Source: Hamiltosporidium tvaerminnensis FI-OER-3-3 (Eukaryota > Fungi > Microsporidia). From it: 64,000 nt of DNA. The stretch lies in assembly GCA_022605425.2 (NCBI GenBank), contig CM061250.1, positions 372,001 to 436,000 on the forward strand, read 5' to 3'. The translations under genes were made by a program, and so were the position numbers. The first letter of the stretch is position 1, and every line of letters starts with the position of its first letter. The notes under the pieces are model-generated. The model worked only from the letters and a program-made list of their open reading frames with translations. It was not told where the DNA came from and did not search any database. Shown piece by piece: positions 1-64,000 of the stretch.

Positions 1-1830
1 ACATACAATTACATATGCGATCTAACACCAAGTTTGATATTCCTAGAAATTATGTAACCCAACTCTTGCATTTATCCAACGTATTGGTGCTTTTATCTTA
101 ACCAGATATTCTACGAAATACAATTTTTTTATAATCTATTTTGCACATCTAAAAATATAATAAATTACTAAATGTTAAAGAAATTTCCATCTGAGTGATC
201 AAAGTAATTTTTTATAAAAGTAAATATATTTTACGGATTCTTAAAAGGGACCCTATTATAATATATAATATGACAAAAAAATCGGATTCGTCTGAAATGC
301 TTCAAAAAGCATAACATGTGAATACATTTCGTTTATATATTTTTCTTTAATTTTTTCTTATATAAAGTCATTAACATTTAAATCACGCTAATCATTTAGC
401 TAACTGAGCATGTCTTTAAACATTTCCAACATAATTTAGACTAAAGTCTAAAATGATACTTCAATAGAAGATAATTTGAATCAAATAGTTAAATCAAATC
501 AAATGTAACACAATTGAACACAGACGTTATATTATTTATACCTTTGATTAATTTGCCATCTTTCTTCATACTTGAAATATTTATTTTAAATGTTAAATAT
601 CTTTAAAAAGTTGCAGATGATATAAAATACTTAGATATAAAAAAATTTATCAATCGCAAGAAAAGTATTTATACCATGAAAATTTATGACTTTGTTTTTT
701 CTCTAATCTAAATCAAAAAAAACAGAAGCTTAGATATTGCGTCGGACTAGGTTTTTTCATAAAATATCTCAGAGTCGGTTTTTTCAGTTGAGATTGCACC
801 CCAAAAACATATGAATTCGGGTGATTTTCATTATAGAAAGTAGAAAGTCATCACAATAGAACAGTAGTATAGAAAGTACCATTTTTTGTTCTAATGTTTG
901 GTTCAAATACCTTTTCAATATACTTTTATTTAAACAAAGTTTTAAAAAAAATGACTACTATTTATTATTCAGTGCATAAGATTGATTGCTTCACATTTTA
1001 AAAAATTTGAGAGCTAGAATTAAATAATAAAGTTAAAAAATAATTAATGGTATACTTCTTTGCCTAAGCATGTTGAATAGATTTGCTCATACAATATTTA
1101 TACATTCAAATTTCTGTTTATTTTTTTTTAATTTATTAACGTAATAAAATTTATGATTCAAATTTTAGGCGTAATCCTGTTTTTTTAGAATTTTATTTTA
1201 TTAGAAAGGCTAACATTAGCAAAATTTTTATTTACATCTAGAAGAACAACATGTCTTATTTGCGTACGCAATATATTTTTTAAAAAAATCTTCTATATTT
1301 TCTAAAAAAATAGATTAGAAACACTCAAATTATACAAAGATATGTTCTTTTGCTTAGTTCTTTCATGGTATATAATTATTGATATAATTCAATGCTTCCA
1401 TATAGCGTGATATACTTTTAAGAAATAAGTTTATATTTTGGGCATTTTAACTGAGATACAACTATTGTGAATTTAAAATAAATTATTGTTAAACGATTGT
1501 AAAATAGTAAATTTCCGGAGTTTTAATTTCTGTCATATGACTTCTATAAAATATAGTTTTCTATTTTTGAGCTAAAAACACAAGTCAAATTTGATTGTTA
1601 GAAACCAATTAAACAAGCTTTTTATACCATACTAAAAAAATTCTGCTTTTTTCTATTAAATGGCAAAAGTAATTTATATAGATATGTTAAATCCCACGAA
1701 AACCTTATAAAATATAAGATACAAACAAATCTATTATATATATTTCGGTCCAAAGGTAACATATATTTCTGCAAAAAACTAAAAATAAAATATTACGTAG
1801 GCTAAAGACTATTTGCGCTTTTAATATATA

Positions 1831-3579
1831 CACCATCTGTCCGGAAATATGGTATACTTTTCAAAAAAACCGTAGATTATCGTGAATATAAAAAATAAAT
1901 AGGCAACCGTCATGATATTGTCATAGTAAATATTCATGACAATATAACCTAAAACATGCGACTTTAGTAATATCATTCTTAGTTAAAAAATTACTGCTCC
2001 TAAATCAGTGTTTCTTAAGGTAAAAAAAATTAGTACCGCTGCAAGACGAATGAGGAAAATTTGGAAGTAAATTTGTTAAATTTAGAAAAAAGAGATTCAA
2101 AATATAAAGAGTTAACTAAGGAACAACGTAAAGGTATTTTAGAAAAATTATTACAGCAGATGAAGGAGAATAAATTAACACAGGGTGCATCAACGAATTT
2201 TCTTCTGCCTTTTAAGTTTCCCGGCTAAACGTTAGCCGAATTTGGCATGCAGCAGCAACCTCAATATAGAAAGGGCAAGATATATGCCGATGTTTCTTCA
2301 AAAAAGAAAAAAAGATGCGGAAGAAAACCTAAAGAATATTCGAACAATTTAGCCCTAATAAATAATACACCATGAAATTGTCTAGGAACGCTTCGAAGTC
2401 TTTCCGTTGCAATTGATATTCATCAACTCTGTTTGATATATTCAAGTCGGGAAAGTATATCAAGAGAATATCTTCTACGGTTAAACATACCTTAACAGAT
2501 AAAAATGTAATGGACCGATTAGAATTTTGCTTGTCTAAAATAAATCTTGCAAAGAATGAAGATTTGCTTTTTGATGATTTGTACTACTACGTTCACATTG
2601 ATGAAAAGTGGTTTTATGAGACTAAAGTTAAGCGCTCTTATTACTTAATATTAAACGAAGAAAAACCGGAGAGAAACTGCAAAAATAGGCGATTTATTAC
2701 GAAATAATGTTCATGGCTGCAGTAGCTCGACTACGCTATGAGGCACATCGAAAGCTTTATTTTGATGGGAAAATTAGAATATGGCCATTTGTTGATTAAG
2801 AACCAACTAAATAAATTCTAAGAATAGGGCTAAAGAGACAATGATAACAAAAAATGTGGAATTTGTTACAGCAGTACATTGCAAAAACATGATTATTGAT
2901 AATGTAATTCCCGCAAGTAAATCTAAATCCACGCCAGAATACAAAAGGAAAAAAATTTACGTACAACGAGACAATACAAAACCCCATTTTTCTGATAATG
3001 ATGCAGATATTGTCGCTCTTGGTTTTGCTGATGACTGAATATCTAATTTAAGGCGCAACCGGCAAATAGCCCTGATTTCAATGTTCGTGATTTAGGTTTT
3101 TTAAACTCCATACAATCGCTGCTACATAAAGCTTCGCCACACACAATTGACGAATTTATAAATTGTGTTCAAGATGCATTACATCATTTAGAAGCGAATA
3201 TGCTTGATAACGTTTTTACAGTTTTGCAAGCATGTATTGAGTCAATTATGTTAACAGATGAAGGAAACGGCTATAAAATACCTCATTTAAGTAAAGAAAA
3301 ACTTCGTCGCGAAGGTAGACTGCTAGAAAAATATGTATGTTCCAAAGAAGCATACGTTAAAGCCAAATCAAATTTCGAGTGAACTTATAGATTTTAATAT
3401 ATATTTTATTTAATTTTTTTTAATATTTACATTAATCTTTATTAAAATATTCGAAAGAAAGGTAATTTAATAAACTTGTCATGTACATTTTTTGATTTAT
3501 TTTATTTTTTCGCAAATTTATACCATATTTCCGGACAAAAGATCGCTAAAATGTATACCATATCTTCGGACAGAGGGAG
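1831..3579 (+). mobile_element. DD39D (plant/Stowaway-type) mariner DNA transposon, decayed copy 1
   Basis: TA|CACCATCTGTCCGGAAATATGGTATAC at 1831 and GTATACCATATCTTCGGACAGAGGGAG|TA ending 3579. Broken transposase with HIDEKWFY, QRDNTKPH and QPANSPDFNVRDLGF across ORF pieces 2510-3382. Collinear with the copy at 38717-40434. Confidence 0.9.
2050..3382 (+). pseudogene. mariner DD39D transposase pseudogene
   Basis: Fragmented ORFs 2510-2707, 2841-3038 and 3200-3382 carry successive transposase motifs, separated by stops and frameshifts. Start is approximate. Confidence 0.85.
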
Positions 3580-6194
3580 TATTATTTTACAGTCTAGACT
3601 TAATAAAATTTTTCACAAGCAAATACATATAAAAAGGTTTTTTTTTCTTCTTTTGATATTTTGTAAAATTTAATTCCTGATAAATCCAGAATAGATTGTA
3701 TTTTTAGGCTTTAAGAATCCAATCTGTGTTTTGCCATAATAAATTTTTGTTTTTTAGTGCGTAACTTCTTCTTGTATAAATAAAACGGTTAAGAATAGAA
3801 TTTTGCAATAACTATCTAGTAAAACCCTTTCATTTTGGTCCAAATTTGCTAAATATAGTGAGCCGAAATTAAATTTCGAGTATATAAATAAATGATTAAT
3901 TATCTAAAAGGCGAATTAAGTTATGTTTTTCGCATAAAATCTATTGCTCAGATGCTGAAAACGTGCCTGTAAACAATATAAGCTAGATCTTTAAGTAGTA
4001 AAATATATTTAATTTTCTTTTGACATAGACTATACCCATTGAGTGACTGTAAAATAGAAAAATGTTGCAGAAATCATTTGAATTTTTTTTATAGATATTT
4101 TTATTGAAATATCTTTTTATGAAAAATAAAAATTTGATTTTAGTTTAAAAATAAAATTTTTTTAAGCAATTTAAATAGTCTGCGAGCATATCAATCATAA
4201 TGACTTTTTCGAGTTAATTTACAATCGACTTAAACATTTATAAAATAAATACAGAAAATTTTTCATCACTCAAGTAGCATTATTCTTGATTGTAGGTTAA
4301 CTTGTGCCGCTAAATAATCCAAAGTTAAAATATAGCAGTTGTAAAATGATACATCAAATTTTAAATTATATTTGATGCATTTTACGATATATATTGCAGA
4401 AAGTTAATGATATACGAATAAAAATGAGCTTTAATATAAAAATATAACAAAAAATTATGAGTAAAAAATTAGAAAACTATTTTAAATAAAGAATTATACG
4501 ACGCTTGTAGAAATTCATGTTTAACATAATGTCAGTGAAAAAAATATTAAAGCCATAATTTATTCTTATTTCATGTTTTTTTGGAGCTTTCATAAAAGCC
4601 TACTGGCCCATACGAGAAAGATAATAAGATTAATCAAAGTAAAACGAATATGTAAAATATAAATAGAAATACATAGATAAAAAAAACACTTAATAACAGT
4701 AAATTGTGAGTGATATATAGAAATAATATGTTTTAATGTTTTTTGTTCAATATTTTTTTTACGCAGTATTTTTCCTCCGGAATAATATAGATATATTTAC
4801 TTTAGTCATGTCTGATTTTAAATTTTACAAGATATTATGCTACAATGATATACTTTTGGTGTTGCACTATGAACTGTTGTATATTTGCATATTACAATCA
4901 CAAACAAATATTTTTTTCTTTGCTTGAGAATTGTGTATATTTGCTTGATTATATGAAAATGTGAACAATCTAACTATTTTTTGGATATTTAAGAGAAATT
5001 TGCGAATAAAAAAATATTTCATACCTAAGTTGAAATTAAAGAAAATTCACAACATTTTTGGCTTTTTTAGAAGAAAGGTATTCATTTTTCTAATCCTGCA
5101 ACCATAGTATTCACGTATAAATAAAGGCTATAATTCAAATATTATTTCTACGAGTTCTTAAAGTTCTCAAAACCAAATTCTTAATCTAACTTATTTTTAT
5201 TACCAATAATCTGCCAGATTTGGAAAGTCACAAAAAAAAATAAATCATACGTAAATAAGCAAATATAAGGCAGATGAATCTGCACGTTATGCATCTCGCT
5301 CTATAAGTTTACAAGCTCTATATATAGAAAACTTATTATATTTCATTTTTTAATTTCGGTAAAAAAATCACGACTAATTTTATTTGGTGAAAATTCAAGT
5401 AGAGGCGTTTATATATGCCTTGTTTATTAACATAAATATAAATACTTCAAATATAAAGCAGTTTAGAATTTTGCAGATAATTGCATTGCGTAATATAAAT
5501 GATTAATTGAGCCAATAATTAGGAATAATATGTTAACTTTTTTATAATTTAGAATATTTTTTGGGAACGGCATCTTTTACACCTCGCTGATTTATGTGAA
5601 AAACATATTGTAGATTGTATATTTATTTCTAGTAAATTTTATCCAGTATTACGTTGATTAGCGAATTATATTATAGGATCTTTCAGATTCTTTTAACCTG
5701 TTTATAAAGTAATTTTTTTCTTTTATTATATTTGTTCAATTAATAATTTTAATTGCATTATAATCCTCATTTTGAATCAATTAATGTCTTATTTTATCAA
5801 ACTACAAAGCATTTACTTTTTGGGAACTATTTTCTAAAATTAACATAAACCTAGAACTTTTTTTATAAACATATTCAGTAATCTATACAAATCTTATATA
5901 AGTTGTATAAAAATATTTTTTAGAGAACCTAAATATTGAATTTTTTTAAAAACTTGTAGTAAATGTAACCTATTAATAATATAAATATATTTTGGGCTAT
6001 TTGGCTTTAATATCGTATATTATGAAGCAACCGTGAACTTGTATACCGATATACAAGTTTATTGTGGCCCAAAACTGCAATCAAATGTATAATTATGACA
6101 TATTATATTCATAATTTCACTAATTCCGAAAAAATATTTGCAAATTGCAGCAAGCTTTTCTGAAGTAATGTTTCTATTATTACCCCAACGATTC

Positions 6195-6450
6195 TATTCA
6201 TTCACTTTGCACTACAGCCCTGTGCGAGCCTTGGCTTCCCTTAGTAATACCGCTCACTGTTCTTTTTCTCGTGGGTTTATATAATTATCGGGTTTCGTTA
6301 CAAGGTAGTTTTATGGAGTGGGTCGTATGCCTTACGCTCAACCCCAAGCCCAACCCCAACATAGAGGATCAGTTTCCTTTAGTCGTCTCTTAAAACAAGC
6401 AGAGAATACTCAAGCCAATTCTGTTCCCGCAAGGTGAGAACATCTCATCA
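6195..6450 (-). mobile_element. short internally deleted RTE-clade non-LTR element (mini-RTE / SINE-like)
   Basis: Minus strand has GGGGTTGAGCGTAAGGCATACGACCCACTCCATAAAA...TGTAACGAAACC, matching the RTE 5'UTR at 27562-27614 (GGGTTGAGCATTGGGCTTGCGATTCTATCTGCAAAA...TGTTACGAAACC). This is joined to an RTE-type 3' end GAAGCCAAGGCTCGCACAGGGCTGTAGTGC and a TGAA/GAAT tail. Boundaries approximate. Confidence 0.6.
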
Positions 6451-9400
6451 ATTTACTGTTTAAAAATGTTCATAATTTAATAGAGTTAGCAGTACACAAA
6501 TGCTTGAATGCAAGTTATACGTTGCAATGCGGAAATACGAGCGCACATGCAGAATAACCACAATATCGCATATAAAGAGCAATTCTATTTTTACAAATGA
6601 AAAGTAATTTAACATGCTAACCATATTTACCAAGAGCTTTGTGATTGTAAGAAAAGATGAATGTATGTATTTACATAGTTTTCATAAAAAACGATGGAAT
6701 TTATTATTTATATCGGATTAATAAGGCAAATGTTATGCAAATTGAACTTTTGTAAACCAATAGATATTATTCACAAAACCTATTCAGTCATTGTAAATAA
6801 TTTTGCATTGTTTATCATATTCAAAGAATCTTACTAACAGAAAAATATGTTACGAAAAGATGTGGAAAAAGAATAAACCTTCTTAGTATTATATATAATC
6901 TCGAATTGAATAGGCTTTCTATGCCGATTTATAAATTCATATTTTATAAAATCAATGAAAAGTCTTGTCTTTAGTTGAAACAATGCTATTAATACCTATT
7001 TAGAGTAATTTCGATACTTGAAGTTAGTTTTAGTGTAAACCATCGCTTAAAAAAAATGGCAAAAAAACTAATTCACTTCACTCATTTGAAGAAAGCTAAC
7101 GCAAAAAATTGATAATTTATGGAAATGCAATAAGGATCAAGCGATCGGTCTGTAATGACAACGTATTGGTAAGTTAGAATGCACAATGAGCACCTTACTT
7201 GAATCCAGTCTTTTCAATAAAGTATCCAAAAATATCGTATATGTATGAATAAAGTTATGCATGTAGTTATATCCTAGTTATATGTAAAATCTTGCAATTT
7301 AAAAAAGTACCAGTCATTTTCATAATACCTTCAATATAAGAGTTGTAAAACATTGAGTCATCATTCGTAAAAATACATTTTTAGCTTTTTTTCTGTTAGT
7401 AATTCATCTTTTCTACATGTTTTTAGCGATTCATATAACTTCAGTGTATTAGTGTAATCAGCTGAGCAATTATATTTTATATTATTAACACGAGATTTTT
7501 CTATCTTAATTTTTTTTCCGAGTACTTTATATTTTAAAAAAGTAACTTCTCCGTTATAAAATTAATATGAAAAAAACGTTTTAAATGATGCAGACTATAA
7601 TAATTTTAGAAGACTATATAATTTTCATAATAATTTTCAAGTTACCTAAGTCAAAGAGATCAGTAAAAAATAAAGGTTATCTTATCCTGGTTTACTCAAC
7701 CTTAAACAGAAATCATGCGCCTTCGTATATTTGCAATAAATAATCTAATTGTAGCAATAAAACAAAATTGAGCTGATATTGTTTGACTGTATTATAATTC
7801 CGATGAATATACGTCTAAGATATATTAACAAAGAAATTTTTCTCGGTTATATTTCAAATGAACTCATTCGCGCTTATAAATCTTGTTTTTTTATTCGATT
7901 ACATGGTTTTTAGTACACGTAAAGATAATTTTATAATTGATTTTAAAGCAGCATGCAGTATTAAGATTGAACATAATCAACAATTTTTTTATGCTTTGCA
8001 TTTTAAAAAAGCACATATATTGATTTAAGCTATACATTTTAACGTTCTTCGTAAAAAATTAATTTTTCCAAAAACAATAACTATGCATCATTAGAAAAGA
8101 TATTAGGTTTTGTTTGTCTTCACTCACGTCAGCAAAAAATTTGATCTTTGCTCTAATTTATTATTTTATCTTTTATTTATTGCTTTTTACAATATTAAAT
8201 TGATGCTTTATATGTTTAGTGCTATCGAAATCTTTGGCTTTTATGTTTCCTTATATCAATTAAAATGTTCTCCTAACTAATATCAAATACTTCGCATAAA
8301 AGAACATTTTAATTAAATTAGAAAAATCTAACAGAATACATATAGGACACAGAGTATTTAAAAACTATTAATATCTTTTTACTACGATCTTGTTCTATTC
8401 AATTTGAAAAAAAACTTGCTACTATTGAATCTGTGTATAATAAGAGCACACGGAATTTTTTTTAGAAAAATTCATAATTTTGAAGCCCGAGAGTAATCAT
8501 GTCATTAAAGCGTTTTAGTATTGGAATCTTATCTAATGTGAATCAAATACGCAAAAAACGAGTAGTTTGTAGCATTTTTTGAGATTCCATTTGTTAAATG
8601 ACTCATTGGCTGTCTATGAAGATTATTTTTTACATTTTAAATCATTTTGAACGATCTAATTTTAAATAGACAGTAAAAAAAACTGTATTTCATAGATTTT
8701 TTTGATTATAAAATATTAAAATATTAAAATCTAAACTACCTAGGAATCAAGAGAAATATCTGCAAAACTTATAGTAGAAATTAAGCATCTAAATTATGAC
8801 AGTTTTACTCTAAAAAAAGACATGGTATTTTTAACAAACACCACCGGTAATGTTAAAACTTAAGCATATATAATTTCTACAAGTTTGAAAAATATAGAGC
8901 GAAATTTTTTGTCCGATAATTTTAGAGAAAAAGAATAAGGATTTTCGAATAAAAATATCATACGTTTTTTTGTAAAGCCCACAAATGTGTCAAAATAATT
9001 TTGCTTTAGAATAGCGAAATGAAATGTTCTAAAATCATATATCTTCTTTAAAGAAAGCCGTATGAATCGATAATAATCTATTACCTTCAAATCCATGGTT
9101 ATTGTATGGGTAAAGTTCCTTAAACGTTTTCAATTGTTTTGTAAGATCCAAAAAAAGTTTCTTGTACAAATCGGCATTTATTTCATTTTTGGAAAAAGTT
9201 CGAAATATTATATATCAAATAGTGATATGCTTATTTCTGTTTATAAATCTTCTCAACCACAATCATTAATTGATCATGAATTTGACAGCATCCTAAGGTA
9301 TATCATCTGCGTGAAACCAAGAAATAAAATTTGAAATATAGTTAAAAAATGTTTAGTTGTTTGATATTCATCCGAAGAAAAAACCACACTATACAAAATA

Positions 9401-12400
9401 AATGCCTACTAATCGAAATTATATCAAAGATTGTTTAAACTCGAAAACCCTTTCTGTGATTAGATATAATCTACTGAGAAAAAAAGCCTAAAAATAGATG
9501 TGATATTATAATCCTTAAACGGTTATATGTTTTCCGTCGTTATTTAAGTTCAAATACTTGGTGATAAATTTAAAAAATGAATAAACAAATCTTAAGTTAT
9601 GAATAGTCAAACCAACCCAGCTTTATGTATAATTTAAATTGCTTTCGGTGTATTTTAATTTCTTAGCATTGAATAGATAAAAAAAATACTTTTATGGTAG
9701 AATATCTACTCACATATATTTTACTTGTTGTAGGATTAAGTAGAGATAAATCTCTGACTCTTTATTTTTAACTACTACGCTTCTTGAACATTTGTATTTA
9801 CTTAACAAATATTTTTTATGAATGCAAAGAAAGATACTTTATATCTTTATTGACTTCTTTTAATAAACTATAAAATTAGCTAAACTTAGCACAAATATCA
9901 GTATCTGATGTATTCTTTGCGTGTAATTATCTACGCCTTCTTCCTTTAGAATGCTTATAGGTCTAGGTCTGTACTCTAGTATAGTAATATATAGCTTTGC
10001 GACGTAGAAACAAGAAATATCACCATGAAAATTTCAGATATGAGAACATTACCATATCATTGAGTAAATACTTAAAAAGAGAGTTTATACAAAAACAATT
10101 TAAAATTTTGCGCAATTATTTATTACACACATATAATGTTTAGTCATATAAAGCAAATATGAGTTAACCATTAAAATACAGATAATGAAATATATTTAAA
10201 AAGACTAAAAGATATATTTCATAAATAGATGGCTTAGCGTTACGTATACATTGCAAGCAAATAATAGAATATTTGAAGTTTGTAAAAAATAAAAAAAAGG
10301 TTCTCATAAAATAGTTCAGAGATTTTAATAAATATAAATTAACGTTTAAGAAACTAATTATCTTATTTAGTAAAGAGTGCAAAAATACTTAAATGGTTCA
10401 GTTCCAAGGATAGTTTATTAAGATATTTTCTTTTGTAATTAAAGGAATTGTAATACGAAATGCTAATTACAAATAATACTGTATAAAATGATAAAGATAT
10501 AATACACAACAGGTTATCTTTACAAGCATAGTATTAAACTTTATGGAAAGTTTTGGATTTGATTAAAAAATAATATATGATTATTTGATTTATATTTATC
10601 AAAACACCGCCAACACAGAAGTTGAAGAAATATAATCTGTAAAAATCTTTGTACCTTGAAATTTTATGGGTTTGGTATTTTATTTTGAGGAATGATACTT
10701 TTTTTCGAGAATCACATTATTGATGTAGCGTTTTAATTAACAAAAGATAGAGTGAACCCTAAGAAGTCGGGAAGATATTTGTCTAAATATATTAATGAAA
10801 TAGTAGCAAAAAACTATATTGTTTGTATGTGTAAAGTCGAATTTGGCAATCAAAAAGCCTCCTTTTCGATATGGCTTTATTATAAAGTAGTAATTCCCTA
10901 TGCCAGTTGTGAAAACACAAGTTATAGCGCTTAACTTTAATTTTCAATATTTTTGTCTCTTGTGAAACTCATATAATTGAAATGCATAAACTCACTTCGT
11001 TTTTAGAAAAAGCCATTTGTTGATTTTAGAGGCCTCATCAACGTTACTATAACAAATGCTTTTTTATTAACAATTCGAATATGAGTTCAAATTAATTAGA
11101 TTAATATTGTTAAAATTTCTTGGACCTAAAAAGACCAATACAGCTGATAGAACAAAAAGAGAATACTAATCTTATAATTTTAAGATTAAATATACAATCT
11201 TGTATACAATTATTATAGATAGCTTTTTATCATTTATTTTCACAAATATTACAAGAAATTAGCACATGATACTTTAAGAACGTTGCCTTTTTTTAATTAT
11301 TCCACAAATTACTTGACCATTACAGCATGCTTTTTGATAAGTCTAAACCGAATTAATATCTAAAGATTTTTATAGACCAAAAATAAATTATATTTAAAAG
11401 AAATATTATATTTGATAAAACGTATTTGCTTCGATGTATAATATATTTGGTAGATTTCAATATTTCACATCCACCCAATATGATTTTTAACTTCTTAAAA
11501 TAATAATACAATTATTTTTGTAGAATTCATTGATGACTTTTCTGAGGAAAAACGTAATTTAGTATCTGGGGTTGTAAAAAAACTGCTTACTGTGGAAGGT
11601 AATAATGGTTTTCAAATTTACAAGAGCTTGCTTTACATTGTTAAAGCTATATCGTATCAAAGACAAATGAATGTATTTTAACGAAATTTAAATAGCATCA
11701 ATATTTTAGCATTGCAAGATTCAAATATTGAATGATTAATAATGTACGTTTTTCTATGCCTTTAGACAAAATAGTTAGATGTTTTTGTTTTTAAAAAATA
11801 TAAAGATAAACTGATTAAACCTAAATTATTTGAGAACTCTTTTGATTTAAGATGTTTGAAATAAAAAAAATCATGATGAAATGATTTAAAATAGTTGGTA
11901 ATTACTTACAATCGTTTTTTACGTTTTGAAATTGATCATAATATTCGCTTTATGCACCTGATAATCTTAGAAATTGTAGAATATTCCAAATATATTTTTT
12001 CAGATTTAGCACGCTTAATATAATTACATGTAATAAAACGTTTTAAGACTCTTATCAAGCATTCGAAACTGATTATTTTACACTAACTCAAGTTCATTGT
12101 ATACTAGGTGCATTTATGAGTTTACATGAATATAATTAATTTGTGTTTTGAAATATAGAACTCACAATTAGATTATAGTAAAACGACTTTACGCTTTTAA
12201 TTAAGTTGAAATATTTTAAAAAAAAGAATAAAAAGTATATATATTTGTCCTGCCTAGAAATTTTTAGAATCACAATTATATAAATTGCGGTCTTTTCGTT
12301 TAAATTTTTCTATAATTTTCGTTTCGCGATTAATCCATAACTATATTTTCCTTCAAAGTGCGTAAATTTGGCTTAAAATTTCTATAGGAGAACAGAATTT

Positions 12401-12739
12401 TGAATATTATTTTTTAAATTAAGACTTTTTCATATGATAATAATGTTGCGTATTCTTGCATGCTTTATATATGAATTGTTTTTAATTCAATGCTTTATAT
12501 GTTTATTTCTTAACTTAATTTGCCTAAAATAGTAATGTTTTAAGCTTTATGTAATTCATTTTGAATAAAATACGAAAAATATGTGTAATTTAAATAGAAA
12601 ATTTTAAATTTTATAATTTAAAAAGAAATTTTTGTTATATGTTGTTAGAAAAATGCGCAATGATAAAAATGAAAAGATAAAAAAATTTATAATCGATTTA
12701 GTCAAGATATTTTTTCTAAATTATTCTTTTCGTATATTA

Positions 12740-14845
12740 TAGAGTTTTTCAAGCAATATCATAATGCTTGCAATCTTTATTAAAAAATATAACTTCTTTT
12801 AAAACAATGGCAAGTGTTATATTTGTTTTCATGACATTGACGCAGTTCTAGGTTTAACATAAATGACTGCTACCCCAACACTCCATCGGTAACCCCTGCG
12901 ATATCTACGTTCCAAAGCCTTTCTTTTACCAGGTGTGTAGAACCTAATTAGTACGCGAGACAGTTGCCCGGAGTTTCTTAATGCCTGTTGCACTGAGTGT
13001 GATCAAAGGCCGAAGCCTCCCTGGGTTCCCCTCTCCCCAGACTATGCAGCATTCTCACATACTCTCCACTTTCTGCAAAAATAACCTCAAACTAAGATAT
13101 ATTTCAGAGATTTACATGGGGTCCAACTAGACAGTGCATTGTCATACCAACAGTTATAACCCGCTACTTAGCTCTCCCGGCTTTAATGGGTTTTGCTTTT
13201 ATATCTCAAATGCGCTAAGTCTTCTAACCCGAGTGAGAAAGGCTAGGTTTCCATGCTTTTACATGGAAATTGCCTACATTTAGCTGCGGTCTGCGCGCTA
13301 GTTACATAAAAAACTACAAATAAATATGTAGAAAAAGTTTCTCCATTTCTTAGACATCTCCAACTCATAACAACTCCCATAGAACAACCAAAGATATAGT
13401 GTGTTTTCATTCCCACAGAAAATCTAAACAATGATTTATAAATAAATCTCATGTACGAATTGCCAAGCAGATGGTTTTTTATGAGGTTATCCTCTCTCTA
13501 CAAATCCTTGCAATCAATATAATAATTATTTTTAAAAAAATAAAATTTAAAAAATAAAATTTTAAATAGTGCGTGAGATTTGTTATTCAAGAATCACTCG
13601 CCCTACTTTAGCCTTGAGCAGATTTTCTAAAGATTTACGGTAAAAAGAACTTCAATGTTCTCCCGGTATCTCATTAAGTTTTTCGAATTAATATTCTAAA
13701 CTGAGGCTCAGACGTCTACAAACTCAAATTACTTCATTTTTCCAGACTGAGAATACATTCTCAATTGATTAAGAAATAAAGAGTAAAGTGGAAGATATTT
13801 TTTTCGATACGAAGCAATTTCCTCATCATCATTAATTTCAGAATAGAAATAGATTCTAGCATTGTCGAATACAATTTTAGGAGTCAAATTCTTTGCCGTT
13901 GACAACTTTCATTAATCTCTTTAATGAATAATTTGAAGTCTTTACCTTTTACGGCTCTCTCATGAATCTTATGGTATATCATACTATATTTGTTTTTTCG
14001 CAGCGATTACTAAAACATTTCTACTATGGGCTGCAGTTACAGATAAATATGCAGATTCACCTCTCATATTAGTATATCTGCTAGGGCGTGTTACTACCGC
14101 AAACCTAACTTAATCATAAAAAACAAAGTTTTTGTCATCAATATCAACCCCCAACTCACGAAAACTAGTTGCGTAATGTTCGTAGCTCAATTGTCGAAAG
14201 TGAATTTCTATGCTCAGGCACTAATGTTACACGCTTTAAAATGTAGTAGAACTCCCTTAGTCCGCAATCATTTGTACTAGTTGATACATCGATTAAATAT
14301 GCATTTGACTTATTCTGCCAATTCATACTGGGTTTTTGTACATACCAAATCAATAAAGGTTTGTAAGCTCTTTTTTATTTCAAAGGTTAACTCTGAGCGC
14401 CTATCCTCACCCTTTTTGTCTGCAAATACCAACCGGTTTTTAAATATCGTCTAAAGATGCTATTTACCGACTGAAAATTTATTCGATACATCTAAGCAAT
14501 CGCAGAAAGAGAATAGCCTTCTAATGTCATTTCAATTATGCGTTCCTGGTCATTAATAGAAACTGTTTGTTTCCTCAGAGTTGGAATATAGATCAGTGGG
14601 AGGTTTTTATCATGTGATTCCGATGTTTCCACTGAACACTTCAAAAAATTGTCATTTTTTGACTCTATTCATTCTAGTGTTTCTCTGATATGAAAACGAT
14701 ATTCGTTATCGTTAGTATTCTAAGCTGATAAAACGTTTGACAGTTAATTTTAATGAAATAAATTAATTTTTAAATTTTTATTTTTTAAAAATATATGTTT
14801 TATTGATCTAAATTTATGGTTTTTCTTGCGAGGATAATTATATTA
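12740..14845 (-). mobile_element. decayed Tc1/IS630-like (DD34E) transposon, same family as 35764-38211
   Basis: Pseudo-transposase ~13583-14742 on the minus strand is homologous to 36053-37222 (e.g. LKRVTLVPEHRNSLSTIELR). Its TIR start TA|TAGAGTTTTTCAAGCAATATCATAATGCTTGCAATC at 12740 matches TAGGGTTTTTCGATCAATATAATAATCCTTGCAATC. The far end is approximate. Confidence 0.85.
12776..13502 (-). mobile_element. ~725-nt SINE-like structured repeat, copy A (inserted in Tc1 TIR)
   Basis: Homologous to copies C-F. 13-bp TSD AATGCTTGCAATC (12763-12775) / AATCCTTGCAATC (13503-13515). Confidence 0.9.
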
Positions 14846-15548
14846 AATGAAAACACTTTATATAAAAAGGCATGAGTATAGGTCTAGAAAATAGTAGAAT
14901 ATATTTTATTTATACGCAAAATAAATATATAAAAACGCGATCTCCGAAAATAAAATTTCCAATATAAAACTTATTTTACCATTTTTTGACAAAAAGAGGC
15001 AAAAGAAACAAAATCGCAGTCATTCCTGTTCGATTTACAAGGTAATGCTAAGTTTAACGGGGACAATATTTAAGAAAATATTTTATTTAAATTATGTACC
15101 AGCGATATCGAGATAGTGTCAATGTACTAAACTAAGAATATAAAAAAATCGTGTAAAAATCGCTAATTCCTAATATACCTTAGCTTCAAGTAGTAAACTA
15201 ATAAAATTTTCCCTAACAAAATTCTCTTTACGCACAATATTCAGCAATTTATTCAACTTAAAATTTTGTTTGGCTAGTGCAATCGATTTATATAAATTTA
15301 ATATGGCTTTTTGATGTGCGTACTAAATTATTTATTTCCTTTTTTTCCAATCCTTATTTTTGAAAAGTTATTCTATTTGGCTTTAAATTCTTAAAAAACA
15401 TCAAACAAAATATTTAATTATAAAAATAAATTCATATGTATTTATAAACGTAATAAGCTTATCAATTAACAAAGTATAACTTTATTGCACATAAAAATAA
15501 AATTTCAATATCAAGGATTCCTTTATAGTATTTATTCTTTTTTATATC

Positions 15549-15680
15549 ATCGCAGGGGTTACCGATCGAGTAATGGGGTAGCGGTTATTTATGTGTAACC
15601 TAGAACTACGTTAATGTCATAAAAACAAATATAACACTTGCCACTATTGTAAAAATATGTGATTTTTTTTAATAAAAAAA
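15549..15680 (+). mobile_element. 5'-truncated copy B of the ~725-nt repeat
   Basis: Last ~130 nt of the family, ending AATAAAAAAA. Perfect 15-bp TSD ATTCTTTTTTATATC at 15534-15548 and 15681-15695. Confidence 0.9.
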
Positions 15681-18600
15681 ATTCTTTTTTATATCTATTA
15701 TTAAACACAAACTATAACATGTGGCTCAAATAAATGTGAATGAATAATCATATACACGAGCAAAATCGAATCTTAGAGCTATTAATTATCATGATAGAAT
15801 TTCCTGTTTATCTCTAACAATCAAAAAATATATATTGATAAACGCATATAAAAGCTTAGGCGCTCAAAGAATACAACATCGAACTACAACAAAGTCTGTA
15901 CATAATGAAATAAAGTCAAGATTAAAACAAATAAATTTTACCTTGGTATCTTAATAAGTGTTTATGCTAGAATAATTAGTAAAATAATGTTATCTTGGCC
16001 ATCTGAGAGATCATAATAGTAAAATGGTAGTTCAAATTGTGCTACTTGCAGAGTCAATGAATCTTAAATTTTATATTGTTTAAAAATGAAAATTAAGAAC
16101 ACCTATTCTAAGTTTTATTATATCAAATATACCATCAAGATTTTAGAAAGCATCGAAGATTTGTGTCTAAATAAAACATTTAAAATTTCTACATACAATA
16201 TACAGTTATAACTATCTAAAATAGATTTGCAGCGTTAAAATAGGAGTTTCATTGCGAATTTGAGTTATTTTTAAATTAGAAAAACCGGGCTATCTAAACA
16301 TATTGATGATTATTTTACATAAGTTTACATATGTCTTAAAAAAAATAGGATTATGTATTATTGAACTTAAAATGTAACGTTAAACATTAATATATATAAT
16401 CTCATATATTTATATCATCTTGGAAAAATTCATAAGACTATCTCTTTTAAAAATTTTAGTACACCTAGAATCAGTTTGAGAGTTTGAAATCGCAGAAAAT
16501 ATCTTATGCACTCTATTACATATATTTTTCATGCTTTTCTTTTTAAAATATTAAATATGCGCGCTAGATTGAAAATAAATAATATTCGAGTATCGTAAAA
16601 GAAGTTCGTCAGAATAAATTTTTGTTTCATGATTTCCCGCTTCTACGAAATAAGCCGTTATTCTGAAGTATAGTAAAAAAATGATGCTATTTTTGTGATA
16701 TAATTTTAGATTTGGCTTTTATTTGAATGAGAAAATTTGACTATTACGAAACTTATATTTAATTCTAATTATTAAGTTAGAATATTGTTTTTTGAACGAT
16801 TAAGATGCTTTCTCAAAGTACTATAAGCATTTTAGGTATGGTAAAAATGTATGGTTTTACGGTATTTTGTACAGAATTAGCATTAATAATCTAATTTATA
16901 TACAATAAGGTCTCATAAATTAAATGAATTATTTCTGATTCTAAGACTTTAAATATGGTTTTTATGTATATATATATTAATATATTTTTTTGGATTATTC
17001 TGTTTTAGAATTATCTTTGAAATATGAAAGTGTATTGAGATGTTTAGATATATATAGCTGATTTTATGGTTATAGCTATAACTTATACACAAAAAAATAT
17101 CTGATTTAAAATTAAGCTTATATAAAATATATTTGCTGGTAAATCTGTATTTTTTATGCTATGTATATTCAATATTTAAACACAAATTATCTTAGTCTAA
17201 ACATCAGAAAGTTTCTATATGCGCGATTTAAGCATTGATTCGCGTTCGTATTTTATGATCAGACTAATTATATTTTGAAATTTAGCATTTGAAGCCATCA
17301 ATAAGCTATTAAAAATTTAACAGTCTTTTGATCTAAAATCCGTTAGAATATAAATTTGTCAGGCGACTTGTTTTTTTTCTTTTTTAGCATGAGTCTAAAT
17401 CTTACACATTATTTAATTATAATAATTTACCGTTTTCGAGCTTATTTCTAAGACAATAGTTGTCTATGTTAAAAGTATGTTAATCATTTTTACAAAAAAA
17501 TATTTTATTTTACTGTTTTGAAATTTTATCTTAATGAATTAGCAAAAAATATGGGGAGAAATGTATTTGTAAAATATTTTTCAGTTTAAATAGAATCTTA
17601 GATCCAATTAACTTAGCCATTGCCACTGACATAAAACACATAGGATTGATACTTAAATTTGAAAAATATGAACGGTTGATATAAATATTATCGCGGAAAA
17701 TAAAACATTGGTATATATGTATTTTTTTCGGGGGTATTTAGGTATTTAAATGGAATAAATTCTTTACAATAATAAAAATTCTTGTATAATTTTTTTTGAG
17801 TACAATTTATTTTTAGAATAAGAAAGTTTTTGAAATAATATTAGCGACTATTCTAGGAGTTTTGCAACATTAAAAACGTAAGATTTCTCGAATCCTTATT
17901 CATTTTCGAAAACAATAATTCTAAATATAATAAATTATGAAATTTTTCATTTCGGTAACAGCTTTTTTATAATTTTGCTTGGGTTTTATATACCATAAAA
18001 TAAAAAATATATGTTTAGATTACATTTTACGTATAAAAACGAGGGGGTAAAATCAGGTCATACACATTCGCTTTTTCGTAACTTACATTTTTAGCGAATC
18101 TTTGCTTTATCAAATTGTGATAATTTAACCAGATGTGGCATAAAAATTTCAATTTATGCATATTAGCTAGCATAATTTTTTTTATATAAAATAAATAATT
18201 GGATTCAAAATAAAATATCTGCGTTCGAACAATTTAATCAAACTAGCGAAGAGAGAAATAGCAAGAAATTCACAGTTAGATTTTGAAATATTTTATAAAA
18301 GACGAAATTTTAAAAGAAACGCAATAATTTGGGTACTAGATTTTAAAATCAGAATAATTGCATTTTTATACAACCATGTAATAAAAATGTAAAAAAGCGG
18401 AGTAGCATTGGTTTGTTAAATCCTTTTATGTTGTTCGAAGTCTCTTATTAAAATCAAGTCTGTGAAACGTGCGTACAAAAATTTATGATTAAATATATTT
18501 TTAAAAATGCGTTAATAACTAAATATGTAATAGTTGGAATCATGTAATCTAATTATTAAAATTTTTTCGTTTTATGGCTAGTATGGTTATAAAATTTTCT

Positions 18601-21600
18601 TTGTTTGTTTTTCATTTTCGGTTTATTTTACGTCATGCTGATACTATTCTCCTGATTATAGTGTAGATTTTAATTATTTCTAGTCCTGTGATTTCTCTAA
18701 GATAATTTTACAAGTTATGATCTTAGGTTTTCTTTAAATGCCCTTGTTTTATACTGAAAATTCTACCATTGATTTTTTATATTCTATACAAGTTCTCTGA
18801 TCTTATATTTATATATTTAATTATAATTTTGAAACTTCTTATATTTATGCAATTTATCTTTCACTTTTATCGGGTAAAATTCTTTTCTTATACATAATAT
18901 GTTGTCGGGACGAGATTTACATAGAGTTTAAACTATAAAAAAGTAAAGGTAAACAAATTTCTCGAGCAATTGTAACATAAAGACAATATAAATTATCCGA
19001 AATTCGGCAGAAAAAATAATTACTTTTGGTTTATCAGTAGAAGTTATTTTTTCCGTAAAAAGGGGCAAAATACTAAAGGAAAAAGCCCTTTTTGATTTCA
19101 ACTTTGATTTATTTTAGTAATTATAATTCCATGTAGACTTTCTTTCGCTTACAAATATAATATATATTTAATTTAAATTGATTTTCTTAGAGCGAATTAA
19201 GACAGATATGAAGTTAAAATTTAAAGCAGTGTTTTTAATAATAAAATAATAAACTTTATTACACCTTTAATTAGCAGGCAAATTACAAATTTTTAAAGAA
19301 AAAAAAAATATTTTCAAAACAAAGTAAGAAGATAATTCTAAAGGTAAAAATTTTTAGCTCTCAGACACTTTATATTTTATTTAAAGACTTTATGGATCTT
19401 AAAGCTCATGGAATGAAAAGATAATTGGCTTAGTAAATAGACTTATTTAGCCTTCATCTAAGAGAATTGAACAAATTTTATAAATCATTTTCTAAATATG
19501 AGGATGTATTTTATTTACTAACTTATAAATGAAAATTCAATAAGAAGTAGTCAGATGGAACACATTCTTTGTATTCTTTAATAGATAAGTTGTAGAAATA
19601 ATGATAATATGATTTATTTAGTGTAGACGTCTTATGAGAAATCAATAGCGGATTACAAAGATTATTTAGTGGAAATATTCTTTATAGAAGAAACTATGGA
19701 TTAAATGATGAGTATATGCTGCCTGTATTAGATATAGTTTTTTCTAAATTTTTAAATTATAAATAGAACTTGAATATAAAACAACTTATTACTCAGAATT
19801 AAGTTATATTTAATATGACCGTTTCATTTTTTAGGAAATAAAATAATATACGTTTAATAACTGTCACAAATTTATCATATATTATCAATACAATTTACAT
19901 CACTAAATGGTTTAACCTTTAAAACATGTTTTTATAAGATCTTATGCTAATTACTTTTCCAATTATTGCATAGCTTACGTATATCAATTCTAATTTTAGT
20001 AAAACATTTAAAATATAATAAAACAATTAAAATTTTTACGTTTCTAAATTTTACCAAGAGAAAGCTTATTATTCTCATATTCAAATATATATTTGAACAA
20101 AGTACATAGAAGAGTTCTTTACTATGAAATTACAGAAAAGCAAATATAAGTGTTAGAAAATACATTATGTAGTTATTTAAATTGAGAAAAAGCTGTTGAT
20201 TAACTTTCTTGTATTCTATAAAGCTATTGAGGTCGAAATATTTCAAGTAAAATTTGTTCGAAATAAAATAAGGCGAGTTAGGTGTGAAAATATTTATTAG
20301 TATGTTGTGAGATAAAATCACATATATTTTCGGCTTTCTAAACTATAAATATAAGAGTTGAAGATTCTATAACAATGTAACTGTTTACCATAGGTTTGTA
20401 ATTGGTTGTTTATATAGCTTGTAATCAATAACTAAAGTTGTATTCTTGGTTAAAAAAAGGCACGAAAACTTTATCTGCTCTCCTGATCACGAACTTAGCC
20501 TAACAAATATTCAATTAAACTTTCGAAATTTAGGGCGTTAATTTAAGATTTGAATCTTTTGAAAAACATTGTAATGGCTATACGAGCCTCGTGAATGTCT
20601 CATAAATCTTTGCTATTGTTTTTTTGTTCGCTAAGTATTGACTAATTTTTATTACTTTAGTCTTGAGGGATTCAAATTTGGTTTGCATCTGCGATATAAA
20701 GCTTGTTAGGAGATTTTAAACAGCACGGCTGAGCCATTATATTTAAAATTTGTTCAGTATTTTTTTGAAAAGCTTGAGATTGGATATCTAGGAGTACTAA
20801 TGGTAAGTTCGGCAAGCAGCTTTACTATAGATCGACAAGAACCGGGCATAATATGAAAATATTGAGCGGTTTCCAATTTTAATATATGATGGATGTATTT
20901 AAATTCAACTAACACTATACTTCTTGGTTAAAATCATAAGCAGTAATATTTAAATATAAGAGAATGTTACAAATTTATACTAAAATGTGTCTCCTTTATC
21001 ATAGATTTGAAACGCTCACAAGACGCCATAAAAAAATAAGAGAAAATGATTTATAATGGAAAAGATAAGAGATGGTATTTCTAGTTAGTTTTTTCTATAC
21101 AGTTTATACTATTTTGAAAAATTAAATAAAATTTTGTTTTTTAAAATGATACCATCTGTTATTTCATTTTATATCCTATAATGTTTTATTGTAGCCTATA
21201 GTATTCTTTGTTTTCGAAAAAATATAATAATGTAATTTTTAAAATATATTTAGTTTTTAAGAATAGAAAACATTACAATATTTGTTATTTGCATTTTTTT
21301 ATTAAATATATTTTATCATATAAGAATTGGATAATTGCAAAGGAACCGCAAATTTGACTTAACAGAAAACCTATGTGGTTTTACTCTAAACGAAATAACC
21401 CTTTCCTTAAAGTTTTGATCTTTTTAAAATAAGAAAACTGTCTAATTTAAATTTAACGTTTTAATAAAACTTTTGTCTATATTCTAAGTTTTCGATACAT
21501 TGTGTAAAACTTTAAAACTTCTTACAAAAATATCATTGGTTCTGTTTTTCGAAAGTATTTTTCTCAGTATGTGATACTTATTCCCTTAAATCTAAATATT

Positions 21601-24600
21601 TAGCTTTTCGGGCAAAAAAATTGTCTTATTTCAACAGCAATTTATAATTTTTCATGCCTGATCATTCATCAGTATTTTTTTTTCTTTTTCAACATAAAAT
21701 ATCTGCTAAGACTTTAATAAAATTTAGTATCTATGTTTAGTCAAAATTCAATATAAAAACATACTAACATTGATAGAAAACAACTATCATTGTTCTTTAT
21801 TCTTTATATTTTAACTACAGAAATATTTAAATAAAACTACAAAAATGAATCGACACTTTGTTTTTGAATTTTTTACATATTAATTTACTAAACGTCTACA
21901 TTGTAACAGATATTGGAAAAACCCTAGAACAAAATATTCATATAGAACATTTTCTATTTAAGGAAAGGCATTAGTTTGTCTATTTCATTTAAAATATAGT
22001 CTAGTAATCATCGAATAAATTTAAGAAAATATTTTCGGTTTTCTATTGCAAGGGATACGTAAGTTTTTCAATTTTTCTTTAGGTTAATTCGTTCTTTTTT
22101 AAACTGTATAGAAAATTTTCTTAGCAATCAGGCTTCAAACTTGCATATATTTATAGGTTGTTTAAAATTCAATAAAAAGCCTCTTGAAATGCAGAACCGT
22201 AAAACTACTTAAAAAAATATTAACTGTTGTTTTGTCTTGCGGCAAATCAAATAAAAGCAGATCAAAAAATAGTTTTCAAGAAAAAATTCTGTTATTTATT
22301 ATGTAAACTGTCTCCATAATAAGAATCTAAAGGAATCCGAAAAAGCGAATTCTTTTGTCGACACATCCGAATTATTTTGTATTTTTATGGATTTATCTAT
22401 ATTTTCCTGTATTAAAATGTTCAAATCCTGTCATGCATTTTATTTCAACGTTCACTACAATATACGACGACATTAACAAAGGTTTGTATATATTGTAGGA
22501 TCTAAACAAATTACTACGAGATGTTCAAAAATGTACGAGAAACGTAATATTATGAAAATATATTGTGTAAAAAAAGCTTTCATAGTATAAAAAAAAGTTT
22601 TTTTTGATTATAAAGATTACAAATTTACTATCTTCTGCAACATCAAAAAATTTTAAGCAAACAACAATCTATGCTTTAAAAAGCCGAAATATAATATAGG
22701 TCTGCTTTTATAATTAGATAAAAAAATTTGTGTCTGGGAAAACATCATTTAGTAAATTTTACTCATCTATACATGTGTTGGAAAGAAATATGAGCCAAAT
22801 ATACTTTTTTGATATAGAAATTGAAATTATTGAATGTATTTTTAAAATCGTGATACACTAAATACTATATTTAACAAAAAACGCAAACGAGAAACTCAAC
22901 AAGAGCCTCATAGAAATAATTTCTTATAAGAAGAAAAGATTATCTTTAAATAAAATATATTTAGTGTAACTTCTCTTATCTTTAAAATTCTATGGAGAGA
23001 TAGTGTTTACGAAATTATATTTCTCAGTATAATAGTTTCTTGTCTGGAAAATGAAATATGTATGTTGATTAAATGTTTTGTGAGCTTTGATATTAACTGC
23101 TGTTTTTTTTATTTATAGAGGGAAAATAATATTTTAATTACCTAGATCGCTACCTAACCCGTAAAAAAAGTAATACCAGCTCGTGCTTGTCTCGTCAATC
23201 CATTCATCTTTAAGATCACAATTTTAGATCAGACTCTTTTATAGCGATGCATTTTTACTTTAATAAGATTAAAAATATTAGCTTAATTTCTAGTGAATTT
23301 AATAATTCATATCAACCCTTATATGTTTGCACTTCATCGGTAGGTTGTAAAAAAAATCTTGCATTAGAGTAAATTTATATTTTTTGCTATATAATTTGCT
23401 TTTCGTGCACAAATCACTGTATGCCTGAGACAAAAATAATAAATTATATATTCTCTATAAATAAAGATTGTGCATCTTGGAGTATAGTTGATAAAAAAAA
23501 CTTATTTCTGGAATTTATATGCCAAAATTTACTGTAACGAAGAGCTAAAAAACCAGACCGATCTAGAAACGTTTCAAACGCAAGTAACTAAACCTAGATA
23601 GAAAATTTATGCAGAAAAGCAAAAGCAATATATGGTCTGTCATATTTTTTGCTTAGATTCATCTTTTTCTGGTGTTATTTTCTTTCTGTTTTAATTCTGT
23701 AATAAAGAGCAAATAAATTTGTGGAACCAACATATTTAATTTTTTATAGAACTAGTTTGTATCCAAATATATAAGACAAACAATTTGTTTTTCTTCAGTT
23801 TGATCTGAACAGATTATATTGCAGGTGAATAAATAATGTTTCATAAACTGCGTTATGTTAGAACAGAAATATTACTAAAGTAGAACTGATTACAGACGAA
23901 TCTATACACCGAAATTTATTTTTTAGTAACGCTTCATTATTTGGAAACGATACAACCGAATATGAAACTCATCTGCAACAATATACCTAATGGTAATTTT
24001 TATTTTTTTCCTGTAAACTTTTTTATATCTCAATAAAAAAAGAGCAAACATGCATGTTTACTAGAACAGTCTAAAAATATGCACTGGCTATTAATATCAC
24101 CAGATGTTAAATTTACTATTTAGGTCTTCACATTTTATTATTATAAAAATGTTTCTTACAAATTATGTGAAATTCGTAAGACATAAATACTCTATCAGGT
24201 GGCTTGTGTTTACGTTCAGAGCATTTAATGCCTTTCTCTATCAAAAATCGAGGGTTTGCAAGCCTGTCTTATTGCGATAAAATATGATTTAAGGGTATGT
24301 TTATGAAATTTTTATTAAATATGCTTTTATACTCAAAAAATAAACACTTAATAAAAAAATTAATACAAATAATTTATATAATTTACTGGATTTAGACTTT
24401 TTACACTATTTATCTCTCTTAATGCAATCTACATATTTTCATGTTAGAAAATAATAGTAATGCTTTTAACACCGGCATATAACAGTATCAGATTGAAAAT
24501 TTAGGTTGTGAGCTATTTAGTGAAAACTTTCGGTTTAGCGACATATCACTGTATAATTGAACAATAGAGCCGATGAAATTAAAGATTATACGATTTCTTA

Positions 24601-27497
24601 AAAGGCAGTAGTTTTAAAGAAAAAAAGAACATGCGTAATTTTTTTTACCTATAGTTTAATTGCTTTAAATAGATTTTGGGACGCTTATCGGAATGTGAAC
24701 TTGTAAACAGATTTGTTGATTTTGTTTAGATGAAAGAATTCGAAAAACCTAATAGATTAATCTAGTTATTTTATAAATTTTCTCTTTCATTGTTACTTTA
24801 TTATTTCCATTTGTTAAAATACTTCTATCTTATTTGAAAACTACGAGAACAAATATATTTTCTTAATGTTACATTCTTGGTTTACACTTTATACATATAA
24901 CGAGGTCTAAGGAGAGCTTAAAAAATCAAAAATTAATACAGCATTTATTTGTTTAAACCTTTTCATTACCAAAATGTATTTTACTTTATACTGGCTTGGG
25001 AAGAATCAACAAAGTATAAATCAAAATTTTAAAATATTCAAGTCAAAAAATATAAATACATGTGATTCAACCAAACTGAGATATTGTAAATACATCAGAT
25101 AAAACAAACGAAGACGTGGTACAAACAAAACTACCTATGGCCTAGATTCAATTATGATGTTCTTATAATCGTCTTTGTTTTATTATATTTTGTTCAAAGA
25201 TATCATAAACTTGTAGATATCAAGCATAATATAAAATATGTTTAAATTATAAACTTTATTTTAAAATCTAGAAATTGATTATATCTATAATTTCTTGATT
25301 AACTATTTACCACAAGAAAAATCTAAAACAAAATTACAAACTGTATGTTTTAAGGTGATATTTTTTGAAATAATAGTCATTTAATTATCTAATCGCGCTT
25401 GTAAATATATATAAAAGATGTTAGGCTAGCAATTATTTATGTAATAGATATATTATGTAAAATTTATTTAAAATTTATTGATCATATTCTTGTATTTACT
25501 AATCAGAGATTAAAAATGCTTTATAAATAATATGTTATTGGGTCGAGTTAAATTGATCTTTACAAATGACTATGCAAAAACAAGCTACTATTATTTAAGA
25601 TATAATATGTTAAAAATATTAGATTTTTGGAATCTGACATGAGGAACAAGCGGTAAGTCTCATTTATTTCCATAGATGTGTTTACTGCGGATATAGAACA
25701 ATTTTCTTCCTATAAATGTATAAAATATTTGTCCTGTATATTATCAAGAAATGATATCTCATATTTTATACGACATAAAATGCTTTAAAATGCTACTAAC
25801 TTGATGATCAAAATATTTTGTAAGTTTATGTTGTTTTGAAAATAAGATTGTTTAACTAAATATACATGCTGAACCTACAAGATTTTAAGCCTTAAACTGC
25901 ACAATTTAAATTAGATACATTAAGACAACGTTTTTTGGCTGTTTTTTTGTTCAAAATCGATAAATCAAATAAAATTTAAATGTCATATGTATAAGAAATT
26001 AATCTATAAAAGCTTATTTACAAATTTATGGTTTTTTATGCTTAAATAGCTCAGTAATATAAAATAGCTTATATTATCTAATGTAGAATATTCTTTTCGT
26101 TTATAAGAAGATTTTTATTTAAACTTACAATTTTAAAATAATAGGTAAATATGTGTATTAAATCGTACACAGAGTTGATCTCGAATGGGAAACGAAATTA
26201 ATTAAACAAATCATTTAGATTTGTGTATACATATTTTTTCAGGGTATATAAATCAGATTGAAATTTTTTTTGTAAAGTTTATACAAATTAATAAAATTAT
26301 TGGAAAATATATCTGCAATCACGAAAATGTTATTTGCTATACAAATCTTTCTATTTTTAATAGATTAGTAAAAAGGATGTATAAATTATGGTTATCTGAA
26401 TATAATAGGTTCTAAATATGGTTGAAGTTAACATTCATTCAGATATAAATAGTACTAACTCGGTCTAACATATTTAACGCATATAATTTCTTGGTATGTT
26501 CATTTAATCGAAATAATACAAAAAGAAAATTATTTTCTTCTTTGGTATTAGCTGTTTTTTTGAATACAAAAGATAGTAATAATTGTATTTAGTAAACCAA
26601 TATTTTATATATAGTTGAGCCACTAAAAATCATTTAGTATAATACATATAAATCCTCGAACATCGAGATAAAAGGGAACAGTAATAAGCAAGTAAATAAG
26701 TAATAATGCATCTAAGAGTTATATATGAATTAAATGTGTATGTTTATAATTTTCAGGTTTGGATTTTATGATAGGTTACAAAAAAATTGTCAGAAGATTA
26801 CAGATTTCAATAAACTTTGAGGATTAATAAATGCTAAATCACTGATATAATATATTTAAAGAATTTTTAACGTCACAAGTGAAAAAAATTATGATCTTAC
26901 TTATGCTAATAATACGATCCTTTGGGTAATTGAGACGGATTTTTTAGGATTGAAAAGACTTTTTAATATATAATATGTTTTTACAGAAATAGTTGTTTAA
27001 AAAAAATATCTTAAACAAAATACCAACGTGTATTTTCTAAGATGGGTAAGTATCGTTAAATAGGCCCAATCTCTGCAGTTGCGTTAGCACCGCAGAATAA
27101 GCAAAAATTCTACTAAAAAGACTAATACAAACACGTTTGACCCTTACTACAGTTTAAGCTGTAATATATTTTAACTTATTTCTTTTAAGTCTAATAACCT
27201 GTTATATTTATCTCAGGCTACAATTTTAATTTAGAGATTTCGTGATATCGGAGATTATAATTACTAAGTTATCGTTGTATAACATTTTTTGCGTGCATTG
27301 TTTTACATAAAACTTGCTGGAAGTTTTCAAATTTCCGATAAACTAAAACCTTGGCATATCATGCCACGAATTCGGCGGATAGCTCTATCGCGGCTCGCTT
27401 TTGGCCACGGCTCGCATTTTAGTATCTGCTATACTGATTGTACCCGAATTTAGTCAGTTATTCTTACGTACACTTCATATATACATTGCAAAGTAAT

Positions 27498-27567
27498 AAC
27501 TGTAACTCCGCTAAAGCTTGTGTTACTACTCTCGCTGGCCTTAAGCCCGGATAAAGTAGGAGGGTTG
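27498..27567 (+). ncRNA. twister self-cleaving ribozyme (type P1), partly degenerate
   Basis: U|AA-CUCC-GC...G-CUGG-CCUUAAGC-CCGG-AUAAA-GUAG-GAGGG-UUG matches the twister core UAACUCCGC...CCGGUCCCAAGCCCGGAUAAAGGAGGAGGG recalled from plant and Schistosoma RTE-associated twisters. P2 is 27506-09/27556-59 (one mismatch), P4 is 27535-38/27547-50, T2 is GC 27510-11/27545-46. Confidence 0.8.
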
Positions 27568-30555
27568 AGCATTGGGCTTGCGATTCTATCTGCAAAATCA
27601 TATTGTTACGAAACCAAAATGAAACAACGAAATAAATAAAACAATTTTTGACAAAAATATAAGCTTTATTAGAACCTGGAATTGACTCAGTCTTTTCAGA
27701 GCAGGAGCACTGTCTAATCTTAAGCAAAAATTTAAAATGTAGTATATATATTGTTTTCATAAGAAAATACGATGGAAAAGAACAGACGCTTTAAAAATAA
27801 AAAATTTACTGTTTTTAAATGTGGAAATACAAATTATATGTTTATATCTGCCTTTGAGGTAAAAAAACAATATTTTGAAGACGATTTTATACTATTGGCT
27901 TATACACGAACGACTATGTTAAATTAGGATATAAGATCGATTCTTTAACCCTAACCTTGATATGTGTACATGTTCCAAAATAAGATACAAAAGAAAATGA
28001 TAAAGACAGTTTCATTGATATGTTAGAAGAAATATAAAAATCTCTTCGCTTGACATAAAAAAATTATAATAAACCTTAAGGCCAGAAAAGGTGGAGAAGC
28101 ATATAAATGACCCAAATAGGATGAGATAGCATTCATTTAGAATCTGATATTAATGGTTTAAAATTAAAGATTTCGCAGTAAGCAAAAATATGACTGTTTC
28201 ACGGGCTTTTCAGCGCATAAGAGAATACACAAATGAACTTTGAGATCACTTGATGAAGAGACGTATTTTAAATTGACTATGTACTTATTGATTTGGGACG
28301 CGGATTAAATGTTTTTTATGTCCTTATTTTTAGAGGAGCCGACATAGATAGTTATCATTTCCTTGTGAGAATAAAATACAAACTGCGAAACTAAAACTCA
28401 AAACAATCAAGGACTCATAAATCTTATAGGAACGATTGCTGTAAATTAAAAGACATCTATATCAGGAAAAAATTTGCTAATAAAATGAATAAACTTTCAA
28501 GCCAAAAAACATTGAATTACCAGATGGGGTTGATAAACATTGTATTCACATCAAAGAATCAATTAAACTAGGGTCTGATGTCTTATCGGGATATAAGAAA
28601 TACAAAAAGCAAGACATCTGCTAGGCTCAAGAATGCGTGGATGTAATCGGGGCTCGAAATTTGGCTAGATCAAAAGCACTACAAGAAAAAACTGGAAACA
28701 CTCCGCAAGTACTCAGCGGGCAAGAACTAAAGCATTCCATATTCTAAGAAAGCAAAAAAACAAGAAAAGAACATAAAATTCGAAAATAGAAAAAATGACC
28801 GAAAGCAAAGAGTTCCGTAAAATGTATGAAAATAGTGGGAATGCGAGAAGAGTTTTTCAAGCCCAAAATACGGTCGTAGAAAGTACCGACTGATTTTAGC
28901 TTACGGATCCTAAAAAGTTTCTAACACGTTGGGCCAAATATTTTGAAAAGAATTTTAATCACAAAATGAAATGTGAACCAGCGATATAATACGAGAGATA
29001 TTTATTGAAGAAAATCGTAATCTTATTGAAGATCAGAGAACAACGGTTCCAGAGACAACGGATGCTATAATGAGTTTAAAGAACAAATCGGCGGCTGAGG
29101 AAGACAAGCTTATAGCTTAGATTTAAAAAATGAGGAGATTCCTTAATAAACAACTTTCAAAACTTAATCAAAGAAATACAGATCCAGAGAAAAATACCTA
29201 GTAAATGAAATTTGATTCTGATACTTCCTATTCATAAAAAAAGATTAAAAACACTATGCTCTAAGTATAGGGATTTATATTTTGAGATTGAATCCCAAAT
29301 TCTTACAAAAATAATTTAAAAAAGATTATATCCATAAGCAGAAAGCGTCTTGGAGATTTTCATTGTGGGTTTACAAGAAACCGATCTACAACCGAAAAAT
29401 CTTTGCAGAAGAATTATGCTTGAAAATACTATGAAACAAAAAATCACAACACATAATCTTTGTTAGACTAGAAGCAAACATATGACAGTATTGATCCAAG
29501 GTTTTTGTATAGACACTTAGAAAGTTTAAAATGACTATGAAAATTATTCGTTTAATCAAAATAACACTGATGCAAACAAATGGAAAGGTATTATTAACAG
29601 GTAATCTACCTAGTTACTTTAACATTAATATGAGACTAAAAAAGGGTGATAACTAATCTTCGTACTGTCATTCTACCACTAGAGGAAACAGTTTGATAAT
29701 TGGCAAAGAACACTGATTGTAGAATATTTAATGGAATCACACAATATATAGCATATAAAGATGATCTTGCCATTGTTGGAAGAAAACAAAAATATATACA
29801 ATGCACTTTAAGAATAATAGCGTCATAATCAGGATATGTTTGACTTAGAATACACTAAAGGAAAATAAAATATATGCTCATGTCTTTATTCCCGAATACT
29901 CAAAGATCTCTTTCAAAATTAAAAAAATATATTTGATCGAGTATCAAGCTTAAAATAGCTGAGATTTCTTCTGAACGAGAATAACATAAATTCTCTTGTG
30001 ATTAAAGAAAGAATACAAGCAGGCAACAAGACGTAGTTTGCTCTGCCACACTTACTGATGTCAAATATGAAAATGGAAATACGAAAAGGCAAATATATAG
30101 GACGGGGATTAAGCCTGTCGTATTGTAAGCCTCCAAAACATCGGTGATGACAAAAAAAGACGAGGCTCTGCTAGACATATGCGAAAGAAAGATACTGAGA
30201 GAATATAGACCCAATGCTTGAAAATAAGAGGTGGGAATTGGAACAAATCATAAAATATACAGCTTGATGAGATAACAAATTTGATTATCATTATGAAACA
30301 GAGAAGACTTAGATGGCTAGGGGATGATGAAAGAATGTCGATAAAAAAAGCTGTTAGCAAATTCTTAGATCTGCACATGAAGGTAAGAGAAGACAAGGTA
30401 GGAGAGTAAGATTTGCTTAGAATAGGCGAAAAAGGATCCAAGAAACTCAATATTTTGAAAGAAAAACTTGATGCACAATAAAAAAGCATGCTGAAGAATC
30501 AGAAAGAAAACCTGAGCTCCCCATAGACGGTTTTGCCGCTGTGTTCGTTTAGTAT
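27504..30555 (+). mobile_element. full-length decayed RTE-clade LINE (APE endonuclease + reverse transcriptase)
   Basis: Broken APE motifs ICVHVP (~27960), IDYVLID (~28272) and RGADIDSYHFLV (~28331). Broken RT motifs ILPIHKK (~29221), CGFTRNRSTT (~29364), KQTYDSI (~29470), LKKGD (~29636) and IAYKDDLA (YADD, ~29748). Length ~3.05 kb. Candidate TSD AGTAATAACTGT (27492-27503) / AGTAATGAATGT (30556-30567). Confidence 0.88.
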
Positions 30556-32005
30556 AGTAATGAATGTATTTATTCAATTGCGTTTCTTTCAATTTAAAGT
30601 TTTTCTTTTTGAGTCTATTATTCCCACTATACATACTTTTTTCTGTGCATTCTGCGATTTAAATTTAATTTACTAGTTAAGTTGGAATCTGAGAATAAAC
30701 AAAACTACCCTTGTGATTCATTAAGGCTATAAAAAAGAGTTTTTCTGTATGATAAAGCGTCTCTCATGTCCTAAGAACCTTAAAAAAGGGCAGGATTGTC
30801 TTGCGAAATAAAATCAAAAAGAATTGTTTTTAAGTTTTTCAAATGCTCTCAATGGTTTTATTGACCGGTTTAAAATATCCTTCGCTGAGTCTAAATAAGA
30901 CTTCTGGTAATTGGCAAGTCTATTATTCAATTTACCATACTCGAAATCCTCGAATTTTCCTGCTTTTATATTAGGAAAAAGACCCAATCTTTTATAGACT
31001 GCAATTTTTTATTCATACATAGGTTTTTGATTAATTGGACAATTATATAGTAAATATCGCGAGATTTATAATTAACTATGTGAGATAAATACTATAATAA
31101 AAGCTGTGTATAACGTCTGGTATTTCTTTTTTTTTCTTGAATTGTCTATAGATTAGGCATCATCCTGAAAAGGGCGCTAAATAACATCTTTTCATAACCT
31201 AATAGGTCTAATGCTCTATAAATGTATATTTGGAAGTTTTAAATTGATTTTTTGTATTTTAAGATAGAAAAGATTTCATAATAAATAATGTATTTCTCGA
31301 TTCGTTTAATGCAGTTGAATTTAGAACTGATGAACTTAGGTAAATGAAAGGTATAGCATAAGAGTAAAAGGCTAAAAAAAATAGAAACAAAATGCTGGAA
31401 CTAAATAATTTAAAAAATAAAAAGATTTTAGCTAAATTGCAAATAGTTTATGTGATTTTGCGATTTTTACTCAACTTTATTGTGTAAAACAAGACATAAA
31501 AAATAATAAGAAAATAATGAATTTTATTGGGCAGAATGTATGGAAAAAAAAACGGAAACATAAAGACAATTAATGACAGTTTTAGTGCCAAAAATCCATT
31601 TTTCAATGTTTTGACTTCGTTTAAAGAAAATGGCTTTTTAAACAGCTTTTTAAAAAAAGTACGCGAATATAATACGAAATTAATTTTGGTTCCTGAGTCC
31701 ACTATAATAAAATATATTGTAATATATATCATTAGTCTTCATATTTGGGAAATAAGATTTACAAGATTTTTAGTATAAAACTGCCAATTATACGAGACTT
31801 TAAATTTATAATTAAAACTTTAAAAACCAAATATTTTATTCATCACTTAAATCCATGAACTCAATTTCTTTAACTTGTTTAAAAAAGTTTGCAATGTTCC
31901 TTACATTTTCAAAACATAACTTAAACAAATCAAAAAACATAGAATTCATAAAAATTATTTCTTTTACTTTGCCTTTTAAAATGCCGATTCTTACAACTGA
32001 AATAC

Positions 32006-32732
32006 TTTATTTAAAAGTATCACATCTTTTTTAAACCAGTGGCAAGCGTTATATTTATTTTCATGACATTAACGCAGTTCTAGGTTTAACATAAATAACT
32101 GCTACCCAAAAACTCCATCAGTAACCCCTGCGATACCTACGTCCCAAATCATTTCATCAATTAGGTGTGTAGAACCTAATTCATAGGCGAGGCAGTTGCC
32201 CGAAGTTCGTTAATGTCCGTTGCATGGAGTTTGATCGAATGTCGAAGCCCCCTGGGCTCCCCCAAGACTATGCAGCATTCCCACTTACTCTACACTTTCT
32301 GAACCCAATAAACTTCTAGCTAAGATATATTTCAGAGATTAACATGGGGTCCACCTAGACAGTGCAATGTCATACCAACAGGTATAACCTGCTACTTAGC
32401 TTTCCTGGCTTTATATGGTTTATTGTTTTGTATCTCCCGGGCGCTAAGTCTTCTAACCCGAGTGAGCAAGGCTAGGTGTCCATGCTTTTACATGGCAATT
32501 ACCTACATGTTCAGCTGCGGTCTGCACTCCGGTTACATAGAAAACTACAAATAAATCTGTAGAAAAAGTTTCGCCATTTCGTAGACTTCTCCTCTTCATA
32601 ACAACTCCCATGGAACAACCGAAGATGTAGTGTGGTTTTATTCCCACCAAAAATCCAAACAATGATCTCTCACCAGATTCACACACTCATTGCCAAGCAG
32701 AAAGTTTTTTATGTGGTTATCCTCCCTCCACC
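32006..32732 (-). mobile_element. ~725-nt SINE-like structured repeat, copy C
   Basis: Full length. TSD TCTTACAACTGAAA at 31989-32002 and 32733-32746. Confidence 0.92.
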
Positions 32733-33559
32733 TCTTACAACTGAAAATATTTATTTTTCCATAAATTCGAAGAGCCTAGAATCTAATCTAAAATAACAAA
32801 AAAATCTCTATATCTTGAAATACACTGTAAAATGTTATCAAGATTCTCGGTTATTCACTTTTAAGGGTTCGAGTTCTTCAATATTTTTCCTGAGCTTAGA
32901 TTCTTTGTTTAAAATGTCTGTAAATCTAAAACCTTTCAAGAAAACGTACTGGTCTGTTCCATTTTATAAACCCTATAGAAAAATAATTATTAAGTATTCA
33001 AATTCTAAGATAATTCTTACGTTTATTTTACTACTAATATTCAACCTTTAGCATATTTTTCTTAGTTTCAGTTTCGCTTAGATATTTTTTTGGAAATATC
33101 TATTAGTAAATTCATTGAAAATTCTTTTTATGTTTTTTTATTTTTTTAAAAATTTAAAATGAAAGATCTTTGATTTCAAACCGAAATTTAAATTCTCTAA
33201 AAAATTATTTTCTGAATCCAGAAAACTCAAAGTAATAAATTAATTTATACACCCAAAGAATTTGAATTTAAATCATTACATTTAATTGATTTTCCTGATA
33301 ATCTTTATTGTTTTTGGAATAAATCTCTGTAATCTCCTTGAAATAACTTTTTATTCCAAATAGTTTTTCAACTATTTTTTCCAACTTTTTCGAATTTGGT
33401 AGTCTTTGAAATGGCACAAAATTACCAGTTATTTTATTTATTTCTTAGAAATCGACATCATTCATAAGCTCAAATACAGAAAAAATAAATTTTGGGTAAA
33501 TTTTTTATTTTCTATAATTTTTTTAATTTTGTACAATTTTTTTTTGATTTTTATCCTTT

Positions 33560-34870
33560 CATTTATGATGCGGTGTGTGCAGTGTTAGTAAAGAACAAAA
33601 TACATCTACGCCCAGTATGCAAAGAACGCCTATACCTTCCACGTAAAGAACTGGAAGAGTTTTACATAGTGTTGAGTTCAAAAGCGAACATATGTTGCAA
33701 CTTTTGGATTGTCTGGAAAAACATAAAGATACATCGACTAGAAGAGCAGCAATTCTAAAAGTTGAGAATAATAATAAAACCCACCTTTCACCAATTAAAA
33801 ACTTTTTAAAAATAAAATATGGATTGGAAGAGGAAGTCACAAAAAAGAAATTGGAAGAAGCTCAACTAGCTAACTTATATAACGAAATCAAAAACCGAAA
33901 ACTACATTCAAAGCTATATAACGCTAGAAATAACGAACTGGTAAGTGTAAATGACTCCTCAAGATGTTTAAAGAAAGGAAGTGTAAAACTACGTAAATAA
34001 GCAGTGTTCTGTTACATCCAGGCTTAAAATGTATTCTGGAGTACAGAAGGTATGTGTCAACACTGCAACCAGTCTAGAAAAACAGTAGATCACTTGGCAA
34101 CGAGATGTGAAAAAATGCTTGGTCAAGACTAAACTAGACGACATAATGAAGTGGTACGATGTATACATTTAATCTTGCTTAATAAATATAAGTTTTGGTC
34201 TCTGAAACGAATTAGAAGCCACTCAGTTCAAGAAATTCTTGATAACGAATATGCAGAGGTAAGAGTGGTCACTAGAATAAAAACTGATGTCAAGATTCGG
34301 TGTAACAGACAAGATATTTATATTTTGGACAAGAAGCATAATAGAATAACCCTCATTGAAGTAGGAATCACATCCCAAGACTATCTCTAAATAGTTGAAA
34401 CAGAGAAGCTTAGGAAGTATGACCTACTAGCAAATGAGTTAGGTTTTGTTTATAAATGCAGTGTAGAGATAATTCCTTATGTGATGACTTGGGACGGTAT
34501 TGTTACAAAATACTATAAGACGTATGTTAGGAGACTGCAAATACCCATGAATGTAGAGGCATATATACAATTCATAGTACTCAAGAAGACAGTCGAAACG
34601 ATTTCTTTTGATCGACTAAGAGGACTTGAGTCTGGACCAAATGCCGAAGAGAGCATCATTAAGTGTTATTTTACGAGCTGAGATGCATAAACAACCAATA
34701 CCGCCTTTAAAGCAAGTAGAAAACGAGGAAGATGATGTTAAAACGGAAAATACAAAAAATATTTTACCCCTTATTTTGGATGGCATAACCACAGCAAGGA
34801 ACCAACAACTAATACAAATGAAGAGTTGGAGTTTAAGAAAGAGATAAAAGTGGTTAAAATGGTGGAAATA
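33560..34870 (+). mobile_element. 5'-truncated, decayed RLE-type (R2/R4/NeSL group) non-LTR retrotransposon
   Basis: Post-RT ERLYLPRKEL, CCHC knuckle CQHC...VDHLATRC, RRHNEVV and restriction-like endonuclease RQDI...LIEVGIT...EKLRKYDLLA, spread over broken frames. Boundaries approximate. Confidence 0.85.
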
Positions 34871-35768
34871 ATTATGTAAAAAAAGAAAAATTTTTAAATC
34901 TGTAATTTCATAAATAAATCTTTTAATTTATAATGTATTTTGATGTTTCATTCCATTTTTTATACATTTGAATTTTTCAAGGCGATATTTTGTTGGAAAT
35001 AATTTAAAGGACCAATCAGATATTATATATTCCTCAGTTTAATAATTTCTATATATTTGGAATTTAAAAACTAGAAATAAAATTTACTTTTTCAAAAAGA
35101 TTTTGAGACTCATCAAAGTATATTTCAAATAAATAGTATTCTCAATAAATTATTTTTTTAAAAATTATTATTGCAAGGAAATTCAATTCACTTTTCAAAT
35201 ACGTTTCAGGTTTTTTGTAAATGAAATAATTTCAAAAATTTGTCAAAAAAATGATTTTTCGAAAAAATTTCAAATTTAATTTATCATAATATCTGTAAAA
35301 CATTTCATTATATTTTTTTCTTAATTTAGAAATTAAACATCTGAAATAATATCAAAGGTAGAGATATAATAGAGATTTAGATGATTTTTATCTTGTGTAT
35401 CTAAAAAAAAATTAACGTTTGTTTAAACTTGTGGATATATTTAATAAAATACAGAAAATATCAGTTTTTAAATTATTGTGTATACACTTGAATATTGTTT
35501 GATTTTAACTTATTTATAGCAATATACTTGATTTTAGTCCTTAGAATCATTAATTTGAAATAAATAGGATTCAATTGAAATTTTTATTTGTTTAATTATT
35601 TTTTTTATCAGAAATTCGACAACCCTTTGCATTTTAATAAATAATTAAATAAATAAAAGAATTTAATTTGAGGATACTCATACTAACGAGAAGAAATTCT
35701 TGTTGCGGTTATTATGATTAAAGGGTCTGTTTTTAGAGTATTTTCGAACTATTTTCTGATATATAGGG

Positions 35769-35953
35769 TTTTTCGATCAATATAATAATCCTTGCAATCA
35801 ATATAATAATTTTTCGATCAATATAATAATCCTTGCAATCAATATAATAATTTTTCGATCAATATAATAATCCTTGCAATCAATATAATAATTTTTCGAT
35901 CAATATAATAATCCTTGCAATCAATATAATAATCCTTGCAATCAATATAATAA
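35769..35953 (+). repeat. left TIR tandem array (AB)4B of 20/21-bp units
   Basis: A=TTTTTCGATCAATATAATAA and B=TCCTTGCAATCAATATAATAA; nine units. Confidence 0.95.
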
Positions 35954-36052
35954 TTATTTTAAAAAAATAGAAATTTATAAAAAAATTAAAAAAATAGAAA
36001 TTTATAAAATAAAAATTTAAAAAATAATTCATTCATTATAAAATTAACTCCC

Positions 36053-37222
36053 ATGTCAAATTCTTTTTCAGGTAAAAATACCAACGAGAACAAATATGAT
36101 TTTCATGTAGGTGAAACACCGGAATATATAGAGTGCGAAAATGACAATGTTTTGAAGTGTCTTGTAGAAACATCTGGATCGCATGATGAAAATCTCTCAC
36201 TATCCACCATTCCAACTCTGAGGAAACAAAAAGGTTCTATTAATGATCGGGAACGCATAATTGAAAAGACATTAGAAGGCTATTCTATGTCCGCAATTGC
36301 CTCGATGTATCGAATAAATTACCAGACGGTTAATAGTATCGTTAGACGATATTTAAAAACTGGCTTGGTATTTGTCGATAAAAGAGGTGGTGATAGGCGC
36401 TCAAAGTTAAGCTTGGAAATAAAAGAGAGCTTACAAACCTATGTTGATTTGGAGTGTACAAAAACCCAGTATGGGTTGGCAGAATGGGTCAGGTGTACAT
36501 TTAATGTTGGTGTTGCAAGTAGTACAATTGATCGCGCATTAAGAGACTTCCCTTACACTCTAAAGCGTGTAACATTAGTGCCTGAGCGTAGAAATACACT
36601 TTCGACAATTGAGCTAAGAACCAATTACGCAACTAGTTTTCGTGAGTTGGAGGTTGATAACGATGACAAAAACTTTGTCTTTTTAGATGAAGTTGGGTTT
36701 GCAGTAGTCACACGCCCCAGTAGAGGTCGTAACATGAGAGGTGAATCTGCATACCTATCTGTAACAGCCGCTCGAAGTAGAAATATTTCAGTAGTCGCAG
36801 CAATGAACAAATATGGTATGATATACTATAAGATTCATGAGAGGGCCGTAAATGGTGAGGATTTCAAATTATTTATTAAGGAGATTAATGAAAGTTGTCA
36901 AAGGCAAGGAATTTTGACTCCAATATTTGTAATGGACAATGCGAGAATTCATCACTATCGTGGATTGAATGATGATGAGGAAATTGCTTCGTATCGAATA
37001 AAATATCTTCCACCTTACTCTCCATTTCTTAATCCAATTGAGAATGTATTCTCAGTCTGGAAAAATAAAGTAATTCGAGGTGGTGCTCGTACTGAGCCTC
37101 AGTTGAGAATATTAATTTATGAAAAATTTAATGAAATCACGGGAGAACATTGTAGTTCTTTTTACCGTAAAATGTTAGGATATTTGCAAAAGGCTGAGGT
37201 AGGGCAAATGATTCTTGAGTAA
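36053..37222 (+). CDS. IS630/Tc1-family transposase (HTH + DD34E), 389 aa, intact
   Basis: FLDE, MDNARIH and LPPYSPFLNPIE, with 34 residues between the second D and the E. HTH-like SMSAIASMYRINYQTVNSIVRRY. CCC immediately before the ATG. Confidence 0.95.
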   Translation: MSNSFSGKNTNENKYDFHVGETPEYIECENDNVLKCLVETSGSHDENLSLSTIPTLRKQKGSINDRERIIEKTLEGYSMSAIASMYRINYQTVNSIVRRYLKTGLVFVDKRGGDRRSKLSLEIKESLQTYVDLECTKTQYGLAEWVRCTFNVGVASSTIDRALRDFPYTLKRVTLVPERRNTLSTIELRTNYATSFRELEVDNDDKNFVFLDEVGFAVVTRPSRGRNMRGESAYLSVTAARSRNISVVAAMNKYGMIYYKIHERAVNGEDFKLFIKEINESCQRQGILTPIFVMDNARIHHYRGLNDDEEIASYRIKYLPPYSPFLNPIENVFSVWKNKVIRGGARTEPQLRILIYEKFNEITGEHCSSFYRKMLGYLQKAEVGQMILE

Positions 37223-37300
37223 TAATAAATCTCAAGTACTATTTATAATTTTATTTTTTAAATTTTTATTTTATAAATTTCTATTTTTTTAATTTTTTTA

Positions 37301-38028
37301 TTTATTTGGAAATATCACATCTTTTTACAATAGTGGCAAGTGTTATATTTGTTTTCATGACATTAACGCAGTTCTAGGTTTAACATAAATAACTGCTACC
37401 CCAACACTCCATCGGTAACCCCTGCGATACCTACGTCCCAAAGCCTTTCATCTACCAGGTGTGTAGAACCTAATTAATAGGCGAGGCAGTTGCCCGGAGT
37501 TCGTTAATGTCCGTTGCATGGAGTGTGATCGAAGGCCGAAGCCCCCCCTGGGCTCCCCCAAGACTATGCAGCATTCCCACTTACTCTACACTTTCTGAAC
37601 CCAATAAACTTCTATCTAAGATATATTTCAGAGATTTACATGGGGTCCACCTAGACAGTGCAATGTCATACCAACAGGTATAACCTGCTACTTAGCTCTC
37701 CCGGCTTTTAATCGGTTTTATTTTTGTATTTCCCAGGCGCTAAGTCTTCTAACCCGAGTGAGAAAGGTTAGGTTTCCATGCTTTTACATGGCAATTACCT
37801 ACATGTTCAGCTGCGGTCTGCAATCTGGTTACATAAAAAACTACAAATAAATTCGTAGAAAAAGTTTCTCCACTTCTTAGACCTCTCCTCCTCATAACAA
37901 CTCCCATGGAACAACCAAAGATGTAGTGTGGTTTTATTCCCGCCAAAAATCCAAACAATGATCTCACACCAGTTTCACACACTCATTGCCAAGCAGAAAG
38001 TTTTTTATGTGGTTATCCTCCCTCCACC
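37301..38028 (-). mobile_element. ~725-nt SINE-like structured repeat, copy D (inserted in Tc1 right TIR)
   Basis: The empty site can be reconstructed from the left TIR. TSD ATTTTTTTA at 37292-37300 and 38030-38038. Confidence 0.92.
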
Positions 38029-38062
38029 TATTTTTTTATAAATTTCTATTTTTTTAAAATAA

Positions 38063-38206
38063 TTATTATATTGATTGCAAGGATTATTATATTGATTGCA
38101 AGGATTATTATATTGATCGAAAAATTATTATATTGATTGCAAGGATTATTATATTGATCGAAAAATTATTATATTGATTGCAAGGATTATTATATTGATC
38201 GAAAAA
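38063..38206 (-). repeat. right TIR tandem array (AB)3B
   Basis: Reverse complement of the left array; seven units. Confidence 0.95.
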
Positions 38207-38716
38207 CCCTATAATTGATTTTCTTGAAAATATAAATATATTCATGAAATATCGATAAGGAATTAAAATTTTATGGCTGTATGAAAGTATTTTCAGTTTG
38301 TGATTCTTTATTGCTACAATACTATATTTTTCTTTGAATATTAAGATTTACTCATGAATGCATTCATTAGATTGCATTTCTTATTCTAATGATATTTTTT
38401 TTGACAAATTTGGTTTGTTCCATAGAAAAAAAAGGCGTTTATTTCAAAATATATGTTCAAAAATTTTAATATTTTTTGATTTCTCTTGTTCGTGTTTTTT
38501 AAATATCTACTTTTATTTTCTATCTAAATATATGCCTTTTTTGACGCTACTTAAGGAAGATAGAAAATCAAAGTTTAAATTTTATATTTTTACTGTCGTG
38601 ATTTAAACTTATGATTGTATGTTTTGTTCATATTACTTTTTTTTAACTAATCAATCAACCCTAATGATTCTTATAAAACGATAATAAAAGTATTTTTAAA
38701 AAGACAATAAATTATA

Positions 38717-40434
38717 CACCCTCTGTCCGGAAATAGGGTATACATTTCAAAAAAAACCGTAGATTATCGTGAATATAAAAAATAAATAGGCAACTGTTAT
38801 GACATTTTCATAGTTCATATTCATGACAATATAACCTAAAATATTTGACTTAAGTAATATCATTCTTAGTTAAAAACTTACCGCTCAAACATCAGTGTTT
38901 CTTGAGGTAAATAAAATTAGTACCGCTTCAAGAGAATATCCAAAATGTGGCAGGAAATTTGTTAAATTTAGAAATAAGAGAGTAAAAATATAAAAAGTTA
39001 ACTAAAGAACAACGTCAAGGTATTGTAGAAAAATTATTACAGCAGATGAAGGAGAATAAGGCAAAACACGGTTCCATCAACGAATTTTCTTCTGCCTTTT
39101 AAGTTTCTCAGCTAGCCTTTAGCAGAATTTGGCATGCAGCACAAACTCAATACAGAAAGAGTAAGATATGTGCCGATGTTTCTTAAAAAATTGAAAAAAA
39201 GAGGCAGAAGAAAACCTAAAGAATATTCTAACAATTTGGCCAAATAAAGATACACCCTTAAATCGTTGAGGAACGCTTCACAGTCTTTCCTTTGCAATTA
39301 ATATTCCAAAATCAACTTTTTTTGATATATTCAAGTCGGGAAAGTATATCAAGAGAATATCTTTTACAGTAAAATCAACTTTAAAGATAAAAATAAAATG
39401 AATAGATTGAAATTTTGCTTGTCTAAAGTAAATCTGGCAAATAATGGAGATTTGCTTTTTGATGATTTTTACGACTACGTTCACATTGAAGAAAAGTGGT
39501 TTTATCTAACCAAAGTTAAGCGCTCTTATTACTTGATGTTAAACGAAGAAAAACCTGAAAGAAACTGCAAAAGTAAGCGATTTACTACGAAAATAATAAT
39601 CATGGCTGCAGTAGCTCGACCATGCTATGATGCACATCGAAAGCATTATTTTGATGGGAAAATTTGAATATGGCCATTTGTTTATCAAGAACCCGCTTAA
39701 AGAAATTTTAAGAACAGGGCTAAAGGGACGATGATAACAAAAAATGTAGAATCTGTTACAGCAGTACATTGCAAAAACATGATCATTGATAATGTCATTC
39801 CCGCAATTATATTTTAATTTCCACCGGCATACAAAAAGAAAACAATTTACGTACAACAAGACAATGCAAGACCTCATTTATCAGATAATGATGTAGATAT
39901 TGTCGCTTTCGGTTCTGCTGATAACTGGAATATAAAATTTAAGGCGCAACCGGCAAATAGCCCCGATTTAAATGTTCTTGATTTAGGATTTTTCAACTCC
40001 ATACAATCGCTGCAACATGAAGCTTCGCCACACACAATTGACGAATTAATAAATTGTGTTCAAGATGCATTTTATCAATTAAAAGCGAATACTCTCGATA
40101 ACGTTTTTACAACATTGGAAGCATGTATGGAGTCGATTATGTTAGCAGATGGAGGAAATGGCTATAAAATACCTCATTTAAGTAAAGGAAAACTTTGTCG
40201 CGAAGATCGACTGCTAGAATCATTTATCTTCCAAGAAGCATACAATAAAGCTAAATTCAAATTTCGAGTAAACTTATTAATTTTAATATTTATTTTATTA
40301 AATTTTATTTAATATTTACATTAATATTTATAAAAATGTTCGAAAGTAAAGGTAATATAATTCACTTGTCATGCCCATTTTTTGATTTATTTTATTTTTT
40401 CGCAAATGTATACCAAATTTCCTCACAGAGGGTG
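38717..40434 (+). mobile_element. DD39D mariner DNA transposon, decayed copy 2
   Basis: TA|CACCCTCTGTCCGGAAATAGGGTATAC...GTATACCAAATTTCCTCACAGAGGGTG|TA. QQDNARPH...QPANSPDLNVLD has 39 residues between the catalytic Ds. In-frame stops and frameshifts present. Confidence 0.92.
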
Positions 40435-40856
40435 TATATTTTAATCCAATATTTCGATTAAAAATTTGTTAAAAGATTCAGTTTTCCTTTTGAATATATT
40501 TTTATAAAAAAAGTACATTTCTCTTTAAATAAATTACCCTTAAGAATAGCTTGACAATTCCTTATAATAAATTATTGTGTAAAAACTTTAGTAATTCTAA
40601 CTGAATCTAATGTGTATTAATTTTGGTTTCAAACAAGTGAATCGAAGAGAAAATAAAATAAAATATTTATGTCTGAAAAATACGAGAAAAGAACAAATAA
40701 AACTTATTGGAAAAATATTGTGGTAAACATTTAGTTACAGATTTAGAGAAATGGATTCTTTATAAGAATTTTAGTCTATCTTTTTAGAAAATTTCTTTTT
40801 TATCAAATATTTATAATAAATAAAATATATTTCTATAAAAAATAACTTAAAATATC

Positions 40857-41583
40857 TTTATTGAAAAGTATCACATCTTTTTTAAAATAGTGGCAAGTGT
40901 TATAATTGTTTTCATGAAATTAACGCAGTTCTAGGTTTCACATAAATGACTGCTACCCCAAAACTCCATCAGTAACCCCTGCGATACCTACGTCCCAAAG
41001 CCTTTCATGTAAAAGGTATGAAGAACCTATTTGATAGGTGAGTCAGTTGCCCGGAGTTCGTTAATGTCCGTTGCATGGAGTGTGATCATAGGCCGAAGCC
41101 CCACCTGGGCTCCCCCAAGACTATGCAGCATTCCCACTTACTCTACACTTTCTAAACCCAATAAACTTCTAGCTAAGATATATTTCAGCGACTTACATGA
41201 GGTCTATCTAGGCAGTGCAATGTCATACCAACAGGTATAATCTGCTACTAACTCTCCCGGCTTTTAATGGTTTTTTGTTTTGTATCTCCCAGGCGCCAAG
41301 TCTTCTAACCCGAGTGAGCAAGGCTAGGTTTCCATGTTTTTACACGGCAATTACCTACATGTTCAGCTGCGGTCTGCACTCCGGTTACATAGAAAACTAC
41401 AAATAAATCTGTAGAAAAAGTTTCTCCATTTCTTAGACCTCTCCTCCTCATAACAACTCCCATGGAACAACCGAAGATGTAGTGTGGTGTATTACCACCA
41501 AAAATCCAAACAATGACCTCACACCAGTTTCACACGCTCATTTCCAAGCAAAAAGTTTTTTTTTGTGGTTATCCTCCCTCACC
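40857..41583 (-). mobile_element. ~725-nt SINE-like structured repeat, copy E
   Basis: Full-length homologue of C, D and F. No clear TSD. Confidence 0.9.
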
Positions 41584-41844
41584 GTAAATTTATTTTGCAT
41601 AAAAATTAAATATTACTTTTACATCTAAATTAGTTTAATTAGGAATAAATTTGTATTATTTACTTCTTTAATTTGTTCAAATTTTTTCCATAAATACTTC
41701 TATTTAAAAGAAACATGAGTTTTTAAATTATCTGAAAATAAATTGACAAATTTAATCTTCATAATTAAATAATTAGAATTTTTTTCAGTTAAAAAATTAA
41801 GATATGAAAAAGGAAATTTCAGAAACCAATTTAAAAATAAATTT

Positions 41845-42870
41845 TTATTCAATTATCTTGATACCTGGTCCTTGATTGAGATCGACAACATGAACATATT
41901 TAAATGTTTTCTTCCATGTCTGAACAATATCGTTTACACTACTTTCTGGTACCAGGCACCATGTACAGTCTTCTCCTCCAGAACCCGACACACCACATCC
42001 ATAAATATTCATGTCCGAAGTATCCATTAGAGCTTTATACTGTCTATTTGGTACAATTTTGTCGCTCAAATGCCTCAAAGCTACCAAATATTTAAAATAT
42101 AAATCTTTTAAACCCGAATAGTCAGAATATTCCTGCGCTGTAAAATTTAACCGATCTAGAATTACATTATTGATGTTTATCACTCGATTCCAGTCCGCAT
42201 TTATTATTTCTTCTTTATTAATCATTTCTCTTGTCGAAGTAGAAGATCCAAATGATCCCAAAACTATCTTTGCCATTTTCCCTTTAAACGGTTTATATGT
42301 GAGAGGAGAGTATATCAAACTACCCTCTACACAGCAGACTACATCACATCCAGATGCTTTGGGATTCATTATTTTATTTATATCGTAACACAATTTACTT
42401 AAATTATGTATTTTACTTAAATCGTAATCCACCAATCCAAAGACAATGCCAACTAAGTAACAAGCAGAAGATCCAAGACCTGTTTTGATAGATTCTTCAA
42501 TAAATCTGCCTTTCGTTACAAAAAAACCTTCGTCAAATTTCATTTCATAAAAAATACTATTTTCAGGTATTTTTTTAGTCAAATTATAAAATAAATTAAT
42601 AATTCGTAAAAAATATAGAGAAGGGTTTCCATTTATAGAAATTGGTATAAATTCTTTACCGTTATATTCCGCATATAAGTAATCTGTAAATTCCGTTTTA
42701 ATTAGAATTGTTGGTTTTACAGATTTATAGATACTTCTTTCAATGTATAAACCACATGAGGTTGTTATACAGATACATAATTCTCCTTTTAATACTATGT
42801 AACCACCGTTAGTTATTATTTTCCCAGAAATTTTATATTTTTTTAAATCTATTTTTTCTTCCTTTTCCAT
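41845..42870 (-). CDS. ERG8: phosphomevalonate kinase (ERG8-type GHMP kinase)
   Basis: SGKIITNGGYIVL (cf. PGKxLLAGGYLVL), ATP loop KTGLGSSA, SGCDV and GSGGED. The ATG at 42870 is preceded by CCC (ATATCCCTATCATG), so it is preferred over the track's TTG start. Confidence 0.85.
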   Translation of the reverse strand: MEKEEKIDLKKYKISGKIITNGGYIVLKGELCICITTSCGLYIERSIYKSVKPTILIKTEFTDYLYAEYNGKEFIPISINGNPSLYFLRIINLFYNLTKKIPENSIFYEMKFDEGFFVTKGRFIEESIKTGLGSSACYLVGIVFGLVDYDLSKIHNLSKLCYDINKIMNPKASGCDVVCCVEGSLIYSPLTYKPFKGKMAKIVLGSFGSSTSTREMINKEEIINADWNRVININNVILDRLNFTAQEYSDYSGLKDLYFKYLVALRHLSDKIVPNRQYKALMDTSDMNIYGCGVSGSGGEDCTWCLVPESSVNDIVQTWKKTFKYVHVVDLNQGPGIKIIE

Positions 42871-43832
42871 GATAGGGATATCCAATTTTTAAAAAAGAAA
42901 AACGAAATATAGAAATAGAAATATAATTTGGAAAGGAAATATAAGTTAGAAATGGAAATATAAGTTAAAAATGGAAATAAAGTTAGAAAAGGAAATATAA
43001 TTAAAAATTAATTTAAATTATAAATTTGAATAAATTATTTGTGAAGATATTAGAAGAAATTAAAATATGAAAAGCAATTTAAATTGAATTTGAATAAATT
43101 ATTTGGTAAGATATTAGAAGAAATATAATTTAAAAGCAATTTTAATTGATTTGGGAATTATTATAAATAGAAATGTTTTTAGGAACATTAAAAGAAATAC
43201 TAGAAGAAATATTTTACAAAATAATAAAAATATTTTTTTTAATTAAATTTAATTTAATTTTTATAAAAGAAAAGAAATTTTTTAATTTATCAAATATAAA
43301 CGATCAAAATAAAATCAAAATATAAAATATACACTTAAAATACGTTTCAATTTACCTTTTATACTTTTTTAATTTATCAAATAAATTATATTTTGTAAAA
43401 ATAGAAATAAAGGATTTCATATGAGAATAAAAGGATAAAGAAGAGATTAGAAAGGTTTAGAATTTGTAAATTTTTTTTAGAAAAATATTTTTTTTATTTT
43501 GAAATTCTTTTTTTTTAATATTTTTATTACCAAGAAATCATTTTTTTATTTTAAATTCCTTCTAATATTTTATTACCCAGAAATTCTTTTTTAAAATTTT
43601 AATTACCAAGAAATTCTTTTTAATATTTTAATTACCAAGAAATCATTTTAAAATTTTAAAATTTTTTTTATATTTTTCTTGCCAAGAATCATTTTTTAAT
43701 TTTTTTATTTCTAGAAATTCTTTTTTAATATTTTTTTATTTCCAATCCAAAATTCTTTCTACAACAAAAATTTCTAAATTTAAAATCCTTAGTATATTAA
43801 AAGAACCTCTCTTTATCATTATTTTTCTTATT

Positions 43833-44534
43833 TCAATTTCTTCTAAGATTTCTTTTATTTAATATTTTTTTTGCTAAAACACTAATTCTCTTTCCTTTAA
43901 AAACACTGTTATGCAAACTCAAGGCAATACGAACATTTTCCTTTTTACTAAACTCAATATAAGCCATTCCTTTACTTCTATTTTTATAATTTTTAGAAAT
44001 TGAAATATTTTTAATTTCACCGCAACTCGAAAAATATTTGATTAAATCCTCTTTTTTAATTAACGAATCAAAATTTTTCACAACAACAGAATTCTCATTT
44101 TTATAATCAAATATTTTCTCTGTTTTATTTTCTTGCATTTTTTGTAGTTTAAGTATTTCTAACTCGGAACTGTTTTCATTTCCTTGTATTTCTTCTTCTT
44201 GTGGCTGTGGTTGTACTTTTAATTCTTCTCTTTGTATTTCTTCTTTTGGTAATTGAATCCCTTCAATGGATTGTAGTTCTTCTCTTTTAATTTCTTCTTG
44301 TCGTGGTTGTATTTCATTTTCTTGCATTTGTTTTTCATTCTGTTCTTTACATTCTTCTTTGATTTCTTCTTTACATTCTTCTTTTATTACTTCTTTTATT
44401 TCTTGTTTTTCAGTCTTATCTTTACTTTCTTCTTTGCTTTCCTCTTTTATTTCTTCTTTACTCTTCTCTCTACTCTCTTCTAAATACTCAGTTTTATTTA
44501 AATTTTCATCAGAAGAACTGTTTTTAATTGCCAT
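43833..44534 (-). CDS. RRM RNA-binding protein, PABP2/PABPN1(Sgn1)-like, with Glu/Lys/Gln-rich low-complexity N-terminus
   Basis: RNP2 SVVVKNF, FSSCGEI, RNP1 KGMAYIEF and ALSLHNSVFKGKRISV. Start placed at MAIKN, preceded by the CCC motif TTTACCCTTTCAATG. Confidence 0.8.
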   Translation of the reverse strand: MAIKNSSSDENLNKTEYLEESREKSKEEIKEESKEESKDKTEKQEIKEVIKEECKEEIKEECKEQNEKQMQENEIQPRQEEIKREELQSIEGIQLPKEEIQREELKVQPQPQEEEIQGNENSSELEILKLQKMQENKTEKIFDYKNENSVVVKNFDSLIKKEDLIKYFSSCGEIKNISISKNYKNRSKGMAYIEFSKKENVRIALSLHNSVFKGKRISVLAKKILNKRNLRRN

Positions 44535-44812
44535 TGAAAGGGTAAATGTAACGGAAATATAATCATTAGTTTTAAGTGTAAAGAAAGTCTTTAAGTTGTA
44601 AAAATTGATATAATAAAAATAAATCATCATTGAAATTACTTGGATTCAAAAAATCGGTATTTTAATTTGGATACGTTGATGTGGATCAATACAAATTAAT
44701 AATTAAATTGATTTGTGAAATTATTTATCTGAAAACTTTTTCTTTTCGCTACAAATTTTTATTAAAAATATCATTTTATTTTATAAAAAAGTATATGTTA
44801 TAATGTTTTAAT

Positions 44813-45543
44813 GGTGGAGGGAGGATAACCACATAAAAAACTTTCTGCTTGGCAATGAGTGTGTGAAACTGGTGTGAGATCATTGTTTGGATTTTTGGCG
44901 GGAATAAAACCACACTACATCTTTGGTTGTTCCATGGGAGTTGTTATGAGGAGGAGAGGTCTAAGAAGTGGAGAAACTTTTTCTACGAATTTATTTGTAG
45001 TTTTTTATGTAACCAGATTGCAGACCGCAGCTGAACATGTAGGTAATTGCCATGTAAAAGCATGGAAACCTAACCTTTCTCACTCGGGTTAGAAGACTTA
45101 GCGCCTGGGAAATACAAAAATAAAACCGATTAAAAGCCGGGAGAGCTAAGTAGCAGGTTATACCTGTTGGTATGACATTGCACTGTCTAGGTGGACCCCA
45201 TGTAAATCTCTGAAATATATCTTAGATAGAAGTTTATTGGGTTCAGAAAGTGTAGAGTAAGTGGGAATGCTGCATAGTCTTGGGGGAGCCCAGGGGGGGG
45301 CTTCGGCCTTCGATCACACTCCATGCAACGGACATTAACGAACTCCGGACAACTGCCTCGCCTAGTAATTAGGCTCTACACACCTGGTAGATGAAAGGCT
45401 TTGGGACGTAGGTATCGCAGGGTTTACTGATGGAGTTTTGGGGTAGCAGTTATTTATGTTAAACCTGGAACTGCGTTAATGTCATGAAAACAAATATAAC
45501 ACTTGCCACTGTTTTAAAAAAGATGTGATACTTTTAAATAAAG
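44813..45543 (+). mobile_element. ~725-nt SINE-like structured repeat, copy F (reference orientation GGTGGAGGG...AATAAAG)
   Basis: Its 5' ~530 nt is essentially identical to copy D (the incidental 77-aa ORF is identical). No clear TSD. Confidence 0.92.
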
Positions 45544-48500
45544 TTTTGTTTAAGAAGAACTTTTAACCAAAGTGTAAATTTTGTTAATTATTTTGATATT
45601 TTTTATTTTTTTGAAGTTGGATTTAGATATTCTAAATCACCGATAAACTTTTTGTGAAATATACAGCTATATTTAACAACTGAATTTTAAGAATAACTTT
45701 CACTAACAAAATCCCTTTTTGACAAGAAAAAAGATTTCCTTGTTAATATTTGTTATGTAGGATTTTGATTTGAATATTTTCATATGATAAGAGCTTGCAT
45801 TAGATACAGTTGATTAAACAAGGATTTATGGTATTTGAAGGTTGAATGTAACTTGGATAGTATGTTGGAAAGTACTCACATTTTACTTTTTATTCTTTAT
45901 GTTTAATTTCTATGTTTTATAGCGTAATTTCATACATCACGTAATTATTTATTTTATAAAAAGTTGAGAATTCTTCGAATTGAATTAAGGATATCTATCA
46001 AACGAAATTGATAAATTTATGGCCTTTTTACCCTACTTCCGGAATTTTAAGCTTTTCTATTACATAATAATTTGATGAGGATTTATTGATTATATGAGTT
46101 TGACTTAAATTTCATTTGGTTAACATATTATTATAAACTATGTGTCAATATTCACTTTATCTGGAAATGTTTGAAGTAAGCATTGATGTACTTTTTAATT
46201 GTGATTTAAATATAATTTTCAATTTGTTTTTTCAGTGCGGATACATTTTTTGCGAGGAATGATAGGAAAATATAATAAAAAGCTTTAGAATAACTTAATT
46301 AATGAAAATGATTCATATAACTAATACATAAAAGCCCCAAGTATTATTTTAGAAGGATTTATACAAACTTAACTTTCTGTTTAAAATAAGAATTTTACTT
46401 TAAGCCTGCAATTTTATTTGACAATCAAATATCTTTATATTCAGATTAGAAATCGATATAAAGAAAGGAAACCGCCATACTTCGAATAAGTCTAATAATG
46501 TATACTTCGAATCATATTTTTCACTGCCAGAAAGGGATCCATGTTTTATAAAAGGTTAACTATAATACACAAAATTCATTTTCGAAAAAATTCAAAAAAT
46601 GGAGGTAAAATGCAACGTTTGCACAGTTCAAATTTATATATGGTTTAATCTCTCCGAGTTATAAAAGCACGGAACGATGATGTAATTTCAGGAATGATTT
46701 TTTAAAACCTAGAAATTATATAAATCTTACAATTATTTACAACCGTTTTATTGCAGTGAAATTTGATACGTGGCTTATAGAAGCAGTATGATTCAAAAAA
46801 AGCCCATTCGTGAAATTTTTTAAACAACGGTATTTCAGAAAAGTGTAATAGAAGTTATTTTCTCAAATAATTCATAATCTATTGTCCTTGGGTGGATGAA
46901 AAAATAAAGTGCTTTTATGTTTTTTTATCTATATTTAACAAATTATTTCAAATCATAAAGCCGATGGAGGGAGCAAACATAATTACTATCTGACTTAAGT
47001 ACTTTGGAGCACACCGAGTCAAAAGAGAAATTTTCATATTTAAATAAAGAATTAAAAGTTAGACGCGCAATAAGATGCGACTTGTTCCCTGATTAACGTC
47101 TTACTATTTATACACCTTTTAAAACATGAATTACTTCAAAACCGTGCAAAAGACAAATTCTCGATAATCGAAAGAATAGATCCTGATAATAACCTTGTTC
47201 TATATTTAATAATTATGTTTAACATAATTTTTAAGCGATGAAGCCGTTGAGATACATTTATGGTGCATAAAATAGTAATTTAAACTTTTCTATTCAAAAA
47301 ATTAAGCTTATATATTTAATTTAAAACAGTTATGGTCGGAAATACAAGAAAACTCACTTCTTTAAAAAATGAAAATCTTCGAATATTTTGCAAACGAAAA
47401 ACCGAGTTTTACATTCAACTTGTTCGATTTTTACAAATAAATTTAAAACTACACAAATACGAACATAGAATTTGAACTTTTTTCATGAAAAATATTGCAA
47501 GAATCTTCAAGGGCTTTAATAATCATTCATTTTGCTTTACTCTATACAAAGAGATCGTATTGTAATAAAGCAATCCACCACCGAAATAGCAACATTTAGC
47601 GCAATCATTATCTACTAAGATGGAGGAAATATAATCACATTAAAACGTACTGTTTGGCAGTGAATGTATATAATTAGTATGAAATCATTTTTTTTGGATT
47701 TTTAGATGATATAAACCCCGGCAATCTAGCGTCTAATCTCTCGTTATACCGAATTACAACAGATCAAAAGAATCAAATGGTCACTATAAGACAGTCTCTA
47801 AAACGATGCCTTGGTGTTTTATCAGGCATGACTTTTGTAACATAAAAAAAAGAGGTTTGACAGTAATACTAAGAGAAATTAGCGATCTTGGAATCGTTTG
47901 ACTCCTTTATTCCAGCTTTCTGCGAATGAAGAATAGATCCAAAAGATTCTTACATTGATGAAGGTCGGAATATACTAGCGTCTCATCCGTTCATCTACAC
48001 GTAGGAAGGCATGGGAGGGCTAGAATAGGCAAGTAAGCCTTTGCTATGAAATTTAAATGGCTCTGGTGATGTAATTTTGAGTAAATATTAAAGATTTTGG
48101 TTTAAAAAAAAATTTTACATTTCCTAAGGTTGCTTTTTAAGATTTGATTGTAATATTATAATATGTTTCATAGCTTATAATTCTAATTATGAAGAACGTG
48201 ATTCTGTCATATAAATACTGGATTTGTTTTATTCCAGTATAAAAGAGTCTAAAGAATATATTACTGAGTCTATGATGAGGATTCTTATACCTACATTTTA
48301 ATCTTTTTCATGTATCTATAAACATTTTGGAATAATGGAATCGGTAAAATAGTAGAGATATAGAAAATATAATCGTAAACGGTCATTATTTGTTTGATTC
48401 AATTATAATAAGAAATTTATGCTACTAATTTTATTGACCAATCCTAGGCATTATTATCAAAGAAGTTTGTTTATTTAAAGTCTCGCTACTCACTTGTGTT

Positions 48501-49066
48501 TATTTATTTCAATCAATGCACTAATAGATTGTATGATATTTTGTTTTCAAAATATACGGAAGGATAAGTATTGTTTTACTTCGAGCATAGATATTTCAAT
48601 TATTTATATATTTAGCGAATTCATACACGACTTAACAATATTTTTTTAGGTATTAATCTATAATAGATTGATTTAAACAAAGACTATACTATTAAAAAAC
48701 ATTAGATAAGTTTATACCTGTGTAATATAGCATTTAAATGGTTGAAAGTGTTTTACAATATCTTAATAGCATGTAATTACACTGTTATTATTTACAAATA
48801 TTAATGATTTATTTAATTTGAAAGAAACATTCAATATATTAATTAAAAAAAATTTTACATAATTAAATCAATTATACATAAATAGAAATAATAATTATTG
48901 CTAATTAGAGGGCCTAGGATTATAGAATTTATTTCATGTACGAATAACATTACAAAAACATAAAAGAATTCTTTAATCAAAATATATTTTTATCAAAATA
49001 ATAATTGTTTTTAATTTGAAGATAAAAACAATAAAACTGTATTTAATGAAACAGAAATTATCATCC

Positions 49067-51601
49067 ATGTATTTTCTACTTTTTTTAAAGAGTATACATA
49101 GCTCCTATAAATATTACGACAGGAATATAAATGGTGTCGAATATATGAGAAAGTCAAGATCGCTTAAAGAATCTTGGGTAGGATTACTATATGTTATAGG
49201 TTTAGGGTTTCTAGATATTGTAAATTGTGCGAGTAAATCAAAAAATGGAAATATTATTTTTGGACTCCTAGATTTGAATTGGGAAACGGGCATTTCTAAA
49301 AGCGAGCTTTCTAAAGTAAAATATTGGTTATCTCGTTCAAGTGAGAGTGAACAGCTTGGATTTTGCTCTGGTAAGCATAGATTTAAGTGTAACAATGTGA
49401 GCATGCCCAACCTAGTCTGTTCATTGAAAATATCCTACCGGAATCACAAGCCTTTACGTTCTTTTGAGGTCAATTACAAAGAAGACTGGAAGGTTCAATT
49501 TCGCGTTCTAAACAGATTTCTATTAAAAGATTTAGATAAGCCTTTCTTGTTTAATATTTCTATGGATGTAAATTGTCAAGAATTTGAAATGTTTGTTAAA
49601 AGTGTAACATTTGATCCAAGTTTTGCAGTCTTAAATATTGGGTATGACCTTTTTTATAGATTTTTAAGACTCTTTGATGCTTTGGATCCAATCAGTAGTA
49701 TAAATTTAAGTAAATTCTATTCTGATTTGCTAAGGAAATGTTTAATGGGAATAAGTTTCATTAATATCATGGCTGATCCTGAGCACTACATGGTAAGATA
49801 TTTTGAAGATAGGAATAGATCTCGGTCATTTATGCCCTTTTTTTCCGTTATAAGTGATTCAATAGACGCATGTTTTAATCCCGAAACTTCATATTTATCC
49901 TTATTTAAAAGAACAAAGCATTCTACCGATCAGTGCTTTAGGTACGCAATAAATGTTTCGAGATTAATTTTGAAAATTTCTATCAGTTCTCTAGAATTAC
50001 TCTTGTCCGGTTTTAAAGCAAACGAATGGTCTGTTTTTAATTGGCTTTTATCTGTAACGAAGATTTCTGGCTTCTGCATTGATGATACCGAGGTTACATG
50101 CAGTGAAATGAAAATACCCGGTGTATGTGACATTTTAAACCCCGAAACAACCATAAGAAGCGCTGTTCCTTCAAAAACAATATCACTCGGTTTCTTTTCA
50201 TTCTTAGCTGATACAAATGTGAAATCGATTCAATATTTGAAATTTGTAAATGTTGTTCCACCATTTGATTATTTAGATCAAAATATTAATAAGGCTTCTG
50301 TTTCATATTTTGAGGTTGCATATAGCTCAATCGAGGAATGCAACAGGATAACAGCTCTCTTACAGAAAATGTGGGAACCAAACGCATTCAAGTTAACCGG
50401 ATATAAAATGAATTTCGATGATATTAATCGAATTCTTTATTCCAATATAAAAATTTTAGTATTGAAAGAGTGCACATTGGATGTGGATACAGATTGGAAG
50501 CCTATAAGAGACCGAAAAGGTGAGTTTAAATTAATTGGCAGTCTAAAACAACTGAATATTTCTTCCTCTATATTTCCAGTATGCTTAGTTCAGCTTTTTT
50601 TGATGTCTGCGAAACTTGAAAATATATATCTTAATTCTTTGAAATTTACTGCTTGTCTATCTTTCGATCCATTTTCAAATACAAAAAGAAATTTGGATTG
50701 TCTTGAGGCTGATGAATACATCCCGAATGAGTGTTTAAATACATTTTTTACAGGCGAAATATCAGTAAATTCTCTGTATTTACGCGGAACGGCTGATTTT
50801 GAAAGCGTAAGATTCATTTTTGAATCTGTCAATCTACATAAATCGGTTAAGTACTTGAATTTGAGCAAAAACTCTTTAACAGTTGAACACCTGAATCTTA
50901 TTGCAAATTTCTATTGCCTAAAACGCCTAAGTTTGTCTAGAAGTCTTCCTTCATCGATGGAAGGACTAATTCACTCAAAGATCTTTGAAAATATAACTCA
51001 TTTGGATATATCACATAACGATATATTTTCACAAAACTCAGTTTACATAATCTGGTTTACAAATCTAAAGGCGCTTGATATGTCAAGTGTTAGGATTGGA
51101 TGTTATATTTTGAGTTCAATTCTTTCTGAAAAGCTGAAAAATTCTCTTAGTTACCTAGATATTTCGGGTGTCGATCTAAGTCTTGCGGATTTTAAATGTA
51201 TTTCTGAATGCAGAAATCTTAGAAATTTGATATTTAGCTATGGAAATAGTTGTCCACTGACTACATACAGTGATGTACTGAAAACAGCATATGTGCGAGA
51301 AAAATTAAGTATATTGCGTATTGAAACCACTGGTGATATTGATATTGATGATGTATTGTCTTTAGCCGACTTCGCTGATTTATCAGGAGTAAAAATTACA
51401 TGCCGAACAATCATTAATGAACGCAAAAGAGAACTCGTTGTTTTCAATTTTAAAAACCCAGAATTTCGAATCCAATTTGTTCTAAAAATATATTTTGTCG
51501 ATAAGTTTATCGAAGAAATATTCAATAATCTGTTTAAGCTTTGTTATTGCTCTTTTACGTATGAAAAATTTCTTCCCTGTATAAATTTTTCTGATTATTA
51601 A
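49067..51601 (+). CDS. lineage-specific leucine-rich repeat protein, possibly secreted or membrane-anchored
   Basis: C-terminal LRRs (VKYLNLSKN, LKRLSLSRS, ITHLDISHN, LKALDMSSV, LSYLDISGV) and hydrophobic N-terminal segments. Start MYFL chosen by alignment with the paralogue at 62909. Confidence 0.85.
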   Translation: MYFLLFLKSIHSSYKYYDRNINGVEYMRKSRSLKESWVGLLYVIGLGFLDIVNCASKSKNGNIIFGLLDLNWETGISKSELSKVKYWLSRSSESEQLGFCSGKHRFKCNNVSMPNLVCSLKISYRNHKPLRSFEVNYKEDWKVQFRVLNRFLLKDLDKPFLFNISMDVNCQEFEMFVKSVTFDPSFAVLNIGYDLFYRFLRLFDALDPISSINLSKFYSDLLRKCLMGISFINIMADPEHYMVRYFEDRNRSRSFMPFFSVISDSIDACFNPETSYLSLFKRTKHSTDQCFRYAINVSRLILKISISSLELLLSGFKANEWSVFNWLLSVTKISGFCIDDTEVTCSEMKIPGVCDILNPETTIRSAVPSKTISLGFFSFLADTNVKSIQYLKFVNVVPPFDYLDQNINKASVSYFEVAYSSIEECNRITALLQKMWEPNAFKLTGYKMNFDDINRILYSNIKILVLKECTLDVDTDWKPIRDRKGEFKLIGSLKQLNISSSIFPVCLVQLFLMSAKLENIYLNSLKFTACLSFDPFSNTKRNLDCLEADEYIPNECLNTFFTGEISVNSLYLRGTADFESVRFIFESVNLHKSVKYLNLSKNSLTVEHLNLIANFYCLKRLSLSRSLPSSMEGLIHSKIFENITHLDISHNDIFSQNSVYIIWFTNLKALDMSSVRIGCYILSSILSEKLKNSLSYLDISGVDLSLADFKCISECRNLRNLIFSYGNSCPLTTYSDVLKTAYVREKLSILRIETTGDIDIDDVLSLADFADLSGVKITCRTIINERKRELVVFNFKNPEFRIQFVLKIYFVDKFIEEIFNNLFKLCYCSFTYEKFLPCINFSDY

Positions 51602-52315
51602 ATTGTAACCCCGTAAATTTATGTTTATACTTATGATTTTCTACCTTCAATTTTTTTCTTATGTTATTGCTTTTATTAATATTTTTAAGATGTTCCTTTT
51701 AATAATTAATATTTTGTAAATGTAAAATTCTATTCTATAAAATTTAGAAAACTTCAGATTGCACAAGCCAATATATAAATTAGAAGATTTAAAACGGTAG
51801 CTCATATAACGTAAAAAAAACAAGACCTTATTGTTTTTTAGGCACTCTTAGGGTAAGATGATTAAAGTTTTAGTAAAAAACCGAACCAAATTTATGTAGC
51901 AATACAAGGATAGATTTTATTTGCGAATAATTTTTTTTAAAATTTCATAATTCCGCAAACTTATTAATGGGAAAATTACAATTTCTAGATTATGTATCTA
52001 TTATATAATTTAATTTTACATTTAGTTTTTCTTTTAGTAAATATATTTTCTACTTAAATGTATTTACTTTCTGTAATATTGAGCTAGAAAACCAAGGTAT
52101 TGCGGACAAACATTATAAATTGATAAATATAATGCTGCAAAAATTTTATATCCTAATTTCTTTGGATGACTTTCCGATAAACTGGTTACTTTTTTTATTT
52201 AAATTATCAATTTACTATAAATTCATACGATTTGTTGGCGTCTGTAGACTAATAATTTATATTTGGTTCGAACAAAAGAAAAATATTTTTTTTGTATAAT
52301 ATTTATCTTTTATAT

Positions 52316-52531
52316 CAGTGTATTTTAACCTTTTAAGTGAGCCGCACTCCTTTGAATCTGAAAATTGTTCCTGCACTCCCAATGAAAAAGTCTTTCGATT
52401 TTTTGTAAATTCTTTGTTTTATTTTGTTACAAAAAAACTATAATAAAAACTTTTGTATGCGCTTGAGCTTTTGATTAGGCCTTCTGCCGAACTCCAAAAT
52501 ACCTTCCCGAACCCCTGGTTAAGAACCGCTA
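52316..52531. mobile_element. degenerate hAT (Charlie/Buster-like) MITE
   Basis: Imperfect TIRs CAGTGTATTTTAACC / GGTTAAGAACCGCTA, subterminal CCGAACCCCT, and 8-bp TSD TTTTATAT / TTCTATAT with central TA. Confidence 0.55.
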
Positions 52532-55227
52532 TTCTATATCAAACCATTGATTACTTTAAACACAAATTATAATTATTTTCGATATTTTAAAATACTGATT
52601 TCAGAATATTAAGTAAGGATAAGGAGTTAACTATGGTTTAAAATTCTTAAGTTTAAAAATATGTTGGTTTTTGTTTGAAAAGAATCACATGAGATAGATT
52701 AGTTTAGATATCTTTTGATAAAATATTTGTTGTTTAATTCAAATGGTAATAAAGCCAATCTTTAATTCAAAATTCTTAAACAAAAAACATATAACAATGA
52801 AGCTAGGGTTTTTGTTAGATTTAACCAAAATTATTAATTCCAAAGATGCAAATTTTTATCATTGTGTATTCATAAGATTTCAATAGTGAATAGAGAACCA
52901 AAGACTAAAAACCAAAGTCATGAAAATAGACCTTTTCTTCTCATCACCGATCTGCAATATTTAATAACCTAACTTTCAGTTCCATAGTAATTCATTCAAT
53001 TTATACTTTACATTAAATGACGACGAAATTATAAAAATTGACATGGTTGTATTTGTGTTCAAGAAAATATACCCATAAAAAGACATGTTTATTTAAGATT
53101 TATACTATTATATTATTATATTAGGACCTAACCAATGAAATATTATATCATTGGTCTCATATGAGTCGTATGGATCACATCATGAAGTAATTCGATCGAA
53201 TATGAATTGTTCGTAACCTTTTTCGAGGTACATAGATAATGGTAGCCTTGATAGATACTGGCTCTATCTTTTAAATTATAGCCTTTAGTAACCCTTGTAT
53301 TTAAAGAGAGTTTTTTTTATAAAAGGGCTTTTTTATAGAATTTCTCTAGCTTAATTGGTTGTTTCTTTCTTGCAAAGTAAAGATTTACCAAAAATAGATA
53401 TTACATTATATGATGAAACCCAATGGCTCATTTTTATGTAGTAGAATACTGCAAAGCCGTTTTGCACACCCCTATGTACATTTTAAATAGATATAATATC
53501 TAAAACTGATTCTAGTTTTTTCACTTGGCATATCTTTAGGATTAATAATCTAATAATATAACGCCGATTAAACCCTGCATAGTATATTCCAGACAGTCAT
53601 TCTTTATACTATTGAAATCGGGATTGTATAGGACTTATTGACAATATTGCAATCTGGCGTATTCCCTTTAATTTATAAAGGTAGAATTAGAATGATTCAT
53701 TGGTAATATAAGATTAGCTCATTCTACAAAGTACCACCCAACGTAATTTTGGAAATTTCAACAGAAACAAAGAAAAAAACTACATCGAATTCGAAGTATT
53801 AAAAAATGTTACATTTAAATTGTCTTAATATATAAAAATCAATATTCATACATATATTTATTAACTCTGAAAAAATTTCTGGAAGATGCTGTAGAATTAG
53901 CAAAAAGTCGGAAACAACCCTTACATTTACCGTAGGCATAGTAGAAAAAAATACCCGATAAAAGTTCGTATATACACGTCCAAAATAAAATATTATTGTC
54001 AAGCTTTCGTAAAAAAACGAAAAACTACCCAAAAGGTAAAAAGCTAAGCTAATTAAAAATTAAAGGAACCTAGAACTAAGAGACTGGAGGTAGAGAATAG
54101 GAAAAATATTGCAACAATCCTTGAATGTTGTTTGGACTTTCGACGAGGGCCGGATAAAAACAAAATAGAGGGAAATATTTTGTATTTTTACCCTTAAGCA
54201 ACGACTTTTTTATAATAATCATATTTGAATATGATGCTTTCAAATAAATCTACATTATTTAATATCAAGTCAAAAAAAATATATTTATTCATTTTGAGTT
54301 CTACATCGAGGATTCCTATTAAAAAATTCGTAAAGATAATTGATGAACCGAAGCCCATTGTGTAAATAATGTTTTTTAGAATATATTTAAAATCACAAAC
54401 ATAAATTTTCAATTGTGTTTTTACTAATCTTTGATTCTTATACAAAACTTGTTAAAAAATTCAGCTAATCCTAAAGAAAATCTTGAGGCTTTCTAAATTT
54501 TGATAATATTAACGGTGTTTATCAGTTATACTATACCTCTCAGAAAGATAAAATTTAAATAGCATTTTTTAAACACCAAACATTCTAGTTGGAAAAATTT
54601 TCATATAAAACTTCTTTGTTATTCTCGAAATAGATTTAAATACCATTTTTACAACTAAGACAACCCTTATTATACTTTCTTCTGTCTATAACTGTTCCGT
54701 CTATTTCAAATATTTCTCCAGTTACACGCACTTTTTCAAAGGAATGAAGAAGTTTTTCCGTTTTAGCAATCTCGAGTCTTTAATAGAGTCTGCTATAGCG
54801 GCATTTGAAAACCCATGCATTTCTCAGAGAAATCATGCGTTGATTTAATCTGTACAGATAGACGAGATCAATTATACCATAAATTCCCATTTTTGAGTTT
54901 AAAATTCTATTCAAGAAATATAACGTATATTTCTAATCATAAAACGAACTCCGGAAACGAATCTTTTATTGAGAAAGAATTGTGCCGTCTAGAGTTTGAC
55001 TACAAAAATAAAATAATCTAGCCAAATCGTGTTGTTCTAATAGAAAATACTCCTTTAAGTCACTGTTGTTTTTTATTTGCATTTTGGGGTTTTGATAAAT
55101 AGCTCGCCACTGTTGACAAGTATCATATGAATAGAAAATTAAATTACTTTTAATTCAGAAAGATTTAATGCGGAATTTAAATATTTATTAAAATTGTACA
55201 TTTATTATCATATAATAGTTTATTGAA

Positions 55228-55929
55228 GGTGTAAAAATAACCACAAAAAACTTTCGTTTGACAACTAGTACATGAAACTATTAGTGAAATCCCCGTTTGG
55301 ATTTTTAATAGGAAATAAAAACACACACATTTTCGGTTGTTACATAGGAATTAATATGAAGAGGTTCACAAAATGGCAAAACTTTTCTTAAAAAATATTT
55401 TGGAGTTGTTATGTGACCACATTGCACCCCGCAGCCAAGCTTGTAAGCAATTAAATTGTAAAAGCATAGAAACCTGGCCATTTTCCCTCTCGTTAGAAGA
55501 CTTAACCACAAAGGTTTACAAAAATAAACTTTTTAAAGCATGTAAAACCAAGTAATAGGGTATACCTGTTAGTATGGCATTGCATTGTCTAGGTGTACCG
55601 CAATAAAGTGCCCGAGACGCATATTAGCTAGAAGTTAATTATGTTCTAAGGCTTAGAGTATGTGAGAATGCAGCATAGTCTTTGGGGTGCCCAGTAAGTG
55701 TTTTTTTCCTACGATACCAAACCACGCAACAAACCGTAACTAAATATAGGAAACAGCTTCACCTTTAATTGGGTTCTACCCACTTTTCAAAGAATAATCT
55801 TTAGAAAATAGGTAACGTAGAGTGTAGAGGGTGAATTTATTGATTTTAAACCTAAAACTGTTTCGATTTCATGAAAACAATATTAAACTTGCCCCGTTTT
55901 TTTTAAAATATGTGATGTTTTAAACCAAG
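55228..55929 (+). mobile_element. old, diverged copy G of the ~725-nt repeat
   Basis: Collinear landmarks retained: ATAACCAC, GTTTGGATTTT, GTTAGAAGACTTA, TATACCTGTT, GCATAGTCT, CATGAAAACAA, ACTTGCC and ATGTGAT. Confidence 0.8.
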
Positions 55930-58900
55930 ACTTATTGTTTTAATTCTATAGTTAAATATAAAAATAAAATAAATTTCGTCTGGCCTTCATTGAAAGTACA
56001 ATCCAAAATCGGCATATAAAGGTACACGTACACTAGTAAGAAAAAAAATAAGATTAATTTTTAAACTCTATCTGTATATAGATATTTCTTATATTTCCAA
56101 ATTCTTTATTGGAAATATTGTATTTTTTATATATTTAAGGGCTATAAACACTTAGATTTATAATCTTTGGTTGATATCTGAAAATGTAGAAAATAACTAT
56201 TACTAACTAGCTTGGCCAAAAAAATATTATATCTGCTTTAATATCATGTATAGTCATCCTTACCTCGAGAAACCACTTCAACTCAATCGAACATACTATG
56301 AACTAGCCGGCCGATGTTATATAGTCTATTGAATACCATATTGCATAAGTTTTACTTCTTTGATCTACCTCATAATTAATTGATATTTTTTCTTTTATTT
56401 TGCAATATAGACCTCACGTACTCAATCGTTTTAGATCTACTGATTAAGAAAACCAATCGAGTATTTTTTCTCAGACAAATCGCATTGTATAGGCAAACTT
56501 ATGGCAACCAGCGTCATCTTGTTTTTAGATAAATTCAAACTCAGGTCTCAGATGTAATGATGAGACGAATGAATTTTTAGCAAATAAATATTTATACACA
56601 ATACCGTCTGGATTTAAATATATTTAAGAGTCCGGATCCCCTGATATGATCATCTCGCTGTAAATTACACCTCAGATTCAAACTTTCTTGTTCTAAAGAT
56701 ATGTTCAGAGGCGAATATTGTCACGGATATTCACGAATTCTCTTACATCTGTGATTCCTATTAAAGTCAATACTACACTCATCACAAAATATTATGATGT
56801 AGAACCTTTTTTTAGTCATCTAATCCATTACTGAGCAATTTCATACCCTAAAAATAAATAGGTGTAAGTTTTAATTTCAGGGCCGAAAATCTATAGTGAA
56901 AACCTATATTTAAATATTTTTGCGACTTTTTTGCCAAGGAAAAATTACACCGTTGTTTCGTTTAGGCTATAAACGATCATTATAGAAGAAATTTTGTTAT
57001 TATTTATAACAAAATCTGTAAAATTCTCTTTGTTCGATTTATATGAAGCGGTTTTCTTCTAATCGTCGACTCTCTATACAGGACTTTTGTTTGTAAAGGT
57101 TTTTGCGATTTTGTATATTATTGAAAGAGATACACCTATAAGTATATTGATTTTTTAGGAGAATTCTCCTTCTCCCGAAGTTTTTGAACAAGAATTATTT
57201 TATCCTGTTGTGATTTAATTAGCATGATAAGAGTACTTCGATACTAACAATTTAATATTTCGATATATTGATTATCAGGTTTAAAAATTTTCCAAGTTTT
57301 TATAACTAAGATAGTTAGTAATTGTCATATTCCATTCTTTTGAACTTAAGATACAATTGTACTAGTAATTGCGGCAAAGGCATAAAGTGTAATTAAAAAC
57401 ACATTTTTTAAAAAGAAATTGAAAATTATAATAGAAATTTATAAAAATTTAGTTTAAAATTATTCCAATTTTTCTTGCCTCCCAAGTGTAGAGTATGAAG
57501 TTTTAGCATCAAATAAAAGTTATATCCAAAGGCTTCTTACAAGCTGCTATTGTATTCTTGTATGATTTATTTCAAATATCTTATCCGAGCTGAGTCGTTT
57601 TTTGTTGCGAAGACTGGTTATAAGCTATTCAATCGGTATCAACGTATCTAAATTATTTTTTTCTTTCTGTTCAATTGTCCGAGTTATGTTTTGCTTTACT
57701 TGCCTTGGTCTCTGCCGGCCAAATATTTGAATCTGGTGTTCATACCAGGTTTAAACCCTTTGAATTTCTAAAGCGCAAGAATATGTTTTGAAACATACAA
57801 TATGAAAAATGTAATCAATATCAAAAGTCTTTTTTTTATTAAAAAATTATCAAGTTGTATTGCTTAATTTCGATGCAAATGTTAAAAACCGGCTAAAATT
57901 GCAAATTTAATTCCTTTTGGTCTTGAAAATACATATATCTTACAGCGATAGTTAATTGTTTTTATGATACATATTAGTTGCTAAAAAAACCGCCCAATAA
58001 AATTATCGGCAATTTCTTCCGAACCTATTTTGCAAGATTATTTGGAATTAAACAAAATTTGAAATAATTTTTTTTAATTATTCAAGCTAAAACGCATTCT
58101 TTTATCTCTGTATAACGTACTTATTAAAATTTTTTTAAATATATAAATAACTTTTATCATTTTTTTAGATTTTAACACATTTTTTCCGTGTATTTCTTTA
58201 TACATCAAAATTTTAAATTGAATTAGGTCTTCGAACAGATATAAGCTATGATAAAAATTGGATAAAAAGCAAAGCAAGAACTGCACTAACATATGATAAG
58301 CTTATTTAACATATTTTCTGAATTTTTGTCTCTTTTGAAATATTATAAAAGTATTGTTATTTTTTAGAATAAATTCTAATTTTTTTCTTAATACATTTCT
58401 TGGTATGAAATTATAAACGTTGAAACCAAATAGCTTGTTATCGACACCTGAAGGAGCGAAATACTCGTGATTATCAAGACAAATTAGAGTTTACTCAAAT
58501 ATAGAAGAACAGAGTGTAACTCAAAATTGATCATAAGTCAGCGTTTTATTATGCTCATTTGAGCAATTATATCGAAGCTTTTACAAAATTATTGTTTAAA
58601 TTCTTCATAGGAGTTATAAAATCAATTTATTCAAAATATATGTATGTATATATTTTTTTGGAATGATTCTTTCTAAAAAAATATCTTAGAAAATCTTTTA
58701 TCAGAGTCCCTCGCAATAAAATCCAGTTATTTTCAATTAAATATGTTTTGTTTCTCGAATTTTCGTGCTTTATCTATAATTGAAATATGTGGTTTTGTAA
58801 TAATCACATAGTTAAGATAAACCATCTGTAACATTTATACGAACATGTTTTTATATCGATTTTTGCCTCACATTTCAAAAATCAAAATATATGTTGGCTT

Positions 58901-60401
58901 CGTAATCGAATGGGGACATCCAAATAAAGTATTTTACAGAAGTATTCTAATATTTTTTTGCAAAAGGAAGTGAAGGTGTCTGTCAGTCTCGAAACAAAAA
59001 ATATAATTTTTTTATATTTGTCAGACCTAATATTTTATTAAATAAAACGCCGCATAAATTGCTTTCCACTCAATTAAGACCAGTGCTAGCTTACCAAAAA
59101 TATTTCTAGGATTTTTGCTTGCCTTAATTTTTTATTAGATATTAATATGTTTTTAAGCGATTTCTCGCATTTATTTTTCAGTATTATTCATTTACTATGA
59201 AAGAACCGATGAAAGATGTAAAGAAAAATTTTCATTTTTATCAATCTAAACAAAAAAGTAAATTAATATAACACGGAATTTTAAAGGTTTTCCTATCAAC
59301 ATTGGGTTTAAGATATCAACTAACGAGCTGATTTGTTATAAAGTTACTCACAAGAGTAGAATTACAGAAACTGTAAAATTTATACTTTAAAGATACCCAA
59401 AAACTGATTTTGAAGAATAGTATATAGAATTATTTTATACTCTACTATCGTCTAATATATTTGTAGCGGCCTTTAAAGGTAGAACTGTCTTTATTTTACA
59501 CAAAGCATCTTCATTTTTTTTTATTTTCTATTCTAATTTAATTTATGTTAGATTTATTCGAGGTTCAAAGATTTATTTGCTAAGCGATTTCTTTTCTGTT
59601 ATAAAAAGAGTAAAAAATACTATCCCATTTTTGGTTTAAATATCACTTTATAGAGGGTTTGCATTTTTTTGTTTGAAATAGTATAATCATTAACAAAAAA
59701 AGATTAAAACTATAATGGAGCTTTAAATCAAGGTTATAAAAATATTAAAACAAGATGAATTATCCAAAAAAGTGGTAAAATGGAGCTTATCAAAAAAATT
59801 CTATAATGATGTTAAAATTTATTCTTAAATCTTTTTATCAATTAATCATTACACGTCTTGAAAAATGAAACCATGGTTACATAGAAGAGTTAAATTACAT
59901 ATGTTTAAGCCTATATAACTTGTTACATGATCGGGAAAATGTATATAAAATAAGAAACCCCTGAGATACATACGATATTTAGATTCAACAATTCAATAAT
60001 AAAAATTTTGGTAGAAATGACTATGATTGATAGCACGGGGAATAAATGTTAGAAGTTTGGTCCAAATATATATACACTCATTGGACTCAAATAATGAAAT
60101 CTGCACGCAAAAAGTAAATTGCTACTTATATTATCTAAAATTTTTCGCGATAAACATCACAATATATTAATTTCTATAATTAGTGATACAAATAAGATTC
60201 GCTTTCAATTAAATTGATTTATTCAGTATTTAAATATACGAAAATTAGAGGTTACACATAACAATTTTTCTTAGAATAAAATACGTTTTTTATTTAACAT
60301 TATAACTGCCAATATATAATAACCAAAAAGCTTAGTGCTCAAATAAAATATTCTATCAAAATTATTTAAATAAAATATAACAAAGAATAGGTATAAAAAT
60401 T

Positions 60402-62909
60402 CTATCCAAGTGTTTCTTCGTAAATAATTGAAATAGAATAATTACAAAATATCTCTCTTAAGATTTCTACAACCTGAACATCTTTAATAAACTGCTTTAG
60501 AACAAATTGAATTCGGAAATCCGAATAAATAGAATCGTACTTTATGATGTCTTTTTCTCGTCTATTAAATATTGTACGACAACTAATTTTGACTTCTGAT
60601 AAATCATGAAATTCCGCTAAAGCTACGACGTCATCAATAGAAATATCAGATGATGTAGAAACATGAAGAATATTCAATCTTTCGCCTAGCAAAGTTGATT
60701 TGCAGATATCACAATATTTACCCATGAAGCAAGAACCTTCAAGGCTAAATAACAAAGTAGAAAGTCTAAAACATTCGGAAATTCTTTTAAAATTTAAAAG
60801 AGTCAAGGAAGAGCTAATAATATTCAAGTATGATAGAGAATAGATCATTTTATCTGTAAGTATCAACCCTAGTAAACTACCTCTCATTTTAACCCCAAAT
60901 AAACTAAGAGCTTTTAAGTTTTTAAACATAGTAATGTATAAATAGTTTGATAAAAAAATATCATTGTATGATACATCCAAATGTGTCAAATTTTCATATA
61001 TTTTCGACTCCATCAATCCTGCCACATTCGAAGGTAGACTTTTTGATAAATTAAGACTCTTCAGATTATAAAAATTGCCTATAAAATTCAATGAGCTTAC
61101 TGTTAATTTACAGTCACTAAAATCCAAAGACTTAACTGATTTTATAAAGTTAGGAATTTCAAAAAAGAATGCTACGCTATCAAAATCAATTATTCTACGT
61201 AAACAAAGAGAACCCACAGAAACATCACTAGTAAATAGCGCTCTTAAATATTCATTTGGGATATATTGATCGTGTTCAAAATTTTTCCAATTTCTTTTTA
61301 CGCTCAATATTTGATCGAAGGATTCACATCCAGTAAATTCAAAAGAATTTAGCAATATATTTTCCAGTTTTGTAGAGTTTAATAGCAGCTGAACGAAACA
61401 TACAGGAAACTTGGATAAAGAAATATCTAAAAATTCTAAATTTTCAGTTAATCTAAAGTCACCCCTTTGATCCCTTTTGGGCTTCCAAATGGAATCTACA
61501 TCTAATGTACAATCTTTTAAAACTAAAACTTTTATTTTCGAATAAAGTATTCTTTCGATATCTTTCGTGTTCATTTTCAGTCCGGCGACTTTGAATGTAT
61601 TAGGTTCATACATTTTTGGCAAGAGTTCTGTTATTCTCTGGCTTTCGTCAACTACACAATAAGAAATTTCCAAATAAGATACGACCCCTCTTAGTATAAC
61701 AAGGTCTAGTAAATCAAAAGAAATATCTACATTTACAAACTTTAAATATTTAATCATTCTTATATTCGATCCAGTTAGATTTAGAAAAAAATCATCTGAT
61801 ATTTTTTTAAGTGAAACTATACATTTTTCAAAGCTTTCGGAGCAAACTAAACTACATACACTTGAAACTTTGAGTTCATTAAAAGTTAATTCGGTGTTAT
61901 CAATGTAAAAACCGGAAACCTTCGTTACGGCCAAAAGCCAATTAAATGCGGCCCATTCATTGGTCTTTAAACTTCTCAGAAGTAATTCGAGAGAACTCGA
62001 AGAAATTTTGAGAATAAGATTAGCAATATCAATTGAGTCTCTAAAACATTCATCAATATGTTGCTTTTTTTTCTCGAATAAGGACAATGTCGAGCTTTTG
62101 GGAATAAAACATGCATCAATCGAGTTGATCAAGGTACAGAAAAAATACATGAAGGGCCTAATTCTATGTTTCTCATCAAAAAGATTTTCTCTGTAATGCG
62201 CGGAATCTTCAAAAATTCTAACAGAGACTTTTTCCAACAGACACTCTCTGTATAAATGAGAATAAAATTGGTTCAGATATTCACTGCTAATCGGGTCTAG
62301 AACATCTAAAATTTTTAGAAACCTATAGAAATTTTCATATGTAAGATTTTGACGAGGTGTACCGGAATCGAAAGTTAGATGTTTAACAAAAATTTGAAAT
62401 TCTTGATAACTAACATTCAAAGAGTACTCGAATAAAAATGGATATTCTTCTAACTGCATATATACAAATCTATTTAATGAACGAAATTTTATTTTCCAGT
62501 TTTCTTTATAGTTCACTTCAAAAGAATGCAATGGCTGATGGTTTTGAGATGATCTTTCCAGCGAACAAGCAAAATCTGTGATACTTAAGCCACGGCATTT
62601 AATAACATGATTTCCGGGACAAAATGTAAAAGTTTCTTCCTCATTTGAACGTGATAACCAATATTTAATTTTTTTAATCTCAACTTTATCAATATCTTCT
62701 TTCCAATTTAAATCTATAAGTGCAAACGTTATTTTTCCATCTTTTGATTCACTCGTACAAATTACAAACTGCCAAAATCCAAGACATATAAACAATAAAA
62801 ATTTGACCCAATATAAAATTATCCAGTTTGAATTTGTCATATTTATACTATTGTTTAGGTTAGTCTCAGATCTAGTAATTTTTTGGATCGAAATAAATAA
62901 AAAATACAT
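60402..62909 (-). CDS. lineage-specific leucine-rich repeat protein, paralogue of 49067-51601
   Basis: Collinear throughout with shared DLNW, KYWLSRS, SFEVNYKE.WK, LDPISS and LVLK.CTLDVD. LRRs LKSLNLSKS and LTHLDVSYN. Confidence 0.88.
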   Translation of the reverse strand: MYFLFISIQKITRSETNLNNSINMTNSNWIILYWVKFLLFICLGFWQFVICTSESKDGKITFALIDLNWKEDIDKVEIKKIKYWLSRSNEEETFTFCPGNHVIKCRGLSITDFACSLERSSQNHQPLHSFEVNYKENWKIKFRSLNRFVYMQLEEYPFLFEYSLNVSYQEFQIFVKHLTFDSGTPRQNLTYENFYRFLKILDVLDPISSEYLNQFYSHLYRECLLEKVSVRIFEDSAHYRENLFDEKHRIRPFMYFFCTLINSIDACFIPKSSTLSLFEKKKQHIDECFRDSIDIANLILKISSSSLELLLRSLKTNEWAAFNWLLAVTKVSGFYIDNTELTFNELKVSSVCSLVCSESFEKCIVSLKKISDDFFLNLTGSNIRMIKYLKFVNVDISFDLLDLVILRGVVSYLEISYCVVDESQRITELLPKMYEPNTFKVAGLKMNTKDIERILYSKIKVLVLKDCTLDVDSIWKPKRDQRGDFRLTENLEFLDISLSKFPVCFVQLLLNSTKLENILLNSFEFTGCESFDQILSVKRNWKNFEHDQYIPNEYLRALFTSDVSVGSLCLRRIIDFDSVAFFFEIPNFIKSVKSLDFSDCKLTVSSLNFIGNFYNLKSLNLSKSLPSNVAGLMESKIYENLTHLDVSYNDIFLSNYLYITMFKNLKALSLFGVKMRGSLLGLILTDKMIYSLSYLNIISSSLTLLNFKRISECFRLSTLLFSLEGSCFMGKYCDICKSTLLGERLNILHVSTSSDISIDDVVALAEFHDLSEVKISCRTIFNRREKDIIKYDSIYSDFRIQFVLKQFIKDVQVVEILREIFCNYSISIIYEETLG

Positions 62910-64000
62910 GGAGAAGAATTTCTATTACATTAAATATTTTTTTTCTTTTTATCTTATAATCAAAACTAAGAATTAACTGATAAAAATATTTTTAGGAACT
63001 AATATAAATAATGTTCGTAATAGTTCTGTCAAGAAAATTCTAGGCTTTTTATAAATATTTGATTAATATTAAAAAGATCAATATTTTACATTTATATTTT
63101 TTCATTTTTTATAAATTATTTTCTTCATAAAAACTCCCCGGATTTGTTTAAATTTCTCTAAAATTTAGAGTTTATTATAGAAAATTATCAAATAAGTTTT
63201 AAGATTGGTATTTTCTGTAATAAACTTACTATACCTCATTTAATAACAAAGCCGTTTTTCTGAGATTATAAATGAGGTTAATTTTAATACATAATCTAAG
63301 TTTTCTATTACAAAATTTGAATTTATTAAATATTTTTTACTTCGTAATACATGGTTTAAACGATATTGTAGCTAGCTAACGATCAACAAGTTAAATATGA
63401 TGTGTCAGCTATAAAAGCACAAATTTCGCGAACTTTGTTCTAATATAATATTTACACCACTTAGATTATTCTACATTAAAGGTGAACACAGCTTTAAGCT
63501 GCTGCGAAAAATATATTAAATATTTTAGGAAATTTTATCTAGAATGTATGTACAAATATGTTTAAAATGAATTTATGTATCATTGGGCTTAAAAGAACCA
63601 GGATAAATATTGTATCCCAAGAATTACAACAATAGTGGCCAAAGCTTTTAGCCCGAGAGTGATACTATTCTATAAAAGGTCTCGAGGACTAAAAACCAAA
63701 TATATTTTATACGAAAAAACGTGAAAAAAAGCTTACTTCAATGTTTATTAATGATATTTTTTGATAAAATGTTTTGAGTTTAATACAGACGACATACAAA
63801 AAAATAATAATATTTATTTTAGATAAATTTTTACAATAACTATTTCAAAATCAAATTAATAATCTTGAATAAAAAGTAAAAAATAAATAGATGATGAATT
63901 ATAATGTAAAAAAAACTCTAAATCGAAAAGTGGCGATTCAAAAATCTTATCATTTCATCAGACACACATAATGCACTTCAGTTTCAAAGATTATTTTTTA

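What the first reader, a model, noticed from the sequence alone, without database searches (positions are those of the whole stretch)
27492..27614. Twister ribozyme defining the 5' end of an RTE LINE in a probable microsporidian
Seen: twister core with predicted scission U27503|A27504, directly upstream of APE+RT remnants. A 10/12 candidate TSD (27492-27503 vs 30556-30567) ends exactly at that site, and the P1 5' strand comes from flanking DNA and pairs poorly. Established: twister variants process the 5' ends of RTE-clade elements such as Schistosoma Perere-3. Inference: the element inserted from a self-cleaved RNA. I do not know of twisters described from microsporidia, and the metazoan-like UTR suggests horizontal transfer from an animal host. 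This copy has a P2 mismatch (U27557) and wobble T1 pairs, so it may be inactive.
Basis: partly seen in the sequence, partly recalled or inferred. Interest (0 to 1): 0.8.

Follow-up and report, generated by a model that had tools for sequence, protein, structure and literature searches.

The report
Decayed twister ribozyme heading microsporidian LINE
A worn-out copy of the self-cutting "twister" RNA sits at the very start of a dead jumping gene in a microsporidian parasite (Hamiltosporidium), and dozens of sister copies show the element's RNA was once trimmed at exactly the ribozyme's cut site, as already shown for a flatworm element.

Summary
Window 27499-27568 (+) aligns end to end with Rfam twister-P1, though below threshold (32.1 bits against a gathering score of 67.2). 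The predicted cut is U27503|A27504.

It is one of at least 56 copies in this 21.6 Mb genome. The genome is microsporidian by its SSU rRNA, and Hamiltosporidium tvaerminnensis by a 100% protein match. The 72-nt majority consensus of 24 copies carries every nucleotide that Rfam marks as conserved. It also shares P2 (CUCC/GGAG) and the 3' P1 strand with the Schistosoma Perere-3 twisters.

Similarity between copies begins exactly at the A after the cut site. The 12 bases before the cut recur at 10/12 or better after the element's 3' end in 10 of 16 elements, against 2.5% of mismatched pairs. The window copy scores 10/12.

Downstream lie collinear but shattered APE and RT remnants, then a (TTAG)n-type tail. 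The element spans 27504-30555.

Every copy of this LINE family that matched has stops, and every ribozyme copy has at least 4 core changes, so these are relics.

Most twister copies head roughly 245-nt non-autonomous elements rather than LINEs.

Transfer from an animal host stays open. The nearest named RT relatives are insects at 30-39% identity.

This is a new member of a known kind (Liu et al. 2021). First readers flagged sister copies elsewhere in this genome.

The parts
27492..27503 (+). 5' target-site duplication (AGTAATAACTGT). Its last 4-5 bases double as the flank-derived P1 5' strand and the U at position -1.
   Evidence: 10/12 match to 30556-30567. A score of 10/12 or better occurs in 2.5% of mismatched flank pairs.
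27499..27568 (+). Decayed twister ribozyme. P1 5' strand 27499-27502; cut U27503|A27504; P2 27506-27509 with 27556-27559; L2 GC 27510-27511; P3 27512-27534; P4 27535-27537 with 27548-27550; L4 27538-27547; AUAAA 27551-27555; GAGGG 27560-27564; P1 3' strand 27565-27568.
   Evidence: Rfam RF03160, 32.1 bits, full model length. Family model R1, 53.5 bits, E 7e-14. 6 of 40 core positions differ from the family consensus and 11 of 12 core pairs are kept.
27504..30555 (+). The whole retrotransposon copy (3052 bp), an RTE-like non-LTR element with a shattered ORF.
   Evidence: 5' limit: homology between copies starts at the A after the cut. 3' limit: alignment of 16 3' ends, with the last family-homologous base at 30552 plus 3 tail bases. 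About 40 copies, mostly 5'-truncated, share this 3' end.
27569..27621 (+). Short conserved 5' UTR after the ribozyme. It includes the motif TGTTACGAAAC (27604-27614) and a candidate start codon (27619-27621) followed by an early stop in this copy.
   Evidence: Columns at least 90% conserved among 19 genome copies. The same 11-mer lies about 20 nt before the ATG of relative L084, and a near match lies in L082. Treating the ATG as the start codon is an inference from the APE alignment offset.
27912..28508 (+). AP-endonuclease (Exo_endo_phos-type) remnant, interrupted by stops.
   Evidence: tblastn with P0153 residues 110-271 (E 3e-5) and P0013 residues 229-308 (40% identity, E 2e-10). Both relatives carry PF03372 and PF00078. 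Stop-free pieces are at most 58 aa.
29122..30370 (+). Reverse-transcriptase remnant and C-terminal region, spread over three frames with many stops.
   Evidence: Collinear tblastn matches to P0013 residues 511-876 (E 1e-16), P0153 residues 530-948 and P0010. The whole-genome protein search marks this copy with 3 TGA and 3 TAA stops.
30480..30555 (+). Conserved 3' terminal region and a decayed short-repeat tail of (TTAG)n/(GTTA)n type.
   Evidence: Alignment of 16 3' ends. Sister copies end in a GC-rich motif followed by 2-4 TTAG units.
30556..30567 (+). 3' target-site duplication (AGTAATGAATGT).

Best explanation
Window 27504-30555 is a dead copy of an RTE-like non-LTR retrotransposon (single APE+RT ORF, short-repeat tail) of Hamiltosporidium tvaerminnensis. 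Its first 65 nt are the 3' product of a twister ribozyme.

Likely mechanism, by analogy with Perere-3:
1. A master copy was transcribed, probably by read-through from upstream (inferred).
2. The twister cut between the flank-derived U and the first A, releasing an RNA that starts AACUCC (inferred here from the genomic record).
3. That RNA was translated and copied into new sites by target-primed reverse transcription, leaving 8-15 bp target-site duplications that abut the cut site (shown).
4. Each new copy took its position -1 base and its P1 5' strand from the target, so P1 pairs only by chance (shown).

The same head, UTR and 3' end also form roughly 245-nt non-autonomous elements, which must have used the LINE's enzymes (inferred).

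The family is now extinct in this genome. Every copy of this LINE family that matched has stops and every ribozyme has core substitutions (shown). The window ribozyme, with a P2 C.U mismatch and two G.U pairs in T1, is probably weak or inactive (inferred).
For: Twister identity:
- Full-length sub-threshold Rfam match in the window and about 30 more genome-wide, the best at 43.9 bits.
- At least 56 matches to the family model.
- The majority consensus of 24 copies carries all Rfam-conserved residues. Outside P3 it equals published S. mansoni twisters in P2, L2, P4, L4, GAGGG and the 3' P1 strand (Table 1).
- The same 27-nt 3' half occurs in more than 120 metagenome contigs. In six of those with at least 2.5 kb downstream, long APE+RT matches follow. 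Two pass Rfam's gathering score at 68.1 bits.
- P3 covaries between lineages: 27 double-change cells and a covariation score of 0.267 against 0.147, with 0 of 500 shuffles reaching either.

The cut site is the element's 5' end:
- Information content is at most 0.31 bits at positions -20 to -1 and jumps to 1.26, 0.85 and 2.00 bits at positions 0 to +2.
- TSDs: 10 of 16 elements score 10/12 or better, against 2.5% of mismatched pairs. Four score 12/12.

LINE identity:
- Collinear APE and RT matches in the window and in 7 of 9 extended twister loci.
- 5'-truncated copies with a common 3' end and a TTAG-repeat tail.

Host: SSU rRNA of 1303 nt scores best against the Microsporidia model at 1208 bits. 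A protein match is 100% identical over the aligned 53% of the query to an H. tvaerminnensis protein.

Precedent: PMC8501958.
Against: - No copy in this genome reaches Rfam's gathering score.
- Within the genome there is no covariation beyond shuffles: 71.1% paired against 70.2%, reached by 109 of 500 shuffles. This is expected for neutrally decaying copies but gives no positive support.
- Minimum-free-energy folds of four copies do not recover the twister fold and are no more stable than shuffles, z from -0.15 to +1.48. Pseudoknots are not modelled there.
- Cleavage was not observed. Four RNA runs gave no reads on this stretch, which is no test.
- The six nearest RT relatives whose genomic or contig DNA could be scanned upstream show no twister, so the head is patchily distributed.
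- T at position -1 in 16 of 24 copies (p = 0.003) may partly reflect how copies were found.
Confidence: 0.88

Rival explanations
1. The 5' boundary is set by a transcription start site or internal promoter at AAC, not by self-cleavage. On this view the twister-like sequence serves another role, for example as a translation or RT-recognition structure.
For: No cleavage was observed. The UTR just 3' of the ribozyme is better conserved than the ribozyme itself. P1 is absent in most copies.
Against: The boundary coincides within 1 nt with the chemically defined twister cut in 24 copies. The same arrangement cleaves in vitro and in vivo in Perere-3 (PMC8501958). The consensus keeps all catalytic-core residues.
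Confidence: 0.07
2. The twister resemblance is a chance or compositional match, and the element simply has a GC-rich 5' end.
For: 32.1 bits is under half the gathering score. The control search rings weakly in 10 of 14 unrelated bacterial and archaeal genomes at E up to 10.
Against: At least 56 related copies. A canonical consensus. A 27-nt exact identity with twisters that pass Rfam's cut-off. P3 covariation across lineages.
Confidence: 0.02
3. The LINE entered the Hamiltosporidium lineage by horizontal transfer from an arthropod, possibly a host.
For: All 9 clusters with an organism name, among the 30 best-hit clusters looked up, are insects: Lutzomyia, Rhodnius, Cacopsylla, Diaphorina, Condylostylus, Parnassius, Anopheles, Zophobas. 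In the tree the Hamiltosporidium RT sits inside the insect/unnamed group, separated from the metagenome twister-LINEs at SH-aLRT 96. Transposon exchange between microsporidia and metazoans is documented (PMC4202319).
Against: Identity to the named insect representatives is only 30-39%. The query is a spliced model of a decayed copy on a very long branch (2.38) with no resolved sister. No Daphnia relative was seen. No fungal or other microsporidian references were available. Insects are over-represented in databases. A copy at 81% identity in H. magnivora shows the family is present in both species.
Confidence: 0.4

Closest known systems
T-variant twister ribozymes at the 5' end of Perere-3 (RTE clade) in Schistosoma mansoni (Liu et al., NAR 2021, PMC8501958)
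   Same: The twister sits at the extreme 5' end of a single-ORF APE+RT element. TSDs abut the cut site. The P1 5' strand is supplied by the target site. The tail is a short tandem repeat. P2 CUCC/GGAG, L2, P4, L4, GAGGG and the 3' P1 strand UUGR are the same.
   Different: The host is a microsporidian, not a flatworm. P3 differs. The tail unit is TTAG/GTTA, or GTA in the short elements, instead of GTAA. All copies here are dead, whereas Perere-3 is transcribed and its ribozymes cleave. RT relatedness to Perere-3 could not be measured.
Rfam twister-P1 (RF03160)
   Same: Full-length alignment to the model. The family consensus matches all conserved positions.
   Different: Scores of 21-44 bits against a gathering score of 67.2. 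P1 is not formed and the cores are mutated, so Rfam's own annotation pipeline would not call any copy.
HDV-like ribozymes at the 5' ends of R2, RTE and L1Tc elements, and the short non-autonomous NARTc that shares L1Tc's ribozyme head (from my own knowledge of Eickbush & Eickbush 2010, Ruminski et al. 2011 and Sanchez-Luque et al. 2011; not checked here)
   Same: A ribozyme trims read-through transcripts to define the retrotransposon's 5' end. A short non-autonomous partner carries the same head, as the roughly 245-nt elements do here.
   Different: The ribozyme class differs. HDV-like ribozymes cut at their own 5' edge, so the whole ribozyme is inherited. Twister cuts after P1, so P1 and the position -1 base must be regained from each target.

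Membership tests
Twister ribozyme (Rfam RF03160, type P1) | Covariance-model score at or above the gathering score (67.2 bits) | tested here: not met
   Window copy 32.1 bits. Best copy in the genome 43.9 bits. Same-type twisters on metagenome LINEs reach 68.1 bits. The shortfall comes from the missing P1 and from decay.
Twister ribozyme (Rfam RF03160, type P1) | Conserved core residues (UAA at the cut, L2 GC, L4 GUCCCAAGC, AUAAA, GAGGG) | tested here: met
   All are present in the majority consensus of 24 copies. The window copy differs at 6 of 40 core positions, two of them unpaired ones, and every copy has at least 4 changes.
Twister ribozyme (Rfam RF03160, type P1) | Helices P2 and P4 and pseudoknots T1 and T2 can form | tested here: met
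   Window: 11 of 12 core pairs are standard or wobble, with one C.U mismatch in P2 (C27508/U27557). Family: 71-85% of cells paired in these helices, against about 43% when the partners are slid.
Twister ribozyme (Rfam RF03160, type P1) | P1 stem closing the ribozyme | tested here: not met
   49.5% of P1 cells pair, which is about the chance level for this base composition. The window copy pairs 2 of 4. The published T-variants also lack a fixed P1 and can still cleave.
Twister ribozyme (Rfam RF03160, type P1) | Compensatory changes supporting the fold | tested here: inconclusive
   None beyond shuffles within the genome. There is clear covariation in P3 between Hamiltosporidium and metagenome copies, with 0 of 500 shuffles reaching it. 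The other helices were fixed there by how those contigs were selected.
Twister ribozyme (Rfam RF03160, type P1) | Site-specific self-cleavage between U and A | not testable with these tools
   Indirect evidence only: copy homology and TSDs end at the predicted site. RNA runs gave no reads.
RTE-clade non-LTR retrotransposon (Perere-3-like) | One ORF of about 1000 aa with an N-terminal APE and an RT, an element of about 3 kb, and no ORF1 | tested here: met
   A 3052-bp element with collinear APE and RT remnants matching 989-1003-aa proteins that carry PF03372 and PF00078. Only about 50 nt separate the ribozyme from the candidate ATG.
RTE-clade non-LTR retrotransposon (Perere-3-like) | 3' end of short tandem repeats rather than poly(A); 5'-truncated copies; variable TSDs | tested here: met
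   (TTAG)n tails. About 40 copies, mostly 5'-truncated, with a shared 3' end. TSDs of differing sequence.
RTE-clade non-LTR retrotransposon (Perere-3-like) | RT groups with curated RTE references in a phylogeny | not testable with these tools
   No named RTE, Perere-3 or BovB reference sequences were obtainable. The nearest hits are unnamed or generic insect proteins. One cluster is labelled 'Craniofacial development protein 2', a name I recall being attached to BovB/RTE-derived sequence; that is a lead only.
RTE-clade non-LTR retrotransposon (Perere-3-like) | Intact ORF (a potentially active element) | tested here: not met
   Stop-free pieces in the window are at most 58 aa. No twister or LINE locus fetched up to then holds an open APE/RT frame; the longest piece is 166 aa. 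Across the 31 genome matches to the 161-aa RT fragment, no open frame exceeds 228 aa.

The most novel reading that the evidence does not exclude
The Perere-3-type twister head is not a schistosome peculiarity. It would be an old, patchily retained feature of a broad RTE-like LINE lineage that reaches microsporidia, plants and many unidentified eukaryotes. In Hamiltosporidium it also drove a family of roughly 245-nt promoter-less, ribozyme-headed non-autonomous retroposons. The microsporidian lineage may have obtained it by exchange with arthropods.
Probability: 0.4. Interest if true: 0.6.

Novelty: new member of a known kind. Interest (0 to 1): 0.45.

Why it matters
It extends the only documented biological role of twister ribozymes, 5' processing of an RTE retrotransposon, from a flatworm to a microsporidian. 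It also shows that such heads are invisible to Rfam's threshold, because P1 is rebuilt at random at each insertion. Relaxed-P1 searches should therefore be used when annotating LINEs.

The family gives a natural record of cut-site-defined 5' ends, seen as TSDs, without any RNA data. It adds a short non-autonomous partner family. It also points to many same-type twister-LINEs in public metagenomes.

The copies here are relics, so the practical consequence is better repeat annotation and a lead for ribozyme and LINE evolution, not a live system.

Tried and rejected
- Rfam at gathering threshold on the window found nothing.
- Pfam on stop-free window pieces found nothing. One sister fragment gave only a weak RVT_1 match at 19.8 bits.
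- Minimum-free-energy folding of four copies gave no twister fold and no stability signal.
- Covariation within the genome was indistinguishable from shuffles.
- RNAalifold on the post-ribozyme UTR predicted no consensus structure. The GGCYAACA hairpin I thought I saw in L082, L084 and L088 is therefore only an impression.
- RNA evidence: no listed holder of the stretch is on record as RNA. Four raw RNA runs of 'organism B' laid 0 reads, which is no test.
The TSD test therefore uses 16 elements, not all.
- Twister search upstream of the RT-nearest relatives (Rhodnius, Diaphorina, Condylostylus and four SRA-assembly contigs) found none. Several of those copies are 5'-truncated or their contigs end in the UTR, so this is weak evidence of absence.
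- The CRISPR-DR27 match at 27577-27609 (16.4 bits, E 7.9) is chance.
- The 98-aa ORF on the minus strand at 27464-27760 is a mechanical ORF with no support.
- I built no full-length consensus and no repaired ORF of the element. The only consensus used is the 72-nt majority line that DNA alignment prints for the ribozyme.


Full report
**What is at the coordinates**

Window 27499-27568 (+) aligns over the whole length of Rfam's twister-P1 model (RF03160) at 32.1 bits. This is below the gathering score of 67.2, so the default scan of the window reports nothing. The alignment puts the U|A scissile step at 27503|27504.

- P2 is CUCC (27506-27509) against GUAG (27556-27559), with a C27508.U27557 mismatch.
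- T1 has one C-G and two U.G pairs.
- T2 and P4 can form.
- The P1 5' strand ACUG pairs with UUGA at only 2 of 4 positions.

**It is a family, and the family consensus is a canonical twister**

A genome-wide scan with the Rfam model finds about 30 sub-threshold sites, the best at 43.9 bits. A covariance model built from 24 distinct copies finds at least 56. That is a lower bound, since only 150 of 3335 candidates were scored.

The majority consensus of the 24 copies has every residue that the Rfam consensus writes in capitals. Outside P3 it is the same as published S. mansoni twisters in P2 (CUCC/GGAG), L2, P4, L4, GAGGG and the 3' P1 strand UUGR (Table 1 of PMC8501958).

Each individual copy has 4-12 changes in a 40-nt core; the window copy has 6. 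Within the genome the pairs show no covariation beyond shuffles. MFE folding shows nothing either. Both are expected of neutrally decaying copies of a pseudoknotted RNA, and they give no independent support.

Support for the fold comes from outside the genome. An exact 27-nt stretch of the 3' half occurs in more than 120 metagenome contigs, and two of these pass Rfam's cut-off at 68.1 bits. In an alignment of 12 such twisters with 5 Hamiltosporidium copies, P3 covaries: 5 of 6 pairs change on both sides, there are 27 double-change cells, and the covariation score is 0.267 against 0.147 (0 of 500 shuffles). The other helices were fixed there by the way the contigs were selected.

**The cut site is the element's 5' end**

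With 24 copies anchored on the model, positions -20 to -1 carry at most 0.31 bits of information. Positions 0, +1 and +2 (A, A, C) carry 1.26, 0.85 and 2.00 bits. Upstream flanks are unrelated between copies.

For 16 elements whose 3' ends I could locate, I searched for the 12 bases ending at position -1 within the 60 nt after the 3' end.
- 10 of 16 score 10/12 or better, and 4 score 12/12.
- Mismatched pairs of flanks reach those scores in 2.5% and 0% of cases.
- The window copy scores 10/12 (27492-27503 against 30556-30567).
- In several copies the match runs one base into the element, which a single base of microhomology or chance would explain.

P1 pairing is at chance level (49.5%). T at position -1 occurs in 16 of 24 copies (p = 0.003). 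This may reflect target preference, but also the way copies were found.

**What the ribozyme heads**

The window element runs to 30555.
- tblastn with full-length relatives (989-1003 aa, Pfam Exo_endo_phos plus RVT_1) gives collinear APE (27912-28508) and RT (29122-30370) remnants in three frames with many stops.
- About 40 copies of the body exist at 65-77% identity, mostly 5'-truncated with a common 3' end.
- That end is a GC-rich motif followed by (TTAG)n.
- 7 of 9 further twister loci that I could extend also carry APE/RT remnants downstream, in several divergent subfamilies.
- No open APE/RT frame survives in the loci held, and across the 31 genome matches to an RT fragment no open frame exceeds 228 aa.

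**Short elements**

Most twister copies (those with the P3 loop 'ATACGATGAG') share only the twister head and 5' UTR with the LINE. They then jump to the LINE's 3' terminal motif, with a (GTA)n tail and their own TSDs. From the anchor offsets, their length from cut site to tail is about 245 nt. They look like non-autonomous retroposons that borrowed the LINE's head and tail.

**Organism**

The SSU rRNA is 1303 nt long and scores best against Rfam's Microsporidia model (1208 bits). An RT fragment is 100% identical, over the aligned 53% of the query, to a Hamiltosporidium tvaerminnensis protein, and 81% identical to one of H. magnivora. The library search found no paper that links twisters with microsporidia or Daphnia. 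TE surveys of microsporidia do not mention ribozymes or RTE.

**Relatives and the transfer question**

A full HMMER search with the H. tvaerminnensis RT model gives 1464 hits. The best non-Hamiltosporidium hits are 34-45% identical. All 9 clusters that carry an organism name, among the 30 looked up, are insects, and their representatives match at 30-39%.

In a quick tree the Hamiltosporidium sequence lies unresolved on a long branch inside the insect/unnamed group. That group is separated at SH-aLRT 96 from the metagenome twister-LINEs, which themselves form two lineages.

Two unnamed SRA-assembly contigs among the nearest relatives share the UTR motif TGTTACGAAAC just before their ATG. No twister was detectable upstream of the relatives I could scan.

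So twister heads are scattered across this LINE group. Exchange with arthropods is plausible but not shown.

**Comparison with what is known**

The arrangement and inferred mechanism match Liu et al. 2021 for Perere-3. There too the twister sits at the 5' end, TSDs abut the cut, and the target site supplies P1. This is therefore a new member of a known kind in a new phylum, preserved only as relics.

First readers of this scan flagged sister copies on other pieces of the same genome. I did not rely on those notes.

**Limits**

- No cleavage or RNA data were obtained.
- No curated RTE references were available.
- I built no full-length consensus or repaired frame.

Noticed in passing
L050 (G000:C6:427048-427118+ and about 180 nt downstream); also L043, L044, L051-L056, L058, L059: Roughly 245-nt non-autonomous elements: twister head, short 5' UTR, the LINE's 3' terminal motif and a (GTA)n tail, flanked by 8-15 bp TSDs. 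They make up the majority of twister copies in the genome.
   Followed up: partly
L091-L170 (metagenome contigs), e.g. L152:3094-3165(-), L100, L155: More than 120 metagenome contigs carry the same 27-nt twister 3' half. In six with at least 2.5 kb downstream, long APE+RT matches follow. L152 has an Rfam-passing twister (68.1 bits) and an open 1029-aa frame.
   Followed up: partly
L099:659-744(+): A snoRNA Z102/R77 match (81.3 bits), a family I recall as plant-specific, lies about 90 nt upstream of the twister match on this metagenome contig. That twister-LINE copy may therefore sit in plant DNA.
   Followed up: no
window 27604-27614; L084:31-41; L082:81-91: The 5' UTR motif TGTTACGAAAC, at least 90% conserved among genome copies, recurs just before the ATG of the RT-nearest SRA-assembly contigs. 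Its function is unknown, and RNAalifold predicted no structure.
   Followed up: partly
G000:C15:526059-526130(-) and C15:558412-558483(+); C3:1089558 and C4:305942; C3:454268(+) and C3:519307(-): Pairs of twister copies are identical including their flanks, which points to recent segmental or inverted duplications of tens of kb or between contigs.
   Followed up: no
window 36053-37222 (+): An intact 389-aa ORF with HTH and DDE_3 transposase domains (E 1e-26): a possibly live DNA transposon about 5.5 kb downstream of the dead LINE.
   Followed up: no
window 49016-51601 (+) and 60402-62909 (-): Two long ORFs (861 and 835 aa) with no Pfam match at E up to 0.001.
   Followed up: no
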